A stretch of DNA of 64,000 nt. Source: Eubacteriales bacterium (GTDB lineage Bacteria; Bacillota; Clostridia; Lachnospirales; JAITVM01). Shown here piece after piece: positions 1 to 64,000 of this stretch. The first letter of the stretch is position 1, and each line of letters begins with the position of its first letter. The notes beneath the pieces were generated by a model that was not told the DNA's origin, made no database searches, and saw only the letters and a program-made list of their open reading frames with translations. Made by a program: the position numbers and the translations under genes. The stretch spans positions 18,814 through 82,813 of the forward strand of contig JAVBOA010000015.1 in assembly GCA_031551135.1 (NCBI GenBank), read 5' to 3'.

Positions 1-1
1 T

Positions 2-460
2 GGTGCCGGCGGAACATTTCAGCAATATTTGTTCTTAGGCGACGGAATTTATTGGCTTATTCCGGTTCTGCTTGTCGGCGGATTGCCGAGTTTAATAATT
101 TTACTTCTATTTTGGCTAAATAGTTCAAAACACAAACGCCATAAAGACGCAGTTGCAAGTGGCGTTCACCTCAAAGCTATTGTTTTGGAAGCCGAATGGA
201 CAGGTATTATTTACAATAAACATTATCACGAAACAGAGTTGGAACTGGAATTTGACTATCTTGGGCAAACGCAAAAAGGAAAGGCTAAAATACTTTTGAA
301 TCCATGGGAAATGTTGCATTGCGGAGATGAATTGTACATTGCATACAATCCTAAAAATAGAAAAATAACTGTTTTGAATGATGACGATGAATTGAATATT
401 TCAAATGAAGGCGATGGCTCAATTATTTATATCAATAAAAAGAACGATAAGTTTAGATAG
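2..460 (+). CDS. Hypothetical membrane protein, possibly 5'-truncated by the window edge
   Basis: ORF track 29..460 starts at TTG, but the frame stays open back to nt 2. Hydrophobic segment IYWLIPVLLVGGLPSLIILLLFWL is followed by a soluble tail. Hairpin 468-494 lies downstream. Confidence 0.45.
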   Translation, partial: GAGGTFQQYLFLGDGIYWLIPVLLVGGLPSLIILLLFWLNSSKHKRHKDAVASGVHLKAIVLEAEWTGIIYNKHYHETELELEFDYLGQTQKGKAKILLNPWEMLHCGDELYIAYNPKNRKITVLNDDDELNISNEGDGSIIYINKKNDKFR

Positions 461-467
461 AAAAAGT

Positions 468-494
468 ATGGGATGGCGCGATTGGCCATCCCAT
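468..494 (-). terminator. Intrinsic terminator of the dlt-like operon (hairpin shared with the upstream + gene)
   Basis: ATGGGATGGC-gcgattg-GCCATCCCAT. The A-run 461-465 gives a U-tract on the minus strand. Confidence 0.7.
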
Positions 495-495
495 A

Positions 496-522
496 TAATA
501 CTATTTTCATATTGATAAGTAT
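496..522. repeat. Family 1 repeat, left-arm fragment
   Basis: TAATACTATTTTCATATTGATAAGTA matches the first ~26 nt of copies A and C. Confidence 0.55.
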
Positions 523-546
523 AAATTCATTTTATGGCTGTTTATC

Positions 547-2397
547 TCATTGATTAATCATCTCGGCTAATTCCTCTGAGCTTATATCATAAGCCGCATT
601 TATTCTGCTCAGGCCATACAAAGTATATGGCTTGTTTTTTGCAATTTTGGAGACTTTATTCTCGATTAAAAGCGTAGCGTCAAATCCAAGCGAACGGTAA
701 ATTGAATCCGACAGGATATTCGCTTTTCCGTAAGGATAAGCTAGAATATTCGAATCTATTTCCAATTCTTTGATAAATTCTTGATAGTCTTTTTCGATTT
801 CCGCAAAATATTCGCCTGTGCTTTCGCTGTTTTTTTTCAAAATTCCGTCACGGGATATTTCCGAATCGCCTTCGTTATGCATATCAAAAGTATGAAATCC
901 AAATTTAATTACACCCGAATCAAGCATCTCTTTCGCCTCTTTAAAATCAAAATGCGGTGTTATTTTTTTATCTGAATCGATATATTTATCACGCCCGAAT
1001 GACCAGCCGATTAAATTTATCGTGGCTTTCATATTCATTTCTTTCAAAATAGGATAAGCAAATTCATAATTACTGTAATAACCGTCATCAAAAGTTATAA
1101 TCAGCGGATTTTCGGGTAGATTCTCGATTTCGCCTTTTGCAAATTTTACGGCATCCTCCAAAAAAATTGTATTAAATCCGGCTTTTTTAAAAGCCTGCAA
1201 ATCTGAACGGAATTTTGATTCCGAAATAGTCGCAAGGTTCAGCTCGCCGCCGTCGGGAACAATGTGGTGATACATTAAAATCGGGAGTTTTATTTCCTCA
1301 AGATTTTCACGTGAATTCAAATCCACATATCCGCTTAAATCAAGCTTCGGCGCAAAAATCGAATTTATTTTTTCGCCGGCATTTTCAGAATTTATATATT
1401 CCCCGAAATTTTTGGGAATATAAACGGAATCGTCATTATATACTTTTGCTAGCATCATATCACCGACGAAATTTCTAAAATGCACAGAATCATAAAAAAA
1501 CCGCGGGTCGCCGCTGATATCGTTATAGCCGGAAAAAATCCAATAATCAGAAATCCTAGCCAATTTAATATAATATTCCTTGACTTTTTCCAAATCAAAA
1601 GATTTTAGCTCTAATTCGTAATTCGGTGACGCAATTAATTTAAAGCTAATGTTATTATCGGCGCATATTTTTTTTATTTCGGAAATCGATTCAATGCATT
1701 TATCCCCCAAATCCGTATCAGAAAAAGCCGGATTAGTCAAAAAAGTATTATCGCCGATTTGATTGACGTAGTCGTTTATATTAAGTATATTTTCTTTGTC
1801 GCGCTTGAGTTTATTATAAACACCCAATTCCTCGATAAAAACATTATTCTTTGTAGGAAGTTCCTCAAAAGGCTGAGCCAAAAAAGCGTTTATTTTATTC
1901 GCTGAATATTTTGGATTCATCGTAAGATATTTGTAATAAAAATCTGCCGCCGTGCCGTTTATTTTTCCGTGCATTTCTTCCTTAACGTCTTCCGATTGCT
2001 TATCATATGAAATCAATTCGGTAACGCCGATATTCAAAACAATATTTTCGACATTATAATTTTCGATAAAATATTTCACAGATTTTTCAATTTCTTTAAG
2101 GTCGATTCCGTAAACCATCATATTATAAAAATTTGCGTCCTTATAATATTTGTTTAAAGAGAGCGGCGAAATCGAGGAAGTTTTGGACGAACCGAAAATA
2201 TAGGAATCGTATTTTTGATAATTCTTGTCCAAATACCCGATTTTTGCGGTTTTGGGATTATTCGTCATATTATAGCCGTAAAAATTAAATATATAATCGC
2301 CAAAAACACCGAAAGGGTCAAAAAATATATTTATCGAAAAAATTGCAATAAACCCTATAATAATTCCGATTCCATAATTTAAAATAAATTTTTTCAT
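547..2397 (-). CDS. DltD-like membrane-anchored protein fused to a C-terminal NodB polysaccharide deacetylase domain
   Basis: ORF track 547..2487. Start moved to ATG 2397 (MKKFILNYGIG, N-terminal TM), 11 nt after the MBOAT stop. N-terminal half has a TM plus an IFGSSKTSS block resembling the DltD serine block. C-terminal half has NodB motifs LPILMYHHIV, ITFDDGYYSNYEFAYPILKEMNMKATINLIG, FGFHTFDMH and LAYPYG. Confidence 0.7.
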   Translation of the reverse strand: MKKFILNYGIGIIIGFIAIFSINIFFDPFGVFGDYIFNFYGYNMTNNPKTAKIGYLDKNYQKYDSYIFGSSKTSSISPLSLNKYYKDANFYNMMVYGIDLKEIEKSVKYFIENYNVENIVLNIGVTELISYDKQSEDVKEEMHGKINGTAADFYYKYLTMNPKYSANKINAFLAQPFEELPTKNNVFIEELGVYNKLKRDKENILNINDYVNQIGDNTFLTNPAFSDTDLGDKCIESISEIKKICADNNISFKLIASPNYELELKSFDLEKVKEYYIKLARISDYWIFSGYNDISGDPRFFYDSVHFRNFVGDMMLAKVYNDDSVYIPKNFGEYINSENAGEKINSIFAPKLDLSGYVDLNSRENLEEIKLPILMYHHIVPDGGELNLATISESKFRSDLQAFKKAGFNTIFLEDAVKFAKGEIENLPENPLIITFDDGYYSNYEFAYPILKEMNMKATINLIGWSFGRDKYIDSDKKITPHFDFKEAKEMLDSGVIKFGFHTFDMHNEGDSEISRDGILKKNSESTGEYFAEIEKDYQEFIKELEIDSNILAYPYGKANILSDSIYRSLGFDATLLIENKVSKIAKNKPYTLYGLSRINAAYDISSEELAEMINQ

Positions 2398-2408
2398 TTT
2401 AACACCCG

Positions 2409-3788
2409 CTAAAAATTCTGATATAAAAATGTGGACATTTCTCCAAGGCTGAAGATTGATAAAATTAAGAGTATTCCGGCAAGCCAAATCAAATATATTT
2501 TTTTATCGATTTCTTTTGATAATTGACGTGAATTTTTCGCATAAAAAGAAATAATTATTCCGACCGCCAAAATAAATAAATAATATATATTCGAAGCCAA
2601 ATAGTGCCGTATATCCAAATAATTATTAAAATTAAATAAATATTTCAGAAATAAAATATAATTCCTAAGTCCGTCAATTGAATATAAAGCCGCCGCAAAC
2701 AAAAGTATAATAATCGTTATAAATCTTGATAAAAATTTCGGGAGGATATATTTTTTTGTTGATCGCAGGGCGCAAACCGCTATAACGCACATAGAAAAGC
2801 CATGCAGTAAACCCCATAAAATATAGTTTATGCCCGAACCATGCCATAAACCCGAAATAAAAAAAGTTATCATAGTTGCGGCGCAAAAGCGTACAATTGA
2901 ATTTCCCGGTTTATAAATCACCGAAAAAACATATTCGTTTAGAAATTTAGTCAAAGAAATATGCCAGCGTTTCCAATAATCTTGGATATTTCGGGCTTTA
3001 TAAGGGGAATTGAAATTATCTTTCAAATCAATGTTAAAAAATAAAGAAGTTCCGATACTCATATCCGAATATCCCGAAAAATCAAAATAAAAAGCAAATA
3101 AATTTGTAAACATTCCAAGTAAAAGCGCGATAGAATTCGGCGATTCCAAAACCAAAGCGGATTTTGTGATTTCCAAAAGCGGATTCGCAATTAAAACTTT
3201 TTTTGCCAAGCCAAGCGAAAAAATAAAAAGACCTTTTTTGAAATTATCCGAATTAAATTTATTGAAATCCGAAAACTTAGGAATAATTTCGTTGTGTCTC
3301 GCTATCGGCCCCATTATAAATATCGGGAAATAAATCGAATAAAGCAAAAAATCCACAAATGAATATTCCTTTGCCTTGCCTCTGTAAGAATCGATAATAT
3401 ACGAAACAAAGCGAAACGAATAAAACGATAAACCGATAGGCAGCGCAAGCTTTAAAAAACTGATTTCCGTAGCCAAAAAACGGTTGGAAAGATTAATTAT
3501 AAAATCCGTATATTTTATAAAAAATAAAACGCCGATATTCCCCAAAATTCCAACAAAAAGCAGAATTTTAGATTTATATTTAAAAAGAATACGCCCGACA
3601 GCAAAATTAAATAAAGCCGAAAAGGCGAAAAAAATAATTCCGCTTTTGAAGCTGAATAAAAAATATATCGAAACGCCAATCAGCCAGATTTTATTAATCA
3701 GGCTGATTTTAAAAATATTTAGAATATAAAAAACAATTACCGTAATGGGCAAAAAATAAAAAATATATTCATTTGAGGCAAAAGACAT
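2409..3788 (-). CDS. MBOAT family O-acyltransferase (DltB/AlgI-like)
   Basis: Polytopic membrane protein with MBOAT histidine region YWKRWHISLTKFLNEYVF, followed by SGLWHGSG and LWGLLHG. It lies between the carrier-protein gene and the DltD-like gene. Confidence 0.9.
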   Translation of the reverse strand: MSFASNEYIFYFLPITVIVFYILNIFKISLINKIWLIGVSIYFLFSFKSGIIFFAFSALFNFAVGRILFKYKSKILLFVGILGNIGVLFFIKYTDFIINLSNRFLATEISFLKLALPIGLSFYSFRFVSYIIDSYRGKAKEYSFVDFLLYSIYFPIFIMGPIARHNEIIPKFSDFNKFNSDNFKKGLFIFSLGLAKKVLIANPLLEITKSALVLESPNSIALLLGMFTNLFAFYFDFSGYSDMSIGTSLFFNIDLKDNFNSPYKARNIQDYWKRWHISLTKFLNEYVFSVIYKPGNSIVRFCAATMITFFISGLWHGSGINYILWGLLHGFSMCVIAVCALRSTKKYILPKFLSRFITIIILLFAAALYSIDGLRNYILFLKYLFNFNNYLDIRHYLASNIYYLFILAVGIIISFYAKNSRQLSKEIDKKIYLIWLAGILLILSIFSLGEMSTFLYQNF

Positions 3789-3790
3789 AT

Positions 3791-4024
3791 TTAACCCTTC
3801 ATCTTTATAAACTCGACGATGTCGTTAACGGAATTAAATTCGTTTTCAACTAAATCATCGGGAGATATTTTTATTTTGTATTTTTTTTCTATAAAATTTA
3901 TAATGACTAAAGATTCGAGCGAATCCACATACCCGCCGCCGAATAAATCCGTTTCATTATCCAAATCATTTTCAAAATCCAAATCAAAGCGTTCTTCTAA
4001 AAATTTTCTGATTTCTTCGTGCAT
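3791..4024 (-). CDS. Acyl/aminoacyl carrier protein (DltC-like)
   Basis: 77-aa acidic protein with phosphopantetheine-serine context GGGYVDSLESLVIINFIE (compare DltC GLLDSFGTVELL). Its stop is 2 nt from the MBOAT start. Confidence 0.8.
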   Translation of the reverse strand: MHEEIRKFLEERFDLDFENDLDNETDLFGGGYVDSLESLVIINFIEKKYKIKISPDDLVENEFNSVNDIVEFIKMKG

Positions 4025-4040
4025 AAAATCCTCCTAAAAT

Positions 4041-4511
4041 CTAATCGTTTATCAGTTTGATAAAGGAAATATAATCCTCTGTAAATCCGGCGTTTTTATA
4101 AAAATTAACGGCGCGTGTATTTTTGACCATAGTATGAACCTGCATATATTCAATTTCGTATTCCGAAAAATACTCCCTCGCGCGCTCGATAAGCATTTTC
4201 CCGGTGTTTTTGCTTCGGCATGACTCATCAACAAAAAGCTCGCTGATATTTCCGATATATTTTGAGTTCTCGGCTTTAAATTTTATATTGATTTTGCTGA
4301 TATTTAAATTGATAAAACCAACGACTTTATTTTCCGATTCCGCCACAAATAATTTCAGAAATTTCGAATCCAAGGTAGCTTCCAAAATCTCTGTAAGATT
4401 GCCGGTATTTAATTTTAATACAAAGCCTTTTGAGTTTAAATGCTCATAAAGCTGAACGAACATTTCAAAAACTCTGCTTATGTCCTTTTCTTGCATTTCT
4501 CTGATTATCAA
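4041..4511 (-). CDS. GNAT family N-acetyltransferase
   Basis: 156 aa. CoA-binding type block LFVDESCRSKNTGKMLIERA and C-terminal AVNFYKNAGF. Sits 4 nt downstream of the adenylase stop. Confidence 0.8.
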   Translation of the reverse strand: MIIREMQEKDISRVFEMFVQLYEHLNSKGFVLKLNTGNLTEILEATLDSKFLKLFVAESENKVVGFINLNISKINIKFKAENSKYIGNISELFVDESCRSKNTGKMLIERAREYFSEYEIEYMQVHTMVKNTRAVNFYKNAGFTEDYISFIKLIND

Positions 4512-4515
4512 AATA

Positions 4516-6036
4516 TCACTTCCCGATATAATTTGATTTTAAATAAACACGATCCAATTTGCCGTTTGCATTAAGCGGGATTTTTTCCAAGCGTATGATT
4601 TTGCCGGGAATCATATAGTTCTGCAAAAGACGTTTCATTTTATTCAGAATTTCACGGTCTTTCACATCTCCGCAAATTTCTGCGAAAAGCACAATTTCAG
4701 CGTTTATATCATCATATAAAACACAGGCTTTTTCGATTTCTTCAAGCGATTGGGCGGCCACCTCGATTTCGCCAAGCTCAATCCGATTGCCCTTATGTTT
4801 TATTTGCGAATCTTTCCTGCCGAGATAAATAATTAAATTTTTGTTATTTTCGAAAACTAAATCACCGGTTCGGTAAATTAATTCACGGTATTTTTTATTT
4901 AAAGGATTCTGCATAAAAGCTTTGGAAGTAATTTCGGGCTCGTTGAAATATCCCAGAGCCAAGCCGGTGCCCAAAATGCAAAGCTCGCCGATTTCGCCGA
5001 TTTCGGCTTTTGTATTATCTTCTTTCAAAATCAAGGTCTTTGTGTTTTCGCAGGCTATCCCAATCGGCAACGGTTCGTTATCCGCAAAATCCTCATTTAC
5101 AATATAATAAGTGCAAACATCTGTTATTTCGGTAGGGCCGTATAAATTTGCGTAAAAAATATCCGATTGAGTTTTGCGCCAAATATTAAGCTGTTTATTC
5201 GGCATAACTTCGCCGCAAAACAGAACTTTTTTCAAAGACTTAAATTTTATTTCCGAAAGGATTCCCGAATTTGCAACATTAATAAGGACAGTCGGAACCC
5301 AGAAAATTAAATTAATATTTTTTTGCTCAATGTACTCGGGCAGTTTCACCGGAAAATTAAACAGTACCTCCGGAATAATAATCACTTTGCCGCCGCAGAG
5401 CATTGCGCCGTAAATATCCAAAATCGAATTATCGAAATGAAAAGGCGCTTGATTTCCGAAAATGGTATTTTCGTTCAAGTCAAATTTATTGACAACCCAA
5501 TGCGCATAATCAATAACTCCTTTATGCGGAATAACAACGCCTTTGGGCATGCCCGTCGAGCCGGAAGTATACATAATATAAATCGGGTCGGTATCAATTA
5601 TACTCATTAACGAATTTTCAATCAAATTTTCGTCAACAGGGCAACCGAGAGCCGTATCAAAAATAATTATTTCTGCATCAGATAAATCCGTATCTTTTTT
5701 TAGTCTTTCAGAGCCTGCCGAATCGGTGATAATTGCAGACGGCTTTAAATGAGAAATAATTTTCGAAAGTCTAGCCGACGGCATATTTATATCAAACGGA
5801 ACGTAGGTCGAGCCGCTGTATAAAATCCCCATAAACGAAATCAATGTGTTGCAGGATTTTGGTAAAAAAACGCCGATAAAGCCGTTTTTGTTTTTATTTA
5901 AAATATAAGAAGCAATTTTTTTTGCGTAATTTCGGTATTCAGAATAAGTATAGCTGTTTTGATTATCCTCAATAGCGGCTTTTTCTGCAAAATTTGTTGC
6001 TGCCTTGTCCAAAATTTTAATAGCCGATGAAAACAT
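4516..6036 (-). CDS. DltA-like amino acid adenylation enzyme (carrier-protein ligase)
   Basis: 506 aa with ANL motifs YIMYTSGSTGMPKGV, NQAPFHFDNSILDIYG, FCGEVMP, LYGPTEITD, YRTGDL and GRKDSQIKHKGNRIELGEIE. Length and motif spacing match DltA. Confidence 0.9.
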   Translation of the reverse strand: MFSSAIKILDKAATNFAEKAAIEDNQNSYTYSEYRNYAKKIASYILNKNKNGFIGVFLPKSCNTLISFMGILYSGSTYVPFDINMPSARLSKIISHLKPSAIITDSAGSERLKKDTDLSDAEIIIFDTALGCPVDENLIENSLMSIIDTDPIYIMYTSGSTGMPKGVVIPHKGVIDYAHWVVNKFDLNENTIFGNQAPFHFDNSILDIYGAMLCGGKVIIIPEVLFNFPVKLPEYIEQKNINLIFWVPTVLINVANSGILSEIKFKSLKKVLFCGEVMPNKQLNIWRKTQSDIFYANLYGPTEITDVCTYYIVNEDFADNEPLPIGIACENTKTLILKEDNTKAEIGEIGELCILGTGLALGYFNEPEITSKAFMQNPLNKKYRELIYRTGDLVFENNKNLIIYLGRKDSQIKHKGNRIELGEIEVAAQSLEEIEKACVLYDDINAEIVLFAEICGDVKDREILNKMKRLLQNYMIPGKIIRLEKIPLNANGKLDRVYLKSNYIGK

Positions 6037-6117
6037 ACTTATGCTCCTTGCATAGAGAGAATTCTTTATAATAGAATACTATATTTTTAAATTTTTTACA
6101 ATAATACTATAAAAAAC

Positions 6118-6146
6118 TTAAAAAAAACGGCGCATGCGCGCCGTTT
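6118..6146 (-). terminator. Intrinsic terminator after the tandem-NodB gene
   Basis: CGGCGC-atgc-GCGCCG stem flanked by an A7 tract (U-tract on the minus strand). Confidence 0.8.
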
Positions 6147-6255
6147 CAAATACAAAGCAGTTACAGGCCGCCAAAGGCGGCAATAAAGTTCTTTTGCTTC
6201 TTTTCTTTCAAGAAAAGAAGGCGGGTTTGGGTGGCAAGCCCAAATTTTTAAAGCT

Positions 6256-7764
6256 CTATTTAAATATATTCTTGAAATCATCAAAAGAAGTATTGCCGTA
6301 AACAGTTATACGGTTTAGCTTGTAAGGGTTCGTATTTCGGTTTACATAGCCTTTTTTTGTTGTGTACGCAAGCTTTATAGAAGATTCTTTAAGCATTTCA
6401 ATCACGCTTGGGCTGTAAACACCCATCGGATAGGCCAAACTGAATTTGTTGTCCGTAAACTCCGTGCTTTTATTTATATCTTCCAAAAGCGATTCTTTGT
6501 CCAAATAAACTGCGGGTGTTTTATTTGTGCCCGTGACTATTTCGTGCAGGTCGTACGTATGGCTGGCAAAAGTCACTAAATCTCTAACATCCGCAAAAGA
6601 TTCCCTTGCGATATAAACGGGCTTGTTCGGGTCAAACGGAGCTTGCTTTTCCTCGGTTCGTTTTCCGACAATAAAAAAAGTTGCGTGAAAATTATATTTT
6701 TTGAGTACGGGATATGCGTTTACAATACTGCTGAAATATCCGTCATCAAAATGCAGTAAGAAAGATTTTTTCGGCAGTTCCAAGCCGTCGTATAGATATC
6801 CGTATAATTGCTTTTCGGTAATTGCGGTATAGCCATTTGTATAAAGGAATTGCATTTGTTTTTCGAAATTTTCCAAACTGGTGACAGACGGATTTCCTTT
6901 ATAATTCTTATTTTCGGCGTCCGAAAGAATATGGTGATACAGCAAAATCGGTATTTTATCGGCATTCTCGTTTTCTTCTGTCAAATTACCGTCAACGATT
7001 TTTATAAAGCTTTCAATATCTGTAATATTATAAATAATATTTCGGTTTAATTCATATGGATTGGAATATTTATTTACATATCCGCTTTTTACAGTAAACG
7101 CCATTTTAACGCCCAAGTCCTTCAAAATTGGCATATTGGATTTTTTAAACTGACCGCGCGGATAAGCTAAAGCGCGTTTATCGGTTATTCTAAAACTCTT
7201 TAAGAGGTCTTGCTTAATTGTATCCTCATCAAATAACATTAATCCGGTATGGCCGTCATATTCTAAGCGGTGCATGTCGTTGGTATGGCTGCCGAACTCG
7301 AAAACATCGCGAACAGCGTCCAAGCTTTCTTCGGCTATCCAAGTAAATCTGGACGGGTCAAATTCGACTTGCTTTTTATGCACGACAGTAGTGATTAGAA
7401 ATATTTGCGCTTTGAAATTATATTTTTTTAGTATAGGATAAGCACGGGCTATATTAGAATAATAACCGTCGTCAAATTGAATCATGATTGACTTTTCGGG
7501 CAATTCTATACCGTAATATAAAAAGGCCTCAAGCTCGTCCAAAGTAACTGTATGGAAATTATTTTCATATAAATATTTCATTTGCGCTTCAAAGTCTTCA
7601 AGAGTGACTACACAAGAGTTGTAAGATTTGTTTTCTGCTTCTGACAAAATATGATGATAAAGAAGTATCGGTATTTGATTGAGTTTTTGACTTGCTGAAA
7701 CCTTACATTGAAAAATTGGCAGAAATAAAAAAGTGATTATAAACAACAAAAAAATCTTTCGCAT
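6256..7764 (-). CDS. Secreted protein with two tandem NodB polysaccharide deacetylase domains
   Basis: ORF track 6256..7815. Start moved to ATG 7764 (MRKIFLLFIITFLFLPIF signal peptide), preceded by GGGGAGG. Two modules each carry IPILLYHHILS, (Q/H)FDDGY(Y/F)S, AYP(I/V)LKKYNF, SHT..(M/L)H, LAYP.G and LNR. Confidence 0.85.
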   Translation of the reverse strand: MRKIFLLFIITFLFLPIFQCKVSASQKLNQIPILLYHHILSEAENKSYNSCVVTLEDFEAQMKYLYENNFHTVTLDELEAFLYYGIELPEKSIMIQFDDGYYSNIARAYPILKKYNFKAQIFLITTVVHKKQVEFDPSRFTWIAEESLDAVRDVFEFGSHTNDMHRLEYDGHTGLMLFDEDTIKQDLLKSFRITDKRALAYPRGQFKKSNMPILKDLGVKMAFTVKSGYVNKYSNPYELNRNIIYNITDIESFIKIVDGNLTEENENADKIPILLYHHILSDAENKNYKGNPSVTSLENFEKQMQFLYTNGYTAITEKQLYGYLYDGLELPKKSFLLHFDDGYFSSIVNAYPVLKKYNFHATFFIVGKRTEEKQAPFDPNKPVYIARESFADVRDLVTFASHTYDLHEIVTGTNKTPAVYLDKESLLEDINKSTEFTDNKFSLAYPMGVYSPSVIEMLKESSIKLAYTTKKGYVNRNTNPYKLNRITVYGNTSFDDFKNIFK

Positions 7765-8429
7765 AATGCCTCCCCACATTATTGTAATTTCAAAATCCCG
7801 CCGAATTTGCCGCAAAATTAAAGCGAAACAGTAAGCGAATTTAAGAAATCCATTTAAAGGTTTTAATGCCCTTTATTCTTATATATATTGAAGATTATCA
7901 AGCAAAACTTGAAAAAATTCTGCCATCATTATACATGAAAGACTTAAAATTTACAAGCTAAAAGTAAAAAATGCAATGATAGAAAGGATTATAAATTCTG
8001 CTGTCTAAAAAATAATTTTAATCTGAACTAAAAAAATACTATCGACAGATATTTGCATTTTATATTTACTGCGTATGATATCTTTTTATCAGTAACACTG
8101 ATTGTTATGTTTGCGGCTTCTGTGACAGCGCAATGGTAAAAAGTTTTTGCTATAACATGTATGTTACATTGTGTTTAAGAATTTCCCCCAATTCTTACAT
8201 ATTTTCAAAAGGCAAAATAAAGCTCCTCATATTTATTTTTGCAAAAGAGACAAATTGTGTTTGAATTTTTTCAAACACGGTCAAGCGAAAAAATTGCCGA
8301 GGCGGTTTTTTCGCTGAAACCTTTTGAAAGCAGCAGATTTTGGGATACGAAAATCGGACAAGCATCTATATTTTATAAAACTTATAATGTATAGGCTGAA
8401 TATACGAATGAGAAAACAGGAGGTATAAT

Positions 8430-9695
8430 ATGAACTTTCCCACTAATATAAAACAGATTGGGACTATTGATGATGGAATGAAAATTTATGTCGAGGACTA
8501 TGTATATTCTTATTTGAAACAATACGCAAAAAGCAATGATTATAAAGAAAGTCTTGCGGTTTTGATGGGGAAATACATGGAGATTGACAAAACCGAGGTG
8601 GTTTTTATATCGGGTGCGATACAGGGCAAACATCTGGCGGAATCAAACGGCTTGATAAGCTTTACCGACAAATCTTGGGAATATGTGCTTGAGCAAAAGG
8701 AATTGTTTTTTAATGATTTGGAGGTAGTCGGCTGGATGCAGTCGCAGCCGTCTTATGGTACATATTTAAACGCAAGCTGTGCGAATTACCATCTCAATAA
8801 TTTTCGAAAGCCGTATCAAGTTTTATTTATTTACGACCCTGTTGAAAAGGTTAATTCATTTTTCGCATATTCAAAAGACCTGACCGATATTATCGAGAAG
8901 AAAGGCTATTTTATTTACTATGATAAAAACAATGAAATGCATGAATACATGGTTGCGAACAAAATTGCGGGCGCTGAAAAAGAAAAATCCAAAGACCCTA
9001 CGCTGAAATACATTACGGAAAAAAGGGAAAAGCGTCAATCCGCAGTTATCGCTAAAGATTTAAGCGATTGGATTCCCGATGAAAAGGAAAATCCGAAAAG
9101 CTTAATTACGAAAGATGAAAATGAATTTCAGGCACAAAAGAAGGCTCTTAACCTGCTGGTAAGCTTATGCGTTGTTTTATTTGTAACATCTTTTATAATG
9201 GGGATGGGCCTGATGAATAACCAAGACAGAATTGCTACATTGGAAGAAAATCTCTCAACGCTGACAACTACGTATAAAGATTTGGTACAATCTTCGGAGG
9301 TTTTTGCCCAAGCAAACAAAAATACGGTAAAGGAAGGTGATAACACAAATCTGATTGTTGAAAACGGAAATGATTATGTAGATAATCCTGATAAATCAAA
9401 TTTAACAGAAGAAAACATTATTAACGGAGAGACGAATGACGAAAATCTGCCGACGGACGCAGGCACTACATATACAGAAGAAAGTGCGGAGCCAAGTGCC
9501 GAAACGGATTCGGAGGACGCAGATAAAATTCCGGAGTTTTATGTTGTTCAAAGCGGAGATACGCTTTTGAAAATTTCCGAAAAAATCTACGGCACTAGGA
9601 AAATGGCAGGAAAAATTATGGAATTTAACAAGATGAAAGACGCAGATAAAATAGTTATTGGTAAAAAGCTTTTATTACCGCCGAAAAGCGAATAA
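8430..9695 (+). CDS. MPN/JAB-like (apparently catalytically inactive) domain, TM segment, C-terminal LysM domain
   Basis: RBS AGGAGG lies before the ATG. N-terminal MPN-like fold has GWMQSQP in place of the JAMM GW.HSHP motif. TM is LLVSLCVVLFVTSFIMGMGL. Acidic linker follows, then LysM YVVQSGDTLLKISEKIYG...IVIGKKLLLP. Confidence 0.7.
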   Translation: MNFPTNIKQIGTIDDGMKIYVEDYVYSYLKQYAKSNDYKESLAVLMGKYMEIDKTEVVFISGAIQGKHLAESNGLISFTDKSWEYVLEQKELFFNDLEVVGWMQSQPSYGTYLNASCANYHLNNFRKPYQVLFIYDPVEKVNSFFAYSKDLTDIIEKKGYFIYYDKNNEMHEYMVANKIAGAEKEKSKDPTLKYITEKREKRQSAVIAKDLSDWIPDEKENPKSLITKDENEFQAQKKALNLLVSLCVVLFVTSFIMGMGLMNNQDRIATLEENLSTLTTTYKDLVQSSEVFAQANKNTVKEGDNTNLIVENGNDYVDNPDKSNLTEENIINGETNDENLPTDAGTTYTEESAEPSAETDSEDADKIPEFYVVQSGDTLLKISEKIYGTRKMAGKIMEFNKMKDADKIVIGKKLLLPPKSE

Positions 9696-9707
9696 CTTTC
9701 GGTCATC

Positions 9708-9747
9708 GGCGCAGCGGCAAATTGATTTTTGTTGCGCGCCTTTTTTT
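9708..9747 (+). terminator. Intrinsic terminator after the LysM protein gene
   Basis: GGCGC...GCGCC stem followed by TTTTTTT. Confidence 0.65.
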
Positions 9748-9804
9748 CTTAATAAATAATGTAACCAAATTGTAAAAAAATAATCCATTAATTGTAAAAA
9801 ACAC

Positions 9805-9832
9805 TTGCAATTGGAAGCAGATGGTATATAAT
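9805..9832 (+). promoter_or_regulatory. Sigma-A-type promoter of the orphan histidine kinase gene
   Basis: TTGCAA, 16 nt spacer, TATAAT. Confidence 0.55.
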
Positions 9833-9863
9833 ATATTTATTATATATAATACGAGGGATTATT

Positions 9864-10532
9864 ATGGAAAATGCAGATAATTTTAATTCAATAGAAAATA
9901 TTGCAGCAACTATCGCGCACGAAGTTAAAAATCCTCTTTCTTTGGTAAAAGCTAATATAGATTTGTTAGAATCGGCAGATACCGGCAAGGTATTCTCGAA
10001 AAATTACAAGGTGATTAATAATCAGCTTAATATTATAAATGAAATGATAATGGATTTTTTGCAGCTGACAAAATCGATTAATCAAGAATTTGATATTGTT
10101 TATTTGCATGATATTATTCATTCCGTTTTGGAAAACTATAAAGTCTCGCTTTCGCAAAAGGCAAATTTTTATATATCCTGCCCCGACAAAAATATTTCGA
10201 TAATTGGATCAAATAAAAGCATATCAATTTTAATTTTGAATATCTTAAAAAACTCTGTTGAATCTGTTACTGCAAAAAAATGCATCGTAAATATAAATAT
10301 ATATGCTGAGAATGATCAGGCTGTTATAAGTATTTCTGATAATGGACCGGGATTTCCGGAAGACAAAATTTCTGAAATAGGCGATGTATGTTTTACAACA
10401 AAAGAAAACGGAAATGGTTTGGGACTATCAATTTGCAAAAAAATCGTTTCGCAACACAACGGCAAAATATCTTACAAAAACAATGCTGAAAGCGGATGTA
10501 CCGTAACAATGTCGTTTCCCCTATGCTATTGA
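9864..10532 (+). CDS. Minimal cytoplasmic orphan histidine kinase (DHp + CA only)
   Basis: H-box IAHEVKNPLS starts at about residue 15. N box is NILKNSVES, G1 is DNGPGFP, G2 is GNGLGLSICKKIV. No TM or sensor domain and no adjacent response regulator. Confidence 0.85.
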   Translation: MENADNFNSIENIAATIAHEVKNPLSLVKANIDLLESADTGKVFSKNYKVINNQLNIINEMIMDFLQLTKSINQEFDIVYLHDIIHSVLENYKVSLSQKANFYISCPDKNISIIGSNKSISILILNILKNSVESVTAKKCIVNINIYAENDQAVISISDNGPGFPEDKISEIGDVCFTTKENGNGLGLSICKKIVSQHNGKISYKNNAESGCTVTMSFPLCY

Positions 10533-11049
10533 AAACTACAGAGTTTTAAATTTTGAGCTCTGTTCTTAATATAAGAGACCGGATTTTATGCTGTATTTCG
10601 AAGCCCTGTACAGCCATAAAAAAAGGTTTAGTTTAGGAAATTAAACAAAGTTCACCCTAGCTTTGTTAAAACTTCCGACTGTTAATCAATCTTTCTTCAA
10701 TTGAAAAACATTAAACAATGCAGGTACGTATCTATCTCCTACATATAGTACCGGCGAAAGGATTTTATCTTATTCGGTCAGCGCGGTCTAGGTGCCGGCC
10801 GGAACGGAAAAAGTCCGAAAAAACGCGAAGACCCGGGCATAATTTTGGCTTGTGTCCGGATCTTCAAAACTATTTCATGAACTAAAATTAATCCTGATTT
10901 AAAACTATTCGTATTATTACAAAAAGCTGGAGCCTTTCGCTCAAAATTTCGCAAAAGGTATTTGCTTAATAACCCTCTGATTATTGCCGGCTTGACAGGC
11001 AAAAAAATCAAAAGGCTGAATTCAGACAAGTTCTGGGTTTGGTCTTTTG

Positions 11050-12390
11050 TTAATCTTCTTCAGAAGTTCCCAAAACAATTATTATATCAAAATCGGTTTG
11101 GTTTTTTACATATTTAACACGGGGCTTATTAAAAAATTCTTTTAAATCATAGCCAAGACCTTCTTTATTCACATAAATAAAAGTATTTTCGTCTTTCGGC
11201 ATATCCGAATCGCCGATTTCTGTAACATTAAATCCGGCACCAATCAGCTCTTCTTGCTTCTTGCCCGCCAATCCATTAACATAGCCGCCGTTCAAAACTT
11301 TAATCTTTTTGCCTTTGCTGGATATTTTCTGCATATCTTCGTCGTAAAAAACTTCAGAGATGACTTTTTCACAGGCATCTAAATCAAATTCAATATCATT
11401 TGTTTCAACACCGTCAACATATCTCGATTTTACGGGAATCGTAGCGGTTTGGATATTTTCGGGACTTATGTCCTTAACGTATTTTAAATATTTCGGAACT
11501 TCATTGATATTAAAATTAGTTGTGACATATTTGCTGATATTGTTGATAACAGCCTGCGCATTGTTGACAATATTATCTTTTGCCAAAAGCTGCATGATAA
11601 ATTCTCTGACAAAATCCTGCTGAACTTTTACTCTTTCTAAATCGCCCATAATATAAATAGGGCTTTCGTCTTCATAACCGGCATTCGGTTTTCGGTAGCG
11701 CAAAAGACCTTCGGCATCTTTACCGTTCAAAACCTGCTCGCCGGGGTAAAGGTCAATATACAAATCCTGAACGAAATCCTCATATAACATACGCTGCGGA
11801 ACATTAAATTTCACACCGCCCATATCATCGATAAGCGAACGGAATCCTTCTAAATTAAGCTTTGCATAATAATCGATATTTATATCAAAGGTATTTTCGA
11901 TTTCATTAACCAGCATTTCTACACCTAGGCTTTGCCCGGCGTAATGATGCAGTTCGGCAAGCTTTAAATATCCGCTTTGGGGTAGAAATCTATCGTTTTC
12001 AAGCAAAATCTTTTCTTGTTCCTCAGTCAACTCTATATAAATATCTCTTGGGATGCTGATTAGTTTTATAATTTTCTCCTTTGTCAAAAATGTTCCGATC
12101 ATCATAAAATCAGTTCTTGTACCATCGTGGTCTGTACACATAACAATAAAATTCACTCTGGATGAAACAGGTTTAAAAAAATCTTCAATAACATTTGGCT
12201 CTTTCAAGCCGGTATGGATATCATCATTTTTAGTATAATCGATTTCATCTTTTAATATATTTTTTGCAAATATGTATATACCGGCAAATAATAGTGACAT
12301 TATAACAATTAATGAAAAAAACAAAATTAATAATACACGTCTTCTTGATTTTTTATGCTTAATATTGTTCTTTTGTGACTGTGTTGCCAA
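11050..12390 (-). CDS. LytR-CpsA-Psr (LCP) family cell-wall polymer transferase with C-terminal LytR_C domain
   Basis: N-terminal TM, LCP core (FMMIGTF, ISIPRDIYI, KLNLEGFRSLIDDMGGV) and C-terminal IKVLNGGYVNGLAGKKQEELIGAGFNV. Confidence 0.9.
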   Translation of the reverse strand: MATQSQKNNIKHKKSRRRVLLILFFSLIVIMSLLFAGIYIFAKNILKDEIDYTKNDDIHTGLKEPNVIEDFFKPVSSRVNFIVMCTDHDGTRTDFMMIGTFLTKEKIIKLISIPRDIYIELTEEQEKILLENDRFLPQSGYLKLAELHHYAGQSLGVEMLVNEIENTFDINIDYYAKLNLEGFRSLIDDMGGVKFNVPQRMLYEDFVQDLYIDLYPGEQVLNGKDAEGLLRYRKPNAGYEDESPIYIMGDLERVKVQQDFVREFIMQLLAKDNIVNNAQAVINNISKYVTTNFNINEVPKYLKYVKDISPENIQTATIPVKSRYVDGVETNDIEFDLDACEKVISEVFYDEDMQKISSKGKKIKVLNGGYVNGLAGKKQEELIGAGFNVTEIGDSDMPKDENTFIYVNKEGLGYDLKEFFNKPRVKYVKNQTDFDIIIVLGTSEED

Positions 12391-12472
12391 ATTATCTCCT
12401 CCAAAAAATTAATCTAAAGCTAATTCTAACATAACTAAGCATATATTTAAATACAAAATTATTTCAGCCGAC

Positions 12473-12551
12473 TAATACTATTTTCATTTTGATAAGTAGA
12501 AAAAAATTTTTCACAGCATAGCGTTCCGCGGGATTAAAATGGAAATCTGTA
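12473..12551. repeat. Family 1 repeat, internally deleted copy A
   Basis: The left arm is identical to copy C through TTTTTCACAGC. It then runs GCGTTCCGCGG and joins directly to a degenerate right end AATGGAAATCTGTA. Confidence 0.7.
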
Positions 12552-12661
12552 GACATAAAAGAGGATTTGTGAGATAATTAATAGCACACTCAATCTTTTC
12601 ACGATGCATAAATTTCCCTGATTTTCCCTATATAGTTTGATTAAAAATCCTTGGAGGAATT

Positions 12662-13735
12662 ATGTTTTTTCTCACAGTTTTAGTTTTACTAAACTCTTTT
12701 TTTACATCAAACGCCGTTCAGCCATTTAAGATTGATGAGCCGGTGACCGGAAAGTTTGAAAGCAAACAAATATCGAAGGAATATAAAATCAGTATAAATA
12801 AAACCGCTAACGTAGGCTTTTCATTATTCTGCCATACAGATGGCAGCCCTTCAGATATTTCGTGGAAAATATCTTTTTTTAGCGAAGGCGGATATTCTCC
12901 TGTATTTTTAAGTACAGGCACAGATTTTCAAAAAAATAAAAAACAATCAAAGGATTCGGCGGAATGGTATAAAGAAAATTTAACTTTGCCTACGGGAAAT
13001 TATACCGTAACAGTCTCTGTACCGGAAAAATTATTTAATGATGAAATATCCTATATTGATTATTTATTTGAAATTTATCCTTTTGAAAAAGCCTCAAGCT
13101 TGTCTTATGCGGACAAGCCGAGCGCTTGGGCTCAAAAGGAAGTAGAATCGGCTTTAAAATCAAATCTGGTTCCGGCGGAACTGAGTTCAAAATTTACGGC
13201 AAATATTACCCGGGCAGAATTTGCGCGGCTGGTTTCGTATTATGTGGTAAAAAATATTTCCGGCACGCCGGACGCAACGATTCACGCTATGGATAATTGG
13301 CTGGAAGACAGCAATTTTTACAGGCTTCATGGTATCGAAAAAAAATCTTTTGTATTTGCGGACACAAATGATAAATATATTAATTTTGCGTATTCTACAG
13401 GTGTTGTTGCGGGCGTTGGAGAAGGAAATTTTAATCCAAACGGAGTAATTACTCGTGAACAAGCCGCCGTTATGCTGACAAATGCTTCTTTTACTTCTTC
13501 CAATAAAATAAACATAGGCGCAAAAATAATTTTTAATGACAAATCAGATTTTTCGGATTGGGCAAAAGATGCAATTGATTTTATAACTTCGGTGAGGACT
13601 TATGAAAAATCTGTTGCTGTTATGAGCGGAGTTGAAAACGGGAATTTTGCGCCAAAAGAAAAATATACTCGCGAACAAGCGATTGTTACTGTTTACAGAT
13701 TATTACAATCGACGTTTAGTAATGTAGCGGTTTGA
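12662..13735 (+). CDS. Secreted SLH-domain cell-wall-anchored protein
   Basis: RBS GGAGG and a short signal peptide. The C-terminal half has three SLH-like repeats (ITRAEFARLV, FADTNDKYINFAYSTGVVAGVGEGNFNPNGVITREQAAVML, FSDWAKDAIDF..MSGVENGNFAPKEKYTREQAIV). Confidence 0.75.
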   Translation: MFFLTVLVLLNSFFTSNAVQPFKIDEPVTGKFESKQISKEYKISINKTANVGFSLFCHTDGSPSDISWKISFFSEGGYSPVFLSTGTDFQKNKKQSKDSAEWYKENLTLPTGNYTVTVSVPEKLFNDEISYIDYLFEIYPFEKASSLSYADKPSAWAQKEVESALKSNLVPAELSSKFTANITRAEFARLVSYYVVKNISGTPDATIHAMDNWLEDSNFYRLHGIEKKSFVFADTNDKYINFAYSTGVVAGVGEGNFNPNGVITREQAAVMLTNASFTSSNKINIGAKIIFNDKSDFSDWAKDAIDFITSVRTYEKSVAVMSGVENGNFAPKEKYTREQAIVTVYRLLQSTFSNVAV

Positions 13736-13796
13736 TTTTTTTCCGACTAAAACATTTTGTTTTGAAGATATATAGAATCAAGAAAAATCAAACCGC
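13727..13796. repeat. Hairpin repeat family 2 (GCGGTTTGATTTTT ... AAAAATCAAACCGC), copy 1
   Basis: GCGGTTTGATTTTTTTCCGACTAAAACATTTTGTTTTGAAGATATATAGAATCAAGAAAAATCAAACCGC. Its left arm contains the TGA stop of the SLH gene. It is about 80% identical to the reverse complement of 44659-44729. Confidence 0.85.
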
Positions 13797-13820
13797 AAGT
13801 AATCAATATATAGTTATTAA

Positions 13821-13852
13821 TAATGTAGCGGTTTGATAATGTAGCGGTTTGA
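13821..13852 (+). repeat. Tandem duplication of the 16-mer TAATGTAGCGGTTTGA (also the last 16 nt of the SLH gene, 13720-13735)
   Basis: Exact 16-mers at 13720-13735, 13821-13836 and 13837-13852. Confidence 0.9.
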
Positions 13853-13860
13853 TTAAAAAA

Positions 13861-13894
13861 ACTTAGCGGAAATTTTTTTCGCTAAGTTTTTTTG
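13861..13894. terminator. Bidirectional terminator between the SLH gene and pdaA
   Basis: ACTTAGCG-gaaattttttt-CGCTAAGT flanked by A7 and T7. Confidence 0.8.
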
Positions 13895-13901
13895 AAAAAT
13901 T

Positions 13902-14642
13902 TTATAAATCATCGAGATTCTTAAATTCATAGCCCATCTCTTTATATTTATTGATCAATTCCTCTAGAATTTCAACATTTGTTTTTGACATGTTATGCAA
14001 AAGGATTATCGCTCCCGGGTGGATGCGCGGAATTAATTTATCAAATGCTTCTTTTTTGGACGGCTGATTGTAAATATCAAAATCACGGTAGGCCAAAGAC
14101 CAGAAAATAGTTTTATATCCCAATTCTTGAGCTGTTTTTAAATTCTCCTCGTTGTATTTGCCTTCGGGCGGCCGATAGAATTTTTTCATTTTTTTGCCGG
14201 TAATTTCGCTGTAAATATCCTCAACAGCTTTTAATTCGGTATTAAAGGCTTCTTTAGAATATATTTTTGACATATCCGGATGAGTCATTGTGTGATTGCC
14301 GACAATATGCCCTTCCTTAACAATTCGCTTTACGATTTCAGGATTTTTTTTCAAATACGAGCCGACTAAAAAAAATGTAGCCTTGACTTTATTCTTTTTT
14401 AGAATATCCAGAATTTTTTCGGTATATCCGTTTTCATATCCCGAATCAAAGGTTAAATATATTATCTTTTTGCCTTCGTCGCCGACAAAATAAGAATCAA
14501 AATTTTTCAAATATTCTACGCTTTCGTTGGCTGTTGGGCGCGCCTCGTTTTTTGGAAAACTCAAACCCCAATCTTTTGCAAGCAAAGTATTTTGGATAAT
14601 TAAATTTAAAATAATCAAAATTAAAATTATTCTTTTTTTCAT
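13902..14642 (-). CDS. pdaA: Delta-lactam-biosynthetic de-N-acetylase (spore cortex), PdaA-like
   Basis: Signal peptide, then WGLSF...YLTFDSGYENGYTEKILDILKKNKVKATFFLVG...EGHIVGNHTMTHPDMS...YRPPEG...HPGAIILLH, collinear with B. subtilis PdaA. Confidence 0.85.
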   Translation of the reverse strand: MKKRIILILIILNLIIQNTLLAKDWGLSFPKNEARPTANESVEYLKNFDSYFVGDEGKKIIYLTFDSGYENGYTEKILDILKKNKVKATFFLVGSYLKKNPEIVKRIVKEGHIVGNHTMTHPDMSKIYSKEAFNTELKAVEDIYSEITGKKMKKFYRPPEGKYNEENLKTAQELGYKTIFWSLAYRDFDIYNQPSKKEAFDKLIPRIHPGAIILLHNMSKTNVEILEELINKYKEMGYEFKNLDDL

Positions 14643-15026
14643 GTTTCAGCTCCTTAAAAATATACTATAAATAGCTTGCGCAAAAAAATAAAAAATAATC
14701 AATAATTTTACAAATATTTTAAAAACTCGCACCCGTCGAAATTTTCCGGTGAATTTAAAATATATTTTAGTAAATAATATATATCATTACCTTGTATATG
14801 TTTTTTTACAATCATGCTATAATATGCAGTTCGGGAAGATGCTTATATTTTGTTACAGAAAATTAACTTTTAATATGCAATGATATAAAGTATAATTGAA
14901 TATATGCCGTATGATATAGTGACGAACGAAAAAAGTTTACACTCGCTTCTGTCTGAATGCCTGGAACAGGCGCGAAAATCTATTCGTTCATCAGTATATT
15001 CGGCAAAAATTTTTTTTTACTTTTAC

Positions 15027-15069
15027 AGCGGTTTGATTAGAATTTTCACAAAAGAAAACTCAAATCGCA
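15027..15069. repeat. Hairpin repeat family 2, short degenerate copy
   Basis: AGCGGTTTGATTAGAATTTTCACAAAAGAAAACTCAAATCGCA. Confidence 0.5.
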
Positions 15070-15126
15070 TTCGTACCTAATCAATTGTTTTGATTTTCAC
15101 GTTAATTTATTAAGGAGGATTTTTAT

Positions 15127-16620
15127 ATGAAGAAATTTATTCCGGCATGTGTTATATCTGCTGTAGCGGCGGGAATTTTTTGTGTTTCCAGCATTATGGG
15201 AGCCGCCGACGTTACTGTTAAATTAGACGGAAAAACCATTAATTACGCACAAAATGACGCACAGCCTCAAATCGTAGACAACCGCACAATGGTACCTTTA
15301 AGGGCGACCGGCGAAGCTTTTGGTCTGGAATTTGAATGGAACGACAAAACAAGAGTTGTATCTTTTAAAGACGGGGACAAAGTTATCACACATGTAGTAA
15401 ACCAACCTTATATCTATGTAAACGGCGTTCCTATAGAATGTGATTATGCGTCGGCCATAGTTCAGAACAGAGTTTTGTTTTCCGTAAGAATGTTATCAGA
15501 AGCTTTGGGCAAAAATGTTAGTTGGGATGCTCCAAACCGTACGGTAATTATTACATCAACTACAACACCTACAACAACAACCGCTCCATCTACAACAACT
15601 GCACCTTCAACATCATCTGCACCGCTTGTTCCTCAATCGCAAATTGTTAGGGTAGAATCGGACAGAACAACAGTTGGAGTTGGCGAAGAAGTTAGCATAA
15701 CCGTAACTGCCGATAAAAATACTGAATCCGTTAAAATTTCTGAATATGGACAACAAAGAATTTTAGGATTGTCCAAAGATTATACAGAAAGCGGCGAATA
15801 CCGTACTTTCAAGCTTGTATTAAAGCCTGAAGAAGCAAAAGAATCTTTAAGAATCGCTGTATATTCCGCAAATGAAGAAGGATACAAACTTGGCCCGGAC
15901 CAAATTATTAATTTTAAAGTTACAACAACATCGCAAACTTCCGGAACAACCAAAACTACAACCAGCACAAGCACAAGCTCCGGCACTACTTCCGGAACTA
16001 AGCAAAAAGGCGATGCTGATTTAGAAAAATATATTCTTTCTGCTGAAAAAGTTAAATCGGGCGCAACTATTGATATTATAATCTATTCGAATAATTTCGG
16101 CGTTTCGGCTTGGGTTGAAGACGAAAGCGAGTCGGTTATTTCGAAAGCTACCGATCATTCAAATAAAGATTCATCCTATATTTGGAGATTTTCTTTTAAA
16201 CCTTCCAAAACAGGATATTATTATTTCTGCGTTGCTGACAAAAACAACAAAGTTGATTACGAAAAAGTTTATATAACTGTAGAAACAGCTACTTCAACTC
16301 AATATGACAATAGCAATTTTGTTTCGGTTACATTAAAAGATTCGAGTAATTCTGATAACAAAGGCTCTAGCTCAATTATTGTTGATAAATATGATTATGT
16401 TGACGTAGAAATTCAAACAGGCAGAAAAATTGATCGTTTAATCGTTAGAGACAATAATAACAATGAGATTTTCAACGAATCCAGTTCTTATACCGAAAAA
16501 GACGGAAAATTTATCTGGACATTTAGTGTTCGTGCTGACGAAGACACAAGATATACAGCTGTTATCAGATATGACAACGTTGACAGAAATACCAGAGAAT
16601 TTAGAGTAAATGTTGATTAA
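15127..16620 (+). CDS. Secreted protein with copper-amine-oxidase-N-terminal-like (stalk) domain and Thr/Ser-rich linkers
   Basis: RBS AAGGAGG and a signal peptide. Stalk-domain pattern VKLDGKTINY...PQIVDNRTMVPLRATGEAFGLEFEWND. Linkers TTTPTTTTAPSTTTAPSTSSAP and TTTSQTSGTTKTTTSTSTSSGTTSGT. Confidence 0.75.
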   Translation: MKKFIPACVISAVAAGIFCVSSIMGAADVTVKLDGKTINYAQNDAQPQIVDNRTMVPLRATGEAFGLEFEWNDKTRVVSFKDGDKVITHVVNQPYIYVNGVPIECDYASAIVQNRVLFSVRMLSEALGKNVSWDAPNRTVIITSTTTPTTTTAPSTTTAPSTSSAPLVPQSQIVRVESDRTTVGVGEEVSITVTADKNTESVKISEYGQQRILGLSKDYTESGEYRTFKLVLKPEEAKESLRIAVYSANEEGYKLGPDQIINFKVTTTSQTSGTTKTTTSTSTSSGTTSGTKQKGDADLEKYILSAEKVKSGATIDIIIYSNNFGVSAWVEDESESVISKATDHSNKDSSYIWRFSFKPSKTGYYYFCVADKNNKVDYEKVYITVETATSTQYDNSNFVSVTLKDSSNSDNKGSSSIIVDKYDYVDVEIQTGRKIDRLIVRDNNNNEIFNESSSYTEKDGKFIWTFSVRADEDTRYTAVIRYDNVDRNTREFRVNVD

Positions 16621-16641
16621 TTAAAACATAAAAAGTTTTAC

Positions 16642-16670
16642 GAGAATGGCGCATTGCGCCATTCTTTTTT
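16642..16670 (+). terminator. Intrinsic terminator after the stalk-domain surface protein gene
   Basis: GAGAATGGCGC-att-GCGCCATTCT followed by TTTTT. Confidence 0.85.
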
Positions 16671-16788
16671 AAAAATTTTTATATATGAAAACTCTGAGGC
16701 GGCACGGAAATCTGTGCCGTCTTTTTCTTTCAAATATAAAAATATAATGTTATCATAATATAGATTAAAAAAATAAAAGGAGAATTTT

Positions 16789-17325
16789 ATGAAAAATTTT
16801 TTAGTTTCAAAACTTACATTGTCGGCCATGTTTTTGGCTATGGGACTTCTTTTGCCTTTTTTAACAGGGCAGATTCCGCAAGTAGGTTCGGCGCTTTTGC
16901 CAATGCATATTCCCGTTCTTTTGTGCGGCCTGATTTGCGGCTGGCAATACGGCGGTTTGATAGGCTTTATTATGCCGATAATGCGCTCATTTGTTTTTGG
17001 AATGCCTCCTCTTTTTCCGACAGCGGTTTCGATGGCCTTAGAAATGGCAGCTTACGGAATAATTATCGGTCTCTGTTATGCTTATTTTCCGAAAAAAAAC
17101 TCTTATTTATTTCTGTCTCTTTTTTCGGCAATGATTATCGGCCGAATTGTTTGGGGAATCGTACAATTGACGCTTGCCGGCGTTGGCGGAAATGCTTTTA
17201 CTTGGCAGATTTTTATAGCCGGAGCTTTTGTAAATGCTATTCCGGGAATAATTTTGCAATTATTTCTGATTCCTGCCGTAATGATTACGCTCCAATCAAA
17301 TGGGGTATTGAGCTATGAAAGATGA
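16789..17325 (+). CDS. ECF transporter S component (substrate unknown)
   Basis: 178 aa with about 5-6 TM segments. LPMHIPVLLCGLICGWQYGGLIG resembles the ThiW/QueT-clan S-component pattern. RBS AAAGGAG. Confidence 0.65.
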   Translation: MKNFLVSKLTLSAMFLAMGLLLPFLTGQIPQVGSALLPMHIPVLLCGLICGWQYGGLIGFIMPIMRSFVFGMPPLFPTAVSMALEMAAYGIIIGLCYAYFPKKNSYLFLSLFSAMIIGRIVWGIVQLTLAGVGGNAFTWQIFIAGAFVNAIPGIILQLFLIPAVMITLQSNGVLSYER

Positions 17326-18388
17326 AATTTCAAAAATTTTAATTAAACAATTCGAGATTTATCCAAAATCTCAAATTATAGATTTTTTGAAAGTCATTTA
17401 TCAAAATGAATTTGGCTGCGGACATTTAATTGATGATTCTGTAAATTCTTTGAATAGAATTAAAGATGAATTAACCTCGGCGGCGGAAATTAAATCTGAC
17501 ATAATAGAATTTATAGGGAATGGGCTTTGCCGGGTACATTTGCAAATTTTGCGGGAAAAATCGCTGTCTGCGGAGACGTTTAATAAAATATTTGTTCTCT
17601 CAGCTTTGCGATTGCGTGGAAATAAAGAGAGCTTTATTGAAAAAGTTCATATCTTTGAGGAACTTTGTTCGGAAAAAATTTTGCCGTTTTGCGCCGATGA
17701 ACTGCGGAAAATAATTTCAAAATGGGAAGCTGACGGCGAATATGCTTTTAGGCACAGTGAAGTATTTCGAGAAAATTATTCTCCGGCTTATCGTGTTGCT
17801 GAAAAACAGTTTTGCGATTTTATCGAGTTTTTGGCTTTGATTGACGAAGCTTGTAAAGAAAAAGAACATATTATTGTAGCGATAGACGGCGATTGCGCCG
17901 CCGGAAAGACTACGCTTGCCGCAATGCTGAATTTGATTTACGAATGCAATGTAATACATATGGATCATTTTTTTCTGCAAGAAGCTCAAAGAACCAAAAA
18001 ACGTTTGGAAACTCCCGGCGGTAATATAGATTTTGAGCGGTTTTCCACCGAAGTTTTGATTCCGCTTACGCAAATGAAAGAATTTTCCTACCGTCCGCTT
18101 GATTGCAGGGATTTTTCATTCGGCGAGCCGATAAAAATTCCGCTGAAAAAAATAAATATAGTAGAGGGCGCATATTCTCTGCATCCCAATTTATCGAACA
18201 AATATGATTTAAAAATTTTCCTCTCGGTAGATTCAAAAGAGCAAATGCGCCGCATCAGCGCGCGAAACGGCGAAATGATGGCGGATAAATTTAAAAATAT
18301 ATGGATTCCGATGGAGAAAAAATATTTTTCCGAATTTAAAATTTCGGAAATTTGTGATTTGTGTTTTACGTCTTTTTTTGAATATTAA
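17315..18388 (+). CDS. P-loop kinase of the uridine kinase / nucleoside kinase family with an N-terminal domain of unknown function
   Basis: Walker A VAIDGDCAAGKTTLA, then HMDHFF, in the C-terminal ~180 aa. The N-terminal ~170 aa are unassigned. Overlaps the S-component gene by 11 nt. Confidence 0.7.
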   Translation: MKDEISKILIKQFEIYPKSQIIDFLKVIYQNEFGCGHLIDDSVNSLNRIKDELTSAAEIKSDIIEFIGNGLCRVHLQILREKSLSAETFNKIFVLSALRLRGNKESFIEKVHIFEELCSEKILPFCADELRKIISKWEADGEYAFRHSEVFRENYSPAYRVAEKQFCDFIEFLALIDEACKEKEHIIVAIDGDCAAGKTTLAAMLNLIYECNVIHMDHFFLQEAQRTKKRLETPGGNIDFERFSTEVLIPLTQMKEFSYRPLDCRDFSFGEPIKIPLKKINIVEGAYSLHPNLSNKYDLKIFLSVDSKEQMRRISARNGEMMADKFKNIWIPMEKKYFSEFKISEICDLCFTSFFEY

Positions 18389-18454
18389 AATCATAAACGG
18401 AAAAGATAAATTCAACCTTATTGTATTACTAAAATTTTGAAAGGTATTGAATTT

Positions 18455-19756
18455 ATGAATTCTGTTTGGAGCGAAAGCGTTGAGAATAAAAAAAGCCGTC
18501 CGAATTTTCAGGGCGAAATGAATACGGATGTGCTGATAGTCGGCGGCGGCATGGCCGGAATTCTGATTGCTTACCGATTGAAGAAAGCCGGAGTTTCCTG
18601 CGTTGTTTTAGAAGCGAAAACTATCGGAAGCGGCGTTACAAAAAACACGACTGCAAAAATAACTTCACAGCACGGCTTGATTTATTCCGATATTATAAAG
18701 CGTTTCGGGATTGAAAAAGCAAGGGCGTATTTTGAAACAAATTCTCAAGCTCTTTTGGATTTTGAAAAACTATCTGAAAAATACAAATGTGATTTTGAAA
18801 AAAAGGATTCCTTTGTTTATACTTTAGAGAATAATTTGAATTTTGAAAACGAGATAAGAGCTTATGAAAAATTAAAAATCCCAATCTTGAAACATAATGA
18901 AAATCCATTGCCTATAAAAATTAAATCCATTCTCGGAATGGAAAATCAAGCGCAATTCAATGCGCTTAAATTTCTCGTTGCTTTGGCGGATAAGCTTGAA
19001 ATATATGAAAATTCGTTCGTTCATAGAATTGAGGGCAACACAGCTTTTTTGCGAAAAGGAAAAATAAAAGCAAAGCAGATTGTTATTGCAACGCATTATC
19101 CGCTTGTCAATGTTCCGGGTTTGTATTTTATGAAATTATACCAACATCGAAGCTACGTTATCGCTTTGGAAAACGCCGTAAAATTGAACGGTTATTATGT
19201 CGATGAAAATGAAAACGGCTTTTCATTCAGAAATTATCAAGATTATTTATTGATAGGCGGCGGAGACCACAAGACCGGAAAAAAAGGCGGGGGATTTTCG
19301 GAAATACGAAAATTGACGAAAACAGCGTATCCCGATGCGGCGGAGAAATTTCATTGGGCAACTCAGGATTGTATGTCTTTGGATAAAATCCCGTATATCG
19401 GGCGGCATAATTCTTCAAACAACAGGCTTTTTGTTGCGACCGGCTTCAATAAATGGGGCATGACTTCCTCGATGGTTGCGGCAGGAATTATTTCCGATTT
19501 AATAACAAAAGGCTCAAGTGATTTTGAAGAACTCTATTCTCCGCAAAGGTCAATGTTTACAACTCAGCTTTTTAAAAATTTAGGTTCAGCGGCTTCGGGG
19601 CTTTTGAGCATGGGAACGCCTCGGTGTTCGCATTTGGGCTGCAAGCTGAAATGGAATAAGCTTGAAAAAACTTGGGACTGCCCGTGCCACGGCTCACGCT
19701 TTGACAAAACGGGGCATATAATCGATAATCCCGCAAAAAGAAAAGCTCGGATTTAA
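18455..19756 (+). CDS. FAD-dependent oxidoreductase with C-terminal Rieske [2Fe-2S] domain (YhfW-like)
   Basis: Dinucleotide fold DVLIVGGGMAGILIAYRL. C-terminal Rieske ligands CSHLGC...CPCHGSRF. ORF track starts at TTG 18437; ATG 18455 is preferred. Confidence 0.8.
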   Translation: MNSVWSESVENKKSRPNFQGEMNTDVLIVGGGMAGILIAYRLKKAGVSCVVLEAKTIGSGVTKNTTAKITSQHGLIYSDIIKRFGIEKARAYFETNSQALLDFEKLSEKYKCDFEKKDSFVYTLENNLNFENEIRAYEKLKIPILKHNENPLPIKIKSILGMENQAQFNALKFLVALADKLEIYENSFVHRIEGNTAFLRKGKIKAKQIVIATHYPLVNVPGLYFMKLYQHRSYVIALENAVKLNGYYVDENENGFSFRNYQDYLLIGGGDHKTGKKGGGFSEIRKLTKTAYPDAAEKFHWATQDCMSLDKIPYIGRHNSSNNRLFVATGFNKWGMTSSMVAAGIISDLITKGSSDFEELYSPQRSMFTTQLFKNLGSAASGLLSMGTPRCSHLGCKLKWNKLEKTWDCPCHGSRFDKTGHIIDNPAKRKARI

Positions 19757-19761
19757 CTTTG

Positions 19762-19801
19762 TACTATTTTCATTCTAAAAGACAGAAAAATGTAAATAGT
19801 A
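19762..19801. repeat. Short palindromic element (family 1 termini only), likely terminator
   Basis: TACTATTTTCATTCTAAAAGACAGAAAAATGTAAATAGTA. Lies between the FAD/Rieske gene and the next gene. Confidence 0.65.
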
Positions 19802-19817
19802 TTAATGGAGAGATTTT

Positions 19818-20648
19818 ATGAGAAAATTCTTTGAGGGTTTTTATTATAAGCACCAAGCAAACGGACGAACACTTGCGCTGATTGCCGGAAAAGCAGAAGA
19901 TTGTGCATTTATTCAAATTATTACCGATTCGTCATCATATAATATAAATTTCCATAGCTCGGAATATAAGAAATCAGATAAAATTTTTATTAAAGGCAAT
20001 GAATTTTCAAACAGCGGAATCAAAATAAATATAAACGAAGATGAAATACAGATAAAAGGTGAATTGCAATATAGTTCTTTGATGCCGATTCAATATGATA
20101 TCATGGGTCCGTTTAAATTTTTTCCGATGGAATGTAGACATATAGTTATCAGCATGAAGCACAATGTTATGGGAAATATTGTATTAAATGGAGAAAAATT
20201 TGATTTTGACAATGGAATGGGATATATAGAAGGCGACAGCGGCTATTCGTTTCCAAAAACTTATTCATGGATACAGAGCAACGAGTTTGAGGAAAATATA
20301 TCGATTATGGCTTCGGTAGCTCTTATTCCGTTTATGGGCTTTCATTTTTGGGGCTGTATTTGCGTTTTAATGATGAACGGAAAGGAATACAGGCTTGCGA
20401 CTTATAAAGGCGCGCGCATCCTTCGGAATGAGTTTGGAAAAATAGAAATATCACAAGGGAAATTTAATTTGAAAATATCGGTAAACCAAAAAAGGGCAGA
20501 TGAATTATCAGCGCCTCAATCTGGAAAAATGGATCGAAAAATAAAAGAATCAGCGTCCTGCCCGGCAGAACTCTTGTTCACAGAAAATGACCGGACGATT
20601 TTTCATGGTAAAAGCAGTTTCGCAAGCTATGAATATGCGGATATTTGA
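19818..20648 (+). CDS. Hypothetical protein, tocopherol-cyclase-like N-terminus
   Basis: 276 aa. N-terminal FFEGFYYKHQ resembles the FEGWYFK start of the tocopherol cyclase family. Assignment is tentative. Confidence 0.4.
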   Translation: MRKFFEGFYYKHQANGRTLALIAGKAEDCAFIQIITDSSSYNINFHSSEYKKSDKIFIKGNEFSNSGIKININEDEIQIKGELQYSSLMPIQYDIMGPFKFFPMECRHIVISMKHNVMGNIVLNGEKFDFDNGMGYIEGDSGYSFPKTYSWIQSNEFEENISIMASVALIPFMGFHFWGCICVLMMNGKEYRLATYKGARILRNEFGKIEISQGKFNLKISVNQKRADELSAPQSGKMDRKIKESASCPAELLFTENDRTIFHGKSSFASYEYADI

Positions 20649-20686
20649 TATTGTATAAACAAAGTTTTGTATTAAAGAATAAAAAA

Positions 20687-20761
20687 GTATTTCATTCTGC
20701 ATCAGAATTGATGCGAAGAATGAAATATTTTTTTATGCATATCAAAATTGAAATAGTACTA
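20687..20761. repeat. Family 1-related hairpin plus right-arm fragment
   Basis: GTATTTCATTCTGCATC..GATGCGAAGAATGAAATATTTTTTT..AAATTGAAATAGTACTA. The right arm resembles GAAATGAAATATTTTTTTCTATCC..GAAATAGTATA of the full copies. Confidence 0.5.
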
Positions 20762-20943
20762 ATAGAATTAAGAAATTGAAAAATAATCAAACTGTTATTT
20801 TTTGTAATTATACTTTAAAAACCATGTATAGTGATAGAAAAATCCGGCGGGATTCAATATCCGTTTAAATTTATTTACTATACTTAAGTAAAATTTATAC
20901 TTGTCGATATAAAAATGTAAAATAATTTTTGAGGCGGTTTATT

Positions 20944-21060
20944 TAATACTATTTCCATTTTGATATGAAGAAAAAAATTTTTCACAGCGGAGTTTTTCGC
21001 GCAACGCTTCAGGCGCGAAATGAAATATTTTTTTCTATCCTTTGGAATGGAAATAGTATA
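20944..21060. repeat. Long palindromic intergenic repeat, family 1, full copy B
   Basis: TAATACTATTTCCATTTTGATATGAAGAAAAAAATTTTTCACAGCGG..TTTCGCGCAACGCTTCAGGCGCGAAATGAAATATTTTTTTCTATCC..GGAAATAGTATA. About 85-90% identical to 36739-36854. Flanked by GCGGTTTA (20934) and TAAACCGC (21066). Confidence 0.85.
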
Positions 21061-21091
21061 AACCGCTATAAGAAAATCTGGAGGTGACAAA

Positions 21092-21640
21092 ATGCGTAAA
21101 TATTTTTGCATATTAAGCTTGAGCTTTATATTATTTTCGGGATGCAATGCTGAAGTGCAGAACAAACCGGCCGATACAGCTTCTGCTGAAATACAGGAGT
21201 CAACAGAGGTGAAAACAAGCGAAATACCTACCGAAACTACCGCGACTACTTCGGCGGTGACATCCGTAGAGCCAACCGAATCTGAAGAGGATTTTGTATA
21301 TAACGACGCTTTTTTGATTAAAGTCGAAAATACAGATATTTTTAAAGAAGCAGGGGAACGTTATTTTTATATCGGGCGCAAAACATGCCCGACTTGCCGC
21401 GATTGGCTGCCTATTTTAGAGGAAGCCAGCGTAGCCAACAATAAAGAGGTCTATTATTTAGATACAGACATTTGGCGAGATAAAGAAGATGGCAAAGAAG
21501 TTATTACAAATCTCGAAATAAAATCTGTTCCTACGCTTGTTAAAATGAAAGACGGGCAGTTAGTCGAAAAGCTTGTAGTTAAAGATGAATTTGAAGAAGC
21601 TGCGGCAAAAACTGAGCTGCAAGAATTTTATACGAAATAA
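21092..21640 (+). CDS. Thioredoxin-fold lipoprotein
   Basis: Lipobox LFSGC, acidic Thr-rich linker, CxxC motif GRKTCPTCRDW and a thioredoxin-like C-terminus. RBS GGAGGTGA. Confidence 0.8.
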   Translation: MRKYFCILSLSFILFSGCNAEVQNKPADTASAEIQESTEVKTSEIPTETTATTSAVTSVEPTESEEDFVYNDAFLIKVENTDIFKEAGERYFYIGRKTCPTCRDWLPILEEASVANNKEVYYLDTDIWRDKEDGKEVITNLEIKSVPTLVKMKDGQLVEKLVVKDEFEEAAAKTELQEFYTK

Positions 21641-21656
21641 TTATTGAATAAAAAAA

Positions 21657-21681
21657 AGTCTGCGTAAAGCAGACTCTTTTT
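21657..21681. terminator. Bidirectional terminator between the thioredoxin lipoprotein gene and apbE
   Basis: AGTCTGC-gtaa-GCAGACT flanked by A8 and T6. Confidence 0.85.
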
Positions 21682-21690
21682 TATGATTTT

Positions 21691-22728
21691 TTATTTTAAA
21701 TACGATTCAAAACCTTCTGTTTTTTCGATTGCATTATTTCCGAGCAAAAACATCGCTTCTGCGCCCTCGATAGAATTGACAAGCTCCAAAGAATCTTCGA
21801 GCGGCATCAAAAAGCAGGAAGTAGAAAGAGCGTCGGCAATGCCGGAATCATCGCAGATTATCACAACAGAGCGGTATTTATCGGCGGGCATAAGCGTTTT
21901 TGGGTCGATAATATGATGGTAACGAACACCGTTCGACATAAAATAACGCTGATAATCTCCGCTTGTAACAATCGATTTATTGTTTACGTATAATATTTCC
22001 ACAATCCCGTCAGCTTTTTGGGGAAATTCGGAATTATCGGGAGCTTGCACTCCGGTAATCCATTTCCCTTTTTCGTTTTTCGGAGAGCCTGACGCAACAA
22101 CATTTCCGCCCGAATTTAAAAGAAAATCCGCGAAACCGTTTTTATTCAAATATTCTTTTACTTTTTGCGAAGCGTAGCCTTTTGCGATTGCGCCGACATC
22201 CAGAAGCATTTCGGGGTCTTTTAAAAAGACTGTGGATTTTTCTTTGTCAATTATTAAATCGTTGATATCTGTGTGGCGCGCGGCTTCTTCCAATTCGGTC
22301 ATGGTCGGGATTTTATTATCAAGCTTATCTATTTCGGATGCTGTTTGGTATTTTTGCCAAATGCTGATAACTGAGCCGAAAACCGGATTTAGATATCCAT
22401 TGGATTTTTCGTAATATAATTTCGAGAACTCCAAAAGTTCAATTATTTCTTTGTCAACCTCAACGGGTTTTAGTCCGGCGTTATTATTTATGCTCTTTAT
22501 ATTATTTATATTTTCATAATTATTATAATAATCAAATAATTTATAATATTTCGAAAATTCGCTTTCAGCAAGCTCACAAAGTTTTTCAAAATCACCTTGA
22601 TTATCCATATAAGCCGAAATAATAATTACCGTATCAAAATAACCGTAAATTGTTTTTTCGTATTTATTAACAGAACACGAAGTAAAAATCAATATCAGCG
22701 CAAAAATCCCAATAATCTTTTTAATCAT
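21691..22728 (-). CDS. apbE: FAD:protein FMN transferase (ApbE family lipoprotein)
   Basis: Lipobox FTSCS. ApbE blocks GAIAKGYA, LLNSGGN, TSGDYQRYF and HHIIDPKT. Confidence 0.9.
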   Translation of the reverse strand: MIKKIIGIFALILIFTSCSVNKYEKTIYGYFDTVIIISAYMDNQGDFEKLCELAESEFSKYYKLFDYYNNYENINNIKSINNNAGLKPVEVDKEIIELLEFSKLYYEKSNGYLNPVFGSVISIWQKYQTASEIDKLDNKIPTMTELEEAARHTDINDLIIDKEKSTVFLKDPEMLLDVGAIAKGYASQKVKEYLNKNGFADFLLNSGGNVVASGSPKNEKGKWITGVQAPDNSEFPQKADGIVEILYVNNKSIVTSGDYQRYFMSNGVRYHHIIDPKTLMPADKYRSVVIICDDSGIADALSTSCFLMPLEDSLELVNSIEGAEAMFLLGNNAIEKTEGFESYLK

Positions 22729-22755
22729 TAATATCCCCCAAAGTACTTAAAAAAT

Positions 22756-23280
22756 CTACAGCGTCGGGATTTTTTCGTCCAAAAATTCGCCCAAATCGGA
22801 GTCATGAGTTAAATTATCGCTTTTATCGTCGGCGATATCCAAAGTTTTTTTTGCGTCGTCAAAAATCTCCAAAGACGTGTTTACAGAGACATGGTCTATT
22901 TTTGAATCGATTCCCTTTATCAAATTTTCAATATCTTTTTTTAGCGTAATTAAATTTCTGTCATTTAAATCTTTGTTGATTTGTATTGAAACAACTGCGA
23001 TATTCCCGACAATATTCACTTTTGCATCTTGTATAAACCTTAGCTTCTTTATATTTTTCTCTAAATTTTCTTCGCGTTCCTCGAGATTTTGGTTTTTTGA
23101 CGAGAATTTTTCAATATTATCCATATTCTCGTTGACATAAAATCTATCGTTTTTGTAAATACTTGTTTTGTCATCATAAATACTGACATTATTTAAATCG
23201 TTTTTCATTGCGGAGGTATTTACATCTGCCGAACACGCCGTCAATATACCGACTGAAACTATAATAATAAATTTTTTCAT
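22756..23280 (-). CDS. YhcN/YlaJ-like sporulation lipoprotein
   Basis: Lipobox LTACS. Central IQDAKVNIVGNIAVVSIQI is typical of the YhcN/YlaJ family. Confidence 0.55.
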   Translation of the reverse strand: MKKFIIIVSVGILTACSADVNTSAMKNDLNNVSIYDDKTSIYKNDRFYVNENMDNIEKFSSKNQNLEEREENLEKNIKKLRFIQDAKVNIVGNIAVVSIQINKDLNDRNLITLKKDIENLIKGIDSKIDHVSVNTSLEIFDDAKKTLDIADDKSDNLTHDSDLGEFLDEKIPTL

Positions 23281-23427
23281 TTATTTCAACTCCATTATTA
23301 TTTTGATGCTTAAAAAATTTCTATATTATTATTTGTAAAAATCTGAATTTAAATCAGAAATCAGTGAATTTATATAATTTAGAATAATAAGTTTTTATAA
23401 AAAATAGATAAAAATAAATCCAATATA

Positions 23428-23436
23428 TGTTATAAT
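23428..23436 (+). promoter_or_regulatory. Extended -10 element upstream of the small ORF / dihydropyrimidinase
   Basis: TGTTATAAT. Confidence 0.4.
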
Positions 23437-23462
23437 TAATAAAAAACTTTAGGAGGTTTATT

Positions 23463-23648
23463 ATGAGTACAAAAGCCAGACATTACCGAGTAGTAAAAAA
23501 ACAAGTGGAACACGATAACAATACTTATGCAGGAATTTATGTTCCCAAGCAGAAACAGCATATCATCATAGTCGCTTTGATTATGTATTCTCTATTAATT
23601 TTTCTGAAAGGAATATTTTTTGGATTTTTCTTTTCGAAACACAGTTAA
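23463..23648 (+). CDS. Small single-pass membrane protein
   Basis: Strong RBS AGGAGG 7 nt upstream of the ATG. One TM (IIIVALIMYSLLIFLKGIFFGFFF). Confidence 0.5.
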   Translation: MSTKARHYRVVKKQVEHDNNTYAGIYVPKQKQHIIIVALIMYSLLIFLKGIFFGFFFSKHS

Positions 23649-23695
23649 TTGCAATCGAAAATATTTTTTATACCGGAAAATACAAGAGGTGAAGC

Positions 23696-25066
23696 ATGAT
23701 TATAAAAAATGGGGTAATTGCGAACTCGTCGATTTCATTTAAAGCCGATATAAAAATCGAAAATGGAATTATTTCCGCAATCTCCCAAAACATAAATGAC
23801 AATGACGGTGAAATCATCGAGGCCGAGGGAATGTATGTTATTCCGGGCGGAATTGATGCGCATACGCATATGGATTTGGATGTCGGAATAGCGCGTGCCG
23901 TTGATGATTTTTATACAGGCACCGTAGCGGCGGCTTTTGGTGGGACGACGACCATAATCGACCATATGGGTTTCGGCCCGAAAGGCTGTTCTTTATCACA
24001 TCAAGTCGGAGTTTATCATAAACTCGCCGGAGAAAAAGCTGTTATCGATTACGGATTTCACGGCGTTATACAGCATGTAAACGATGATATTCTAAACGAA
24101 ATGGACGAGCTTATCGATAAAGAAGGAATAACATCTTATAAAATATATTTAACTTATGATTATAAAATAGAGGATAAAGACGCATTCAGAGTTTTGGAAA
24201 AGGCTAAAGAAAACGGAATTGTAATAACCGTGCATCCGGAAAATGACGGCGTTGTCAATTATCTGAAATTAAAATATAAAGCTCAGAACAGACTTACGCC
24301 GGAATATCACGCAAAATCACGGCCGTTGGAATGTGAAGCCGAAGCGATTTCCAGAATGATACAAATGGCGCATATGGCAGGAGATCCAAAACTTTATATT
24401 GTGCATTTGTCAAATGCCTTAGGATTGGATATTATCCGCCAAGCGATTGACAGAGGACAAAAAAATATCTTCGCCGAAACTTGCCCGCAATATTTGTTTT
24501 TGAACGAAGATATGTACAAGCTTCCGAATAACGAAGGCTTGAAATATATTATGAGTCCGCCTTTGCGCAGCAAAGACAATAATGAGAAACTTTTTTCGGG
24601 CATCGAAAAAAAATATATCGATGTTATAGCAACAGACCACTGTCCGTTTAATTTCGGTATCGAAAAACAAATGGGCAAGGATGATTTCACAAAATGCCCG
24701 AACGGCGCGCCGGGCGTTGAATTGCGCCTGCCGTTGATGTTTTCGGAAGGAGTTATGAAAAAAAGAATTTCCATAAATGATTTTGTGGAAATATCCTGTC
24801 ATAATCCAGCTAAAATTTTCGGCTTGGATAAAAAAGGTGAAATTGCTGTTGGTTTCGATGCGGATATCGTAATTATCGACCCGAATAAAAAAATTAATAT
24901 CAGCAAAAATATTCTGCACGAAAATGTAGATTACACGCCATATGAAGGCTTTGAATTGCAGGGATATCCCGTTGTGACGATTTCGCGCGGCGAAATAATT
25001 GTAAAAGATAATAAATTCTTAGGCGAAAAGGGCAGAGGAAAATATATAAAACGAAAAATTATGTAA
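23696..25066 (+). CDS. Dihydropyrimidinase / D-hydantoinase
   Basis: Amidohydrolase metal motif PGGIDAHTHMDL, carboxylated-Lys region TSYKIYLTY, ATDHCPF and GFDADIVIID, collinear with cyclic amidohydrolases. Confidence 0.9.
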   Translation: MIIKNGVIANSSISFKADIKIENGIISAISQNINDNDGEIIEAEGMYVIPGGIDAHTHMDLDVGIARAVDDFYTGTVAAAFGGTTTIIDHMGFGPKGCSLSHQVGVYHKLAGEKAVIDYGFHGVIQHVNDDILNEMDELIDKEGITSYKIYLTYDYKIEDKDAFRVLEKAKENGIVITVHPENDGVVNYLKLKYKAQNRLTPEYHAKSRPLECEAEAISRMIQMAHMAGDPKLYIVHLSNALGLDIIRQAIDRGQKNIFAETCPQYLFLNEDMYKLPNNEGLKYIMSPPLRSKDNNEKLFSGIEKKYIDVIATDHCPFNFGIEKQMGKDDFTKCPNGAPGVELRLPLMFSEGVMKKRISINDFVEISCHNPAKIFGLDKKGEIAVGFDADIVIIDPNKKINISKNILHENVDYTPYEGFELQGYPVVTISRGEIIVKDNKFLGEKGRGKYIKRKIM

Positions 25067-25087
25067 AAAAAGTAGTACTCAAAAAAA

Positions 25088-25113
25088 TCGGAGGTTTGGA
25101 TATCAGCCTCCGA
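25088..25113. terminator. Bidirectional terminator between the dihydropyrimidinase and surface protein genes
   Basis: TCGGAGG-tttggatatcag-CCTCCGA flanked by A- and T-tracts. Confidence 0.75.
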
Positions 25114-25120
25114 AAATTTT

Positions 25121-26980
25121 TTATCTTCTATAATTATTTTTTGCTCTTCGAGTTATCGAATTCAAATTAGTATTACTGTTTGATTGTAAACTATTATATC
25201 TATATTTTCTTCGTGCTTTCTTTTTATTATTATAAACAACAATATATGAAAGCCCAAACAATATAAACAAAAGCATCAGAAGCGTCGCTGTTGAGGAATT
25301 CGAAGATTTATTTTTTATAGGTAAATCTGATTCGCTTAAAACAGAATCTCCGAAATTAGTTTGCTGAATAGCACTGCTGTTGTTTTCTGCCAATGTTACC
25401 GGCGGAATGGAGGTATTTGGTGTATCGGAAGAAAACAATTGCGCTTCTTCTGTATTCAGTTCAGGAGCATTTTTAGAAGCAACAATATCGTTTTCAACAG
25501 TATTTGCACCGGCTCCGTTTTGTTCAGTTGGCTTTTGAGTGCTTTCAGTCGTTCCCGGCGTAACCTCTGAAGAAGCTTTAGGCTTTTCATTGACAGAGCT
25601 TTTTCTGCTGACAGTTATCTTAGGCATAGGAACATTTTCCATATTATCCTCGACAAAAGGCGGAATTGTAACATTTTCCGGTATTTCGTAGCTGATGGTA
25701 TTGCTGACAGATTCGGACACACTGAACGAAGTGGTTTCCTCTACAGCTTTGTTATCCAAGTTTACTACAAAAATCGTGGATACATTTGTGCGCCTGTCAA
25801 TATTCAATCCGGGTACAGAATTTGAATATGCCTTTGTTTCTACCACTAAATCGCGCGTGATATTGTCTTTATTTTTATTAAAAATATAATTATATGCAAC
25901 CGAATATTTATCGTAAGTTTCCTTATCCATTTTTGCATATTCTATTTTTGATTTATCGTTGGTCTTAATATAAAATGTAAACATCGGCAATTCTTCGCCG
26001 TTTTTATTCTTTTTAAAATTAATGGGAACATATTTTTCCACAAATTTATAAGACATATTCGGTGTCAAACCGAAATCAAAATTATATTTGTAGAAATAAT
26101 TTATCAGCTCTCCAAAATTATCGCGCAGGCCGCCGCCGTATTTCTCTATTTCGACAGGGAAACAACCGAGGATTTCCTCGTTTCCGATATCCAAAGAGTT
26201 CGGATATATTATTTTAACCCATTCTTTTGTATCCTCTTGTAAAACAAAAAGTTCAAAATATGCAGTATTGTTTGTATCAAAAAACTCTTCGCCTATCGGT
26301 AAAAGTCCGTCGCTGTTATAACTGCTCGCTCTGTTGTGAAGAATTAATTTATTTGTCGTAGATACATTAAAATTGTAATAGTAAGTTCTTTGGTCTTTAT
26401 AGTCTTTCCTAACGCTGCCGTCGGGTTCATAAGATTGCGCTGCCGGGTCATACATTATGCCGGTATTAAGTTCAAAATTCTGCTTAAAATTACTCGTGTT
26501 AATAGCTTCAAAAACGCCTTTTGTGTCGATTTTAAACCTGATTTTACCCGGGTTATAATAGCCGTCGTCCGCAGATATTACTTGATATATTTCATAATAT
26601 CCGGGCGTTGCTTCATAAATATCCGGAGAAATACCTTTATAAGCCGTAGAACCTTTATCAGAAGTAAAGGCTTCATGGACTTCTTTTAGTATCGTCGGTT
26701 CAAAATCATAGGTGCTTAAAGGCTTCGTAAATTCGCTGTCCTCATATTTCACTAAAGTGTACCGAGCACCTTTTACGCCGACTTCGTAATTTGACAAAGA
26801 CGCAGCAATCCGTATATGGTGAGATCTACCAATATCAAATTTCACATTGTCCGCGTAGACAATTTCGTTAGAATAAAAGAAAAGCATAACAAATACTATA
26901 ATCAATGTGTTTAGCTTTAGCCTATACATCAAAAACAGCAAAAACAACAAGGCGAGAAAGCCTTGCAGAAATATTAGCAT
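25121..26980 (-). CDS. Cell-surface protein with Cna-B/prealbumin-like domain, Ser/Pro/Thr/Glu-rich stalk and C-terminal TM anchor
   Basis: Start set to ATG 26980, 7 nt after GGGGGAGGGGG. Contains KGARYTLVKYED...ATPGYYEIYQVISADDGYY. The C-terminal TM plus basic tail replaces an LPXTG motif. Confidence 0.7.
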   Translation of the reverse strand: MLIFLQGFLALLFLLFLMYRLKLNTLIIVFVMLFFYSNEIVYADNVKFDIGRSHHIRIAASLSNYEVGVKGARYTLVKYEDSEFTKPLSTYDFEPTILKEVHEAFTSDKGSTAYKGISPDIYEATPGYYEIYQVISADDGYYNPGKIRFKIDTKGVFEAINTSNFKQNFELNTGIMYDPAAQSYEPDGSVRKDYKDQRTYYYNFNVSTTNKLILHNRASSYNSDGLLPIGEEFFDTNNTAYFELFVLQEDTKEWVKIIYPNSLDIGNEEILGCFPVEIEKYGGGLRDNFGELINYFYKYNFDFGLTPNMSYKFVEKYVPINFKKNKNGEELPMFTFYIKTNDKSKIEYAKMDKETYDKYSVAYNYIFNKNKDNITRDLVVETKAYSNSVPGLNIDRRTNVSTIFVVNLDNKAVEETTSFSVSESVSNTISYEIPENVTIPPFVEDNMENVPMPKITVSRKSSVNEKPKASSEVTPGTTESTQKPTEQNGAGANTVENDIVASKNAPELNTEEAQLFSSDTPNTSIPPVTLAENNSSAIQQTNFGDSVLSESDLPIKNKSSNSSTATLLMLLFILFGLSYIVVYNNKKKARRKYRYNSLQSNSNTNLNSITRRAKNNYRR

Positions 26981-27140
26981 TTTCAAGCCCCCTCCCCCGA
27001 TAAAAGCTTATGCTAGTTTTTTTCAGACTGCTATCATCTTATATCTGAGTATAAATATTAAACACATCACAGGGATAACAAAAAATGTACAAAGAAAATT
27101 GAAAATCATGTGTTTTTTAGATAATTTCTTTATAATTATT

Positions 27141-27350
27141 TTATTTTGATTTTTTTGTAATTTTTCCGAAAAATAAAGCTATATAGGCGATTATGACTAT
27201 AGATACAATTATAATAAGCGTTGTATGTTGTTTTGAATCCGAAAAAACCGTTGTTTTTAAATCCACACAAAAAAATAAAAACCCACAAATAATTGCAGGT
27301 TTTATATAAATGTAATCAAATTTTATTTTTATGTCGTTACGACAAAGCAT
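27141..27350 (-). CDS. Small two-TM membrane protein
   Basis: 69-aa ORF starting 9 nt after the stop of the upstream 55-aa ORF. Two hydrophobic segments. No similarity recognised. Confidence 0.35.
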   Translation of the reverse strand: MLCRNDIKIKFDYIYIKPAIICGFLFFCVDLKTTVFSDSKQHTTLIIIVSIVIIAYIALFFGKITKKSK

Positions 27351-27358
27351 TAAATTGT

Positions 27359-27526
27359 TTAAATCCCCATATCGTTTACAATAAATGAACTTTGGCTTGC
27401 GCTGAGTTTATGTTCTTCAATTAGATTTCTTTGTGCGCGGAGATTTCCAAAGTAAATCGAAGCGCATAGAATAATCGAAATCACAAGGAATACTAAAGAC
27501 GAAAATAAAATTTTATTTTCCGGCAT
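27359..27526 (-). CDS. Small membrane protein (55 aa, below ORF-track cutoff)
   Basis: Translated by hand: MPENKILFSSLVFLVISIILCASIYFGNLRAQRNLIEEHKLSASQSSFIVNDMGI. GGGGGG lies 8 nt upstream of the ATG. Confidence 0.4.
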   Translation of the reverse strand: MPENKILFSSLVFLVISIILCASIYFGNLRAQRNLIEEHKLSASQSSFIVNDMGI

Positions 27527-27610
27527 AAAAAAATCCCCCCGATATATTATATTTTTAGCTTTATTTATATATCGGAGGTTTATGTATAAAACTTAATACA
27601 AATTTAAAAT

Positions 27611-28549
27611 TTATTTTTTTAAAACAATATCGCTTATTTGTTTGTTTTTTACAATCAGGTCAGGATAGTCGGTGATAATTCCGTCAACACCCATGTTCAG
27701 CAAATTTATTATCGCATGTTCGTCGTTTACCGTCCAAACGTATAACGGCTTTTTTTCTGCTTTCATTTGTGCTACAAAAGCCGGATTTACAACAACTCGA
27801 TATGCAGAAATAAAATCAATATTTTTATTTTTAAGCTGCGCCGGTAAATTAGCCATCGATTCTTCATTTATTAAATAACCCATTATATAATCGGAATATT
27901 TTTTATGCATTTCTTCTACATGCGCATAGTTGAAGGACTGAAAATAAATGTTTTCTTTTGGAGAAACAGCGAATTTTTTAACTACCTCCATTGTTTTGTC
28001 AACTACAGAAGTCGTTTCATAACCGTGCTGTTTGTAATCAATAACCAAGCCGATTTTTCCGTTGCAATGCTTAATTATTTCTTCCAAAGAACTGATGTAT
28101 CCGGTTGCATTATTCTGATGCAAAGGGATTGCCTTTAATTCGGCATATGTTAAAGCGCTAACCGCCAAATTTTTTCCTGCTAATCTGTCTAAATAGCCAT
28201 CGTGCATTACAATCGGAACAGAGTCTTTCGTCAGAATAACATCGATTTCGGCAAACTTTGCTTTTGCGGCAACGGCCGCATCGATAGCAGCAATCGTATT
28301 TTCTACACCGACATTTCCGCAGCCCCTATGTCCGATTATAAACGGAGCTACCGGAGCAGGCTTGTCTGTTTCCAAAATTACAGCCGAGCTTTGTTTATTT
28401 TTATCCGCATTTATTTTTTCTTTTTTGGCCAAGTCTTCCATTTTGACGTATTTAACGGGTGCGAAACCTGATGACAAAGTGATAATCACAATCGAAGATA
28501 ATATGCACAAAACAGCTTTATTAAATCGTTTTATAAAAATCCCTCCCAT
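27611..28549 (-). CDS. Glycerophosphodiester phosphodiesterase (membrane-anchored)
   Basis: N-terminal TM, then GDPD motifs IIGHRGCG..ENT, AEIDVILTKDSVPIVMHD and GVDGIITDYP. Confidence 0.9.
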   Translation of the reverse strand: MGGIFIKRFNKAVLCILSSIVIITLSSGFAPVKYVKMEDLAKKEKINADKNKQSSAVILETDKPAPVAPFIIGHRGCGNVGVENTIAAIDAAVAAKAKFAEIDVILTKDSVPIVMHDGYLDRLAGKNLAVSALTYAELKAIPLHQNNATGYISSLEEIIKHCNGKIGLVIDYKQHGYETTSVVDKTMEVVKKFAVSPKENIYFQSFNYAHVEEMHKKYSDYIMGYLINEESMANLPAQLKNKNIDFISAYRVVVNPAFVAQMKAEKKPLYVWTVNDEHAIINLLNMGVDGIITDYPDLIVKNKQISDIVLKK

Positions 28550-28687
28550 AAAAATTTGAAAATCGTCTCAAAATAGCTGATGAATTGAATTTCAAATCTT
28601 GCTCAGTCAATTTCAATAATAGTTTATTAGACTTACATTTATTTCGTCAAATGATGGGATAAAGTAAAGTGTCCAAATTATGCAAAT

Positions 28688-29530
28688 CTAAGCGTTTGCC
28701 GGCATGGCGGCAAAAAAGTTGCTTACAAGTAAATCAAATTCAATATTTTTTTCGATCTGGGGGTTATGGCCGCAGTTCTCAAAAATATGTAAGGAGGCGT
28801 TTTTATAATTTTCGTAAATTTTCAAACAATCCTTATATCCAACTCTTGAATCATTTCTGGCAAGCAAAAAAAGTGTTTTAAATTCGTAAAAATCATCATA
28901 CACCTCGAAAGAAAATCCATAACCTTTTAGGCGGATCTTTTTCAAAAAAACATTGTCGGTGATTAAAATCGCCTCGTAAATTTCGGCTAAATAACGCTTG
29001 AAATTCGTTTCCGTATGAATTACAAAATCCTTACGGAATAAATCAAATTCACGGGTTTTTGAAGAAAAACCGCCGAACTCAATTTCGTGTTTCGGAAGAT
29101 CACGTTCTTTTCTATCCGGAATAATGCAAGGGCAAATCATAACTAAACCGGATATCCTCTCCGGCATAAACTTTGCGATTCCGGCGGCGATATATGCACC
29201 GAACGAATGCGCCGCGATTATAAATTTTCCGTTTATGTTCTGCTCAATGAAATCCAATAAATAATTGAGCAAATCGTCCATACTGTTAATATTTTTTTCG
29301 GCTTCAGATTTTCCCATGCCCGGCAAATCAATATAAAATCTTTTATATGGCAATTCGGATAATATATTTTCCATAGAATTGAATAAAGAGCGGTGGTCGG
29401 CATAAAATCCATGTATAATCAGTACAGGAAAGCCTTCGCCTATAATTTTACAATAAATTTGTATCACACCTTTTTCAAATTTCCAACAATAATCCGACAG
29501 GGCAGTGGTCAGAACCGAAAATTTTGTCAA
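28688..29530 (-). CDS. Alpha/beta hydrolase
   Basis: HGF oxyanion region VLIIHGF, nucleophile elbow AAHSFGAY, C-terminal GHNPQIE. The TTG 29530 start overlaps xth by 56 nt, so the true start is probably further downstream and is unresolved. Confidence 0.75.
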
Positions 29531-30230
29531 AAATCAAAGAATCTGTAATTTTATCATTTATTCTGTCGGAAACTACAAAATAATCTATACGCCAACCGGC
29601 ATTTGTGCCGCGCGCGTTCCGCATATAAGACCACCAGCTGTAGCGTTCCTTTGTGTCGGGATACAGATGTCGAAACGTATCCGTGAAGCCGGCTTCTAAA
29701 GCTGCAGAAAATTTATTGCGCTCCTCGATTGTAAATCCTGCGTTTTTTGTGTTCGTTTTGGGATTTTTTAAATCGATTTCTTTATGAGCTACATTCAAAT
29801 CTCCGCAATAAACAATTGGTTTTTTCTTGTCCAATTTTTTAATATATTTCAAAAAATCGTCTTCCCATTTCATTCTGTAATCCAAACGCTCGAGTTCACG
29901 CTTCGAATTAGGCGTATATATATTTATCAAAAAAAACTTTTCAAATTCCAGAGTTATAACCCGACCCTCTTTGTCATGTTCCTCAATTCCGATTCCATAT
30001 GTTACATTTAGCGGTTTAATTTTAGTAAAAACAGCCGTTCCCGAATAACCTTTTTTTTCGGCCGAGTTCCAGTATTCGTAATAATTTTCAAAACTAAAAT
30101 CCGCTTGTTCTCTTTGCATTTTCGTTTCCTGAACGCAAAATATATCGGCATTTATTTCTTTAAAAAAATCCATAAAGCCTTTTTCCATACAAGCCCGCAA
30201 TCCGTTTACATTCCAAGAAATTAAATTCAT
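29475..30230 (-). CDS. xth: Exodeoxyribonuclease III
   Basis: [13 protein letters not shown]...CVQETK...GDLNVAH...SDHCPV. Start set to ATG 30230 after the GGAGG RBS (the track start TTG 30242 lies within the RBS). Confidence 0.9.
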
Positions 30231-30385
30231 TTCTACCTCCAATTCTCTAACACATTTGTCTTATGTCGTATCAACAGTGAGTAAAATTTTGTTGTCTAAA
30301 TTGATTCGTCAAATATTTTTTAGAAATTTTTGGCGAATCAATAAGCTTTATTTTACTATGCCTTTGGCTGTAAATCAACTAAAAA

Positions 30386-30411
30386 TAAAAAAACCTTCCT
30401 CAGTGGGAAGG
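30386..30411 (-). terminator. Orphan minus-strand intrinsic terminator in the AT-rich island
   Basis: On the minus strand, CCTTCC-cactga-GGAAGG is followed by TTTTTTAT. No convincing minus-strand gene lies upstream of it. Confidence 0.6.
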
Positions 30412-31033
30412 CTTGTAGCTCTGTTGATTTTTATTTATCGCCACTAAATGTAAAAGTTAAATTTTATTTAATTTTCTATGTTAAATCGAGCCTGATTTTT
30501 ATTTTCTTTCATTTTTTATTTTGATTACATTTAGTTTTTCGAGAAAAATGTAAACATTTAGAGTGATTTAACGACGAAAAATAACAAAAAATATGACCTA
30601 TGTAATCTTGCGATTTCAATAGAACATTCGTGCTATTACATAAAAATGAATGAAATTTTATTTTTATTTTATAAATATTGACAGATATTCAAATTAAAGG
30701 TGTCATAATGATAGGATAAAACTTAAATATGAATCACTATAATTTATATGATTTACTATTTATTAATGTAATTAATGATAGTTAAATAGTGATTAATATT
30801 TATTGATGGATTTGTGAGGTTTTTATGATTGATAAAAATGGAGTTTTTTCGGGATAGGTAATTTTTGTAATGAAATTGTAATTGTCTTTATGTTAAAATT
30901 AGGATAAAATGAAGTTGTACTGGGTTACAGTATTTTGCTTTATATTGATGCTAGAACTGATACTTCATATTTACAATGTGATTCTGCCTTGCTTCGATTC
31001 GTACTATGTAGAAGTGAAAAGGAGGTCATAACC

Positions 31034-31348
31034 ATGAAAGTTGAGAAAACGAAAGATTGGTTGGAGCTATTTATTTTGCTCCAGAGCTTAGAAGATACTT
31101 TGGCCAAGCTTAATATCGGACATACTTTACTTTTGCTAATGATTGTAATCATCTTTGCAAACTTGGATTTTGACGAAATTATTAACTGCATTAAAAAAGA
31201 AAGCTCGCTCCTGAGAAAACGATGCTTTCTTACCAAAATTTCAATATGGATTTTGGTTTTACAACTTGGCAGTTGTTATTTTGTGCAGATTATTAGCTAC
31301 ACTCTACTATTCTATCTCTTAATGTTGGTTTTTGCAATAACTTTATGA
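31034..31348 (+). CDS. Hypothetical small membrane protein in AT-rich island
   Basis: Perfect RBS AAAGGAGG 7 nt upstream of ATG 31034. 104 aa with 2-3 hydrophobic segments. No family recognised. Confidence 0.45.
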   Translation: MKVEKTKDWLELFILLQSLEDTLAKLNIGHTLLLLMIVIIFANLDFDEIINCIKKESSLLRKRCFLTKISIWILVLQLGSCYFVQIISYTLLFYLLMLVFAITL

Positions 31349-31567
31349 TGACAAATTCATAAAATATCGACAAACGAAAGTATACTCGACCTTTGAGTAT
31401 ACTTTCATTGCCACAAGATGAATAAAAAGCAAAATATCTTTCTAATTATTAAAAATGTATAAATGATTTTTGTTCATCTAAAAATTTCATTTTACGGTAA
31501 CACAAGTATAAAAACTAAATTTAATTATACAAAAGATTAATAAATTTTACATGGAGGTTGATTAAAG

Positions 31568-32941
31568 TTGGATTTTGCAAAAAAAGGGTTTGAAACTTTG
31601 GAAGATATGGCTAAAGAAAGAAGTCTTAATCTTAAGGTTCTGGATTTTATAAGACAGCTCTCGTTTGATAAATCTTTAGCGGCGAAAGACACAAGTTATA
31701 AAATAAGCAAATCTTTGATAAAAAGTACATTCAATGTTACTTATACGACTGTTCGAAAAACTATTGAAAATTTAATTAAGGATGATTTACTAATTACGGA
31801 CGATAAGGACGAATTTAGAATTAACACTGAATTTGCATATTTTCTTGGAATAGTAATTGGTACGAGTCATATTAAGGTTTCGCTGGTCAATTTTGCTTTT
31901 GAATACATGGATAAAAATTCCATTAATTCTATTTTTGAGAAGCATAAAGTTGGTAGAATCTTTGATGACGAAGGACAAATGGTATTTGAAAATAAATTGA
32001 CGGGCAAAATTGAAAAGTATATTTTCGAAAATGAGCTTGATGAGTTTGGCTTTTGTATAAAAACTCCGGATAATTTGGATGACACAAGCAAAATACTGAT
32101 AGATGTATTAGAAATCTTTACTACTGCTGCAAAAAATGGCTTTCGGCTCATGTCTATAGGTATTGCTTTTCCTGGAGCGGTTGATATTGAGAACAGAAAA
32201 GTAGTAAACTGTTATAATTTGTCATTTTTGAATGCTTTTTGTATGAGAAATATATTGACAAAAGATATTAAAGAGGCTTTAGAGTTACTTAATATAGATA
32301 TTTTCTTTGAACATAATTCGAAATCCGCAGCAATTGGTGAGAAATTTTATCTTTATAAAAACGATAGTCAATTTAAAAAGTCTAAAAATATTATTACCTT
32401 ATTCTTGTCGACAGGTTTTTCATCCGCATTGATTTTAGATAATAAAATTTTCAGAGGCGCCAATAATCTATCCGGTGAAATTGGCCATTTGCAAATGATT
32501 GACTTTCCTGAGAAAGGCAAAATAAACGAATCTTGCACTTGCGGAAAAGATAAGTGTGTTGAACTATATGTCCGTAATGAGATTTTTGAAATGACATTAG
32601 ATAATTATAAAAATATGGATATTAAAGTTTTGGAAGAAAAACTAATTAGTAGTGAAGAAAAAAAACAAAAGCTTGCAATCGTAATCGCGAAACTTATAAA
32701 TGATACTTCGGCATTAATTAATCCCGATTTAGTAATTTTAACAGGAAAAATTTCGCGCTTTTATGAGTATATTTCGGTTAATATAAAAAACAAATTGGAT
32801 GAAATTTCATTACCTTTTATTAAAGATAATTATAATATATGTACTTCTTCGCTCTGTCACTATTCGCCAAGTGTCGGCGCGGCTATTTCTTCTTATTACC
32901 AATGCCTAAAAGAAGATATTGTTTGGTATGATGTAAAATGA
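31568..32941 (+). CDS. ROK family transcriptional regulator (N-terminal wHTH + ROK sugar-binding/kinase fold)
   Basis: TTG start with GGAGGT RBS. ROK blocks GIAFPGAVD and SGEIGHLQM plus the zinc cluster CTCGKDKC. Confidence 0.85.
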   Translation: MDFAKKGFETLEDMAKERSLNLKVLDFIRQLSFDKSLAAKDTSYKISKSLIKSTFNVTYTTVRKTIENLIKDDLLITDDKDEFRINTEFAYFLGIVIGTSHIKVSLVNFAFEYMDKNSINSIFEKHKVGRIFDDEGQMVFENKLTGKIEKYIFENELDEFGFCIKTPDNLDDTSKILIDVLEIFTTAAKNGFRLMSIGIAFPGAVDIENRKVVNCYNLSFLNAFCMRNILTKDIKEALELLNIDIFFEHNSKSAAIGEKFYLYKNDSQFKKSKNIITLFLSTGFSSALILDNKIFRGANNLSGEIGHLQMIDFPEKGKINESCTCGKDKCVELYVRNEIFEMTLDNYKNMDIKVLEEKLISSEEKKQKLAIVIAKLINDTSALINPDLVILTGKISRFYEYISVNIKNKLDEISLPFIKDNYNICTSSLCHYSPSVGAAISSYYQCLKEDIVWYDVK

Positions 32942-32942
32942 T

Positions 32943-32980
32943 AAAAAATGCCGGATTAATTCTCCGGCACTTTTTCTTTT
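32943..32980. terminator. Bidirectional terminator between the ROK regulator gene and kdgK
   Basis: TGCCGGA-ttaattc-TCCGGCA flanked by A6 and TTTTTCTTTT. Confidence 0.8.
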
Positions 32981-33015
32981 CAAGTGAATAATCTAAAAAT
33001 ATTGACAACTTAAAC

Positions 33016-34038
33016 TTATCTCTGCACACGCCCGGAGCCGTCACCTTTTGCAAGCGTATTAACTTCTTCAACACTGACTCTGTTATAATCGCCTTCAATC
33101 GAATGTTTTAGGCAGGAAGCGGCAACCGCAAATTCTACAGCGTCTTTAGGTGTAAAATCGTTTACAAAAGAATAAATCAAGCCTGCGCCGAAAGAATCGC
33201 CGCCGCCAACGCGGTCAACGATACGTACATCATAAGATTTGCTGAAATTATAATCATTTCCGTCGTATAATAAAGCCGCCCATTTGTTGTCATTTGCGCT
33301 CAATGAGGTTCTGAGCGTGATTGCTACATATTTGAAATTGAATTTATCTTTAAGCTGTTTTGCTACGTCTTTATATCCGTCGTGCTCAAGTTTTCCGGAA
33401 GTAACATCATTGTTTTCCGGCTTAATTCCGAAAACATCGGCGGCATCTTCTTCGTTAGCGATAACAACATCAACGTATTGCATTAAATTCGTCATCACTT
33501 GACAGGCTTTTTCTTTTGACCATAATTTTTTGCGGTAATTGAGGTCGCAGGAAACAGTGATATTTTTGGCTTTTGCGGCTTTACATGCCTCGGCGCAAAT
33601 TTCAGCCATTTCATCTGATAACGCCGGAGTTATGCCCGTAAAATGAAACCACACAGCTCCTTCAAAAATTTCTTCCCAATTGAAATCTTCTTTCTTGGCG
33701 GTAGAAATGGAAGAGCCTGCTCTATCATAAATAACTTTTGAGGCACGCTGAGAAGCGCCTTTCTCCAAAAAATAAATTCCGACTCTATCGCCGCCGCGGG
33801 CGATTTTTGAAGTATCTACGCCGAAACTTCTGAGGTCATTTACGGCGCATTGACCGATATCATGTTTAGGTAATTTTGTAACGAAACGTGCGTCAATTCC
33901 GAAATTCGCAAGTGATACGGCAACGTTGGCTTCGCCGCCGCCGAAAGTAGCTTGAAATTTATCCGATTGAAAAAATCTTAAATAGCCTTCTGGAGCAAGT
34001 CTTAACATAATTTCGCCGAAAGTTACAACTTTTTTCAT
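33016..34038 (-). CDS. kdgK: 2-dehydro-3-deoxygluconokinase (PfkB family)
   Basis: VVTFGEIMLRL, GGGEANVAV, and C-terminal DRVGGGDSFGAGLIY. Sits in a kduID-eda context. Confidence 0.9.
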   Translation of the reverse strand: MKKVVTFGEIMLRLAPEGYLRFFQSDKFQATFGGGEANVAVSLANFGIDARFVTKLPKHDIGQCAVNDLRSFGVDTSKIARGGDRVGIYFLEKGASQRASKVIYDRAGSSISTAKKEDFNWEEIFEGAVWFHFTGITPALSDEMAEICAEACKAAKAKNITVSCDLNYRKKLWSKEKACQVMTNLMQYVDVVIANEEDAADVFGIKPENNDVTSGKLEHDGYKDVAKQLKDKFNFKYVAITLRTSLSANDNKWAALLYDGNDYNFSKSYDVRIVDRVGGGDSFGAGLIYSFVNDFTPKDAVEFAVAASCLKHSIEGDYNRVSVEEVNTLAKGDGSGRVQR

Positions 34039-34068
34039 AATAATCCTCCTGTATTATAAAATACTATA

Positions 34069-34860
34069 TCAAGGTTGTTTGCCGATATAAGCAAGTATAC
34101 CGCCGTCAACATATAAAATATGACCGTTTACAAAATCAGAAGCACTTGATGCCAAAAAAATCGCCGGACCGGCTAAATCTTCGGCTTCGCCCCAGCGCGC
34201 GGCAGGAGTTTTTGCGATAATAAATTTGTCGAACGGATGCTGCGACCCGTCGGGCTGAGTTTCACGAAGCGGAGCTGTTTGCGGCGTGGCAATATATCCG
34301 GGACCGATTCCGTTGCATTGAATATTAAATTCGCCGTATTCGGAAGCGATATTTTTAGTAAGCATTTTCAGACCGCCTTTTGCGGCAGCGTATGCCGAAA
34401 CGGTTTCACGTCCCAATTCGCTCATCATAGAGCAGATATTAATAATTTTTCCGTGACCTTTTTTAATCATTGAAGGCAAAACCGCTTTGGCAACGATAAA
34501 AGGCGCGTTTAAATCCACATCTACAACCTGCCTGAAATCCGCCGCTGACATTTCTACCATCGGGATTCGCTTTATTATACCGGCGTTATTTACAAGTATA
34601 TCGATAACTCCGATTTCTTCCTCGATTTTTTTGACCATTTCGTTTACTTGATCTTCGTTTGTTACATCACAAACATAAGCTTTTACGTCGATTCCGGCGG
34701 CTTTGTAATTTTCAAGACCTTTGTCCACAGATTCTTGTTTGCTGGCGTTAAAAACTATAGTCGCACCGGCTTCATAAAGAGCTTTTGCGATAGCAAATCC
34801 GATTCCGTAACATGCGCCTGTTACCAAAGCGATTTTTCCGTCTAGCCTAAACATATCCAT
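34069..34860 (-). CDS. kduD: SDR oxidoreductase, KduD / gluconate 5-dehydrogenase-like
   Basis: TGACYGIGFA, NNAG, catalytic YAAAKGG, TPAARWG, DFVNGHILYVDGG. Adjacent to kduI. Confidence 0.8.
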   Translation of the reverse strand: MDMFRLDGKIALVTGACYGIGFAIAKALYEAGATIVFNASKQESVDKGLENYKAAGIDVKAYVCDVTNEDQVNEMVKKIEEEIGVIDILVNNAGIIKRIPMVEMSAADFRQVVDVDLNAPFIVAKAVLPSMIKKGHGKIINICSMMSELGRETVSAYAAAKGGLKMLTKNIASEYGEFNIQCNGIGPGYIATPQTAPLRETQPDGSQHPFDKFIIAKTPAARWGEAEDLAGPAIFLASSASDFVNGHILYVDGGILAYIGKQP

Positions 34861-34875
34861 CTAAATTACCATCCT

Positions 34876-35739
34876 TTATTTTAAATCCTTGTTGTTAATT
34901 CCGTCCATATCCGAAAATTCTTGATTTTCGCCGACCATTCCCCAAATAAAAGAGTAAGCGCGGCTTCCGGAGCCTGCGTGTATAGACCAGCTTGGCGAAA
35001 TAACTGCTTCCAGATTGCGGACAACGAGATGTCTTGTTTCGCTCGGTTCGCCCATATAATGCATTACAAAAGCGTCGTCTGCGATATCAAAATATAAATA
35101 AACTTCCATGCGCCTGTCGTGCGTATGGCAAGGCATAGTATTCCAAACACTGCCCGGTTTCAGCGTAGTCATTCCCATAACTAACTGACAGGATTCCACT
35201 TGACCCGGAAGTATATATTTACAAATAACTCTGTGGTTGGATTCTTCCAAAGCGCCTAACTCAACTTTGTTTTCGTCTTTTACAATAATAACGCCATCCG
35301 AAGCCGCACTCTCCGGCTTTATTAAAACCGTAGGATATTCTTTATGCGCCGGAGCGGAATTTAAATAAAATTTTGCAGGAATTTCGGGGTTTTTGCTTTC
35401 GAAAGTAATTTCTTGTGCGCCCATTCCGATATACATTCCGTCTTTGTTTGCAAGCTTGTAAATTTTTCCGTCGATATTTATAATTCCATCACCGCCGATA
35501 TTTATAACGCCCATTTCACGCCTTTGCAAAAAATATTCAGCACGCAGTTCTTTGCCTGCGTCTAATTTTAAAATCCCTTTTTTCGGAACGGCGGAGCCGG
35601 TGATAATTCGGTCGATATGGCTGTATACAAGTTTGATTTCGTCTTCTTTAAATAAATCCGAAATCAAAAATTCCTCACGAAGTCTTTCAGTAGTATAAAA
35701 TTTTACATCTTTTGGTGATACGGCTGTTCTTATTTCCAT
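34876..35739 (-). CDS. kduI: 5-dehydro-4-deoxy-D-glucuronate isomerase
   Basis: Collinear with E. coli KduI: YSHIDRII, RREMGVINIGG, WNTMPCHTHDRRMEVYLYF, ISPSWSIHAGSG, FIWGMVGENQ. Confidence 0.92.
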   Translation of the reverse strand: MEIRTAVSPKDVKFYTTERLREEFLISDLFKEDEIKLVYSHIDRIITGSAVPKKGILKLDAGKELRAEYFLQRREMGVINIGGDGIINIDGKIYKLANKDGMYIGMGAQEITFESKNPEIPAKFYLNSAPAHKEYPTVLIKPESAASDGVIIVKDENKVELGALEESNHRVICKYILPGQVESCQLVMGMTTLKPGSVWNTMPCHTHDRRMEVYLYFDIADDAFVMHYMGEPSETRHLVVRNLEAVISPSWSIHAGSGSRAYSFIWGMVGENQEFSDMDGINNKDLK

Positions 35740-35754
35740 TTTTTATTCTCCTTA

Positions 35755-36711
35755 TTATTTAACTATATGAACGGCAAAACCGCCGATTTCGCCTTCTAAA
35801 TATATAACGGCAAGTTTTCCCTTGTTGTCGTATTTTGCGGATTCCATATCAAATTTTGCGCCGCGCATTTCCAAATAATAAACAGCGCGCTCAAGATTAT
35901 TGCATCGGAAAGCGATATGGCCGTGAAGCCCCTTGAATGGTGATTTCATAATTTCTATTTCACTGCCGTTGAATATAGCGGAATTTCCTTCCTTGATTGC
36001 TTTTCCGAAATATTTGGCGAATTTTTCGGCTATTGCGTTTGCCGAATCCAAATTTTCTGCGTTTATTCCGATATGAGCCAATTGGAAGCCCAAAACCGTA
36101 TCTATCGCTTCTCTCGTGAGTTCGGTTATCTTAGCAAAATTTCCGGATTCGATTAATTCTTCTTTAACCATCCAGCTTCCGCCGCAAGCGACTATTTTGT
36201 CAAATGCCAAATATGAATTTATATTATTTTGATTAACGCCGCCGGTCGGCATGAATTTTATTTTTGTATACGGTGCGGCCAATGCCTTAATCATATTGAT
36301 TCCGCCAAGCTGCTCGGCGGGAAAGAATTTTACGACCGAAAGTCCCATTTCCAAAGCGTTTTCGATATCGGAAGAAGTCGGGCAGCCTGGCAAAACGGGA
36401 ATATTTTTATCTATGCAATATTTAACAACTTTCTGATTAAATCCCGGTGTAACGATAAATTTCGCACCTGCCGCAACGGCGCGGTCTACGGTTTCGATAT
36501 TGAGAACCGTTCCGGCTCCGACAAGCATTTCGGGAAGTTCATTTGAAATAATTCGAATAGCTTCTTCGGCGCAATCTGTACGAAAAGTAAGCTCAGCGGC
36601 CATCAATCCGCCATCACAAAGAGCTTTTGCAAGCGGCAGAGCATTTTCGATTTTATCGATTTTGATAACAGGCACAATACCAATTTTTTCGATTTGTTCA
36701 ATAATATTCAT
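35755..36711 (-). CDS. eda: KDPG/KHG aldolase (Eda) fused to a C-terminal VOC/glyoxalase-like domain
   Basis: Start set to ATG 36711 (RBS AAAGGAG). The track N-terminal extension reads into a repeat. Residues 1-205 are Eda (IVPVIKID, ELTFRT, GAGTV, VKFFPA, KFMPTGG). About 110 extra C-terminal residues (HIGINAEN...HGHIAFRCNNLERAVYYLE...GGFAVHIV) look VOC-like. Confidence 0.85.
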   Translation of the reverse strand: MNIIEQIEKIGIVPVIKIDKIENALPLAKALCDGGLMAAELTFRTDCAEEAIRIISNELPEMLVGAGTVLNIETVDRAVAAGAKFIVTPGFNQKVVKYCIDKNIPVLPGCPTSSDIENALEMGLSVVKFFPAEQLGGINMIKALAAPYTKIKFMPTGGVNQNNINSYLAFDKIVACGGSWMVKEELIESGNFAKITELTREAIDTVLGFQLAHIGINAENLDSANAIAEKFAKYFGKAIKEGNSAIFNGSEIEIMKSPFKGLHGHIAFRCNNLERAVYYLEMRGAKFDMESAKYDNKGKLAVIYLEGEIGGFAVHIVK

Positions 36712-36738
36712 TTTTGAACTCCTTTTATTAATTTTATG

Positions 36739-36854
36739 TAATACTATTTTCATTTTGATAAGTAGAAAAAAATTTTTCACAGTGGAGCGTTTCACGCATG
36801 CTTCAAGCGTGAAATGAAATATTTTTTTCTATCCTTAATAATGAAAATAGTATA
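36739..36854. repeat. Long palindromic intergenic repeat, family 1, full copy C
   Basis: TAATACTATTTTCATTTTGATAAGTAGAAAAAAATTTTTCACAGTGG..TTTCACGCATGCTTCAAGCGTGAAATGAAATATTTTTTTCTATCC..AATGAAAATAGTATA. Lies in the eda/uxaC divergent region. Confidence 0.85.
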
Positions 36855-36904
36855 AAATCATTTTAATCTTGTTTTATAACATTATTACTATTAAAAAATA
36901 AATA

Positions 36905-36933
36905 TTGAAATTTATTTAGATATATAGTATCAT
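36905..36933 (+). promoter_or_regulatory. Candidate uxaC promoter
   Basis: TTGAAA, 17 nt spacer, TATCAT. Confidence 0.5.
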
Positions 36934-36953
36934 ATATACAAGATAAATACAAG

Positions 36954-36967
36954 ATGTATTTTTACAT
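36954..36967. promoter_or_regulatory. Candidate GntR-type operator palindrome
   Basis: ATGTATTTTTACAT fits the GntR-family GT-N-AC palindrome rule. It sits between the candidate -10 and the uxaC RBS. Confidence 0.3.
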
Positions 36968-37006
36968 GAAACGGATAAATAAATTTAAATAAAAGGAGCC
37001 GGAAAT

Positions 37007-38392
37007 ATGATTAATGAGAAATTTTTATTGCGGAATAAAACTGCCGAAATTATTTACGAAAAAATTAAAAACCTGCCGATTATCGATTATCATTGCCATC
37101 TTAATCCTAAAGAAATTGCCGAAAACAAGGCATTTAAAAATATTACGGAGCTTTGGCTAGGAGGCGACCATTACAAATGGCGGCTGATGCGCGCGAACGG
37201 AATTGAGGAAAGATATATCACCGGTGACGCGGACGATTACGAGAAATTTTTAAAATGGGCTGAGACTATAGAAGAAGCTGTAGGAAATCCTATTTATCAT
37301 TGGACAAATCTTGAGCTTAAGCGATATTTTGGGTATAATAAAGTATTGGGAGTAAAAAACGCCAAAGAAATTTGGGAATACTGCAATAAAATTATACAAA
37401 GCGGAGAATTTAATGTAAAATCGATTTTCAAACAATTTAACGTAAAATCACTTTGCACAACAGACGACCCGGCGGATGATTTAAAATACCATAAACAAAT
37501 CGCTGCCGACTCGGAATTTGATACAAAAGTATATCCGACTTTTCGTCCGTCAAATGTATTTAATGTTAATTCAAATTACTCCGAATATATTAAAAAACTT
37601 GAAAAATCCGCAGATATGAAAATCGATTCTTACAAAGCTTTGGTAAACGCGCTTTATTCCAGAATGGATTATTTTAATCAGAATTTATGCCGGCTTTCTG
37701 ATCATTCGTTTGACCCTTTTGTTTATGAAGATTACAACGAACGCGAAGTCGAGGATATTTTTTCTGATATTTTGAATGGCGAATTTGATTTAACAAAAAT
37801 CAATAAATTTAAAACAGCTTTGTTCTACGACCTGAATAAAAAATACTTTGATTTGGATTGGTCGGTTCAAATACATATGAATTGTATAAGGAACGCAAAT
37901 GCAGCGATGTTTGAAAAATTAGGACCGGATACGGGTTATGACTGCATCGGCGATACGCCTTATGCGGATAGCCTTGTCAAAACTTTTGACTCCTTATGCA
38001 AAATAAATAAACTGCCGCGCACAATTGTTTATTCTCTAAATCCAAACGACTTTGATATGCTGACAACAATTATCGCATGTTATCAAGGAGGCGGTATAAA
38101 AGGCAAAATGCAGCTTGGTTCGGCTTGGTGGTTCAATGACCATATTAAGGGTATGGAAAATCAAATGATATCGCTTGCGAATAACGGGCTGTTATCGCGT
38201 TTTATCGGAATGCTCACAGATTCACGCTCGTTTTTGTCTTATCCGAGACATGAGTATTTCAGAAGAATTTTGGCAAATTTGCTTGGCACTCAATTTGAGG
38301 ACGGCCTATTCGCCGACGATATTGAACTTCTTATTAAAATCGCAGAAAATATTTCTTACTATAACGCAGATAATTATTTTAATTTTGTTTAA
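37007..38392 (+). CDS. uxaC: Glucuronate isomerase
   Basis: IIDYHCHLNPKEIAEN, GDHYKWRLMRANG, GNPIYHWTNLEL, WWFNDHIKGME, MLTDSRSFLSYPRHEYFRRIL. Collinear with E. coli UxaC. Confidence 0.95.
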   Translation: MINEKFLLRNKTAEIIYEKIKNLPIIDYHCHLNPKEIAENKAFKNITELWLGGDHYKWRLMRANGIEERYITGDADDYEKFLKWAETIEEAVGNPIYHWTNLELKRYFGYNKVLGVKNAKEIWEYCNKIIQSGEFNVKSIFKQFNVKSLCTTDDPADDLKYHKQIAADSEFDTKVYPTFRPSNVFNVNSNYSEYIKKLEKSADMKIDSYKALVNALYSRMDYFNQNLCRLSDHSFDPFVYEDYNEREVEDIFSDILNGEFDLTKINKFKTALFYDLNKKYFDLDWSVQIHMNCIRNANAAMFEKLGPDTGYDCIGDTPYADSLVKTFDSLCKINKLPRTIVYSLNPNDFDMLTTIIACYQGGGIKGKMQLGSAWWFNDHIKGMENQMISLANNGLLSRFIGMLTDSRSFLSYPRHEYFRRILANLLGTQFEDGLFADDIELLIKIAENISYYNADNYFNFV

Positions 38393-38497
38393 AACGGAAA
38401 CAAATTTCCTAGTCTTGCTGTAGTAATTCCGACTTTCGAACACTTTCAATTGAGATTAGTGCTATAAAGCAAGCAACTTATATTTGAGGTGAAAAAT

Positions 38498-39325
38498 ATG
38501 AAAATTGGCGTAAGAGCCCATGATTTTGGAAGAAAAAATGAAAAAGAACTTGCCGCCGAAATTAAATCGGCAGGATTTGAATGTGTACAGCTCGCTTTGA
38601 CAAAAGCAATCGAAGGAATTAATTCTTTTGACGATATCACGCCGGATAGAGTTTATAATATCAAAAATGAATTTGATAAAAACAATATTGAAATTTCGAT
38701 TTTGGGCTGTTATATTGAGCCGGCGATAAAAGACGGCGAACAAAGACGCAAAAATATTGACACATTTGTAAAATCCTTTGAGTACGCTAAAATTTTGGGT
38801 ACAAATATTATCGGAACGGAAACTACTAATTTTTCTTCTCCAGAGACCTCACGCAATGAGTATTATAATATTTTAAAAGACAGTGTTTTAAGAATTATCG
38901 AGAAAGCGGAAAAAGAAAACATAATTATGGCGATTGAGCCTGTTGCGGAACATACATTGAATAATTCTGTGATTGCTAGAAAATTAATTGATGAAGTCGG
39001 CTCGGATAATCTGAAAGTTATTTTTGACCCCGTGAATTTGTTATTGCCAAATACGACTATGTATCAAGATATGATGTATAAAAAGTTTTTCGAAATGCTC
39101 GGCAAAGAAATCGTCGTCATGCACGCAAAAGATATTTCTATAGAAAATAAAGCTAAAGATTGGCGGAATATCGGTGAAGGCATAGTCAACTACGATTTTA
39201 TTTTTGAGGCTTTGAATATAATCAATCCTGAGCTTAGAGTTTTGCGCGAAGAACTTAAGCCTGAAACTGCGAAATTTGATTTGGACAATTTGAACCGTTA
39301 TATAAATAAATATAGTCTGTGCTGA
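38498..39325 (+). CDS. Sugar phosphate isomerase/epimerase (xylose-isomerase-like TIM barrel)
   Basis: Start set to ATG 38498 after GAGGTG. IGVRAHDFG, IMAIEPV and VMHAKD are typical of the AP-endonuclease-2/TIM family. Confidence 0.8.
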   Translation: MKIGVRAHDFGRKNEKELAAEIKSAGFECVQLALTKAIEGINSFDDITPDRVYNIKNEFDKNNIEISILGCYIEPAIKDGEQRRKNIDTFVKSFEYAKILGTNIIGTETTNFSSPETSRNEYYNILKDSVLRIIEKAEKENIIMAIEPVAEHTLNNSVIARKLIDEVGSDNLKVIFDPVNLLLPNTTMYQDMMYKKFFEMLGKEIVVMHAKDISIENKAKDWRNIGEGIVNYDFIFEALNIINPELRVLREELKPETAKFDLDNLNRYINKYSLC

Positions 39326-39337
39326 AACTTTTGATTT

Positions 39338-39369
39338 ATACTATCTTCATTTTAAAATGAAAATAGTAT
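39338..39369. repeat. Short palindromic element (family 1 termini only)
   Basis: ATACTATCTTCATTTTAAAATGAAAATAGTAT, a near-perfect palindrome after the TIM-barrel gene. Confidence 0.7.
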
Positions 39370-39434
39370 TATTTTAGAAAAATTAGTGGATTTGGGGGAA
39401 ACCTCAAATTCACTTTAAAATTTTGGAGGAAGAA

Positions 39435-40919
39435 ATGAACATTTTGCAAAGGGAAGCGAAATCCGAACTCAAAGAAAAAGTACTTCAATTTGGAGAAGGT
39501 AATTTTTTGCGGGCTTTCGTTGATTTTTTAATCGACGAGCTGAATGAAAATAATTTATTTAACGGCGCAATTACGGTAGTTCAGCCGATAGAAAACGGAA
39601 TGGTTGATATGCTGGACAAACAAGACGGACTTTATACCTTGATTGCGCGCGGCATACAAAACGGGAAAATAATAAACGACAGACGGATTATTAAAAGCGT
39701 TACTAAAACAATAAATCCGTTTGTGGATTTTGATTTATATAATGAAACTGTAAAAAATCCGGATTTACGCCTGATTGTATCGAATACAACCGAAGCCGGA
39801 ATTTGCTACAACAAAGAAGACAAAAAAGAAAACGCCATGCAAAATACTTTTCCGGCGAAAATAACTTCGCTTTTGTACGAAAGGTATAAAATTTTTAACG
39901 GCGATATAAATAAAGGCTTTATATTTTTTCCTTGTGAACTTATTGATTATAATGGCACGAATCTTAAAAAATTTGTTTTGCAATACGCTGAGGATTGGGA
40001 ACTCGGTGCGGATTTTATAAATTGGGTGCAAAAAGCGAATTATTTTACGAATACTTTGGTTGACCGGATTGTAACCGGCTATCCGCGTGACGAAGCCGCC
40101 GAGCTTGAAAAAGAACTTGGATATAAAGATAATTTGATAGACACCTGCGAAATTTTTTATTTATTTGTTATCGAAGGACCGGAAGAAATCCGCCACGAGC
40201 TTCCTTTTGAAAAAATCGGGCTGAACGTAATCTGGACAAACGACGCAACAAATTACAAATTGCGCAAAGTTCGGATATTGAACGGCGGACACACAATGAG
40301 TATTTTTTCTGCGTTTTTGTCCGGTAAAAATACGGTTCTTGAAATGGTTTCGGATGAAAAATTAAAAGGATTTCTGCAAAAAGGAATTTTCGAAGAAATA
40401 ATTCCGACTTTGGATTTGTCCGAAGCTGAGCTGAAAAATTTTGCAAATGATGTACTTGAACGTTTTGCGAATCCTTATATAAAACATGCACTTTTGAGTA
40501 TTTCCTTAAATTCGGTATCGAAATTCAAAGTTCGGGTACTTCCGTCAATTTTGGAATATATAAACCGCAAAGGGAAAAATCCAAAAGCACTTGTATTCGC
40601 ATTTGCGTCGCTTTTGGCGTTTTATAACGGAACAGAAATTAAAAATAATATGCTTATCGGAAACCGCGGCGGCGAAGAATATAATATTTCTGATGATTTC
40701 GAAATTTTGGAATTTTTTGCGGAAGCAAATAAAAATTTAATTAAAGATAATAAAGACTCGGTCGGCGATTATGTTAAGAATATCTGCGCAAAATCCGAAT
40801 TTTGGGATATGGATTTGAATACAATCGAAGGATTCACCTCGGATGTTTCTGAATATCTTTTTAATATTTTAAACGGCGAAATTTATGAGGAAGTGACTAA
40901 AATTGTTGAAGGCGAATAA
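39435..40919 (+). CDS. uxaB: Tagaturonate reductase (altronate oxidoreductase)
   Basis: Start set to ATG 39435 after GGAGG. VLQFGEGNFLRAF N-terminus and RILNGGHT. Lies between uxaC and uxaA. Confidence 0.9.
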   Translation: MNILQREAKSELKEKVLQFGEGNFLRAFVDFLIDELNENNLFNGAITVVQPIENGMVDMLDKQDGLYTLIARGIQNGKIINDRRIIKSVTKTINPFVDFDLYNETVKNPDLRLIVSNTTEAGICYNKEDKKENAMQNTFPAKITSLLYERYKIFNGDINKGFIFFPCELIDYNGTNLKKFVLQYAEDWELGADFINWVQKANYFTNTLVDRIVTGYPRDEAAELEKELGYKDNLIDTCEIFYLFVIEGPEEIRHELPFEKIGLNVIWTNDATNYKLRKVRILNGGHTMSIFSAFLSGKNTVLEMVSDEKLKGFLQKGIFEEIIPTLDLSEAELKNFANDVLERFANPYIKHALLSISLNSVSKFKVRVLPSILEYINRKGKNPKALVFAFASLLAFYNGTEIKNNMLIGNRGGEEYNISDDFEILEFFAEANKNLIKDNKDSVGDYVKNICAKSEFWDMDLNTIEGFTSDVSEYLFNILNGEIYEEVTKIVEGE

Positions 40920-42381
40920 GGCGGTTTTGATTCACGAAAAAGATAATTGCGTGGTCGCTGTCCACGATATTAAAAAATCGGAAATGGTTTTCGAAATCCC
41001 TGCGGCGGAGGATATAAAGTCGGGGCATAAAATGGCAATTACAGATATTTCGGCGGGCGAAAATATTATTAAATACGGTTATCCGATTGGGTACGCATTA
41101 CGAAATATCAAAAAAGGCGAACATATTCACAATCATAATATAAAAACTAATTTGAAAGATATTTTGGAATATTCATATAAACCTAATCTGAATCAAGATT
41201 TTGAAATAAAGAATCGGGTTTTCAAGGGTTATAAACGAAAAAACGGTGAAGTCGGAATCCGAAACGAAATCTGGATAATAAATACTGTCGGCTGTGTAAA
41301 TAAAATTGCGGAAAAATTAGCGGATGAAGCAAATAAGATTTTTTCCGGAAAGACGGACGGGATTTTTACATTTGTGCATCCGTTCGGCTGTTCGCAATTG
41401 GGCGAGGATCATAATAAAACGCAATTGATTTTAAAAAATATGGTCACGCATCCGAATGCCGCCGCCGTATTAATTTTGAGCCTTGGTTGTGAAAATAATA
41501 ATATAAATGAATTTAAAAAAATTTTGGGCGAAATAGATGAAGAACGGGTTAAATTTTTAGTAACGCAGGATGTTTCGGATGAATTGGAAGAGGGCATAAA
41601 AATAATTTCGGAGCTTGTTGATTATTCACAAAACTTTGAACGTACGGATTGTGATTTATCCGATATTACAATCGGTCTGAAATGCGGCGGCTCGGACGGA
41701 TTTTCAGGCATAACGGCAAATCCTTTGGTAGGAAAAATCTCCGATAAAATTATTACGCATGGCGGCTCGGCGATTTTGACCGAAGTTCCGGAAATGTTCG
41801 GAGCGGAAGAAATTTTGATGAACCGCTGTAAAGATAAAGCCGTATTTGATAAGACAGTTAATTTAATAAACGATTTCAAAAAATATTTTATGCGCTACGG
41901 TCAGGAGATTTATGAAAATCCTTCTCCCGGGAATAAAGCCGGAGGAATTTCTACACTTGAAGATAAATCCTTGGGATGTACACAAAAAGCCGGATCGGCG
42001 AATGTTTGCGATGTTTTGGATTATGGCGGAATCGTGGAAACTAAAGGGCTGAATTTATTAAACGGACCCGGCAATGACCTTGTTGCTATGACGAATTTAA
42101 TGGCGGCGCACGCACAGATAATTCTGTTTACTACAGGCCGCGGAACGCCCGTCGGAACTGCCGTTCCCACAATAAAAATTTCCTCGAACACAAATTTAAA
42201 TAATAAAAAAAATAATTGGATAGATTTTAACGCAGGCGAAATTTTGGAAAATAAAGACCCTGAAAATTGCTCGGACGAACTTTTTGAATTTATAATAGAA
42301 GTTGCAGAAGGCAAAAAAACAAAAAACGAAATAAATAATTATAAAGAAATATCGATTTTTAAAGATGGTGTGACTTTATAG
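40903..42381 (+). CDS. uxaA: Altronate dehydratase
   Basis: N-terminal SAF domain (GHKMAITDISAGENIIKYGYPIGYA..I.KGEHIHNHN) plus the UxaA/GarD C-terminal domain. TTG start overlaps the uxaB end. Confidence 0.9.
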   Translation: MLKANKAVLIHEKDNCVVAVHDIKKSEMVFEIPAAEDIKSGHKMAITDISAGENIIKYGYPIGYALRNIKKGEHIHNHNIKTNLKDILEYSYKPNLNQDFEIKNRVFKGYKRKNGEVGIRNEIWIINTVGCVNKIAEKLADEANKIFSGKTDGIFTFVHPFGCSQLGEDHNKTQLILKNMVTHPNAAAVLILSLGCENNNINEFKKILGEIDEERVKFLVTQDVSDELEEGIKIISELVDYSQNFERTDCDLSDITIGLKCGGSDGFSGITANPLVGKISDKIITHGGSAILTEVPEMFGAEEILMNRCKDKAVFDKTVNLINDFKKYFMRYGQEIYENPSPGNKAGGISTLEDKSLGCTQKAGSANVCDVLDYGGIVETKGLNLLNGPGNDLVAMTNLMAAHAQIILFTTGRGTPVGTAVPTIKISSNTNLNNKKNNWIDFNAGEILENKDPENCSDELFEFIIEVAEGKKTKNEINNYKEISIFKDGVTL

Positions 42382-42390
42382 ACTTTGTAT

Positions 42391-42460
42391 AGCGGTTTGA
42401 TTTTTTATTATAAAATAATTGACTGTTATATTTTTAGATTCTGTTTAAAAATCAAATTGT
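42391..42460. repeat. Hairpin repeat family 2, degenerate copy
   Basis: AGCGGTTTGATTTTTT...AAAAATCAAATTGT, starting 10 nt after the uxaA stop. Confidence 0.65.
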
Positions 42461-42479
42461 TATAAAGGAATGAAATAAT

Positions 42480-43115
42480 ATGGAAGAACTCAAATCCCTA
42501 AAAATTAAAGCTTACGATTTTATTAAAGAAAGAATTTTTTCTTGTTATTATATGCCGGGTGATTTTTTGGACGAAAAATCCTTGATTAACGAAATCGGCG
42601 CAAGCCGAACTCCAATCCGCGAAGCTCTGAATAAAATAGAGCAAGAAAATTTGGTGCAGATTATCGCGAAAAAGGGTATAATGGTAAAGCAAATTACTGC
42701 AAAAAATGTTATAGATATTTTTCAAGTTCGTGAAACGATTGAGCCGAACGCTATTTTCAGTTATGGAAAGAATTTTGATTTAGTAATTATGGAGGAATTT
42801 AGGCAGAGATTTTTGCGTGAAGAAACCGACCCACTGAAGCATTATAAGCTTGATGATGAATACCATAGCTATATAATCAGCGTTTATAATAACGAATATA
42901 TAAGCCGCATAATGAAAGATATTTACGGTCAAAACTACAGAATACGGATTTTGACGGGAGAAGTCAAAAATTGCACCAGCTTTGCGCAAAATGAGCATCT
43001 GGAAATTGCGGATTTTATAATTGCCGGAGATTATTTAAAAGCGGGCGAATCTTTAAAAAAACATCTTGAGCTTTCGAGAGAACGAACGCTTTCTATGTTT
43101 ATCGCCAATAATTGA
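42480..43115 (+). CDS. GntR family (FadR/FCD subfamily) transcriptional regulator
   Basis: wHTH LDEKSLINEIGASRTPIREALNKIEQENLVQI plus an all-helical FCD-like C-terminus. Directly follows uxaA. Confidence 0.85.
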   Translation: MEELKSLKIKAYDFIKERIFSCYYMPGDFLDEKSLINEIGASRTPIREALNKIEQENLVQIIAKKGIMVKQITAKNVIDIFQVRETIEPNAIFSYGKNFDLVIMEEFRQRFLREETDPLKHYKLDDEYHSYIISVYNNEYISRIMKDIYGQNYRIRILTGEVKNCTSFAQNEHLEIADFIIAGDYLKAGESLKKHLELSRERTLSMFIANN

Positions 43116-43159
43116 TGCTTATCTTTTTCAAATTGCCGTATTTGGATTGGACTGATTAG

Positions 43160-44569
43160 ATGAAAAATAAAGATGATACATTTAGAGATTTTGCACTGAA
43201 TGGTAATGTGTGGAAAGTTGTTATAAATACATCTTTACCGCTTTGTTTTTATAATACAATGCTTTTGTTTTTTAAACTCGTGGACTCAATGATGGCATCA
43301 TACGTCAGCGCAAATTCGGTTTCGGCGGTTGCGTTTTTGGGGCAATTGAACAGCGTGCTTTTAGCGGTCGGCGGCGGCTTGGCGGTCGGCGGCTCTCTGG
43401 AAATCAGTCGTGCGTACGGGCTTGGGGATTACGATTTAGTAAAAAAGCGTGTGAATTCGCTGTATTTTATAACGACTTTAGTTTGCTTGGCTATTTTAAT
43501 TATGCTGCCTTTCAGTACGCAGATTTTGAGATTTGTAAATACACCTTCTGAATTGATCGATATCGGAAACCGGTATTTCAGAATAGAAATGCTGAATTTG
43601 ATATTGGTTTTTTATAATAATGTCTATTTTTCGATTGAGCGTGTCAGAGGAAACTCAAGCCGTATTTTATATCTGAATGTAATTTCGGTATTGGTAAAAT
43701 TATCTTTATCGGCGTATTTTATTTATGTATTAAAATCTGATATTCAAATGATTGCGCTTTCGAATTTGATTTCGCAAGCTCTGCTTTTTGTTATCGGAAT
43801 AATAAATCTATCTGACAAAACAAGTATTTTCAGGCTTTCGACGAAAGATATTTCTTTAAAAAAACGTGTTATTAAACCAATGCTGACTTTGGGTTTTCCT
43901 GTGATAATCGAAAGAGCGGCTTTTTCGCTCGGAAAAGTGGTCGTGAATTCGATGACGACGGTTTACGGACCGCTGGTTGTCGGCGCGCTTGGGATTTCCA
44001 ACAGTATCGGAGCATTGACGCAAGGGCCGAATATGGGGCTTTATGAAGCCGGTTCGGCGATTATCAGCCAAAATCTCGGTGCGAATAAAAAAGAACGTGC
44101 GATTGATGTTTTTTATAAAGTATTGATTATTAATGTAATTTTTGGTTTTATCGGACTCTTTTTGTCTCTTTATTATATCGAATTTCTTACGGCGGTTTTT
44201 TCACATTCGTCGGAAGGAAATAATATTGAATTTCAAAAAATGATAATTCGAATATATAGTTATGAAGCATGGGGCGGATGCGTGCCGCTTGCTGTGAATA
44301 CTTCGATAGTCGCTCTGCTTTTGGGCTTCGGTTATTCCAATCTGACTTTGATTATAAATTTTTGCCGGGTTTTCGTATTCAGAGTGCCTGTTTTTTATTT
44401 GTTTCAAAGATTTACAAATCTTGGTTATGAAACCTGCGGTATTATTATGCTGATCAGCAATTTATGCGTTTCACTGCTTTCTTCCGCAATCGCTTTTGCG
44501 GTAATTCGCAGGCTTAAAAAACGCATAAAAGAAGAAAATATGCCGCTTGTAGAAGTTTTTAGCGAGTAA
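43160..44569 (+). CDS. MATE family efflux transporter
   Basis: 469 aa with about 12 TM segments and two-lobed repeat architecture typical of MATE/NorM. Confidence 0.8.
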   Translation: MKNKDDTFRDFALNGNVWKVVINTSLPLCFYNTMLLFFKLVDSMMASYVSANSVSAVAFLGQLNSVLLAVGGGLAVGGSLEISRAYGLGDYDLVKKRVNSLYFITTLVCLAILIMLPFSTQILRFVNTPSELIDIGNRYFRIEMLNLILVFYNNVYFSIERVRGNSSRILYLNVISVLVKLSLSAYFIYVLKSDIQMIALSNLISQALLFVIGIINLSDKTSIFRLSTKDISLKKRVIKPMLTLGFPVIIERAAFSLGKVVVNSMTTVYGPLVVGALGISNSIGALTQGPNMGLYEAGSAIISQNLGANKKERAIDVFYKVLIINVIFGFIGLFLSLYYIEFLTAVFSHSSEGNNIEFQKMIIRIYSYEAWGGCVPLAVNTSIVALLLGFGYSNLTLIINFCRVFVFRVPVFYLFQRFTNLGYETCGIIMLISNLCVSLLSSAIAFAVIRRLKKRIKEENMPLVEVFSE

Positions 44570-44658
44570 AAATTTTGTCACAAAAAAATAATCTTTTAAT
44601 CTCGGCAAAATAGTGTATAATAATTCATGTAGCATTTTAACAATACATTGATTGCAAT

Positions 44659-44729
44659 ACGGTTTGATTTTTCTTGATTTTATATGACTTTAAAACAAAA
44701 TGTTTTAATTAGTAAAAAATCAAACCGCT
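44659..44729. repeat. Hairpin repeat family 2, copy 2 (opposite orientation)
   Basis: ACGGTTTGATTTTTCTTGATTTTATATGACTTTAAAACAAAATGTTTTAATTAGTAAAAAATCAAACCGCT. Confidence 0.85.
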
Positions 44730-44759
44730 ATATTCAAAATCAAATAAACGGAGGAAAAT

Positions 44760-45239
44760 ATGTTTAAGAAAATATTTAATTTATCAGCAATCTCATTATT
44801 AATAATTTTTGCGCTCTGCGCTTGTAAAGAAGTTCCCTATAAACAAAAAGACCAGACCAAAGAAGAAGCTGTTGCGGAAAGACCGAATATTATTATATCC
44901 GATGAGGAAAAAGAATATATTAATGCTTTAATCGAATTGGAAGATGTTAAAAAAGCTTTGGAAACCGAAGAAGGCAAAGAATTTACGCAAGAAGAATTTG
45001 ATAAATTGACTGATAAAAAACTTCCTTATGAAATTACCTTCAAAACAGCTTATGTTTATCAAAATAAAGTAGTTGTCGGTTTTGACAGAGGCGAAGAGGA
45101 AACTTATCTGCAATACGAAGTAGCTGATAAAACTATTTTAAAAGCAATCGGCTTGAAAGATAAAAACGATAAAGCTACAGATTATTTTGAAAATAAAAAT
45201 AACGAAACATTTACAAAGAGCTATAGGCAAAAATTCTAG
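44760..45239 (+). CDS. Hypothetical lipoprotein
   Basis: RBS GGAGG, lipobox FALCAC, acidic/lysine-rich mature part. Strong terminator follows at 45258-45306. Confidence 0.6.
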   Translation: MFKKIFNLSAISLLIIFALCACKEVPYKQKDQTKEEAVAERPNIIISDEEKEYINALIELEDVKKALETEEGKEFTQEEFDKLTDKKLPYEITFKTAYVYQNKVVVGFDRGEEETYLQYEVADKTILKAIGLKDKNDKATDYFENKNNETFTKSYRQKF

Positions 45240-45257
45240 TAAATACGTTTTATTAAA

Positions 45258-45306
45258 AAAAGCTCTCTTTGCAGAAATATCGAATTTTCCGCAAGGAGAG
45301 CTTTTT
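45258..45306 (+). terminator. Intrinsic terminator after the lipoprotein gene
   Basis: AAAGCTCTCTTTGC...GCAAGGAGAGCTTT (one mismatch) followed by TTTT. Confidence 0.8.
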
Positions 45307-45313
45307 GAATCTA

Positions 45314-45348
45314 TACTGTTTCTATTCTAAAGGACAGAATAAACAGTA
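45314..45348. repeat. Short palindromic element (family 1-like termini)
   Basis: TACTGTTTCTATTCTAAAGGACAGAATAAACAGTA shares its ATTCTAAARGACAGAA centre with 19762-19801. Abuts the stop of the URO-D-family gene. Confidence 0.65.
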
Positions 45349-46356
45349 TTATTGATAAAATTCTTTTACCGTATTAAAAAATTCTTCGATATTCTCCATA
45401 GGCGAAACCGGCGGAATATCGCAGCCCGACGAAATTATAAAATTATCATAAGCCGAACATTTTTCCAGAACTTCCAAAGTGGCTTTTCTTAAAGATTCCG
45501 GAGTTCCGTTTCTGAATTGGCTGGCCGGGTCAACATTGCCCATAACAATTTTATCCGACGGCATAAGCGGGATGATTTCCCACATTTTGATTGAGTTTCC
45601 AAAATGGAAAATTGATGCGCCTGTTTCCAAAACTTCTTTGATAAGCGGAATCGTATTTCCGCAATTATGGTAAATTACAACAAAAAATTCGTCCTGTAGG
45701 GCATCAATTATTTTTTTTACATAAGGGCTGGAAAATTCTCCGATTAATTCCGGAGAAAGAAGTCCGGCGGCAGGCTCGGCTATGAACAATCCGTTTGCTC
45801 CGGTCTCCTTGAAAGCTTTAGCGTATTCGATCAAAAATTCCGTGGCTTTTTCCAGAACAATATGAACTTCTTCGGGGTCGGTATAAGTTTTGCACATAAT
45901 TTCGGTCATATCCATCAATCTTCCGGATAATGAAAACGGACCAATCATTCCGGCGAAAACCGGACGGTCATTAATTTTTTCAACCGCAAGGCTGATAGCT
46001 TTTACATATTCTCCGGTTCTTGCGTCGCCGACTTTCGGAACTTTCAGCGCGATTGCCTCATCTTCGTCGTTTACTAGCGCCGAAATAACGGTTGGAACTT
46101 CGTCATCGGAAAATCTTACCGTTGAACCGAAAGCTTCGGCTTCTACCGATAAATCCATATTGCTGACCGCCGCCAAGGTATCGAATTTTTTCGCAATAGC
46201 CTCCATGCAATCAGCTTGTTTTGCGCCGTCTTTAACCATTTCGCCAACGTTAAGACCTGTCAGCTGAATACCGGGGAAAGAGAGTACAGGCATTGATTTT
46301 TTCGCTTTTGGAGCGGATTTAATCCATTCCATCATATTTGTATTTTTAAAGCTCAT
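45349..46356 (-). CDS. Uroporphyrinogen-decarboxylase-fold methyltransferase (MtaA/CmuA family)
   Basis: Start set to ATG 46356 (RBS AAAGGA). URO-D family pattern: PVLSFPG, FGS, PFSLSGRL, IAEPAAG, IYHNCGN, ISSGCDIPP. Confidence 0.8.
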   Translation of the reverse strand: MSFKNTNMMEWIKSAPKAKKSMPVLSFPGIQLTGLNVGEMVKDGAKQADCMEAIAKKFDTLAAVSNMDLSVEAEAFGSTVRFSDDEVPTVISALVNDEDEAIALKVPKVGDARTGEYVKAISLAVEKINDRPVFAGMIGPFSLSGRLMDMTEIMCKTYTDPEEVHIVLEKATEFLIEYAKAFKETGANGLFIAEPAAGLLSPELIGEFSSPYVKKIIDALQDEFFVVIYHNCGNTIPLIKEVLETGASIFHFGNSIKMWEIIPLMPSDKIVMGNVDPASQFRNGTPESLRKATLEVLEKCSAYDNFIISSGCDIPPVSPMENIEEFFNTVKEFYQ

Positions 46357-46626
46357 AAATATCATCCTTTATTTTGATTTTGATTAATTTTAGTATATCA
46401 ACAATCATGAATTTATTTATTGTGAAATTCAACGTAAAATTGTAAATTTTGATTTATTTTTTGCAGGCGTTCGAATTTTTAGGATTCTATTTTTTCAACA
46501 AATAAAGAAATTACAAAAAAGATTAAAAATTTTATATAATAAAGTAAGAGGAATTGATAAAATTTATTGTAGTCAAATATATTTTATCTGAGTACAGGGA
46601 ATATGTTTTTACATATAGGTGATTAG

Positions 46627-47892
46627 ATGAAAAAGTTGACATTAAAAAATATTTCTTTGGAGCATGCGCGCGAAATCTGCGATAATTACGCTCTTGCCAC
46701 AACTATAAATCTATTTATAATTGATTCTGGTAATCAAATAATTTATAGAACCCGCTCTAAAGAGATTGAGAAAAATAATTGCGGATATGATTTTTGCACA
46801 TATCTCAATAAATGCTCTGCCAATAAAAATACCTGCGAAAGAATTTATTCGTACGGAACAAAAGAGGCAAAACGTTTCGGGGGAAGATATATTTATTTTT
46901 GCCATACCGGTTTGGCGCATTTCACTTCGCCGGTTTTGATAGAAGATGATGTTTTTTTGACAATAGTAAGCGAACCGATTATTATGTTTGACAGCGAAGA
47001 ATATTTTGAAATGGATTTAAAAAAATCGCTGAACCAAGAGCAAAAAGAAGAATTGAAAAAACTTTTAAAATTCGTAAAGCCGGTCGAACCTTCGGTTGTA
47101 CACGCTCTTTCGGAAATGCTTTTTGTGAATACGGAATATATCTCCAAACAAGCCTCTAAAGAAATGGATTCTTATAAAATGCAGGGCAAAATTTCTGAAT
47201 TCAGATATAATTTTAAAGAGGACGAAGAAAATCATATAAACTCGTATTTCGCAAAAGAGGACGAACTGATGAAAGCTATGCAGGCATTTGACAAAGACAG
47301 AGCCAGCGAATTATTGAATGAGATTTTAGGTGAAGTATTTTTTTTATCGGGCTACCGGTTTGAGAAAATAAAATTGCGTGTTGTGGAATTGGTTTCTTTG
47401 CTTTCGAGGGCGGCTATCAAGGGCGGAGCGGATATACGGATTTTTGGCATAAACGACGGATATTTGGAAGAGATAGAAAAATTGAAAACAATAGACGAAA
47501 CAGCTGTTTGGCTTTCAAAAATAATGAATCGCTTTATGGGGGCAATGTTTGATTTTTCTGATGTTCAAAATAAAGATTTGATTTATAAAGCCTTGGAATA
47601 CATAAGGCGTAATTATATGAACAAAATAACATTAGAAACCGTAGCGAATGAAGTTTATTTAAGCCCCGGTTATTTCAGCAAAGTTTTTAAACAGGAAATG
47701 AAAATTAATTTTAGTAATTATTTAAGCGAATATCGAATCGAAAAAAGTAAAATTCTGATTTCGGACAAAAATTTGGAACTGACGGATATTTCGCAGATGG
47801 TCGGGTTTGAGGACCAAAGTTATTTTACTAAAGTTTTTAAAAAAACTACAGGCCAGTCACCCGGTAAATACCGGCGGTCTATGGGAATATAG
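46627..47892 (+). CDS. PocR-sensory-domain AraC family transcriptional regulator
   Basis: N-terminal PocR-like domain (YIYFCHTGLAHFTSPV). C-terminal AraC HTH pair (ITLETVANEVYLSPGYFSKVFK, LTDISQMVGFEDQSYFTKVFKK.TG.SP..YR). Confidence 0.8.
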   Translation: MKKLTLKNISLEHAREICDNYALATTINLFIIDSGNQIIYRTRSKEIEKNNCGYDFCTYLNKCSANKNTCERIYSYGTKEAKRFGGRYIYFCHTGLAHFTSPVLIEDDVFLTIVSEPIIMFDSEEYFEMDLKKSLNQEQKEELKKLLKFVKPVEPSVVHALSEMLFVNTEYISKQASKEMDSYKMQGKISEFRYNFKEDEENHINSYFAKEDELMKAMQAFDKDRASELLNEILGEVFFLSGYRFEKIKLRVVELVSLLSRAAIKGGADIRIFGINDGYLEEIEKLKTIDETAVWLSKIMNRFMGAMFDFSDVQNKDLIYKALEYIRRNYMNKITLETVANEVYLSPGYFSKVFKQEMKINFSNYLSEYRIEKSKILISDKNLELTDISQMVGFEDQSYFTKVFKKTTGQSPGKYRRSMGI

Positions 47893-47924
47893 CAAATTAT
47901 GCAGTTTGATTTAGGAGGATGAAA

Positions 47925-48563
47925 ATGCAGGAAATTTTAACAGAAATATCTGAACAGCTTCAAAAAGGAAAGGCGAAAATTGTTAAGGAATTAGTGCAAA
48001 AAGCCGTTGATGAGGGAATCCCCGTTCAGACAATATTACAAGACGCTCTGCTTGCAGGAATGGACGTTGTCGGCGGAAAATTCAAAAGAAACGAAGTTTT
48101 TGTTCCGGAGGTTTTGATAACAGCAAGAGCTATGAACCAAGGAATGGGAGTTTTAAAGCCATATTTGAAAGAATCCGGAATCGAGCCGCTGGGCAAAGCG
48201 ATTATCGGAACAGTGAAAGGCGATTTGCATGATATCGGCAAGAATCTTGTAAAAATGATGCTTGAAGGCAAGGGCATCGAGGTTATAGATTTGGGCACGG
48301 ATGTTTCGGCGGAGGATTTTGTGGAAAAGGCGAAAGACGAAAATGCTAAAATAATTTGTTTATCCGCGCTTTTAACGACTACAATGGGCGAACTCGGCAA
48401 TGTTGTGGAGGCTTTTGAAAAAGCCGGTATTAGGGATAATGTAACAATTATGGTCGGCGGCGCTCCTGTAACAGACGATTTTTGCAAAAAAGTAAGAGCA
48501 GATATTTATCAGCCGGATGCGGCATCTGCGGCAGAATCCGCAAAAGCTGTATTGGTTTCATAA
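47925..48563 (+). CDS. Corrinoid (cobalamin-binding) protein of methyltransferase systems
   Basis: Start set to the second ATG (RBS AGGAGG). N-terminal helical cap, then a B12-binding Rossmann domain with DxHxxG motif GDLHDIGKNLV, SALLTTT and VGGAP. Confidence 0.85.
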   Translation: MQEILTEISEQLQKGKAKIVKELVQKAVDEGIPVQTILQDALLAGMDVVGGKFKRNEVFVPEVLITARAMNQGMGVLKPYLKESGIEPLGKAIIGTVKGDLHDIGKNLVKMMLEGKGIEVIDLGTDVSAEDFVEKAKDENAKIICLSALLTTTMGELGNVVEAFEKAGIRDNVTIMVGGAPVTDDFCKKVRADIYQPDAASAAESAKAVLVS

Positions 48564-48634
48564 AATTTTATTAGGATAGCGGCAATGGTCGACGCATGGC
48601 AATCTCTGCTCTGTGTGGTTTTGCCGCTTTGTGT

Positions 48635-48814
48635 TTATACTTTGAAAACTTTTATCATTTCTTTGGCATCCGCAAAAATGCCCTCCAGAAATGCTTCCTG
48701 TTCAGATTTTGCGGCTAAAACCGGAGGACTTGAGGTTGGCAAAATATTATCGTCTTTACTGTCGCAAGAAGTTAAAAAGATCACAAAAACCAAGGCAAGT
48801 ATAGTTTTTTTCAA
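48635..48814 (-). CDS. Small lipoprotein (59 aa, below ORF-track cutoff)
   Basis: Translated by hand: MKKTILALVFVIFLTSCDSKDDNILPTSSPPVLAAKSEQEAFLEGIFADAKEMIKVFKV. TTG start 6 nt after AAGGGGG. Lipobox LTSC. Begins 12 nt after the GGDEF-EAL stop. Confidence 0.5.
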   Translation of the reverse strand: MKKTILALVFVIFLTSCDSKDDNILPTSSPPVLAAKSEQEAFLEGIFADAKEMIKVFKV

Positions 48815-48826
48815 GCTTATACCCCC

Positions 48827-51088
48827 TTAAAGCTCATCTGAAAAATAAGAATACAAATTATTATCGAGTGCGGAAAAAATATCGTCTTTGGCGATTGGGA
48901 CGCCGCCGAAATAACCCTGCACGATATCACAGCCCATAGATTTTACAAAATCGAGCTGTTCTTTTGTCTCGACACCCTCGGCAATTGTATTAAAATCCAA
49001 AACATGCGATAATTCAATAATTTTTTCGGTTATGCGTTTATCGATATTCGAAGTCGAAACATTGTCAATAAAAGATTTATCAATTTTTATGCTTGTCATC
49101 GGCAAGGTTTTCAAATAAGTCAAAGAAGAATATCCTGTTCCAAAATCGTCCAAGGCCATAGCGATGCCCATTTCACGAAGTTCAAAAAGCTTTTTCAGAT
49201 TCGTTTCAAAATTTTCCATCAAAGCCGTTTCGGTAATTTCTATTTCGAGCTTAGTGGTATTAATTTTTGTTTCTTCTATAATATCCTTTATATAGTCAAT
49301 CAAATGGCTGTCGATTAACTGAATAGGCGATAAATTCACAGAAATTTTGATATCATCATGTCCGCTCTCCTGCAATTTTTTCAGAACTATGCAGGATTCA
49401 CGCAGAACCCATTTTCCAAGCGGAACAATCAGTCTTGTTTCTTCGGCGATCGGAATAAACACGGTCGGCGAAACATTGCCGCGCTTTTTGCTTATCCAAC
49501 GTGAGAGAGCCTCAAATCCGGATAATTTTCCGCTTGCAATATCGTATTGCGGCTGTAAAAACAGAAAAAGCTCATCACAACTATTTACGGCTAATTTCAA
49601 ATCCATTTCCAAATCGATTTTTTCTTTAAGCTGCTCCTGCATTCTTTTGTCAAAGAAAAGATAACGGTTTTTGCCCATATTTTTTACACGGTTCATAGCG
49701 ATGTCAGCACATTTTAAAAGGTTCTCGAAATCCTTGCCGTTTTCGGGAGAAATCGCAATTCCGATACTTGCCTCGACGGAATAAGAAACTTCGCTGTCCT
49801 CGTAGGAAATATTGAGAGTTCCAGATAATAAATCCACATAATTAATTAAATTTTCGAGATTTATATAATCTTGAATAAAAATTGCAATTTCGTCGCCGCT
49901 GAACCGGCTGACAATATAGTTTTTGGAAATAGAGCGGATTCGCGCCGCCATTTCGCAAATAACCCTATCGCCGAAATAATGCCCGAAAGAATCATTTATA
50001 AATTTGAAATCGTCGATATCCAAAAAAATAAAAGCAGCGCGGCTGTTCGGATTGTTTTTATAAAGAATATCCACATATTCTTCCATATAAGTCCGGTTAT
50101 ATAAACCCGTCAAATTATCATAATACGCCAATTTTTTAATCTTTTCTTGATAAATGCAAGCCGAAGAAATATCAGAAAGCGAACCTGCAAGGTTTATAAC
50201 ATTTCCTTCACGGCTATAAGTCAATTTACCAAAAAATTCAATATAGGTATAAGATTTATCCTCGTTTACCAATCTGAAATTTGATTTAAATGACTCGACT
50301 TTATTTGAAATAGCCAAATAAATATTTTTCACTACTTTATAATAATCTTCTTTATGGATTTTAGAAATCAAATACTCCTTAATATCCGCGTTGGAGGTAC
50401 TGAAATCTTTTTCCAAAAGCTGTTTGCATTTATCCGAAAAATAAAAAACATTATTAGCGATATCATATTCCATCATACCGATATTCATAGAGTCTATGAG
50501 GAATTTATGCTTGCTTTCGGACTCGCGCAGGCGCTCGATACCGTGAAAATAATAAGAAAAATTTTTATCGATAATAGAATCGGATTCCGCCAATTCCCGG
50601 TTTAAAATTCTGCCCTCGGCAAAGGAATTCGCAAAATCACGCTCATAATAAAATTCGGAAATATCTTTACAAACAAAAACATAATATAAATTTCCCCTTT
50701 GATTTTTCAAAGCCTTTGCGAAAACAGAAATCAATATTTCTTTATTATCTTTTGTAACTATAGCAATATCGGTTTCACATGAACCCTTGCTGTAAAGTTT
50801 TGCCAAGAATGATTTATACTCCAAACTGCTTGACTGTGATACTAAATCCGAAAACGAAAGTTTATTTACTAAATCATCTTTTTTAAAATTAGAATATTTA
50901 AGAAAAGGTTCGTTTACATCAATAATAACATTATCCAAAGATACTTTTATGATAAAAGTACCGGTAATGTTTAGGGCGAAATCTGTCAAATCACTAGCCT
51001 CAAAAACTTTCGCGGCGATTCTTTTTGCTATAAAAGAAATTGCAATTATCAACAAAATGAATATTATATACGGCAGATTTTCTAACAT
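48827..51088 (-). CDS. Membrane-anchored PAS-PAS-GGDEF-EAL c-di-GMP turnover protein
   Basis: N-terminal TM. GGDEF domain with YYDNLTGLYNR and an active-site variant RFSGDEIAIF. EAL domain with EALSRW, NLSP, EITE, DDFGTGYSS, KIDKSF, AEGVET and QGY. Confidence 0.9.
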   Translation of the reverse strand: MLENLPYIIFILLIIAISFIAKRIAAKVFEASDLTDFALNITGTFIIKVSLDNVIIDVNEPFLKYSNFKKDDLVNKLSFSDLVSQSSSLEYKSFLAKLYSKGSCETDIAIVTKDNKEILISVFAKALKNQRGNLYYVFVCKDISEFYYERDFANSFAEGRILNRELAESDSIIDKNFSYYFHGIERLRESESKHKFLIDSMNIGMMEYDIANNVFYFSDKCKQLLEKDFSTSNADIKEYLISKIHKEDYYKVVKNIYLAISNKVESFKSNFRLVNEDKSYTYIEFFGKLTYSREGNVINLAGSLSDISSACIYQEKIKKLAYYDNLTGLYNRTYMEEYVDILYKNNPNSRAAFIFLDIDDFKFINDSFGHYFGDRVICEMAARIRSISKNYIVSRFSGDEIAIFIQDYINLENLINYVDLLSGTLNISYEDSEVSYSVEASIGIAISPENGKDFENLLKCADIAMNRVKNMGKNRYLFFDKRMQEQLKEKIDLEMDLKLAVNSCDELFLFLQPQYDIASGKLSGFEALSRWISKKRGNVSPTVFIPIAEETRLIVPLGKWVLRESCIVLKKLQESGHDDIKISVNLSPIQLIDSHLIDYIKDIIEETKINTTKLEIEITETALMENFETNLKKLFELREMGIAMALDDFGTGYSSLTYLKTLPMTSIKIDKSFIDNVSTSNIDKRITEKIIELSHVLDFNTIAEGVETKEQLDFVKSMGCDIVQGYFGGVPIAKDDIFSALDNNLYSYFSDEL

Positions 51089-51435
51089 TAAGTAACAAAC
51101 CTCCTTTAAAAATTTAGAATTTCAAAAGATGAAAAATTTATTATAGCATTCCTTACAGAAACATAAATCAAATCACTATGTAAATATAATATATTATACA
51201 TATTTTTAACGCATAATATATATTTTTAATAAAACAATCAATAATTTAAAATCTAAATGTAATATAAAACCACAAATATATAATAAAGAAACATTTGGAA
51301 AATAAAACAAAATTTAATCCGAATTTAGTAGCGAATGAAAATCTCATAGCAATCGGACTAAAATTATAATATAGTATTAGATATTAAATTGAATTACATT
51401 CGGGAGTATTTTCAGAAATTGATATAATTTGAAAG

Positions 51436-51473
51436 TAATACTATTTCCACTATAAATAAATGAAAATAGTATA
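51436..51473. repeat. Short palindromic element (family 1 termini only)
   Basis: TAATACTATTTCCACTATAAATAAATGAAAATAGTATA, 50 bp from full copy D. Confidence 0.65.
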
Positions 51474-51522
51474 GGTGTTTTGTTTGTCAGAATCTTTTTC
51501 GGATGTGAAATAATCGTTAATC

Positions 51523-51635
51523 ATACTATTTCCCTTTTAAAGAATAGAAAAAAATATTTCATTCCGCGCTTGAAGCGTTGCGCGGAACGCTTCGCTGTGA
51601 AAATTTTTTTCTACAAATCAAATGGGAATTAGTAT
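51523..51635. repeat. Long palindromic intergenic repeat, family 1, full copy D (opposite orientation)
   Basis: Its reverse complement aligns with copies B and C: ..GTAGAAAAAAATTTTCACAGCGAAGCGTTCCGCGCAACGCTTCAAGCGCGGAATGAAATATTTTTTTCTATTC..GGGAAATAGTAT. Confidence 0.8.
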
Positions 51636-51659
51636 CAGCAGAGCGGATAATCAAGAACA

Positions 51660-51715
51660 GGGGCTGGATATTCCGACCTGAAAATATTGGCATTTTCAGG
51701 TCAGATATCAGCCCC
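51660..51715 (-). terminator. Long hairpin downstream of the yabE-like gene
   Basis: GGGGCTGGATATTCCGACCTGAAAAT-attggc-ATTTTCAGGTCAGATATCAGCCCC, a stem of about 24 bp. Confidence 0.65.
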
Positions 51716-51776
51716 ATATTTTATTTTCCGGCAAGCGCCAGGAAATATTATAACTCGAGATATTTAGAAAAAGCTG

Positions 51777-52997
51777 TTAATCAACGAGATAAACTACCGT
51801 CGATCTTCTTCCATATTGAATACATTCGTTATAAGTATTAAAAAACAAATCTATTTTGTTGCCTTTAATCGAACCGCCGGTATCTGCCGCAACGGCATAA
51901 CCGTAGCCTTTTACATATAATACGGAACCAAGAGGGATAACGTTTCTGTCAACAGCGACAATACCGAGTTTTGTAGGTACGCCGGACGCAGTTATTCCAT
52001 AATAAGGGTCTCCCGGGGATTTTCCGGTTTCGCTCGGACCATTTGTATAGGCCGTAGCGGTCATATTATAAACAGCTTTATATGATTCGGGAACATAGTT
52101 TGCGGAAACATTTTTGAAACTGCTTCTGGTCTCAGCAAGGGCTGTAAGCAATCTGGAATGGTTTTTAAGGTTTTTGGCTGCCGAGATAAGTGCGGAAATA
52201 TCGCTATTATCCGATGATTGGTTTTCGGCATTAGAGCTGTTGTTAGTATTATTTGCTTTAACTGTCTCGACTACAGGCTCTGGTTTAGGTATCGGCTTAG
52301 ATTTTGTACCTTTAGAGATTACTTTGTTTACAGGTTCCGCGATGATTGTGTCCGAAACAACATTGTCTTCCAACAAAACATCCGATTCATATATTTTCTG
52401 TTTTACAATTTCTCTCTTGCCTTCGGTTCCTTCGGCTTTAACAGAGTCTTCGCCGACATAAACTTCGGGGTTTTCTTCGATAACGGTTTCGAAACCAATA
52501 TTTTCGTAGCTTACCGCAGTTTCGGTACGCTTTGTAACCAAAGTGATAGTTTGACCTTTTTTAAGGTCATCAGATGGTAACCCGTTTTTATAAACGTATT
52601 CTGTCTTAACTGTGGAATTTTCATCTTTCTTTATGTTATTAGCTTCTGTTAATGAAGAAATAACATGACCGACCTTTAAGCCGGGCTCGACTTTTAAAGT
52701 TCTTGCTTTGTTATCAATTTTTACATTTACATAATATCCTCTTTGTATAACGATATCGGTATTTATGTCGATAACCATGTCAAGCGGAACATTAATTTTG
52801 TCTTTGTCTTCAAGAACTATATTTTCCTCTTTAAGAAATTGGGCAACGGTTTTTTCGAGTATTCTGTATCTTGAGATTTCTCCGTCGTCGATAGTTACAG
52901 AAACATCTTTGAAAGTAGCTTCGTAAGCACTAGCAGCTCCGGCAAAAACAGCCAAAATAATAATTACTAAAAACAAAACTCTAAATTTCTTAAACAT
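51777..52997 (-). CDS. YabE-like cell-wall protein (DUF348 repeats, G5 domain, C-terminal 3D domain)
   Basis: RBS GAGGAGG and a signal/TM segment. G5 region (GEDSVKAEGTEGKREIV). C-terminal 3D domain (TATAYT...GITASG...IVAVD..VIPLGS.LYV.GYG..VAADTGG.IKG..IDLF). Synteny with metG-tatD as in B. subtilis metS-yabD-yabE. Confidence 0.85.
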   Translation of the reverse strand: MFKKFRVLFLVIIILAVFAGAASAYEATFKDVSVTIDDGEISRYRILEKTVAQFLKEENIVLEDKDKINVPLDMVIDINTDIVIQRGYYVNVKIDNKARTLKVEPGLKVGHVISSLTEANNIKKDENSTVKTEYVYKNGLPSDDLKKGQTITLVTKRTETAVSYENIGFETVIEENPEVYVGEDSVKAEGTEGKREIVKQKIYESDVLLEDNVVSDTIIAEPVNKVISKGTKSKPIPKPEPVVETVKANNTNNSSNAENQSSDNSDISALISAAKNLKNHSRLLTALAETRSSFKNVSANYVPESYKAVYNMTATAYTNGPSETGKSPGDPYYGITASGVPTKLGIVAVDRNVIPLGSVLYVKGYGYAVAADTGGSIKGNKIDLFFNTYNECIQYGRRSTVVYLVD

Positions 52998-53590
52998 TAA
53001 ATTTTTTCCTCCTCATAAGACCCGTTGTTTAAAAAATAAATAAACTGAGGTCTCTTGAAACCATAGGCAAGAAAAATACAAAGCAAATTTTCTTTGTTTT
53101 AGTATTTTAAAAAACTGACCTTTAGTGGGAAGGTAAAGTTGTGAAAACAAAGATATATTACTGAAGCCCGCTTGTATTTTTGCAATTAGCGTATATGCAG
53201 CTAATCTCTTTAATCGGCACGAAATAAACATTCAAAAATTTGCTTATTTCAATTATTAAAGCAGTCCATGCTATGTATAAATAATATATGCCCTATGTTA
53301 CAAAAAGATTACCTTATGATTTATAATTTTTGTTGTCAATTTTTGTTTACCGATTAAATTTTAAATAAACAGAAATTGAGTTTATGGTAGCGAAAACCGA
53401 GAGCGAAAATAATCCGGTACCCCTAATAATGAATGACAACAGAACGGAAAAAGCTCGTGAGAAAATCTGCTTCCATTCACATCCCGGAAATTATTTTTTA
53501 AAGTCGGTTTTATGTATACGGAAACCGCAATGAAATGAGTGTCCGATAAACGAAATTATCCCAAATATTAGCAGAGAAATAATTGCGTTT

Positions 53591-53624
53591 AAAAAAAAAT
53601 AAGGAATAAAATTATTATCCTTAT
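53591..53624 (-). terminator. Intrinsic terminator of the metG-tatD operon
   Basis: On the minus strand, the AATAAGGATAATAATTTTATTCCTTATT hairpin is followed by T9. Confidence 0.75.
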
Positions 53625-53715
53625 TTTCTACCATAAATTTATATTAACATATCTGTAACAATTATGCAATATAGTTTTTACATTTATATTTTGATTTTAT
53701 TCTACAAAAAGAATT

Positions 53716-54483
53716 TTATTTGTGATTCAAAAAAAGCCTTTTTGCATTTTCCTCAGTTTTTTCAATGACTTCAGAGGTCGACATTTTTTTGATTTCTGAT
53801 ACTTTTATAGAAATATATTCCAAATATCTGGAATCATTTCTTTCACCGCGCTTTGGAACAGGTGCCATATATGGACAATCTGTTTCTAAAAGTATATATT
53901 CAATTGGTATTTTTTCGACAGTCTCCACAAGTTTTTTTGCGGACGGAAATGTAACAACTCCGCCGACACCGATATAATAACCTTTTTTCACATATTCTTT
54001 TGCCATTTCCGCGCTTCCCGAATAGCAATGGATAACGCCTTTCTTCTTAATATCCGCCTGCATTATCATATCAAAAGTTTCTTGATCGGCATCTCGTGAA
54101 TGAATGATTACCGGAAGATTAATCTCGTTTGCGAATTCCATTTGTTTTTTAAACCAAAAACGCTGAATATCTTTTTCCGAATAATTATAATAAAAATCCA
54201 AACCGATTTCGCCGATAGCCACGACTTTTTTATGCTTTGCCATTTCTTTGAGCCTCAGAAATTCATCATCATTCAAATCCTTCGCGCTGTGCGGATGCAC
54301 GCCAACCGAGGCATAAATAAAATCATATTTTTTTGCTAAATCAATGCTTCGCTTTGATGATTTCATATCAGCACCGATATTTATTACATTTCCGATATTG
54401 AAATCTTTCAGAGAATTCAGAATTTCGTCACGGTCATCTTTGAATCTTCTGTCATCAAAATGTGCATGAGTTTCAAAAATCAT
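53716..54483 (-). CDS. tatD: TatD family metal-dependent hydrolase (YabD)
   Basis: IFETHAHFDD, GVHPH, AIGEIGLD, IIHSR, GVIHCYSG, LLETDCPYM. ATGA overlap with the metG stop. Confidence 0.9.
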   Translation of the reverse strand: MIFETHAHFDDRRFKDDRDEILNSLKDFNIGNVINIGADMKSSKRSIDLAKKYDFIYASVGVHPHSAKDLNDDEFLRLKEMAKHKKVVAIGEIGLDFYYNYSEKDIQRFWFKKQMEFANEINLPVIIHSRDADQETFDMIMQADIKKKGVIHCYSGSAEMAKEYVKKGYYIGVGGVVTFPSAKKLVETVEKIPIEYILLETDCPYMAPVPKRGERNDSRYLEYISIKVSEIKKMSTSEVIEKTEENAKRLFLNHK

Positions 54484-56429
54484 TTAATCACCGATCCGCT
54501 TTCAATTTCGGCCGTCAATAATTGTAAATTTCCTTTGTCATCCGATGCCGCAAGAACCATGCCCTCAGACAAAACGCCGCGCAATTTTACAGGCTTTAAA
54601 TTTATAACGACAGCAACTTTTTTACCGATAAGGTCTTCAGGAGCGTAATGCTTTGCGATTCCCGAAACAATCTGCCTTATTTCGTCTCCGATTTTTATTT
54701 GTGATTTCAATAATTTGTCCGAGCCGTTAATTTTTTCACATTGAATAATTTCGCCGATTCTCATTTGAACTTTTGCAAAATCATCAATTGAAATTTCTGG
54801 AATTTCCGGTGTTGCTTCGGTCTTTTCATCTTTCTTCGCCAAAGAATTTTTTTGTGTTTCTTCATTTATAATATTGAGTTCTTCAATTTCTTTTTTCAAG
54901 TCAAGGCGCGGGAAAATAATATTGCCTTTGTTTATAATAATATTTTTATTCAGCAAACCGAATGTTTTTAAAGAATCCCATGTTAGGATTTTTTCATCTG
55001 TAATATTCAGCTGTTTTTGAATTTCTTTCGGCGAATTTGGCATAAACGGCGAAATTAAAATCGAGATAATACGCAGAGATTCGGATAAAACGTAGAGCGT
55101 TCTGGCAAGAATATCTTTTTTGCTTTCGTCTTTTACCAAAACCCACGGCGACATTTCGTCCGTAAATTTATTCATTCTTCTTATGAAATTCCAAATTTCA
55201 TTGACTGCATCATTTAATTCATATTTATCAAAATGGTTCTCAACTTTTTTGACTATTTCCGAGCAATAATTCGAAATTTCGTGTTCGAGTTCTATTTCTG
55301 CATTCGATTCGGGCAGTTCACCGCCGAAATATTTATCAATCATTCCTACGGTTCGGGACAATAAATTTCCGAGGTCGTTCGCCAAATCGGAATTAATTCG
55401 CTGTACTAAGGCTTCGTTTGAAAAATTTCCGTCTTGACCGAAAACTATTTCACGAATCAAAAAATATCTAATCGCATCAACGCCGTAGCGGCTTGTCAGG
55501 ATTTTCGGGTCAACAACATTTCCGGTCGATTTGCCCATTTTTTTGCCGTCGAAAACAATCCAGCCATGACCGAAAATTGTTTTAGGCAACGGCAAATCCA
55601 AGGCCATAAGAAGCGCAGGCCAAATTATAGAATGGAATCGAACAATTTCTTTTGCCATTAAATGCAAATCCGCAGGCCAGAATTTTTGAAAAAGGCTGTC
55701 ATTTTCAGAGAGATATCCGAGAGCGGTAATATAATTTGAAAGCGCATCAATCCAAACATAAACAACATGACCTTTATCAAACTCCACAGGCACGCCCCAA
55801 GAAAAGCTCGTTCTGGAAACGCAAAGATCCTCCAGACCCGGCTTCAGGAAATTATTGACCATTTCATTTTTTCGGGATACAGGAAGAATGAAATCCGGAT
55901 TTTCTTCGATATGTTTCGTCAAAATATCTTGATATTTAGATAATTTGAAAAAGTAAGCTTCTTCCTTTACCCTTTCCAATTCTTTTCCGCATTCCGGGCA
56001 TTTATTGTTTTCGGCTTGTCTTTCGGTAAAAAAGGATTCGTCGGAAGTGCAATAAAGTCCTTCATAAGAAGATTTATAAATTTCGCCTTTGTCGTAAAGC
56101 ATTTTAAAAATCTTTTGTACGGTTTTTATATGATAATCGTCGGTTGTTCGAATAAAACCGTCATATTCTATATCCATTGTTTTCCAAAGGTCAATAATCC
56201 ATTCATGAATTCCGTCGAGATATTTTTTCGGTTCCATTCCGACTTTTTTTGCGGTGCGCTCGATTTTTTGACCGTGTTCATCAAGTCCGGTCAGGAAAAA
56301 AACATCATATCCGCGAGCTTTTTTGTATCTTGCGATTGTGTCCGCCGCAACGGTTGTATAAGAATGCCCGATATGAAGTTTGTCATTTGGATAATAAATC
56401 GGGGTTGTAATATAAAATTTCTCTTTCAA
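54480..56429 (-). CDS. metG: Methionine--tRNA ligase with C-terminal tRNA-binding (EMAP/Trbp111-like) domain
   Basis: Start set to TTG 56429, 7 nt after AAAGGAGG (LKEKFYITTPIYYPNDKLHIGHSY = HIGH motif). KMGKS is the KMSKS variant. Zinc knuckle CPECG. C-terminal FAKVQMRIGEI..CEK..GSDKLLK. Confidence 0.95.
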   Translation of the reverse strand: MKEKFYITTPIYYPNDKLHIGHSYTTVAADTIARYKKARGYDVFFLTGLDEHGQKIERTAKKVGMEPKKYLDGIHEWIIDLWKTMDIEYDGFIRTTDDYHIKTVQKIFKMLYDKGEIYKSSYEGLYCTSDESFFTERQAENNKCPECGKELERVKEEAYFFKLSKYQDILTKHIEENPDFILPVSRKNEMVNNFLKPGLEDLCVSRTSFSWGVPVEFDKGHVVYVWIDALSNYITALGYLSENDSLFQKFWPADLHLMAKEIVRFHSIIWPALLMALDLPLPKTIFGHGWIVFDGKKMGKSTGNVVDPKILTSRYGVDAIRYFLIREIVFGQDGNFSNEALVQRINSDLANDLGNLLSRTVGMIDKYFGGELPESNAEIELEHEISNYCSEIVKKVENHFDKYELNDAVNEIWNFIRRMNKFTDEMSPWVLVKDESKKDILARTLYVLSESLRIISILISPFMPNSPKEIQKQLNITDEKILTWDSLKTFGLLNKNIIINKGNIIFPRLDLKKEIEELNIINEETQKNSLAKKDEKTEATPEIPEISIDDFAKVQMRIGEIIQCEKINGSDKLLKSQIKIGDEIRQIVSGIAKHYAPEDLIGKKVAVVINLKPVKLRGVLSEGMVLAASDDKGNLQLLTAEIESGSVIK

Positions 56430-56463
56430 AAAAAATCCTCCTTTTGGCTGAATAAATACTATT

Positions 56464-56492
56464 ATTATAATCTGAACTTTAATAAATTGCAA
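56464..56492 (-). promoter_or_regulatory. Candidate metG promoter
   Basis: On the minus strand: TTGCAA, 17 nt spacer, TATAAT, about 35 nt upstream of the RBS. Confidence 0.6.
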
Positions 56493-56626
56493 AATATTAA
56501 AATTTCATCATTTGCCTAAAATTTTCGACGATTGAAAAATAAGATTTCTTGTGCTAAGATAGAAATAATTTTGAATTTGCCGATATTATTAGAAATATAA
56601 TTTTGATAAATTAGAGTGGTGATATA

Positions 56627-57448
56627 ATGAAATACAAACTTGTAGCAATGGATTGTGACGGGACTTTATTGGACAGCAGATTGAATTTGCCGAAGAAGAA
56701 CGAAGAAGTAATTCGAAAATTAAGCAAAAAAGGAATTAAATTTATAATTGCAACAGGCAGAAATGACAAAAGCGTTAAAGAATATATTGAGCAACTGGAA
56801 ATTACAGCGCCGATTATCGGCTGCAACGGCGCATCAATTCGAGATATTAATAAAAATATCGTGTATTCGCTTTATCCGATTGATGAAAAGCCGCTGAGAG
56901 AATTGTGGGATTATTTTGTAAAAGAAAATCTTACGCCGCAATATTTTAATATAGATTCATATTATTGCCATACGCAGGAAAATATTGATGAAATTAAAGA
57001 GATGTTTAAAGAATTTGACGCATATTCGGTAAATTTATTTACTTCGTTTGTGGCTGAAAGCTTTGAAACATTGCGAGACAAAAAAATACTTAAAGTAATT
57101 TTTAATACCGAAATCCCGGGACTGCAATCAAAAGTGCAAGAAGATTTATCTAGAATAAAAGGAATTAATGCCGTGCGCTCATCAAAAACCTGTATAGACA
57201 TTGTTGCGGAAAATGTTTCAAAAGGTAATGCACTTTTGGAATATATAAAAGGTGAAAATATTAAACCCGAAGAAGTTATTGCGATCGGTGACAGCGAAAA
57301 CGATTATTCCATGCTGAAATCTGTAGGTTTTTCGATTACATTTGAAAACGGCGATTCATTGTTAAAAGAATTCGCAGATTATATTACTGTTTCGAATAAC
57401 GAAGCGGGCCTCGGCATCGCACTTGAAACGGTTTTTGGTCTGAAATGA
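56627..57448 (+). CDS. Cof-type HAD-IIB family hydrolase
   Basis: MDCDGTLLDS, IATGR, GDSENDYSML. Confidence 0.9.
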   Translation: MKYKLVAMDCDGTLLDSRLNLPKKNEEVIRKLSKKGIKFIIATGRNDKSVKEYIEQLEITAPIIGCNGASIRDINKNIVYSLYPIDEKPLRELWDYFVKENLTPQYFNIDSYYCHTQENIDEIKEMFKEFDAYSVNLFTSFVAESFETLRDKKILKVIFNTEIPGLQSKVQEDLSRIKGINAVRSSKTCIDIVAENVSKGNALLEYIKGENIKPEEVIAIGDSENDYSMLKSVGFSITFENGDSLLKEFADYITVSNNEAGLGIALETVFGLK

Positions 57449-58008
57449 TTAACCATACCGGAACTTTAACCGTAAAATCGAAAAGGCTTACACTCAGAAA
57501 ATTCAAAATATCCGATGCCGAATCATCATATAAATATTGGGCGGGCAGTGAAATTACCGTTGAGGATATAGATTTTATCTGCCATGAAAATCTTCTTCAG
57601 ACCGTGAATTTTATAAAGGAAACTATTGCGGATTACAATCTCTATACTTATAGTTTCGCGATAGAGCTGAACGAAAAAAAACAAGTTATCGGCTCGATTC
57701 AGCTAACTAATATTGATGATTATCTCTGTAAATGCGATGTCGGGTTTGTGATAGGATATATGTTTTGGAAAAATGGTTATGCCACCGAAGCGCTGGATAT
57801 GGCGCTGAATTTCGCGTTTAACACCGTGGGTTTTAAAAAAGTTGTTGGGCTTTGCCGTACCAATAACCCAAGCTCAGAATCTGTAATGAAAAAATGTAAT
57901 ATGCAGTTTGAAGGCATAGCGCGCCGCGAAATACGTATTATTGACGATTTTTATGACGGAAAAGTATATTCTATATTAAAAGAAGAATATAAAAGAAACT
58001 ATAAATAA
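57445..58008 (+). CDS. GNAT family N-acetyltransferase (RimJ/RimL-like)
   Basis: LTLRKFKISDAES N-terminus, WKNGYATEAL, and FEGIARRE near the C-terminus. 4-nt overlap with the HAD gene. Confidence 0.85.
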   Translation: MINHTGTLTVKSKRLTLRKFKISDAESSYKYWAGSEITVEDIDFICHENLLQTVNFIKETIADYNLYTYSFAIELNEKKQVIGSIQLTNIDDYLCKCDVGFVIGYMFWKNGYATEALDMALNFAFNTVGFKKVVGLCRTNNPSSESVMKKCNMQFEGIARREIRIIDDFYDGKVYSILKEEYKRNYK

Positions 58009-58012
58009 AACA

Positions 58013-58056
58013 AAAAGCCGTGTACCCGATTTGAACCCGTTCACGGCTTTTTTTTT
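58013..58056 (+). terminator. Intrinsic terminator after the HAD-GNAT pair
   Basis: AAAGCCGTG...CACGGCTTT followed by TTTTTT. Confidence 0.8.
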
Positions 58057-58261
58057 ATATCAGTCCGAAAATTAATTTTACAACAGTTATAATGATAAAA
58101 ATAATTATGACGATTACAATGACTTTTCTTATTTTTGCAAAAACTTCATTCATTTTTTTATTATGTGTTTTTGAGATATACAAAATAAAGTTTGTCAATA
58201 TCAAAAGCATTATTGAGATTAAAAGCGAAGAATAAGAAAAAAAGTCCAAAAAAGCTTTCAA
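58055..58261 (-). CDS. Small two-TM membrane protein
   Basis: TTG start 9 nt after AAGGAG. 68 aa with two hydrophobic helices. Confidence 0.45.
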   Translation of the reverse strand: MKAFLDFFSYSSLLISIMLLILTNFILYISKTHNKKMNEVFAKIRKVIVIVIIIFIIITVVKLIFGLI

Positions 58262-58455
58262 AAAAAATCACTCCTTAATTTTATACTATACTCTCTATAT
58301 TAATTTATTTTCATTACATAGTAAATACATAAATATATCAGAAATCGTTTTTCGCACAAAAAATAATATTCTGTAAGCGGACTTTTGCCGATTTATATAT
58401 AGCAACACACTATCAAAAAGAATTGTACAAAATAAATTCAGAGGAGGAAAAAAGA

Positions 58456-58929
58456 ATGCGCCTTTATATTAAACAACGATTTTTCACGCTAAGGGATAGA
58501 TATGATGTTTATAATAAAAATAACGAAGTTGTATATATTGTTATGCGGGAAGCTCTGAAAATTTCGGCGACATTCAACCTCTATGATGCGCAAAAAAATA
58601 AATTGTTTACGATTTACAGAAAATTTTTTTCGCTTTCTCCGACATATTATATTTGTAAAGAAAATCAAATACACTCTGAAGTAACCAAGGGCTTTTTATT
58701 TTTTGACAATTCTATTCAAGTAAACTCGATTTATAGAAAATATAAAATCATAGGAAATATTTGGGGGGTTGATTTTAAAATTTATGAAGAAGATAAATTT
58801 CTCGGTTCCATTAAAAAACGGATGTTTAATTTGAAAGAGATTTATGTTTTGACTTTTGATAATGAAGAGGATGCGCCGCTTTTTACTTCGCTGATCATTG
58901 CAATCGATAATTGCATTTATAATAAATAA
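58456..58929 (+). CDS. LURP-one-related / DUF567 (tubby C-terminal-like) family protein
   Basis: Start set to ATG 58456 after GAGGAGG. MRLYIKQRFFTLRDRYDVY...FTIYRKFFSLSPTYYI matches the family pattern of repeated beta-hairpins. Confidence 0.6.
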   Translation: MRLYIKQRFFTLRDRYDVYNKNNEVVYIVMREALKISATFNLYDAQKNKLFTIYRKFFSLSPTYYICKENQIHSEVTKGFLFFDNSIQVNSIYRKYKIIGNIWGVDFKIYEEDKFLGSIKKRMFNLKEIYVLTFDNEEDAPLFTSLIIAIDNCIYNK

Positions 58930-58930
58930 T

Positions 58931-58962
58931 AAGGCGAATGGCGCAATCGCGCCATTCGCCTT
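58931..58962. terminator. Bidirectional terminator between the DUF567 and GntR genes
   Basis: AAGGCGAATGGCGC-aat-GCGCCATTCGCCTT, a perfect 14-bp stem. Confidence 0.85.
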
Positions 58963-59602
58963 ATTTCATTTTTAAAATTCGTTTGCGTCCGTTAGAAAAA
59001 TGTTGTTTCAGAAAATAAATCGCACATTCTTTATTACGTTTTTTAACGGCTTCATAAATGAGCTTATGCTCTTTCAAAGTTTCGTCCAAAGTCTCGATAT
59101 AGCTGGATTTAGCGACAACCATCGAAAATTGTACACGGTAAGATTCGGCATTTTTTTTGATACGTCCGTTTTCTATATAATTATAAAATGCAGTATGAAA
59201 ATCATTATTATAATACCATTCGCCAATTTCCTGCTTATTTTCGGATATAATTTTTTCGTGGTTAAGCAGTGCCGCTTCTAAATCATTCAAAAGCTCATCA
59301 AATTTTTCGGTATCCATAGCTTTTTCGATAGCGTAACAATCAAAAATTTCACAAATATCAGTAATTTCGATGAGGTCATCGATTGTAAAATCGCAGACTT
59401 TCGCGCCGACATTTGTGGAAAATTCAATCAGACCTTCTTGCGAAAGCCTAGTCAAAGCTTCTCTAACGGGTGTTGAACTTACATTAAAAGAAGTTTCCAA
59501 TTCTTTTATCGTAAGCTTTGAGCCGCAAGGAAGTTTTTGCAGAATAATATCACGTTTTAAAAATTGATAGATTTGTTCGGATAGTGATTGTTTGATTAGC
59601 AC
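58961..59602 (-). CDS. GntR family (FCD subfamily) transcriptional regulator
   Basis: wHTH KLTIKELETSFNVSSTPVREALTRLSQEGLIE plus a helical FCD-like C-terminal domain. Confidence 0.85.
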   Translation of the reverse strand: MLIKQSLSEQIYQFLKRDIILQKLPCGSKLTIKELETSFNVSSTPVREALTRLSQEGLIEFSTNVGAKVCDFTIDDLIEITDICEIFDCYAIEKAMDTEKFDELLNDLEAALLNHEKIISENKQEIGEWYYNNDFHTAFYNYIENGRIKKNAESYRVQFSMVVAKSSYIETLDETLKEHKLIYEAVKKRNKECAIYFLKQHFSNGRKRILKMK

Positions 59603-59650
59603 AGCATTACTCCCTGTCGGAATTAAAATTTTTTAAATATATCCTATGTT

Positions 59651-61069
59651 TTAGGAATCACGTTCAACTATTAAAAATATAGCAAGCACGGCTGCCAAAA
59701 TAACCTCGATTAAAATTATCATTATTAGGTTCTGCTGAGATTGAATTTTTGATAAATAATCGGTCAAAAACCTGATTCCAAAATAACATCCCAAGGCAAA
59801 AACTGTTATTGTAGCGGCCAAAGAAATAATAACCGGCGAAAATTTTCCAAAATACGAGCTGATTCCTGTTCTTTGCTCGTTTTTGACTTCTTCTAAAAGA
59901 TGCTCGAGGTTGGAATAATTTCGCAACATGCATTTCAAATTTATAAAAGATTTATTATTACTGGAAAAAACCGGCCAGTTATAAGTAATAAAGTCTTTTA
60001 ATGTGGCTTCGAAGTCTTCGGTTTTTGTATCTTTATGATGGTTCAGTAAAAGCCATTCAAGATAATTGAGCGACTCATTTATTGTTTTTTCCTGAATTTT
60101 TTCGTATTTAGCTTTTGAAATAGATATCGTGGAAGTGCCTTCCAAAATATTTATAATCAAATTCAAAGATTTACGGAAATCGATTTTTTTCTCAAAATAC
60201 GAGCATAAATAAATTAAATTATAATCCAAAATGCTGTCGTTTTGAATTATTGTTTCCACATATTCCTGCACATCATATAAGATGTCCTCGTCATAAGAAT
60301 AGTATTCATCTCTTGGGGTCAGCAAATCATAAGAGGTTACTAAAATCCGAGACAAGCGGTTGTAGCGCAAATTCGGGTGCTTGTTTATAAAGCCGACGGC
60401 GCGCGAAAGATCTACATAAGACCTTATCGGCATTTCTTTAATTTTGTCCTGCAATGCCGGTATTACGAATTTATTATACAAATCGTTTATAAACAAAGTA
60501 TTATCCATTGTTTTAAAGGATTCTTGAGCGTCTATCACATACTGTTCGATTTCTTCTATCGCAAGGGATTTTAAATAACTTTGAAGCCCCGGAGTATAAT
60601 ATGTCCGCAATTCGGAAGGTTTTAAATCGGGGTTGATTTTATAAACATCTGATATTTTTTTTATGTATTCTCTTTCGATAGGCTCTTCAAAAAGATGTTT
60701 GAAATAATAGTCGAATAGCAGGGAATTTTTATTATTAAGCACTTTTTTAATAAGATCATCGGTAATGCTGCTTGGTTCCTCCGGAAAAAGAAAAGTATTT
60801 ATATAATTATAGTCCGGAACTACAATATATTCGGTTAGATTTTCGACTAAGTAGTTTAAGAAATCGGTTTTTATAATAAGGTCGTCATAATTGTTTATAA
60901 TCAATTTTGTAGCATCTTTTGAGAAAAGATAGTTTTTATCTACTTTAATATTATTAATCAAATCGTTTTCTTTTTGTCCGGCGTTATAAAAAAGACCCGA
61001 ACCCAAAGACTGGTCATTTTCGAGATCCAAAACAGCCGTAGCTTTTTCTTTTTCAAAATCCTTTATCAA
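59651..61069 (-). CDS. Hypothetical protein: ~390-aa soluble N-terminal region with two C-terminal TM helices
   Basis: 472-aa ORF with TTG start 7 nt after AAGGCGGTGA. No motif recognised. C-terminal SPVIISLAATITVFALGCYFGI and LIMIILIEVILAAVLAIFLIV. Confidence 0.6.
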   Translation of the reverse strand: MIKDFEKEKATAVLDLENDQSLGSGLFYNAGQKENDLINNIKVDKNYLFSKDATKLIINNYDDLIIKTDFLNYLVENLTEYIVVPDYNYINTFLFPEEPSSITDDLIKKVLNNKNSLLFDYYFKHLFEEPIEREYIKKISDVYKINPDLKPSELRTYYTPGLQSYLKSLAIEEIEQYVIDAQESFKTMDNTLFINDLYNKFVIPALQDKIKEMPIRSYVDLSRAVGFINKHPNLRYNRLSRILVTSYDLLTPRDEYYSYDEDILYDVQEYVETIIQNDSILDYNLIYLCSYFEKKIDFRKSLNLIINILEGTSTISISKAKYEKIQEKTINESLNYLEWLLLNHHKDTKTEDFEATLKDFITYNWPVFSSNNKSFINLKCMLRNYSNLEHLLEEVKNEQRTGISSYFGKFSPVIISLAATITVFALGCYFGIRFLTDYLSKIQSQQNLIMIILIEVILAAVLAIFLIVERDS

Positions 61070-61074
61070 TCAAA

Positions 61075-61275
61075 TCACCGCCTTTTTAATCTATAATTTT
61101 TATTCTTTTGTGCGAGATAAGTGTAAAGAAATTTATACAAAAATCCCATAAGTAAAGAAAGTATAAGTATAAATAAAATTATGATAATAAAGACATAAAT
61201 ATTACTCATATCAGTAGACAATTTTGCCTGACCGCTTAAAATAAAAAAATGCAAAAAGCTGATAAAATCCAACAA
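61075..61275 (-). CDS. Small membrane protein (start uncertain)
   Basis: 66-aa ORF ending 5 nt before the 472-aa gene start. TM is IYVFIIIILFILILSLLMGFLY. GGGGG lies upstream of the TTG cluster. An internal ATG (MSNIYVF) is also possible. Confidence 0.35.
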   Translation of the reverse strand: MLDFISFLHFFILSGQAKLSTDMSNIYVFIIIILFILILSLLMGFLYKFLYTYLAQKNKNYRLKRR

Positions 61276-61725
61276 TCCATAACCCCCTACAAAAAATCAA
61301 ATAAATAAAAAAATTTACAACAAGTAATTTTCTAACTCGAAACAAAATTTATATAGAAAAAATTTACTCATCATATGTCGAGCCGACGTGTTTCGTGAAA
61401 AATTGCCGCTCTATATGTAAAAATAAAAATACGGAAAATGCTTAAAAACAAGCGTATGCTTCATTTTAAATATTGCTGAGAATAAAAGATTTTGTAGAAT
61501 TTTAATAGCCGGCAAAATTTTTAAAAAATTATATTATTATGCCAATTGTTCCTTTTTAATTCATTTTATCAACAGAAAGTTTCAAAGTCAATGTTTTATA
61601 GCAAAACATCTTTAAATTTGTCAGTATCGCGGTTTGATTTCGTGTTTGGCAATAATATTTTTTTGTGATAGAGTATATTCTATAATGCAGAATAAAACCA
61701 GAATTTATAGAAAAGAGGCAGAAGA

Positions 61726-62916
61726 ATGCAAACTCCATCTTCAAACAGGCTACATGTTGCGATTTTCGGCGACACGAACTCAGGAAAATCCTCGATTTTC
61801 AATAAGCTTATCGGTCAGGAAATTTCGATAGTTTCGGAAATTAGCGGAACGACTACAGACCCTGTTTCAAAAGCAATAGAATTTTTGCCGTTTGGCCCGA
61901 TAGTTCTGATCGATACGGCCGGTCTGTCCGATTTTTCGGCGCTCGGCGAAAAGCGCATTGATAAAACAAAGACTGTTTTAAACCGTACAGACCTTGCGCT
62001 TTATATTATTGATTGCGAAAATTATAATAAAGAAGTTTTTGCGGAATTCAAAAAACTCTTTAAAGAATTTAATATTCCATATATCACTGTATTAAATAAA
62101 GAAGATAAACATTCCAACGCTGAAGAAAATTTCGAAAACGCAATTTCAGTTTCGGCTCTTGACGATAAAAAAATCCAAGATTTGCGTGAGAAAATAATTT
62201 CTGAATTAAATAAAATTCAAAATGAAACAAAAGAACCCTCGTTATCGGCTTATTTAAAGCAATCTTCCACGGTTGTGCTGGTAATACCGATAGATTCGGA
62301 AGCGCCGAAAGGCAGAATTATTTTGCCGCAAGTTCAAATAATAAGGGATTGTTTGGACAATAATATTAAATGTATAATAACTAATGAAAATACAATTTCC
62401 GAAGTTTTTGAGCAATGCAAAAATATCGACATTGTAATAACCGACAGCAAAATATTTCCTTTAGTAAATAAAATCGTTCCAAAAGATATTTTATTGACTT
62501 CATTTTCGGTTTTATTGGCTGAACAAAAGGGCGATTTAAAAACATTTATAGAAGGCGCGAAAGCTGTAAATAATTTAAAAGACGGCGACACGGTTTTGAT
62601 TGCCGAAACTTGTACGCATACGCATAACCATGAGGATATCGGGCAAGTGATTATTCCGAACGCAATCAGAAAAATTACCGGAAAACAAATTAATTTTGAG
62701 TTTTTATACGGAAAGGAATTTTCGATTTCGGATAAAAATTATTCGCTTATTATTCATTGCGGCGGCTGCATGGTCACAAGGCGCGAGCTTTTGAGCCGCA
62801 TAAAAATTTCCGCTGATAATAAAATCCCGATTACAAATTATGGTCTTGTACTTTCTTTGGCAAGCGGGATTTTAGAAAGAACCGTAGAATTTACACAAAA
62901 CAATACAAAAGATTAA
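61726..62916 (+). CDS. hydF: [FeFe]-hydrogenase H-cluster maturation GTPase HydF
   Basis: G1 GDTNSGKSS, G2/G3 TTDPV..DTAG, NKED. C-terminal cluster ligands CTHTHNHED...IHCGGCM. Confidence 0.9.
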   Translation: MQTPSSNRLHVAIFGDTNSGKSSIFNKLIGQEISIVSEISGTTTDPVSKAIEFLPFGPIVLIDTAGLSDFSALGEKRIDKTKTVLNRTDLALYIIDCENYNKEVFAEFKKLFKEFNIPYITVLNKEDKHSNAEENFENAISVSALDDKKIQDLREKIISELNKIQNETKEPSLSAYLKQSSTVVLVIPIDSEAPKGRIILPQVQIIRDCLDNNIKCIITNENTISEVFEQCKNIDIVITDSKIFPLVNKIVPKDILLTSFSVLLAEQKGDLKTFIEGAKAVNNLKDGDTVLIAETCTHTHNHEDIGQVIIPNAIRKITGKQINFEFLYGKEFSISDKNYSLIIHCGGCMVTRRELLSRIKISADNKIPITNYGLVLSLASGILERTVEFTQNNTKD

Positions 62917-62944
62917 GAAGAAGCAAAAATAAAGGAGGCTTTTT

Positions 62945-63742
62945 ATGTATGGCTTTATCGGTGCCGGAAATATGGCCGGTGCTATTATTAAAGGCGTTGT
63001 AAAATCAAAGGCTATTGAGCCGCAGGAAATTATTATTTATGATATAAATTATGAAAACTCGGAAAAATTAGCGAAAGAATTGGGAATAGGGCGGGCTATG
63101 TCAAATCTGGAGCTAATCGAAAAGTCGGATTGTATTATTTTATGCGTAAAGCCGAATGTTTTGCCGAATCTTATTTCCGAATATAAAGAAATAATTAAAG
63201 AAAAGAATCCGTTGATTATTTCTATTGCGGCAGGCGTTTCAATAAAATCCATGGAGAATATTTTATCCAATGATAAACGCCTGATTCGTGTAATGCCGAA
63301 TATAAATGCGGATGTCGGAGAAGCTATGTCTTGCATTTGCTATAATGAGCAGATTAAGGACAGCGACAAAGATATCGCAAAAAAAATATTTGAGTCGATT
63401 GGCAAAATCTGCGAGCTTGACGAAAATTATATCGCGGTTTTTTCCGGAATCGCCGGATGTTCGCCGGCCTTTACTTTTATGTTTATCGAGTCATTGGCAA
63501 AAGCCGCACATAAAAATGGTATTAATAAAAGCATGGCGATAAAGATTGCGGCACAGGCGGTTTACGGCTCTGCGAAGAAAATTTTAGAATCAGATGAACA
63601 TCCAAACGCTTTGGCGGATAAAGTTTGTTCGCCCGGCGGCACAACGATAGAGGGCGTTTGCAAGTTGGATGAATTGGCGTTTTCTTCTGCAATTGTTCAA
63701 GCTGTTGAAGCAACAATCCAAAAAGATGCAAAATTGATGTAA
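62945..63742 (+). CDS. proC: Pyrroline-5-carboxylate reductase
   Basis: FIGAGNMAGAII, ILCVKPN, RVMPN, and C-terminal VCSPGGTTIEG. Confidence 0.9.
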   Translation: MYGFIGAGNMAGAIIKGVVKSKAIEPQEIIIYDINYENSEKLAKELGIGRAMSNLELIEKSDCIILCVKPNVLPNLISEYKEIIKEKNPLIISIAAGVSIKSMENILSNDKRLIRVMPNINADVGEAMSCICYNEQIKDSDKDIAKKIFESIGKICELDENYIAVFSGIAGCSPAFTFMFIESLAKAAHKNGINKSMAIKIAAQAVYGSAKKILESDEHPNALADKVCSPGGTTIEGVCKLDELAFSSAIVQAVEATIQKDAKLM

Positions 63743-63747
63743 TATAT

Positions 63748-63796
63748 CGGTTTGGTTTTTATTGATGTATAAATTTATACAAATAAAAATCAAGCC
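63748..63796. repeat. Hairpin repeat family 2-like terminator after proC
   Basis: CGGTTTGGTTTTTATTGATGTATAAATTTATACAAATAAAAATCAAGCCG is a long near-perfect hairpin beginning 6 nt after the proC stop. Confidence 0.7.
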
Positions 63797-63830
63797 GTAT
63801 TTGAATTTTAATTTTCGGGAGGTATTAAAT

Positions 63831-64000
63831 TTGGGTGATATTTTTGTAGGCTTATTGTTTTTAGCAATAGGCGGTCTTACGCTTTTTCTGTCAATCACAA
63901 ACAGCGATGCTCTGTTAGATCCGCGCCGGGCGAATTTTATAGTCAGCACTTTTGGGCGTGAAAAGGCAAGAATTATTTACATAGCAATCGGCGTAATTTT
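63831..64000 (+). CDS. Hypothetical membrane protein, 3'-truncated by window edge
   Basis: TTG 7 nt after GGGAGGT. Translates LGDIFVGLLFLAIGGLTLFLSIT... and the frame is open to the window end. Confidence 0.35.
   Translation, partial: MGDIFVGLLFLAIGGLTLFLSITNSDALLDPRRANFIVSTFGREKARIIYIAIGVI

Follow-up and report, generated by a model that had tools for sequence, protein, structure and literature searches.

A five-gene clostridial operon that looks like a relative of the Dlt machinery, with a candidate acyl-shuttle motif fused to its MBOAT and an SGNH–NodB fusion protein

Known systems and layout of the locus

The Dlt pathway and the locus described here share a plan in which an MBOAT is supplied by a stand-alone adenylase together with a small carrier protein, and the reaction is finished outside the cell by a DltD-fold enzyme anchored in the membrane. 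The FxYxxF motif is reported to serve as an acyl-tyrosine shuttle, which Dlt has on DltX and PatA has as part of the MBOAT itself, and the MBOAT–SGNH systems that use acetyl-CoA have been described as having no carrier protein (PMC12148441). PgaB, IcaB, BpsB and PplD are CE4 de-N-acetylases of PNAG or of the linkage unit of a streptococcal rhamnopolysaccharide. In Vibrio, AlmEFG adds glycine to lipid A, with a DltA-like adenylase and a carrier supplying an amino acid other than D-Ala.

The window (the whole 64-kb stretch of DNA that was analysed) contains, on the minus strand at 547–6036, five tightly packed genes in the order adenylase, GNAT, carrier protein, MBOAT and fusion protein (SGNH + NodB), flanked by two terminator-like hairpins. 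All five open reading frames were located where the original prediction had placed them, and every motif that it quoted was found in the translations. Along the operon, successive genes are separated by 4 or 19 nt (depending on the GNAT start), 16, 2 and 11 nt, with only the 2 nt lying between the carrier stop codon and the MBOAT start codon. The first hairpin (6147–6124, minus strand), which is G+C-rich with a 10-bp stem containing six G-C pairs and followed by a T-run, sits between the upstream gene and the adenylase gene and ends the upstream gene. The second, a bidirectional hairpin at 466–496, lies 3′ of the fusion gene and is common to this gene and the convergent gene at 29–460. The two hairpins therefore set the limits of the five-gene transcription unit. 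The upstream neighbour outside the operon (6256–7815, minus strand) encodes a secreted protein in which an IcaB/PgaB-like NodB domain occurs twice and which may target the same polymer as the operon; this gene was not found beside the operon in the relatives L082 or L088. No canonical dlt operon was found within the 64-kb window.

Features of the encoded proteins

The first gene (4516–6036, minus strand) encodes a stand-alone, DltA/NRPS-A-like amino-acid adenylation enzyme of 506 aa (Pfam AMP-binding, E = 8.6e-63). The enzyme scored above the cutoff of the amino-acid adenylation domain model NCBIfam TIGR01733 (330.6 vs. 317.4) and below the cutoffs of the DltA equivalogs TIGR01734 (285 bits vs. 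559.85) and NF003417 (300 vs. 476); judged by sequence, its family does not mark it as D-Ala-specific. Comparison of the pocket with that of D-Ala-specific DltA showed that the two are not identical, since the predicted specificity code of the window enzyme, DNLFLCLDVK, departs at 7 of its 10 positions from DLMTMCTVAK of the Bacillus DltA structures (3E7W, 3DHV). The code is kept in 120/120 close homologues of the adenylase, and to our knowledge it matches no code already described. The enzyme has an LFCGE cysteine, the counterpart of DltA Cys269, the residue that selects for D-Ala, and it retains Asp235, so any acetylation of the amino acid would have to come after loading. Its match in the PDB is to DltA (E = 3e-61), that to AlmE (4OXI) being much weaker (E = 3.9e-38), and its closest family is formed by the adenylases of clostridial Dlt-like operons, with 51–56% identity and a shared pocket code.

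The 77-aa carrier protein (3791–4024, minus strand; PP-binding, E = 3.7e-7) has the phosphopantetheine attachment serine in VDSLES, and its start codon is preceded, at a distance of 7 nt, by a ribosome-binding site (TAGGAGG). With the two DltC models it scored 28.6 (cutoff 68) and 17.7 (cutoff 52.35), no better than with generic ACP models.

The 459-aa MBOAT acyltransferase (2409–3788, minus strand) carries the WHISL histidine and matches Pfam MBOAT with E = 9e-23. Its closest solved relative is DltB (PDB match, E = 2e-18), and its score with the DltB equivalog TIGR04091 was 137, against a cutoff of 375. The last six codons before the stop codon (2412–2429, minus strand) encode F-L-Y-Q-N-F, which fits the FxYxxF acyl-shuttle motif, and the tyrosine of this tail, by analogy with DltX and PatA, would be the acyl carrier. 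Among the 26 MBOATs whose genes immediately precede one for a fusion-protein homologue, 24 end in a similar tail, F-[LI]-Y-x-x-[FY], the two exceptions being YVYESI and YVYENV. No DltX open reading frame was found in or beside the operon. The original prediction had not mentioned the FxYxxF tail, the absence of DltX or the mosaic make-up of the operon that is described below.

The start of the fusion gene differs from that first assumed, a TTG at 2487: the ATG at 2397 (MKKF...) is most likely, with all 21 aligned homologues beginning near this position. The fusion protein is therefore 616 aa long and its gene does not overlap the MBOAT gene. Its N-terminal part (1303–2397, minus strand) consists of one transmembrane helix (approximately residues 2–26) and an SGNH-like domain of the DltD fold with a putative catalytic triad, Ser71 ... 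Asp303-x-x-His306; none of G69, S71, D303 and H306 varies among 22 homologues with 35–71% identity. The results showed that the label 'DltD-like' applies at the level of fold and not at that of sequence family. The AlphaFold2 model of the protein (pLDDT 88.6) gave DltD crystal structures as its best non-NodB Foldseek matches (E = 2e-5 to 1e-3, 10–14% identity), whereas the N-terminal 370 residues matched no Pfam family, DltD (PF04914) included, even at E ≤ 10. The domain belongs to a different, unnamed family from the SGNH partners of the PatA/PatB type.

The C-terminal part (547–1302, minus strand) is a NodB (CE4) de-N-acetylase domain of the PgaB/IcaB/PplD type, which is present as a whole, as originally proposed, and has intact catalytic motifs (MYHH, TFDDGY, HTFDMH and YPYG). 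Residues 427–573 matched PF01522 with 57.9 bits (E = 1.3e-15; cutoff 23.1). PgaB, IcaB, BpsB and PplD were matched both by profile (PgaB, E = 3.5e-34) and by fold (Foldseek, E about 1e-14). D437, D438, H502, H507, Y376 and H377, which include the predicted catalytic Asp, an Asp-His-His metal site and the N-terminal His, are invariant among homologues and line up with TFDDG, H-x4-H and YH in the solved enzymes IcaB, BpsB and PgaB. Scores with the PgaB and IcaB equivalogs were 99.6 (cutoff 321.9) and 54.9 (cutoff 248), respectively, too low for orthology with either enzyme or for a prediction of PNAG as the substrate, and the window yielded no synthase of the PgaC/IcaA type.

Relatives of the locus, donor modules and the place of the GNAT

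The five-gene order recurs in diverged relatives, namely L082 together with L081, whose proteins are 63–73% identical to those of the window, and L088, in which identity across the five proteins is 56/28/39/44/43%. Both the GNAT and the NodB fusion are thus kept in these relatives. The fusion gene directly follows an MBOAT gene in 26 of the 29 loci with upstream sequence (it has no adjacent MBOAT in L020, L028 and L029), and at least 24 of these 26 MBOAT–fusion loci also encode a carrier protein and a loader. The donor modules seen were adenylase plus GNAT, adenylase alone, and an FkbH-domain protein (TIGR01686, 269 bits vs. a cutoff of 147). No polysaccharide synthase recurred near the MBOAT–fusion loci. 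The operon is a mosaic, its adenylase coming from a large clostridial DltX-bearing Dlt-like family and its MBOAT and fusion protein from a different lineage. On the sequences compared, the NodB fusion travels with the MBOAT type, across all three donor modules.

These findings bear on whether the locus is simply a diverged canonical Dlt operon that D-alanylates teichoic acids, with the GNAT and the NodB domain incidental. In favour of this, three of the proteins count DltA, DltB and DltC among their nearest characterised relatives, no solved fold is closer than DltD to the N-terminal domain of the fusion protein, and the adenylase keeps the counterpart of Cys269. However, scores with all Dlt equivalog models were about half of the cutoff or below, the pocket differs from that of Bacillus DltA in a way common to all 120 close homologues, and the DltX gene is missing while the shuttle motif is on the MBOAT. 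Retention of the GNAT and the NodB fusion down to 28–43% identity argues against their being incidental, and in other genomes the same MBOAT–fusion pair is served by FkbH-type loaders, which are unable to supply D-Ala. We consider this explanation improbable. The failed equivalogs, the differing pocket and the conserved GNAT and NodB fusion instead agree with the original prediction of a Dlt-like yet non-canonical envelope-modification operon, and nothing in the pocket or in the conservation of the GNAT and NodB parts, points on which it could be tested, spoke against it.

At least 24 of the 26 loci have the carrier gene next to that of the MBOAT or of the fusion protein, with three loader types, an arrangement that is hard to explain without functional coupling. 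In Paenibacillus (L001), the MBOAT–fusion pair occurs without a nearby carrier protein or loader; therefore, such a pair is probably able to use an acyl-CoA donor, and the pair in the window might do so too. A stronger version of this idea holds that the operon joins two unrelated modules, of which the MBOAT–fusion pair would O-acetylate and N-deacetylate a wall polymer from acetyl-CoA in the manner of PatA/PatB, and the adenylase, GNAT and carrier would make a small molecule that has no connection with the polymer. A fused FxYxxF tail, as MBOATs that use acetyl-CoA typically have, and the carrier-less Paenibacillus pair are consistent with it, as is L092, in which adenylase and GNAT are kept without an MBOAT. 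However, L092 is a decayed operon, retaining a fragment of a DltD-like gene and a DltX-like open reading frame, and both the 2-nt gap between carrier and MBOAT genes in the window and the recurrence of a carrier gene beside the MBOAT or fusion gene across loader types argue against the idea. Two unrelated modules thus appear unlikely.

The GNAT N-acetyltransferase gene (4041–4511, minus strand) encodes 156 aa from a TTG start, or 151 aa (4041–4496) from the ATG at 4496, the start in the NCBI record. The GNAT domain is clear (Acetyltransf_1, E = 5e-14, 53 bits vs. a cutoff of 20.7), no model of a specific subfamily passed its cutoff, and relatives in the PDB were weak (E ≥ 2.5e-4); the protein resembles small general amine acetyltransferases. 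A GNAT occurs in 14 of 17 type-A loci, and two separate lineages of adenylase have one encoded beside the carrier. GNATs are only 15–28% identical across lineages, and those of different lineages may be non-orthologous. Within the window's own adenylase family, a GNAT was present in 6/6 sampled single-adenylase operons and in 0/4 multi-adenylase operons, a pattern that refers to 10 loci. GNATs are also found in related operons with a NodB-less DltD-like protein (L083, L090), and the type-B loci, L006, L023 and L030 have the NodB fusion but no GNAT.

The window, L082/L081 and L088 each combine an acetyltransferase with a deacetylase, which would fit a protection scheme whereby the carrier-bound amino acid is first N-acetylated by the GNAT, in keeping with the retained Asp235, and the acetyl group is removed after transfer by the NodB domain outside the cell, leaving a cationic amine on the polymer. 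The distribution just described runs against this on both sides, with NodB fusions lacking a GNAT and GNATs beside NodB-less partners, and the NodB domain is nearest to the sugar de-N-acetylases PgaB, IcaB and PplD. There is little probability that such a scheme operates. Given also that the NodB fusion occurs with three donor modules, it is unlikely that GNAT and NodB form a strict functional pair.

The GNAT could also be a regulator that shuts down the pathway by acetylating the adenylase at its catalytic lysine, in the way that Pat and AcuA act on acyl-CoA synthetases. PX4GK is the motif recognised by Pat/AcuA-type acetyltransferases, and the C-terminal end of the adenylase, P-LNAN-GK, fits it; the likeness of the GNAT to small general amine acetyltransferases, with no specific family, is consistent with this role. 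However, PX4GK is general to the enzyme superfamily of the adenylase, the GNAT is absent from the four operons with two or three adenylases, which would need regulation at least as much, and it stands beside the carrier gene in differing gene orders. A regulatory role therefore seems rather unlikely.

Proposed pathway and comparison with known systems

Taken together, the results favour, with fair though not high probability, a modular, carrier-dependent MBOAT–SGNH acylation relay across the membrane, encoded by one operon and targeting a GlcNAc-containing wall polymer. By family, the adenylase would activate an amino acid with a free alpha-amino group and attach it to the 77-aa carrier through a thioester bond. 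The GNAT would act at the cytoplasmic donor stage, perhaps most likely by N-capping acetylation of the carrier-bound amino acid. The MBOAT, by analogy with DltB/DltX and PatA, would move the acyl group from the carrier to the tyrosine of its own FLYQNF tail, from which it would pass to Ser71 of the extracytoplasmic DltD-fold SGNH domain and on to a cell-wall or surface glycan. The fused PgaB/IcaB-type domain would de-N-acetylate GlcNAc-type residues of the same polymer; acyltransferase and deacetylase being fused in one protein, both modifications would be physically coupled. A more specific version, which we regard as speculative and on balance doubtful, is an acyl swap on the wall glycan, in which the NodB domain removes the N-acetyl group of GlcNAc and the SGNH domain re-acylates the freed amine or a neighbouring hydroxyl, the group being an amino acid (possibly N-acetylated) here and glyceryl in the relatives served by FkbH. 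If true, this would imply a modular, post-export diversification of cell-surface sugars in gut Clostridia.

Compared with Dlt, the window proteins fall far below the cutoff of every Dlt equivalog model, the FxYxxF shuttle is part of the MBOAT in the absence of DltX, the operon includes a GNAT gene, and the DltD-fold domain has no Pfam match and is fused to a NodB deacetylase. With PatA/PatB, AlgI/AlgJ/AlgX and WssH/WssI, the locus shares an MBOAT of about 460 aa with a C-terminal FxYxxF and an extracytoplasmic SGNH partner; however, PatA/PatB-type systems use acetyl-CoA, whereas carrier and adenylase genes lie immediately upstream of the MBOAT gene in the window, and the SGNH partner here is fused to a deacetylase. 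The NodB domain resembles PgaB, IcaB, BpsB and PplD in fold, in motif order (N-terminal YH, TFDDG, H-x4-H) and in catalytic residues, but differs from PgaB and IcaB in scoring below the equivalog cutoffs, in being fused to an acyl-transferase domain and in having no PNAG synthase alongside in the window. In the Alm system, the last step is taken by AlmG, an LpxL-type acyltransferase of the cytoplasmic face, in contrast to the MBOAT–SGNH relay of the window.

The clostridial Dlt-like operons, of which no characterisation was found in the searchable literature, comprise one to three adenylases, with or without a GNAT, a carrier, a 380-aa MBOAT, a DltD-like protein of about 290 aa and a DltX-like microprotein. 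As in the window, a GNAT gene repeatedly neighbours the carrier gene in these operons, with the gene order varying. However, their short MBOAT has no tail and is accompanied by a separate microprotein ending in FIYE[AG]F, whereas the tail is fused in the window, and their DltD-like protein has no NodB domain. No description of a carrier-fed MBOAT–SGNH/NodB operon was found in the literature that could be searched, and the operon looks like an undescribed relative of the Dlt machinery in Clostridia.

Genes and boundaries of the operon

The ORF listing bore out the five co-directional minus-strand ORFs originally predicted at 547-6036, and domain searches agreed with the domain content proposed for their products. 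In operon order, the genes encode an adenylase (4516-6036, minus strand; AMP-binding, E=8.6e-63; 330.6 bits with the amino-acid adenylation model TIGR01733, cutoff 317.4), a GNAT protein (4041-4511, minus strand; Acetyltransf_1, E=5e-14), a 77-aa carrier protein (3791-4024, minus strand; PP-binding, E=3.7e-7), an MBOAT (2409-3788, minus strand; Pfam MBOAT, E=9e-23) and a fusion protein (547-2397, minus strand) whose C-terminal third is a NodB domain (E=1.3e-15). Reading of the junctions showed that the intergenic gaps are, in the same order, 4 or 19, 16, 2 and 11 nt; a TAGGAGG ribosome-binding site precedes the carrier gene. For the GNAT gene, the probable start is the ATG (4496) given in the NCBI record. 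The fusion gene is predicted to start at the ATG at 2397 because every aligned homologue begins there, which corrects the start assigned to it originally.

A strong terminator-like hairpin (6147-6124) sets the operon apart from the upstream gene, and a bidirectional hairpin (466-496) lies at its other end. The upstream gene (6256-7815, minus strand) encodes a secreted protein of 519 aa with two tandem IcaB/PgaB-like NodB domains (IcaB model, 178 bits against a cutoff of 248). Membership of this double-NodB gene in the operon was ruled out, since its own terminator-like hairpin intervenes and the operons of L082 and L088, two homologous loci from other genomes, lack such a neighbour. Cell-wall genes nearby encode an LCP (LytR-CpsA-Psr) ligase (11050-12390) and an SLH-domain protein (12662-13735); a further, single-domain NodB deacetylase is encoded at 13902-14642 and a LysM protein at 8430-9695. 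Elsewhere in the window are hexuronate catabolism genes (33-42 kb), genes for a GGDEF-EAL protein and MetRS, and a 621-aa ORF (25121-26986, minus strand) that matches no Pfam family at E<=1e-5. The remainder of the 64-kb window is ordinary chromosome that adds no clue to the operon; homologues place the source, with its G+C content of 34%, among the Clostridia.

The fusion protein and the MBOAT tail

A search of 5.8 billion proteins gave, among the matches listed, more than 120 full-length homologues of the fusion protein (~610 aa, 35-71% identity) from Clostridia, Paenibacillus and Cohnella, for which the sole annotation throughout was 'polysaccharide deacetylase'. The family also spans Oscillospiraceae and Lachnospiraceae-like Clostridia, and many of its members come from gut metagenomes; exact-sequence look-ups with the window fusion protein gave no hit. 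HMMER, run in full against 1.84 billion cluster representatives at 50% identity, matched the N-terminal domain to 1,035 of them at E<=1e-3, some being fusions of ~600 aa and others stand-alone proteins of ~350 aa.

The first 370 residues matched no Pfam model, DltD included, at a threshold as lenient as E<=10, and DltD was not among the matches in a profile search of PDB sequences, the DltD likeness of this domain coming from a fold search only. An AlphaFold2 model generated from the alignment was confident (pLDDT 88.6, pTM 0.86). When the model was compared with the PDB by Foldseek, the predicted C-terminal domain matched PgaB, PplD, IcaB and BpsB (E ~1e-14), and the DltD structures 6PFX, 6O93, 3BMA and 7DXM were next best, matching the predicted N-terminal domain (E=2e-5 to 1e-3, probability 0.97-1.0). 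The alignment of 22 homologues showed that G69, S71, D303 and H306 are invariant; S71 would be the SGNH block I serine, and D303/H306 the Asp-x-x-His of block V. Invariant too was the NodB catalytic set (Y376, H377, D437, D438, H502 and H507), and residue-level alignments placed the deacetylase motifs in register with those of IcaB, BpsB and PgaB.

In the Dlt system, DltB moves D-Ala from DltC to DltX, a microprotein that accepts it on the tyrosine of its C-terminal FxYxxF and passes it on to the DltD serine (PMC12148441). PatA and other MBOATs, which work without DltX and without a carrier, use an acyl-CoA donor and bear FxYxxF on their own C-terminus (PMC12148441). The window MBOAT ends in ...STFLYQNF, followed directly by the stop codon, and a C-terminal F-[LI]-Y-x-x-[FY] was present in 24 of 26 fusion-linked MBOATs. 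Given the FLYQNF tail and the carrier gene, the window system would therefore be carrier-dependent, as Dlt is, but would have its shuttle fused, as the acyl-CoA systems do, and it provides a naturally occurring test case for the acyl-tyrosine shuttle model.

Donor modules and origin of the operon

A locus scan with one genome per species yielded 80 loci, 33 of them with full-length matches to the fusion protein. Of the 29 loci with upstream sequence, 26 have an MBOAT gene immediately before the fusion gene, and at least 24 of these 26 MBOAT-fusion loci also encode a small carrier protein and a loader. Two architectures prevail. In type A, the adenylase gene is followed by one for a ~260-aa protein whose C-terminal domain is a GNAT, and then by those for the carrier, the MBOAT and the fusion; this GNAT protein, which has an extra N-terminal domain with no Pfam match, is encoded in 14 of 17 loci, the others (L006, L023 and L030) having no room for one. 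One type-A operon (L007) contains a gene for a GtrII-like membrane glycosyltransferase. The order in type B (L002, e.g. 2406-6963, L003, L005, L009, L013, L032 and L042) is MBOAT, fusion, carrier and a ~350-aa FkbH-domain protein, and this loader scored 264-269 bits with TIGR01686 against a cutoff of 147. FkbH enzymes load glyceryl units onto carrier proteins, suggesting that type-B systems relay a glyceryl-type unit rather than an amino acid. A Paenibacillus locus (L001) has the MBOAT-fusion pair only. The halves of the fusion occur as two separate genes on either side of the MBOAT gene in L037 (7703-11023), where the NodB protein is of 279 aa, the MBOAT of 472 aa, ending in FLYFQF, and the SGNH-like protein of 345 aa.

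The PDB relatives of the window adenylase were the NRPS A-domains LgrA, PheA and PltF as well as DltA, with similar scores. For the pocket comparison with DltA raised in the original prediction, the Bacillus subtilis and B. cereus DltA sequences, confirmed via PDB 3E7W and 3DHV, were aligned with the window adenylase. The result showed that the window code differs: the ten Stachelhaus positions read DNLFLCLDVK in the window adenylase and DLMTMCTVAK in DltA, with only Asp235, Cys301 and Lys517 common to both. From Asp235, the substrate is predicted to have its alpha-amino group free. All of the best 120 homologues (51-66% identity) have D-N-[FLYV]-F-x-[CA]-[LM]-D..K, a conserved code that would represent a distinct specificity, its register at 330/331 being ambiguous; we know of no counterpart of DNLFLCLDVK among specificity codes. 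Type-A adenylases (34-42% identity to the window adenylase) have the code D-x-K-x-x-G-L-V-D-K (L004-L027), which we take to resemble the NRPS glutamate code.

The closest relatives of the operon are in two partial loci. L082 encodes adenylase, GNAT, carrier and MBOAT (66/64/63/73% identity to the window proteins) before the contig ends, and L081 encodes an MBOAT C-terminus (68% identity, with the same FLYQNF ending), a reductase and the fusion protein (71% identity). The reductase gene, inserted between the MBOAT and fusion genes of L081 (323-1465), is of the aldo-keto reductase/4Fe-4S type. The more diverged L088 has five genes in the window order (56/28/39/44/43% identity). Conservation of the GNAT and the NodB fusion in relatives, likewise at issue in the original prediction, was thus seen both in the whole five-gene order of L088 and in L082 and L081 together.

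Other operons of the window adenylase family are differently composed. L083 and L090 encode a single adenylase, a GNAT, a carrier, a ~380-aa MBOAT without the tail, a ~290-aa DltD-like protein and a DltX-like microprotein of 35-47 aa with FIYE[AG]F at its end. With the set otherwise unchanged but the GNAT missing, there are two adenylases in L084/85 (L084, 8001-13500) and L091 (7001-12916), and three in L089 (8001-14923) and L093 (7001-14094). The tandem adenylases of L084, L089, L091 and L093 differ in their pocket codes, and each operon has one carrier. A decayed operon in L092 (7001-9388), adjoining BlaI/BlaR-type genes, retains the adenylase and GNAT, followed by a C-terminal DltD-like fragment and an intact DltX-like ORF. 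The window MBOAT and fusion protein show their greatest similarity to the type-B/Paenibacillus lineage (MBOAT E ~1e-90; type-A MBOATs reach ~1e-35 and the short ones ~1e-20). Together, the loci of the adenylase family and these affinities point to a mosaic operon, with the same mosaic in L088 and L082/L081, whose donor module, judged from sequence, would come from the DltX-containing clostridial lineage.

Within the window adenylase family, the GNAT was present in six of six single-adenylase operons sampled but in none of four multi-adenylase operons. We assign the GNAT to the donor stage, and its exclusion where there are extra adenylases is compatible with an N-capping or second-loader role; a regulator of the Pat/AcuA type is a possible alternative. 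Its nearest PDB relatives were generic small-amine acetyltransferases (E>=2.5e-4). A metagenome scan with the GNAT returned two unrelated GNATs and nothing else; the GNAT alignment was too divergent to serve as a search query.

Acceptor polymer and relation to known systems

The NodB fusion follows the MBOAT lineage, not the donor module, and therefore the deacetylase most likely relates to the acceptor polymer. No polysaccharide synthase was found in the 64-kb window, and none recurs among the neighbours across the 33 loci, of which only L032 has a GT2 gene (TIGR03111, XrtG-associated, 522 bits), just upstream. Because no synthase recurs, the data suggest that the acceptor may be a housekeeping polymer, such as peptidoglycan, a secondary wall polymer or a linkage unit. 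The operon is best interpreted as encoding a carrier-dependent MBOAT-SGNH acyl relay whose target would be an extracytoplasmic GlcNAc-containing glycan, with a deacetylase physically coupled to the relay.

The full-text literature, with incomplete coverage, described no DltD-like::NodB fusion, GNAT-containing Dlt-like operon or FkbH-MBOAT system. Resistance to lysozyme and antimicrobial peptides is set by surface charge and glycan acylation, as are the adsorption of phages and recognition by the immune system. A modification system of gut commensals that is uncharacterised and can exchange its donors is thus a concrete target for experiments.

Polymer acylation by bacterial MBOAT-SGNH systems falls into two recognised classes: Dlt, with a carrier and the DltX shuttle, and the acetyl-CoA systems, with no carrier and a fused shuttle. 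The non-canonical Dlt reading put forward originally stood, as canonical Dlt membership failed on DltA, DltX and DltD, and the presence of a carrier protein sets the operon apart from the acetyl-CoA systems. The window proteins qualify as members of the CE4 and GNAT families at the superfamily level only. Compared with both classes, the window operon joins the carrier protein of Dlt with the fused shuttle of the acetyl-CoA systems, and adds two elements absent from either, a donor-stage GNAT and a deacetylase domain joined to the terminal transferase.

Follow-up and report, generated by a model that had tools for sequence, protein, structure and literature searches.

The repeats described in this study, each about 112 bp long when complete, are probably copies of a non-autonomous foldback MITE that is inserted by a DDE-type transposase supplied in trans. 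Three full and seven partial copies are found in the 64-kb window (the whole stretch of DNA that was analysed), which is an ordinary chromosomal region of low GC content (about 34%) from a spore-forming, SLH-bearing Firmicute; its genes include metG, tatD, the hexuronate genes uxaC-uxaB-uxaA, eda/kduI/kduD, and genes for GGDEF-EAL and LCP proteins and for polysaccharide deacetylases. Bacterial MITEs have terminal inverted repeats (TIRs) and flanking direct repeats, encode no transposase and classically form long stem-loops (PMC3184786). The present family agrees with such elements in its TIRs, its target-site duplications (TSDs), its size, which is below the limit of about 400 bp for MITEs, its dispersed copies, its paired variants and its lack of a conserved ORF. 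The family itself is new, whereas its kind, including the paired changes that preserve the hairpin, is already known from other bacterial MITEs.

The copies (Table 1) were recovered by a repeat search and by a covariance model for which the full copies B, C and D were used. All of the copies listed in an earlier reading of the letters alone (hereafter the sequence-only reading) are present, at about the coordinates given there. A supposed fragment at 20687-20761 is indeed related to the family, but is actually a diverged, inverted and nearly whole copy (F), and four short palindromes with the same termini (S1, S2, S3 and S4) had been overlooked. The full copies are 82-87% identical in pairwise comparison and are thus not recent duplicates, which was a possibility that the sequence-only reading had raised against itself. 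The outer arm that copy F retains (GTACTATTTCAATTTTGATATG) is B-like, its middle arms are both present, and it carries GCATCA/TGATGC in place of the central stem, so that its centre is different and still palindromic; one outer arm and the 10-nt bulge of the full copies are missing from it. In the internally deleted copy, the left arm through to half of the central stem (CACAGCATAGCGTTCCGCG) is fused to a right outer arm that has decayed (AAAATGGAAATCTGTA).

Table 1. Positions in the window of the copies of the family and of the two halves of the site occupied by copy B.
Feature	Position	Strand	Remarks
Full copy B	20947-21058	+	112 bp; termini TACT...AGTA; covariance model 139.7 bits
Full copy C	36742-36852	+	111 bp; covariance model 128.4 bits
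Full copy D	51524-51634	- (inverted)	111 bp; covariance model 131.4 bits
Diverged copy F	20668-20758	-	covariance model 24.7 bits
Internally deleted copy	12476-12551	+	left flank TAA
Left-arm fragment (TACTATTTTCATATTGATAAGTA...)	499-533	+	left flank TAA
Short derivative S1	19762-19801	+	40 bp; flanks TTG/TTA
Short derivative S2	39339-39368	+	30 bp, two outer arms abutted; flanks TTA/TTA; 29.4 bits, 82 model positions deleted
Short derivative S3	51439-51471	+	33 bp; flanks TAA/TAG
Short derivative S4	45314-45348	+	35 bp; flanks CTA/TTA
Left half, copy B insertion site	20934-20946		GCGGTTTATT + TAA; TAA at 20944-20946
Right half, copy B insertion site	21059-21072		TAA + ACCGCTATAAG; TAA at 21059-21061

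The four short palindromes align to the covariance model as outer arms only, with the interior deleted. S1 consists of both outer arms and ATTCTAAAAGACAGAAAAA, a sequence corresponding to the loop together with the beginning of the middle arm, and because both S1 and S4 retain a piece of the loop and middle arm, they are deletion derivatives and not ancestral sites. The arms of S4, TACTGTTT/AAACAGTA, represent a further change on both sides relative to TACTATTT/AAATAGTA. One-sided changes are present in S1, S2 and S3; in S3 the left arm is of the B type (C) and the right arm is of the C type (A), which leaves this position uncompensated. Two other matches to the covariance model, at 16671-16747 and 45255-45308, were rejected as ordinary GC-rich hairpins of the terminator type and are not members of the family.

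The repeat and the hairpin of the sequence-only reading were both recovered, but it had overlooked the TIRs with their variable 3-bp flanks, on which the assignment to transposition depends. The TIRs, TACTATTTYCATT and AATGRAAATAGTA, pair over 13-14 bp in B and C and have two mismatches in D; the terminal motif was matched 21 times compared with 8.2 expected, with all of the strong matches being paired. Just outside TACT...AGTA, 3-bp direct flanks are found, which are TAA/TAA in B and in C, TGA/TGA in D (TCA when read on the + strand) and TTA/TTA in S2, and in the older derivatives S1, S3 and S4 the flanks agree at two of the three bases. As the outer T and A may also be read as an extension of the inverted repeat by 1-3 bp, the main support for a duplication comes from the middle base and from D and S2. 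The middle flank base is identical in all seven of these copies, for which chance would give approximately 0.274^7 = 1e-4, and it is complementary, as an extension of the palindrome would predict, in none of the seven. Furthermore, the fifth full-type copy, E (L055, 12465-12493), which starts 8 kb outside the window, has the arm variants of D, including its two mismatches, yet is flanked by TAA and not by TGA, which argues that the flank is not inherited with the subfamily. TIRs combined with variable 3-bp duplications point to cut-and-paste transposition of the DDE type. The right flank of S4, TTA (45349-45351), serves as the stop codon, read as TAA on the minus strand, of a URO-D-like gene at 45349-46365; the insertion thus directly adjoins the end of this gene, and a stop is preserved by the duplication. 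The cluster at 45349-48563, which encodes a URO-D/MtaA-like methyltransferase, a PocR-AraC regulator and a B12-binding protein, is unrelated to the repeats and looks like a corrinoid-dependent methyl-transfer system.

All of the copies are intergenic, occur in both orientations and have unrelated neighbours (lipoprotein, eda/uxaC, GGDEF-EAL, LCP/SLH and sugar-binding protein genes). Copy B, upstream of which there are promoter-like sites, ends 33 nt 5' of the ATG (21092) of a thioredoxin-like lipoprotein gene, copy C lies between the divergent genes eda (start at 36711, minus strand) and uxaC (37007), 27 nt from the eda start, and copy D lies just downstream of a long hairpin that follows the gene at 51777-52997. 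This hairpin (51657-51712, GGGGCTGGATATTCCGACCTGAAAAT...ATTTTCAGGTCAGATATCAGCCCC) is nearly perfect, is unrelated in sequence to the family and is probably the terminator of that gene. No ORF is conserved within the element, in agreement with the sequence-only reading, as the frames of this 111-112-bp unit are broken by a 1-nt indel in C and in D. Since B and C are close to start codons, gene callers extend ORFs into the element, and the look-alike peptides noticed previously arise, as had been proposed, from such spurious extensions. The mechanically called eda ORF (35755-36795, minus strand) has 28 extra upstream codons in copy C (MKRSTVKNFFLLIKMKIVLHKINKRSSK-); the real eda start is the ATG at 36711, with AAGGAG upstream of it. 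A 93-aa ORF at 20884-21165, which spans copy B, is likewise spurious. Consensus scans for promoters and terminators showed no consistent site inside the copies, and a role of the element as an intrinsic terminator or promoter was therefore unsupported.

Each of the full copies folds into one three-tier hairpin. The RNA folds of the full copies, on either strand, have energies of -37 to -42 kcal/mol with z-scores of -5.9 to -8.8, and the DNA folds have energies of -25 to -27 kcal/mol with z-scores of -5.9 to -7.8, so that the nested hairpin described previously is borne out with z of about -6 to -9 per full copy. In all three, the "forward" strand folds better by 0.7-4.3 kcal/mol through G:U pairs. 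Over the 41 base pairs of the model, 96.7% of the cells are paired, and four pairs, two each from the outer arm and the central stem, are changed on both sides with complementarity kept: in the outer arm, a C:G pair in B and D corresponds to T:A in C (columns 12/107) and an A:T pair in B and C corresponds to C:G in D (columns 14/105), and columns 54/75 and 56/73 of the central stem differ likewise. The paired differences between copies that the sequence-only reading had pointed out are thus real and non-random, as at least four pairs with matching patterns are obtained with P of about 6e-5 when the 14 variable stem columns are randomly placed, a calculation in which complementarity is not yet required. 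In a shuffle test of covariation, which is weak with three sequences, the observed value was reached in nine of 500 shuffles, and variable columns are half as frequent in the stem (14/82) as at unpaired positions (11/32), with a Fisher p of 0.076. Covariation was counted on the three full copies and hence on few sequences and few events. An alternative central pairing, GAAGCGTT/AACGCTTC, which would correspond to a pseudoknot or an attenuator-like switch, was rejected, as it is strong in D only and is not conserved in B or C.

In the sequence-only reading, the paired differences were taken as the signature of selection for the hairpin. The paired changes are real, but selection is not established by them, as arm-to-arm correction yields the same pattern and there are three full copies. 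In this explanation the differences are unselected and arise because the arms of the palindrome correct each other, by mismatch repair in a hairpin or cruciform or by template switching, so that a mutation in one arm would be either lost or transferred to the opposite arm; the element would still be a MITE, and the covariation would say nothing of function. We consider this to be a serious possibility, although on balance a doubtful one. Templated mutation at quasi-palindromes is established bacterial genetics, and the element is a near-perfect DNA palindrome with a strong DNA fold, both strands of which fold almost equally. The many internal-deletion derivatives show the instability of the palindrome, and copy F, which is without the bulge and has extra central pairs, has become more symmetrical. 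However, the asymmetric parts of the hairpin, a 5+5-nt internal loop and a 10-nt bulge in the left arm (CAGYGRAGYK), are conserved and have not been symmetrized in B, C, D and the deleted copy, D and E have two uncorrected arm mismatches in common, and unpaired changes are present in S1, S2, S3 and S4. The differences between the full copies are mostly paired, whereas those in the decayed derivatives are unpaired, from which we infer that the hairpin is constrained in the source copies.

A stronger form of this constraint, in which the whole-length hairpin and not its ends alone is the selected unit, appears to be unlikely. In one version, an element with TIRs and TSDs would fold as single-stranded DNA for its mobilization, as a hybrid of DDE-type and hairpin-dependent transposition; in the other version, the copies would be RNA hairpin modules that have been recruited by the host and that set the mRNA stability or translation of adjacent genes. 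In either version, the paired substitutions would record purifying selection on the structure. It is also quite unlikely that the repeats are primarily a structured RNA family (a cis-regulatory leader, a small RNA or a hairpin that governs mRNA stability) whose function the host preserves and whose hairpin is under selection as RNA. The strong folds, the four compensated pairs, the better fold of the forward strand in three of three copies, the location of B and C about 30 nt from start codons and the promoter-like sites 5' of B would suit such a family. Against it, Rfam gave no match even at a permissive threshold, the flanking genes are unrelated, the orientation with respect to the neighbouring genes is mixed, D is placed after a terminator-like hairpin, no consistent internal promoter or terminator is found and the syntenic locus of the nearest relative (63% UxaC) lacks the element. 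The target duplications, the truncated and deleted copies and the subfamilies are, moreover, features of transposons.

The sequence-only reading had also proposed a link to the IS200/IS605 or TnpA(REP) systems, in which the repeats would be REP/BIME-like or IS200/IS605-derived palindromes that a Y1 (HUH) transposase, for example RAYT/TnpA(REP), mobilizes in the form of single-stranded hairpins. REP/BIME sequences with RAYT and the palindromes of IS200/IS605 are, like the present family, abundant extragenic palindromes recognized as hairpins; the whole element is a hairpin, the paired changes fit the recognition of a folded single strand, and C, D and the deleted copy contain a GTAG within the left arm. 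However, this GTAG is internal only and is missing from B, the copies are singly dispersed without BIME-like clusters, the window contains no Y1 transposase gene, and the 112 bp of the element far exceed the 20-40 nt of REP, in which a GTAG-type tetranucleotide is conserved on the 5' side. IS200/IS605-derived (PATE-like) palindromes, for their part, have sub-terminal hairpins but lack TIRs, and they insert beside a fixed target of 4-5 nt, which is not duplicated. Above all, the family has true TIRs and 3-bp target duplications, neither of which is produced by Y1 transposition; the proposed link does not fit and this origin is very improbable. Scarcely credible is the explanation that the outer arms are operators of a dimeric DNA-binding regulator and that, in the long forms, unrelated DNA separates the half-sites of such an operator, for although palindromes with the half-site TACTATTTTCAT lie just 5' of the ribosome-binding sites of several genes and two palindromes are located in the hexuronate locus, the half-sites are 0 to 84 bp apart, conservation between loci extends to the internal sequence, the flanking genes are functionally unrelated, copies D and S4 lie downstream of genes, the copies have direct flanking duplications and assemblies break at them.

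The insertion site of copy B resembles the end of a second repeat family in the window, family 2, and the sequence-only reading had considered either nesting of one element in the other or a shared recognition end. Positions 20934-20946 and 21059-21066 rejoin to the palindrome GCGGTTTATT-TAA-ACCGC. With B and one TAA excised, GCGGTTTATT-TAA-ACCGCTATA is obtained and the site reads GCGGTTTATTTAAACCGCTATA, a small palindrome like abutted family-2 ends. The family-2 ends, GCGGTTTGATTTTT...AAAAATCAAACCGCTATA, match the outer bases and the following CTATA of the rejoined site, CTATA is also found after the family-2 copy ending at 44734, and AAACCGCTATA, at the right of the B site, is present at the right end of that copy (44720-44734). 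The 8-mer GCGGTTTA alone, by contrast, is at its chance frequency in the window (five found compared with 2.95 expected) and no uninterrupted GCGGTTT...AAACCGC palindrome is found elsewhere, and for these reasons it was dropped as a shared recognition end. Of the proposed nesting, then, the 8-mer does not carry the case but the likeness of the site to a family-2 end persists, and this likeness weakly supports the view that copy B may have inserted into the middle of a collapsed family-2 element. Family 2 itself is about 75 bp long, with copies at 13721-13795 and 44660-44734 (inverted) that have the ends GCGGTTTGATTTTT...AAAAATCAAACCGC and are 88% complementary to each other. A tandem pair of solo family-2 ends (AATGTAGCGGTTTGAT, twice) is located at 13820-13854, and a Logan contig ends inside the copy at 44660. 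Family 2 is probably another MITE-like family.

Between the TIRs of the foldback MITE lie sub-terminal arms that are A/T-rich and a central stem-loop that is GC-rich, with the whole element forming one imperfect palindrome. In the mechanism proposed here, a DDE cut-and-paste transposase, which would act in trans and would be either encoded elsewhere in the genome or already lost, would cleave T-N-A sites of AT-rich intergenic DNA with a stagger of 3 bp and thereby generate the 3-bp duplications. After insertion, the long palindromes would decay by internal deletion, giving the deleted copy and the arms-only palindromes of 30-40 bp. The constraint on the hairpin may act on single-stranded DNA, on a cruciform or, if the element is co-transcribed, on RNA. 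Where copies lie in 5' leaders, as B and C would, the mRNA would include the hairpin and could be altered by it in stability or processing, which would be a side-effect and not the reason for the existence of the element.

No transposase was found among the ORFs of the window or of its extensions, nor was an autonomous IS with matching ends (TACTATTTYCAT) found in them, and a BLAST search of plasmids and phages gave nothing similar to the element and no matching IS. An IS5 or PIF/Harbinger-type transposase is a lead only, suggested by the length of the duplication and the AT-rich T-N-A target. IS3, IS30 and IS982 elements can likewise make 3-bp duplications (ISfinder). The TAA/TTA target is the classic Tourist site, and the family shares with Tourist/PIF and IS5 elements a 3-bp duplication at an AT-rich TNA/TWA target; however, Tourist/PIF elements are eukaryotic and the analysis recovered neither an IS5-family transposase nor IS ends that match, so that the link consists of the duplication alone. 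Duplications of 3 bp in AT-rich targets are described for IS5 and PIF/Harbinger (PMC4122938) and for Tourist/PIF/Harbinger MITEs together with IS5 (PMC4122938; PMC2213677).

Focusing on bacterial elements of comparable architecture, the Correia elements (NEMIS) of Neisseria, ERIC of enterobacteria and RUP of Streptococcus pneumoniae are similar to the present family in being intergenic imperfect palindromes of 100-160 bp with TIRs and with shorter variants formed by internal deletion. They are often co-transcribed as hairpins that affect the mRNA. Their sequences are unrelated to that of the family, and Correia and RUP duplicate TA (2 bp), compared with 3 bp here. The element bcr1 of the Bacillus cereus group, which is the nearest precedent for the family, is likewise an intergenic Firmicute MITE of similar size (about 155 bp compared with about 112 bp) that is non-coding, is flanked by direct repeats and forms a long stem-loop, and compensatory base-pair changes that keep its stem-loop have been reported (PMC3184786). 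It differs in having 5-bp direct repeats compared with the 3-bp T-N-A of the family, in belonging to another host lineage and in that its transcription has been shown, and no sequence similarity between the two was seen.

Contigs assembled in Logan from the short reads of two runs (SRR23967709 and SRR23967707) terminate within each of B, C, D and E, which is expected when the k-mers of a multi-copy repeat are common to other copies; copy D is found with identical flanks in two SRA runs. Two further copies are read through by the spurious ORFs P0001 and P0122, on NCBI contigs of 185,569 and 190,281 bp that probably belong to the same genome. These two ORFs were the only matches in an exhaustive HMMER search with the element-encoded peptide against 1.84 billion representative proteins; a profile search with the peptide found P0001, and a concatenated six-frame query gave no match. 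P0122 represents a full copy in which outer arms of the C type are combined with a central half-stem of the B type, and the paired variants therefore assort independently among copies.

No relatives of the element were found in Rfam, plasmids, phages or viral contigs. The Rfam matches near B and F are sub-threshold chance matches, and Rfam gave no match at its gathering thresholds over the window, consistent with the statement in the sequence-only reading that the repeat matches no named element. A scan of genome contigs with the low-complexity 19-mer ATGAAATATTTTTTTCTAT gave at least 51 chance matches, none of which, among the matches listed, carries the element, and a scan of metagenomes with the two-arm pattern gave a single chance match, to an AT-rich contig. 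This contig, ODAI012681703.1 (L053, 1322 bp), is very AT-rich, has CCCCAAT/GGGGATT-type telomere-like repeats at both ends and is a eukaryotic (ciliate-like) mini-chromosome. In the searched collections the organism lacks a close relative, with the best UxaC homologue being 63% identical. The gene order uxaC / TIM-barrel / uxaB / uxaA / GntR / MatE is conserved in this relative; the element is absent from its syntenic uxa locus, where the intergenic DNA is too diverged to align or to define empty sites. Exact matches to the proteins of the window were found, among retrievable data, only in the two Logan runs. Within what was searched, the family looks confined to its host lineage.

In conclusion, the MITE family explains the fragmented assemblies of this organism, as well as the look-alike spurious peptides and the false N-terminal extensions of its gene products, such as the 28 extra residues on eda. 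It opens no new class of system, and adds to the known bacterial MITEs a family from a Firmicute lineage with a 3-bp T-N-A duplication and with clear paired changes that preserve the hairpin. The whole genome may contain perhaps a hundred or more copies, and with these the family could serve to separate selection for a hairpin from the self-correction of a palindrome.
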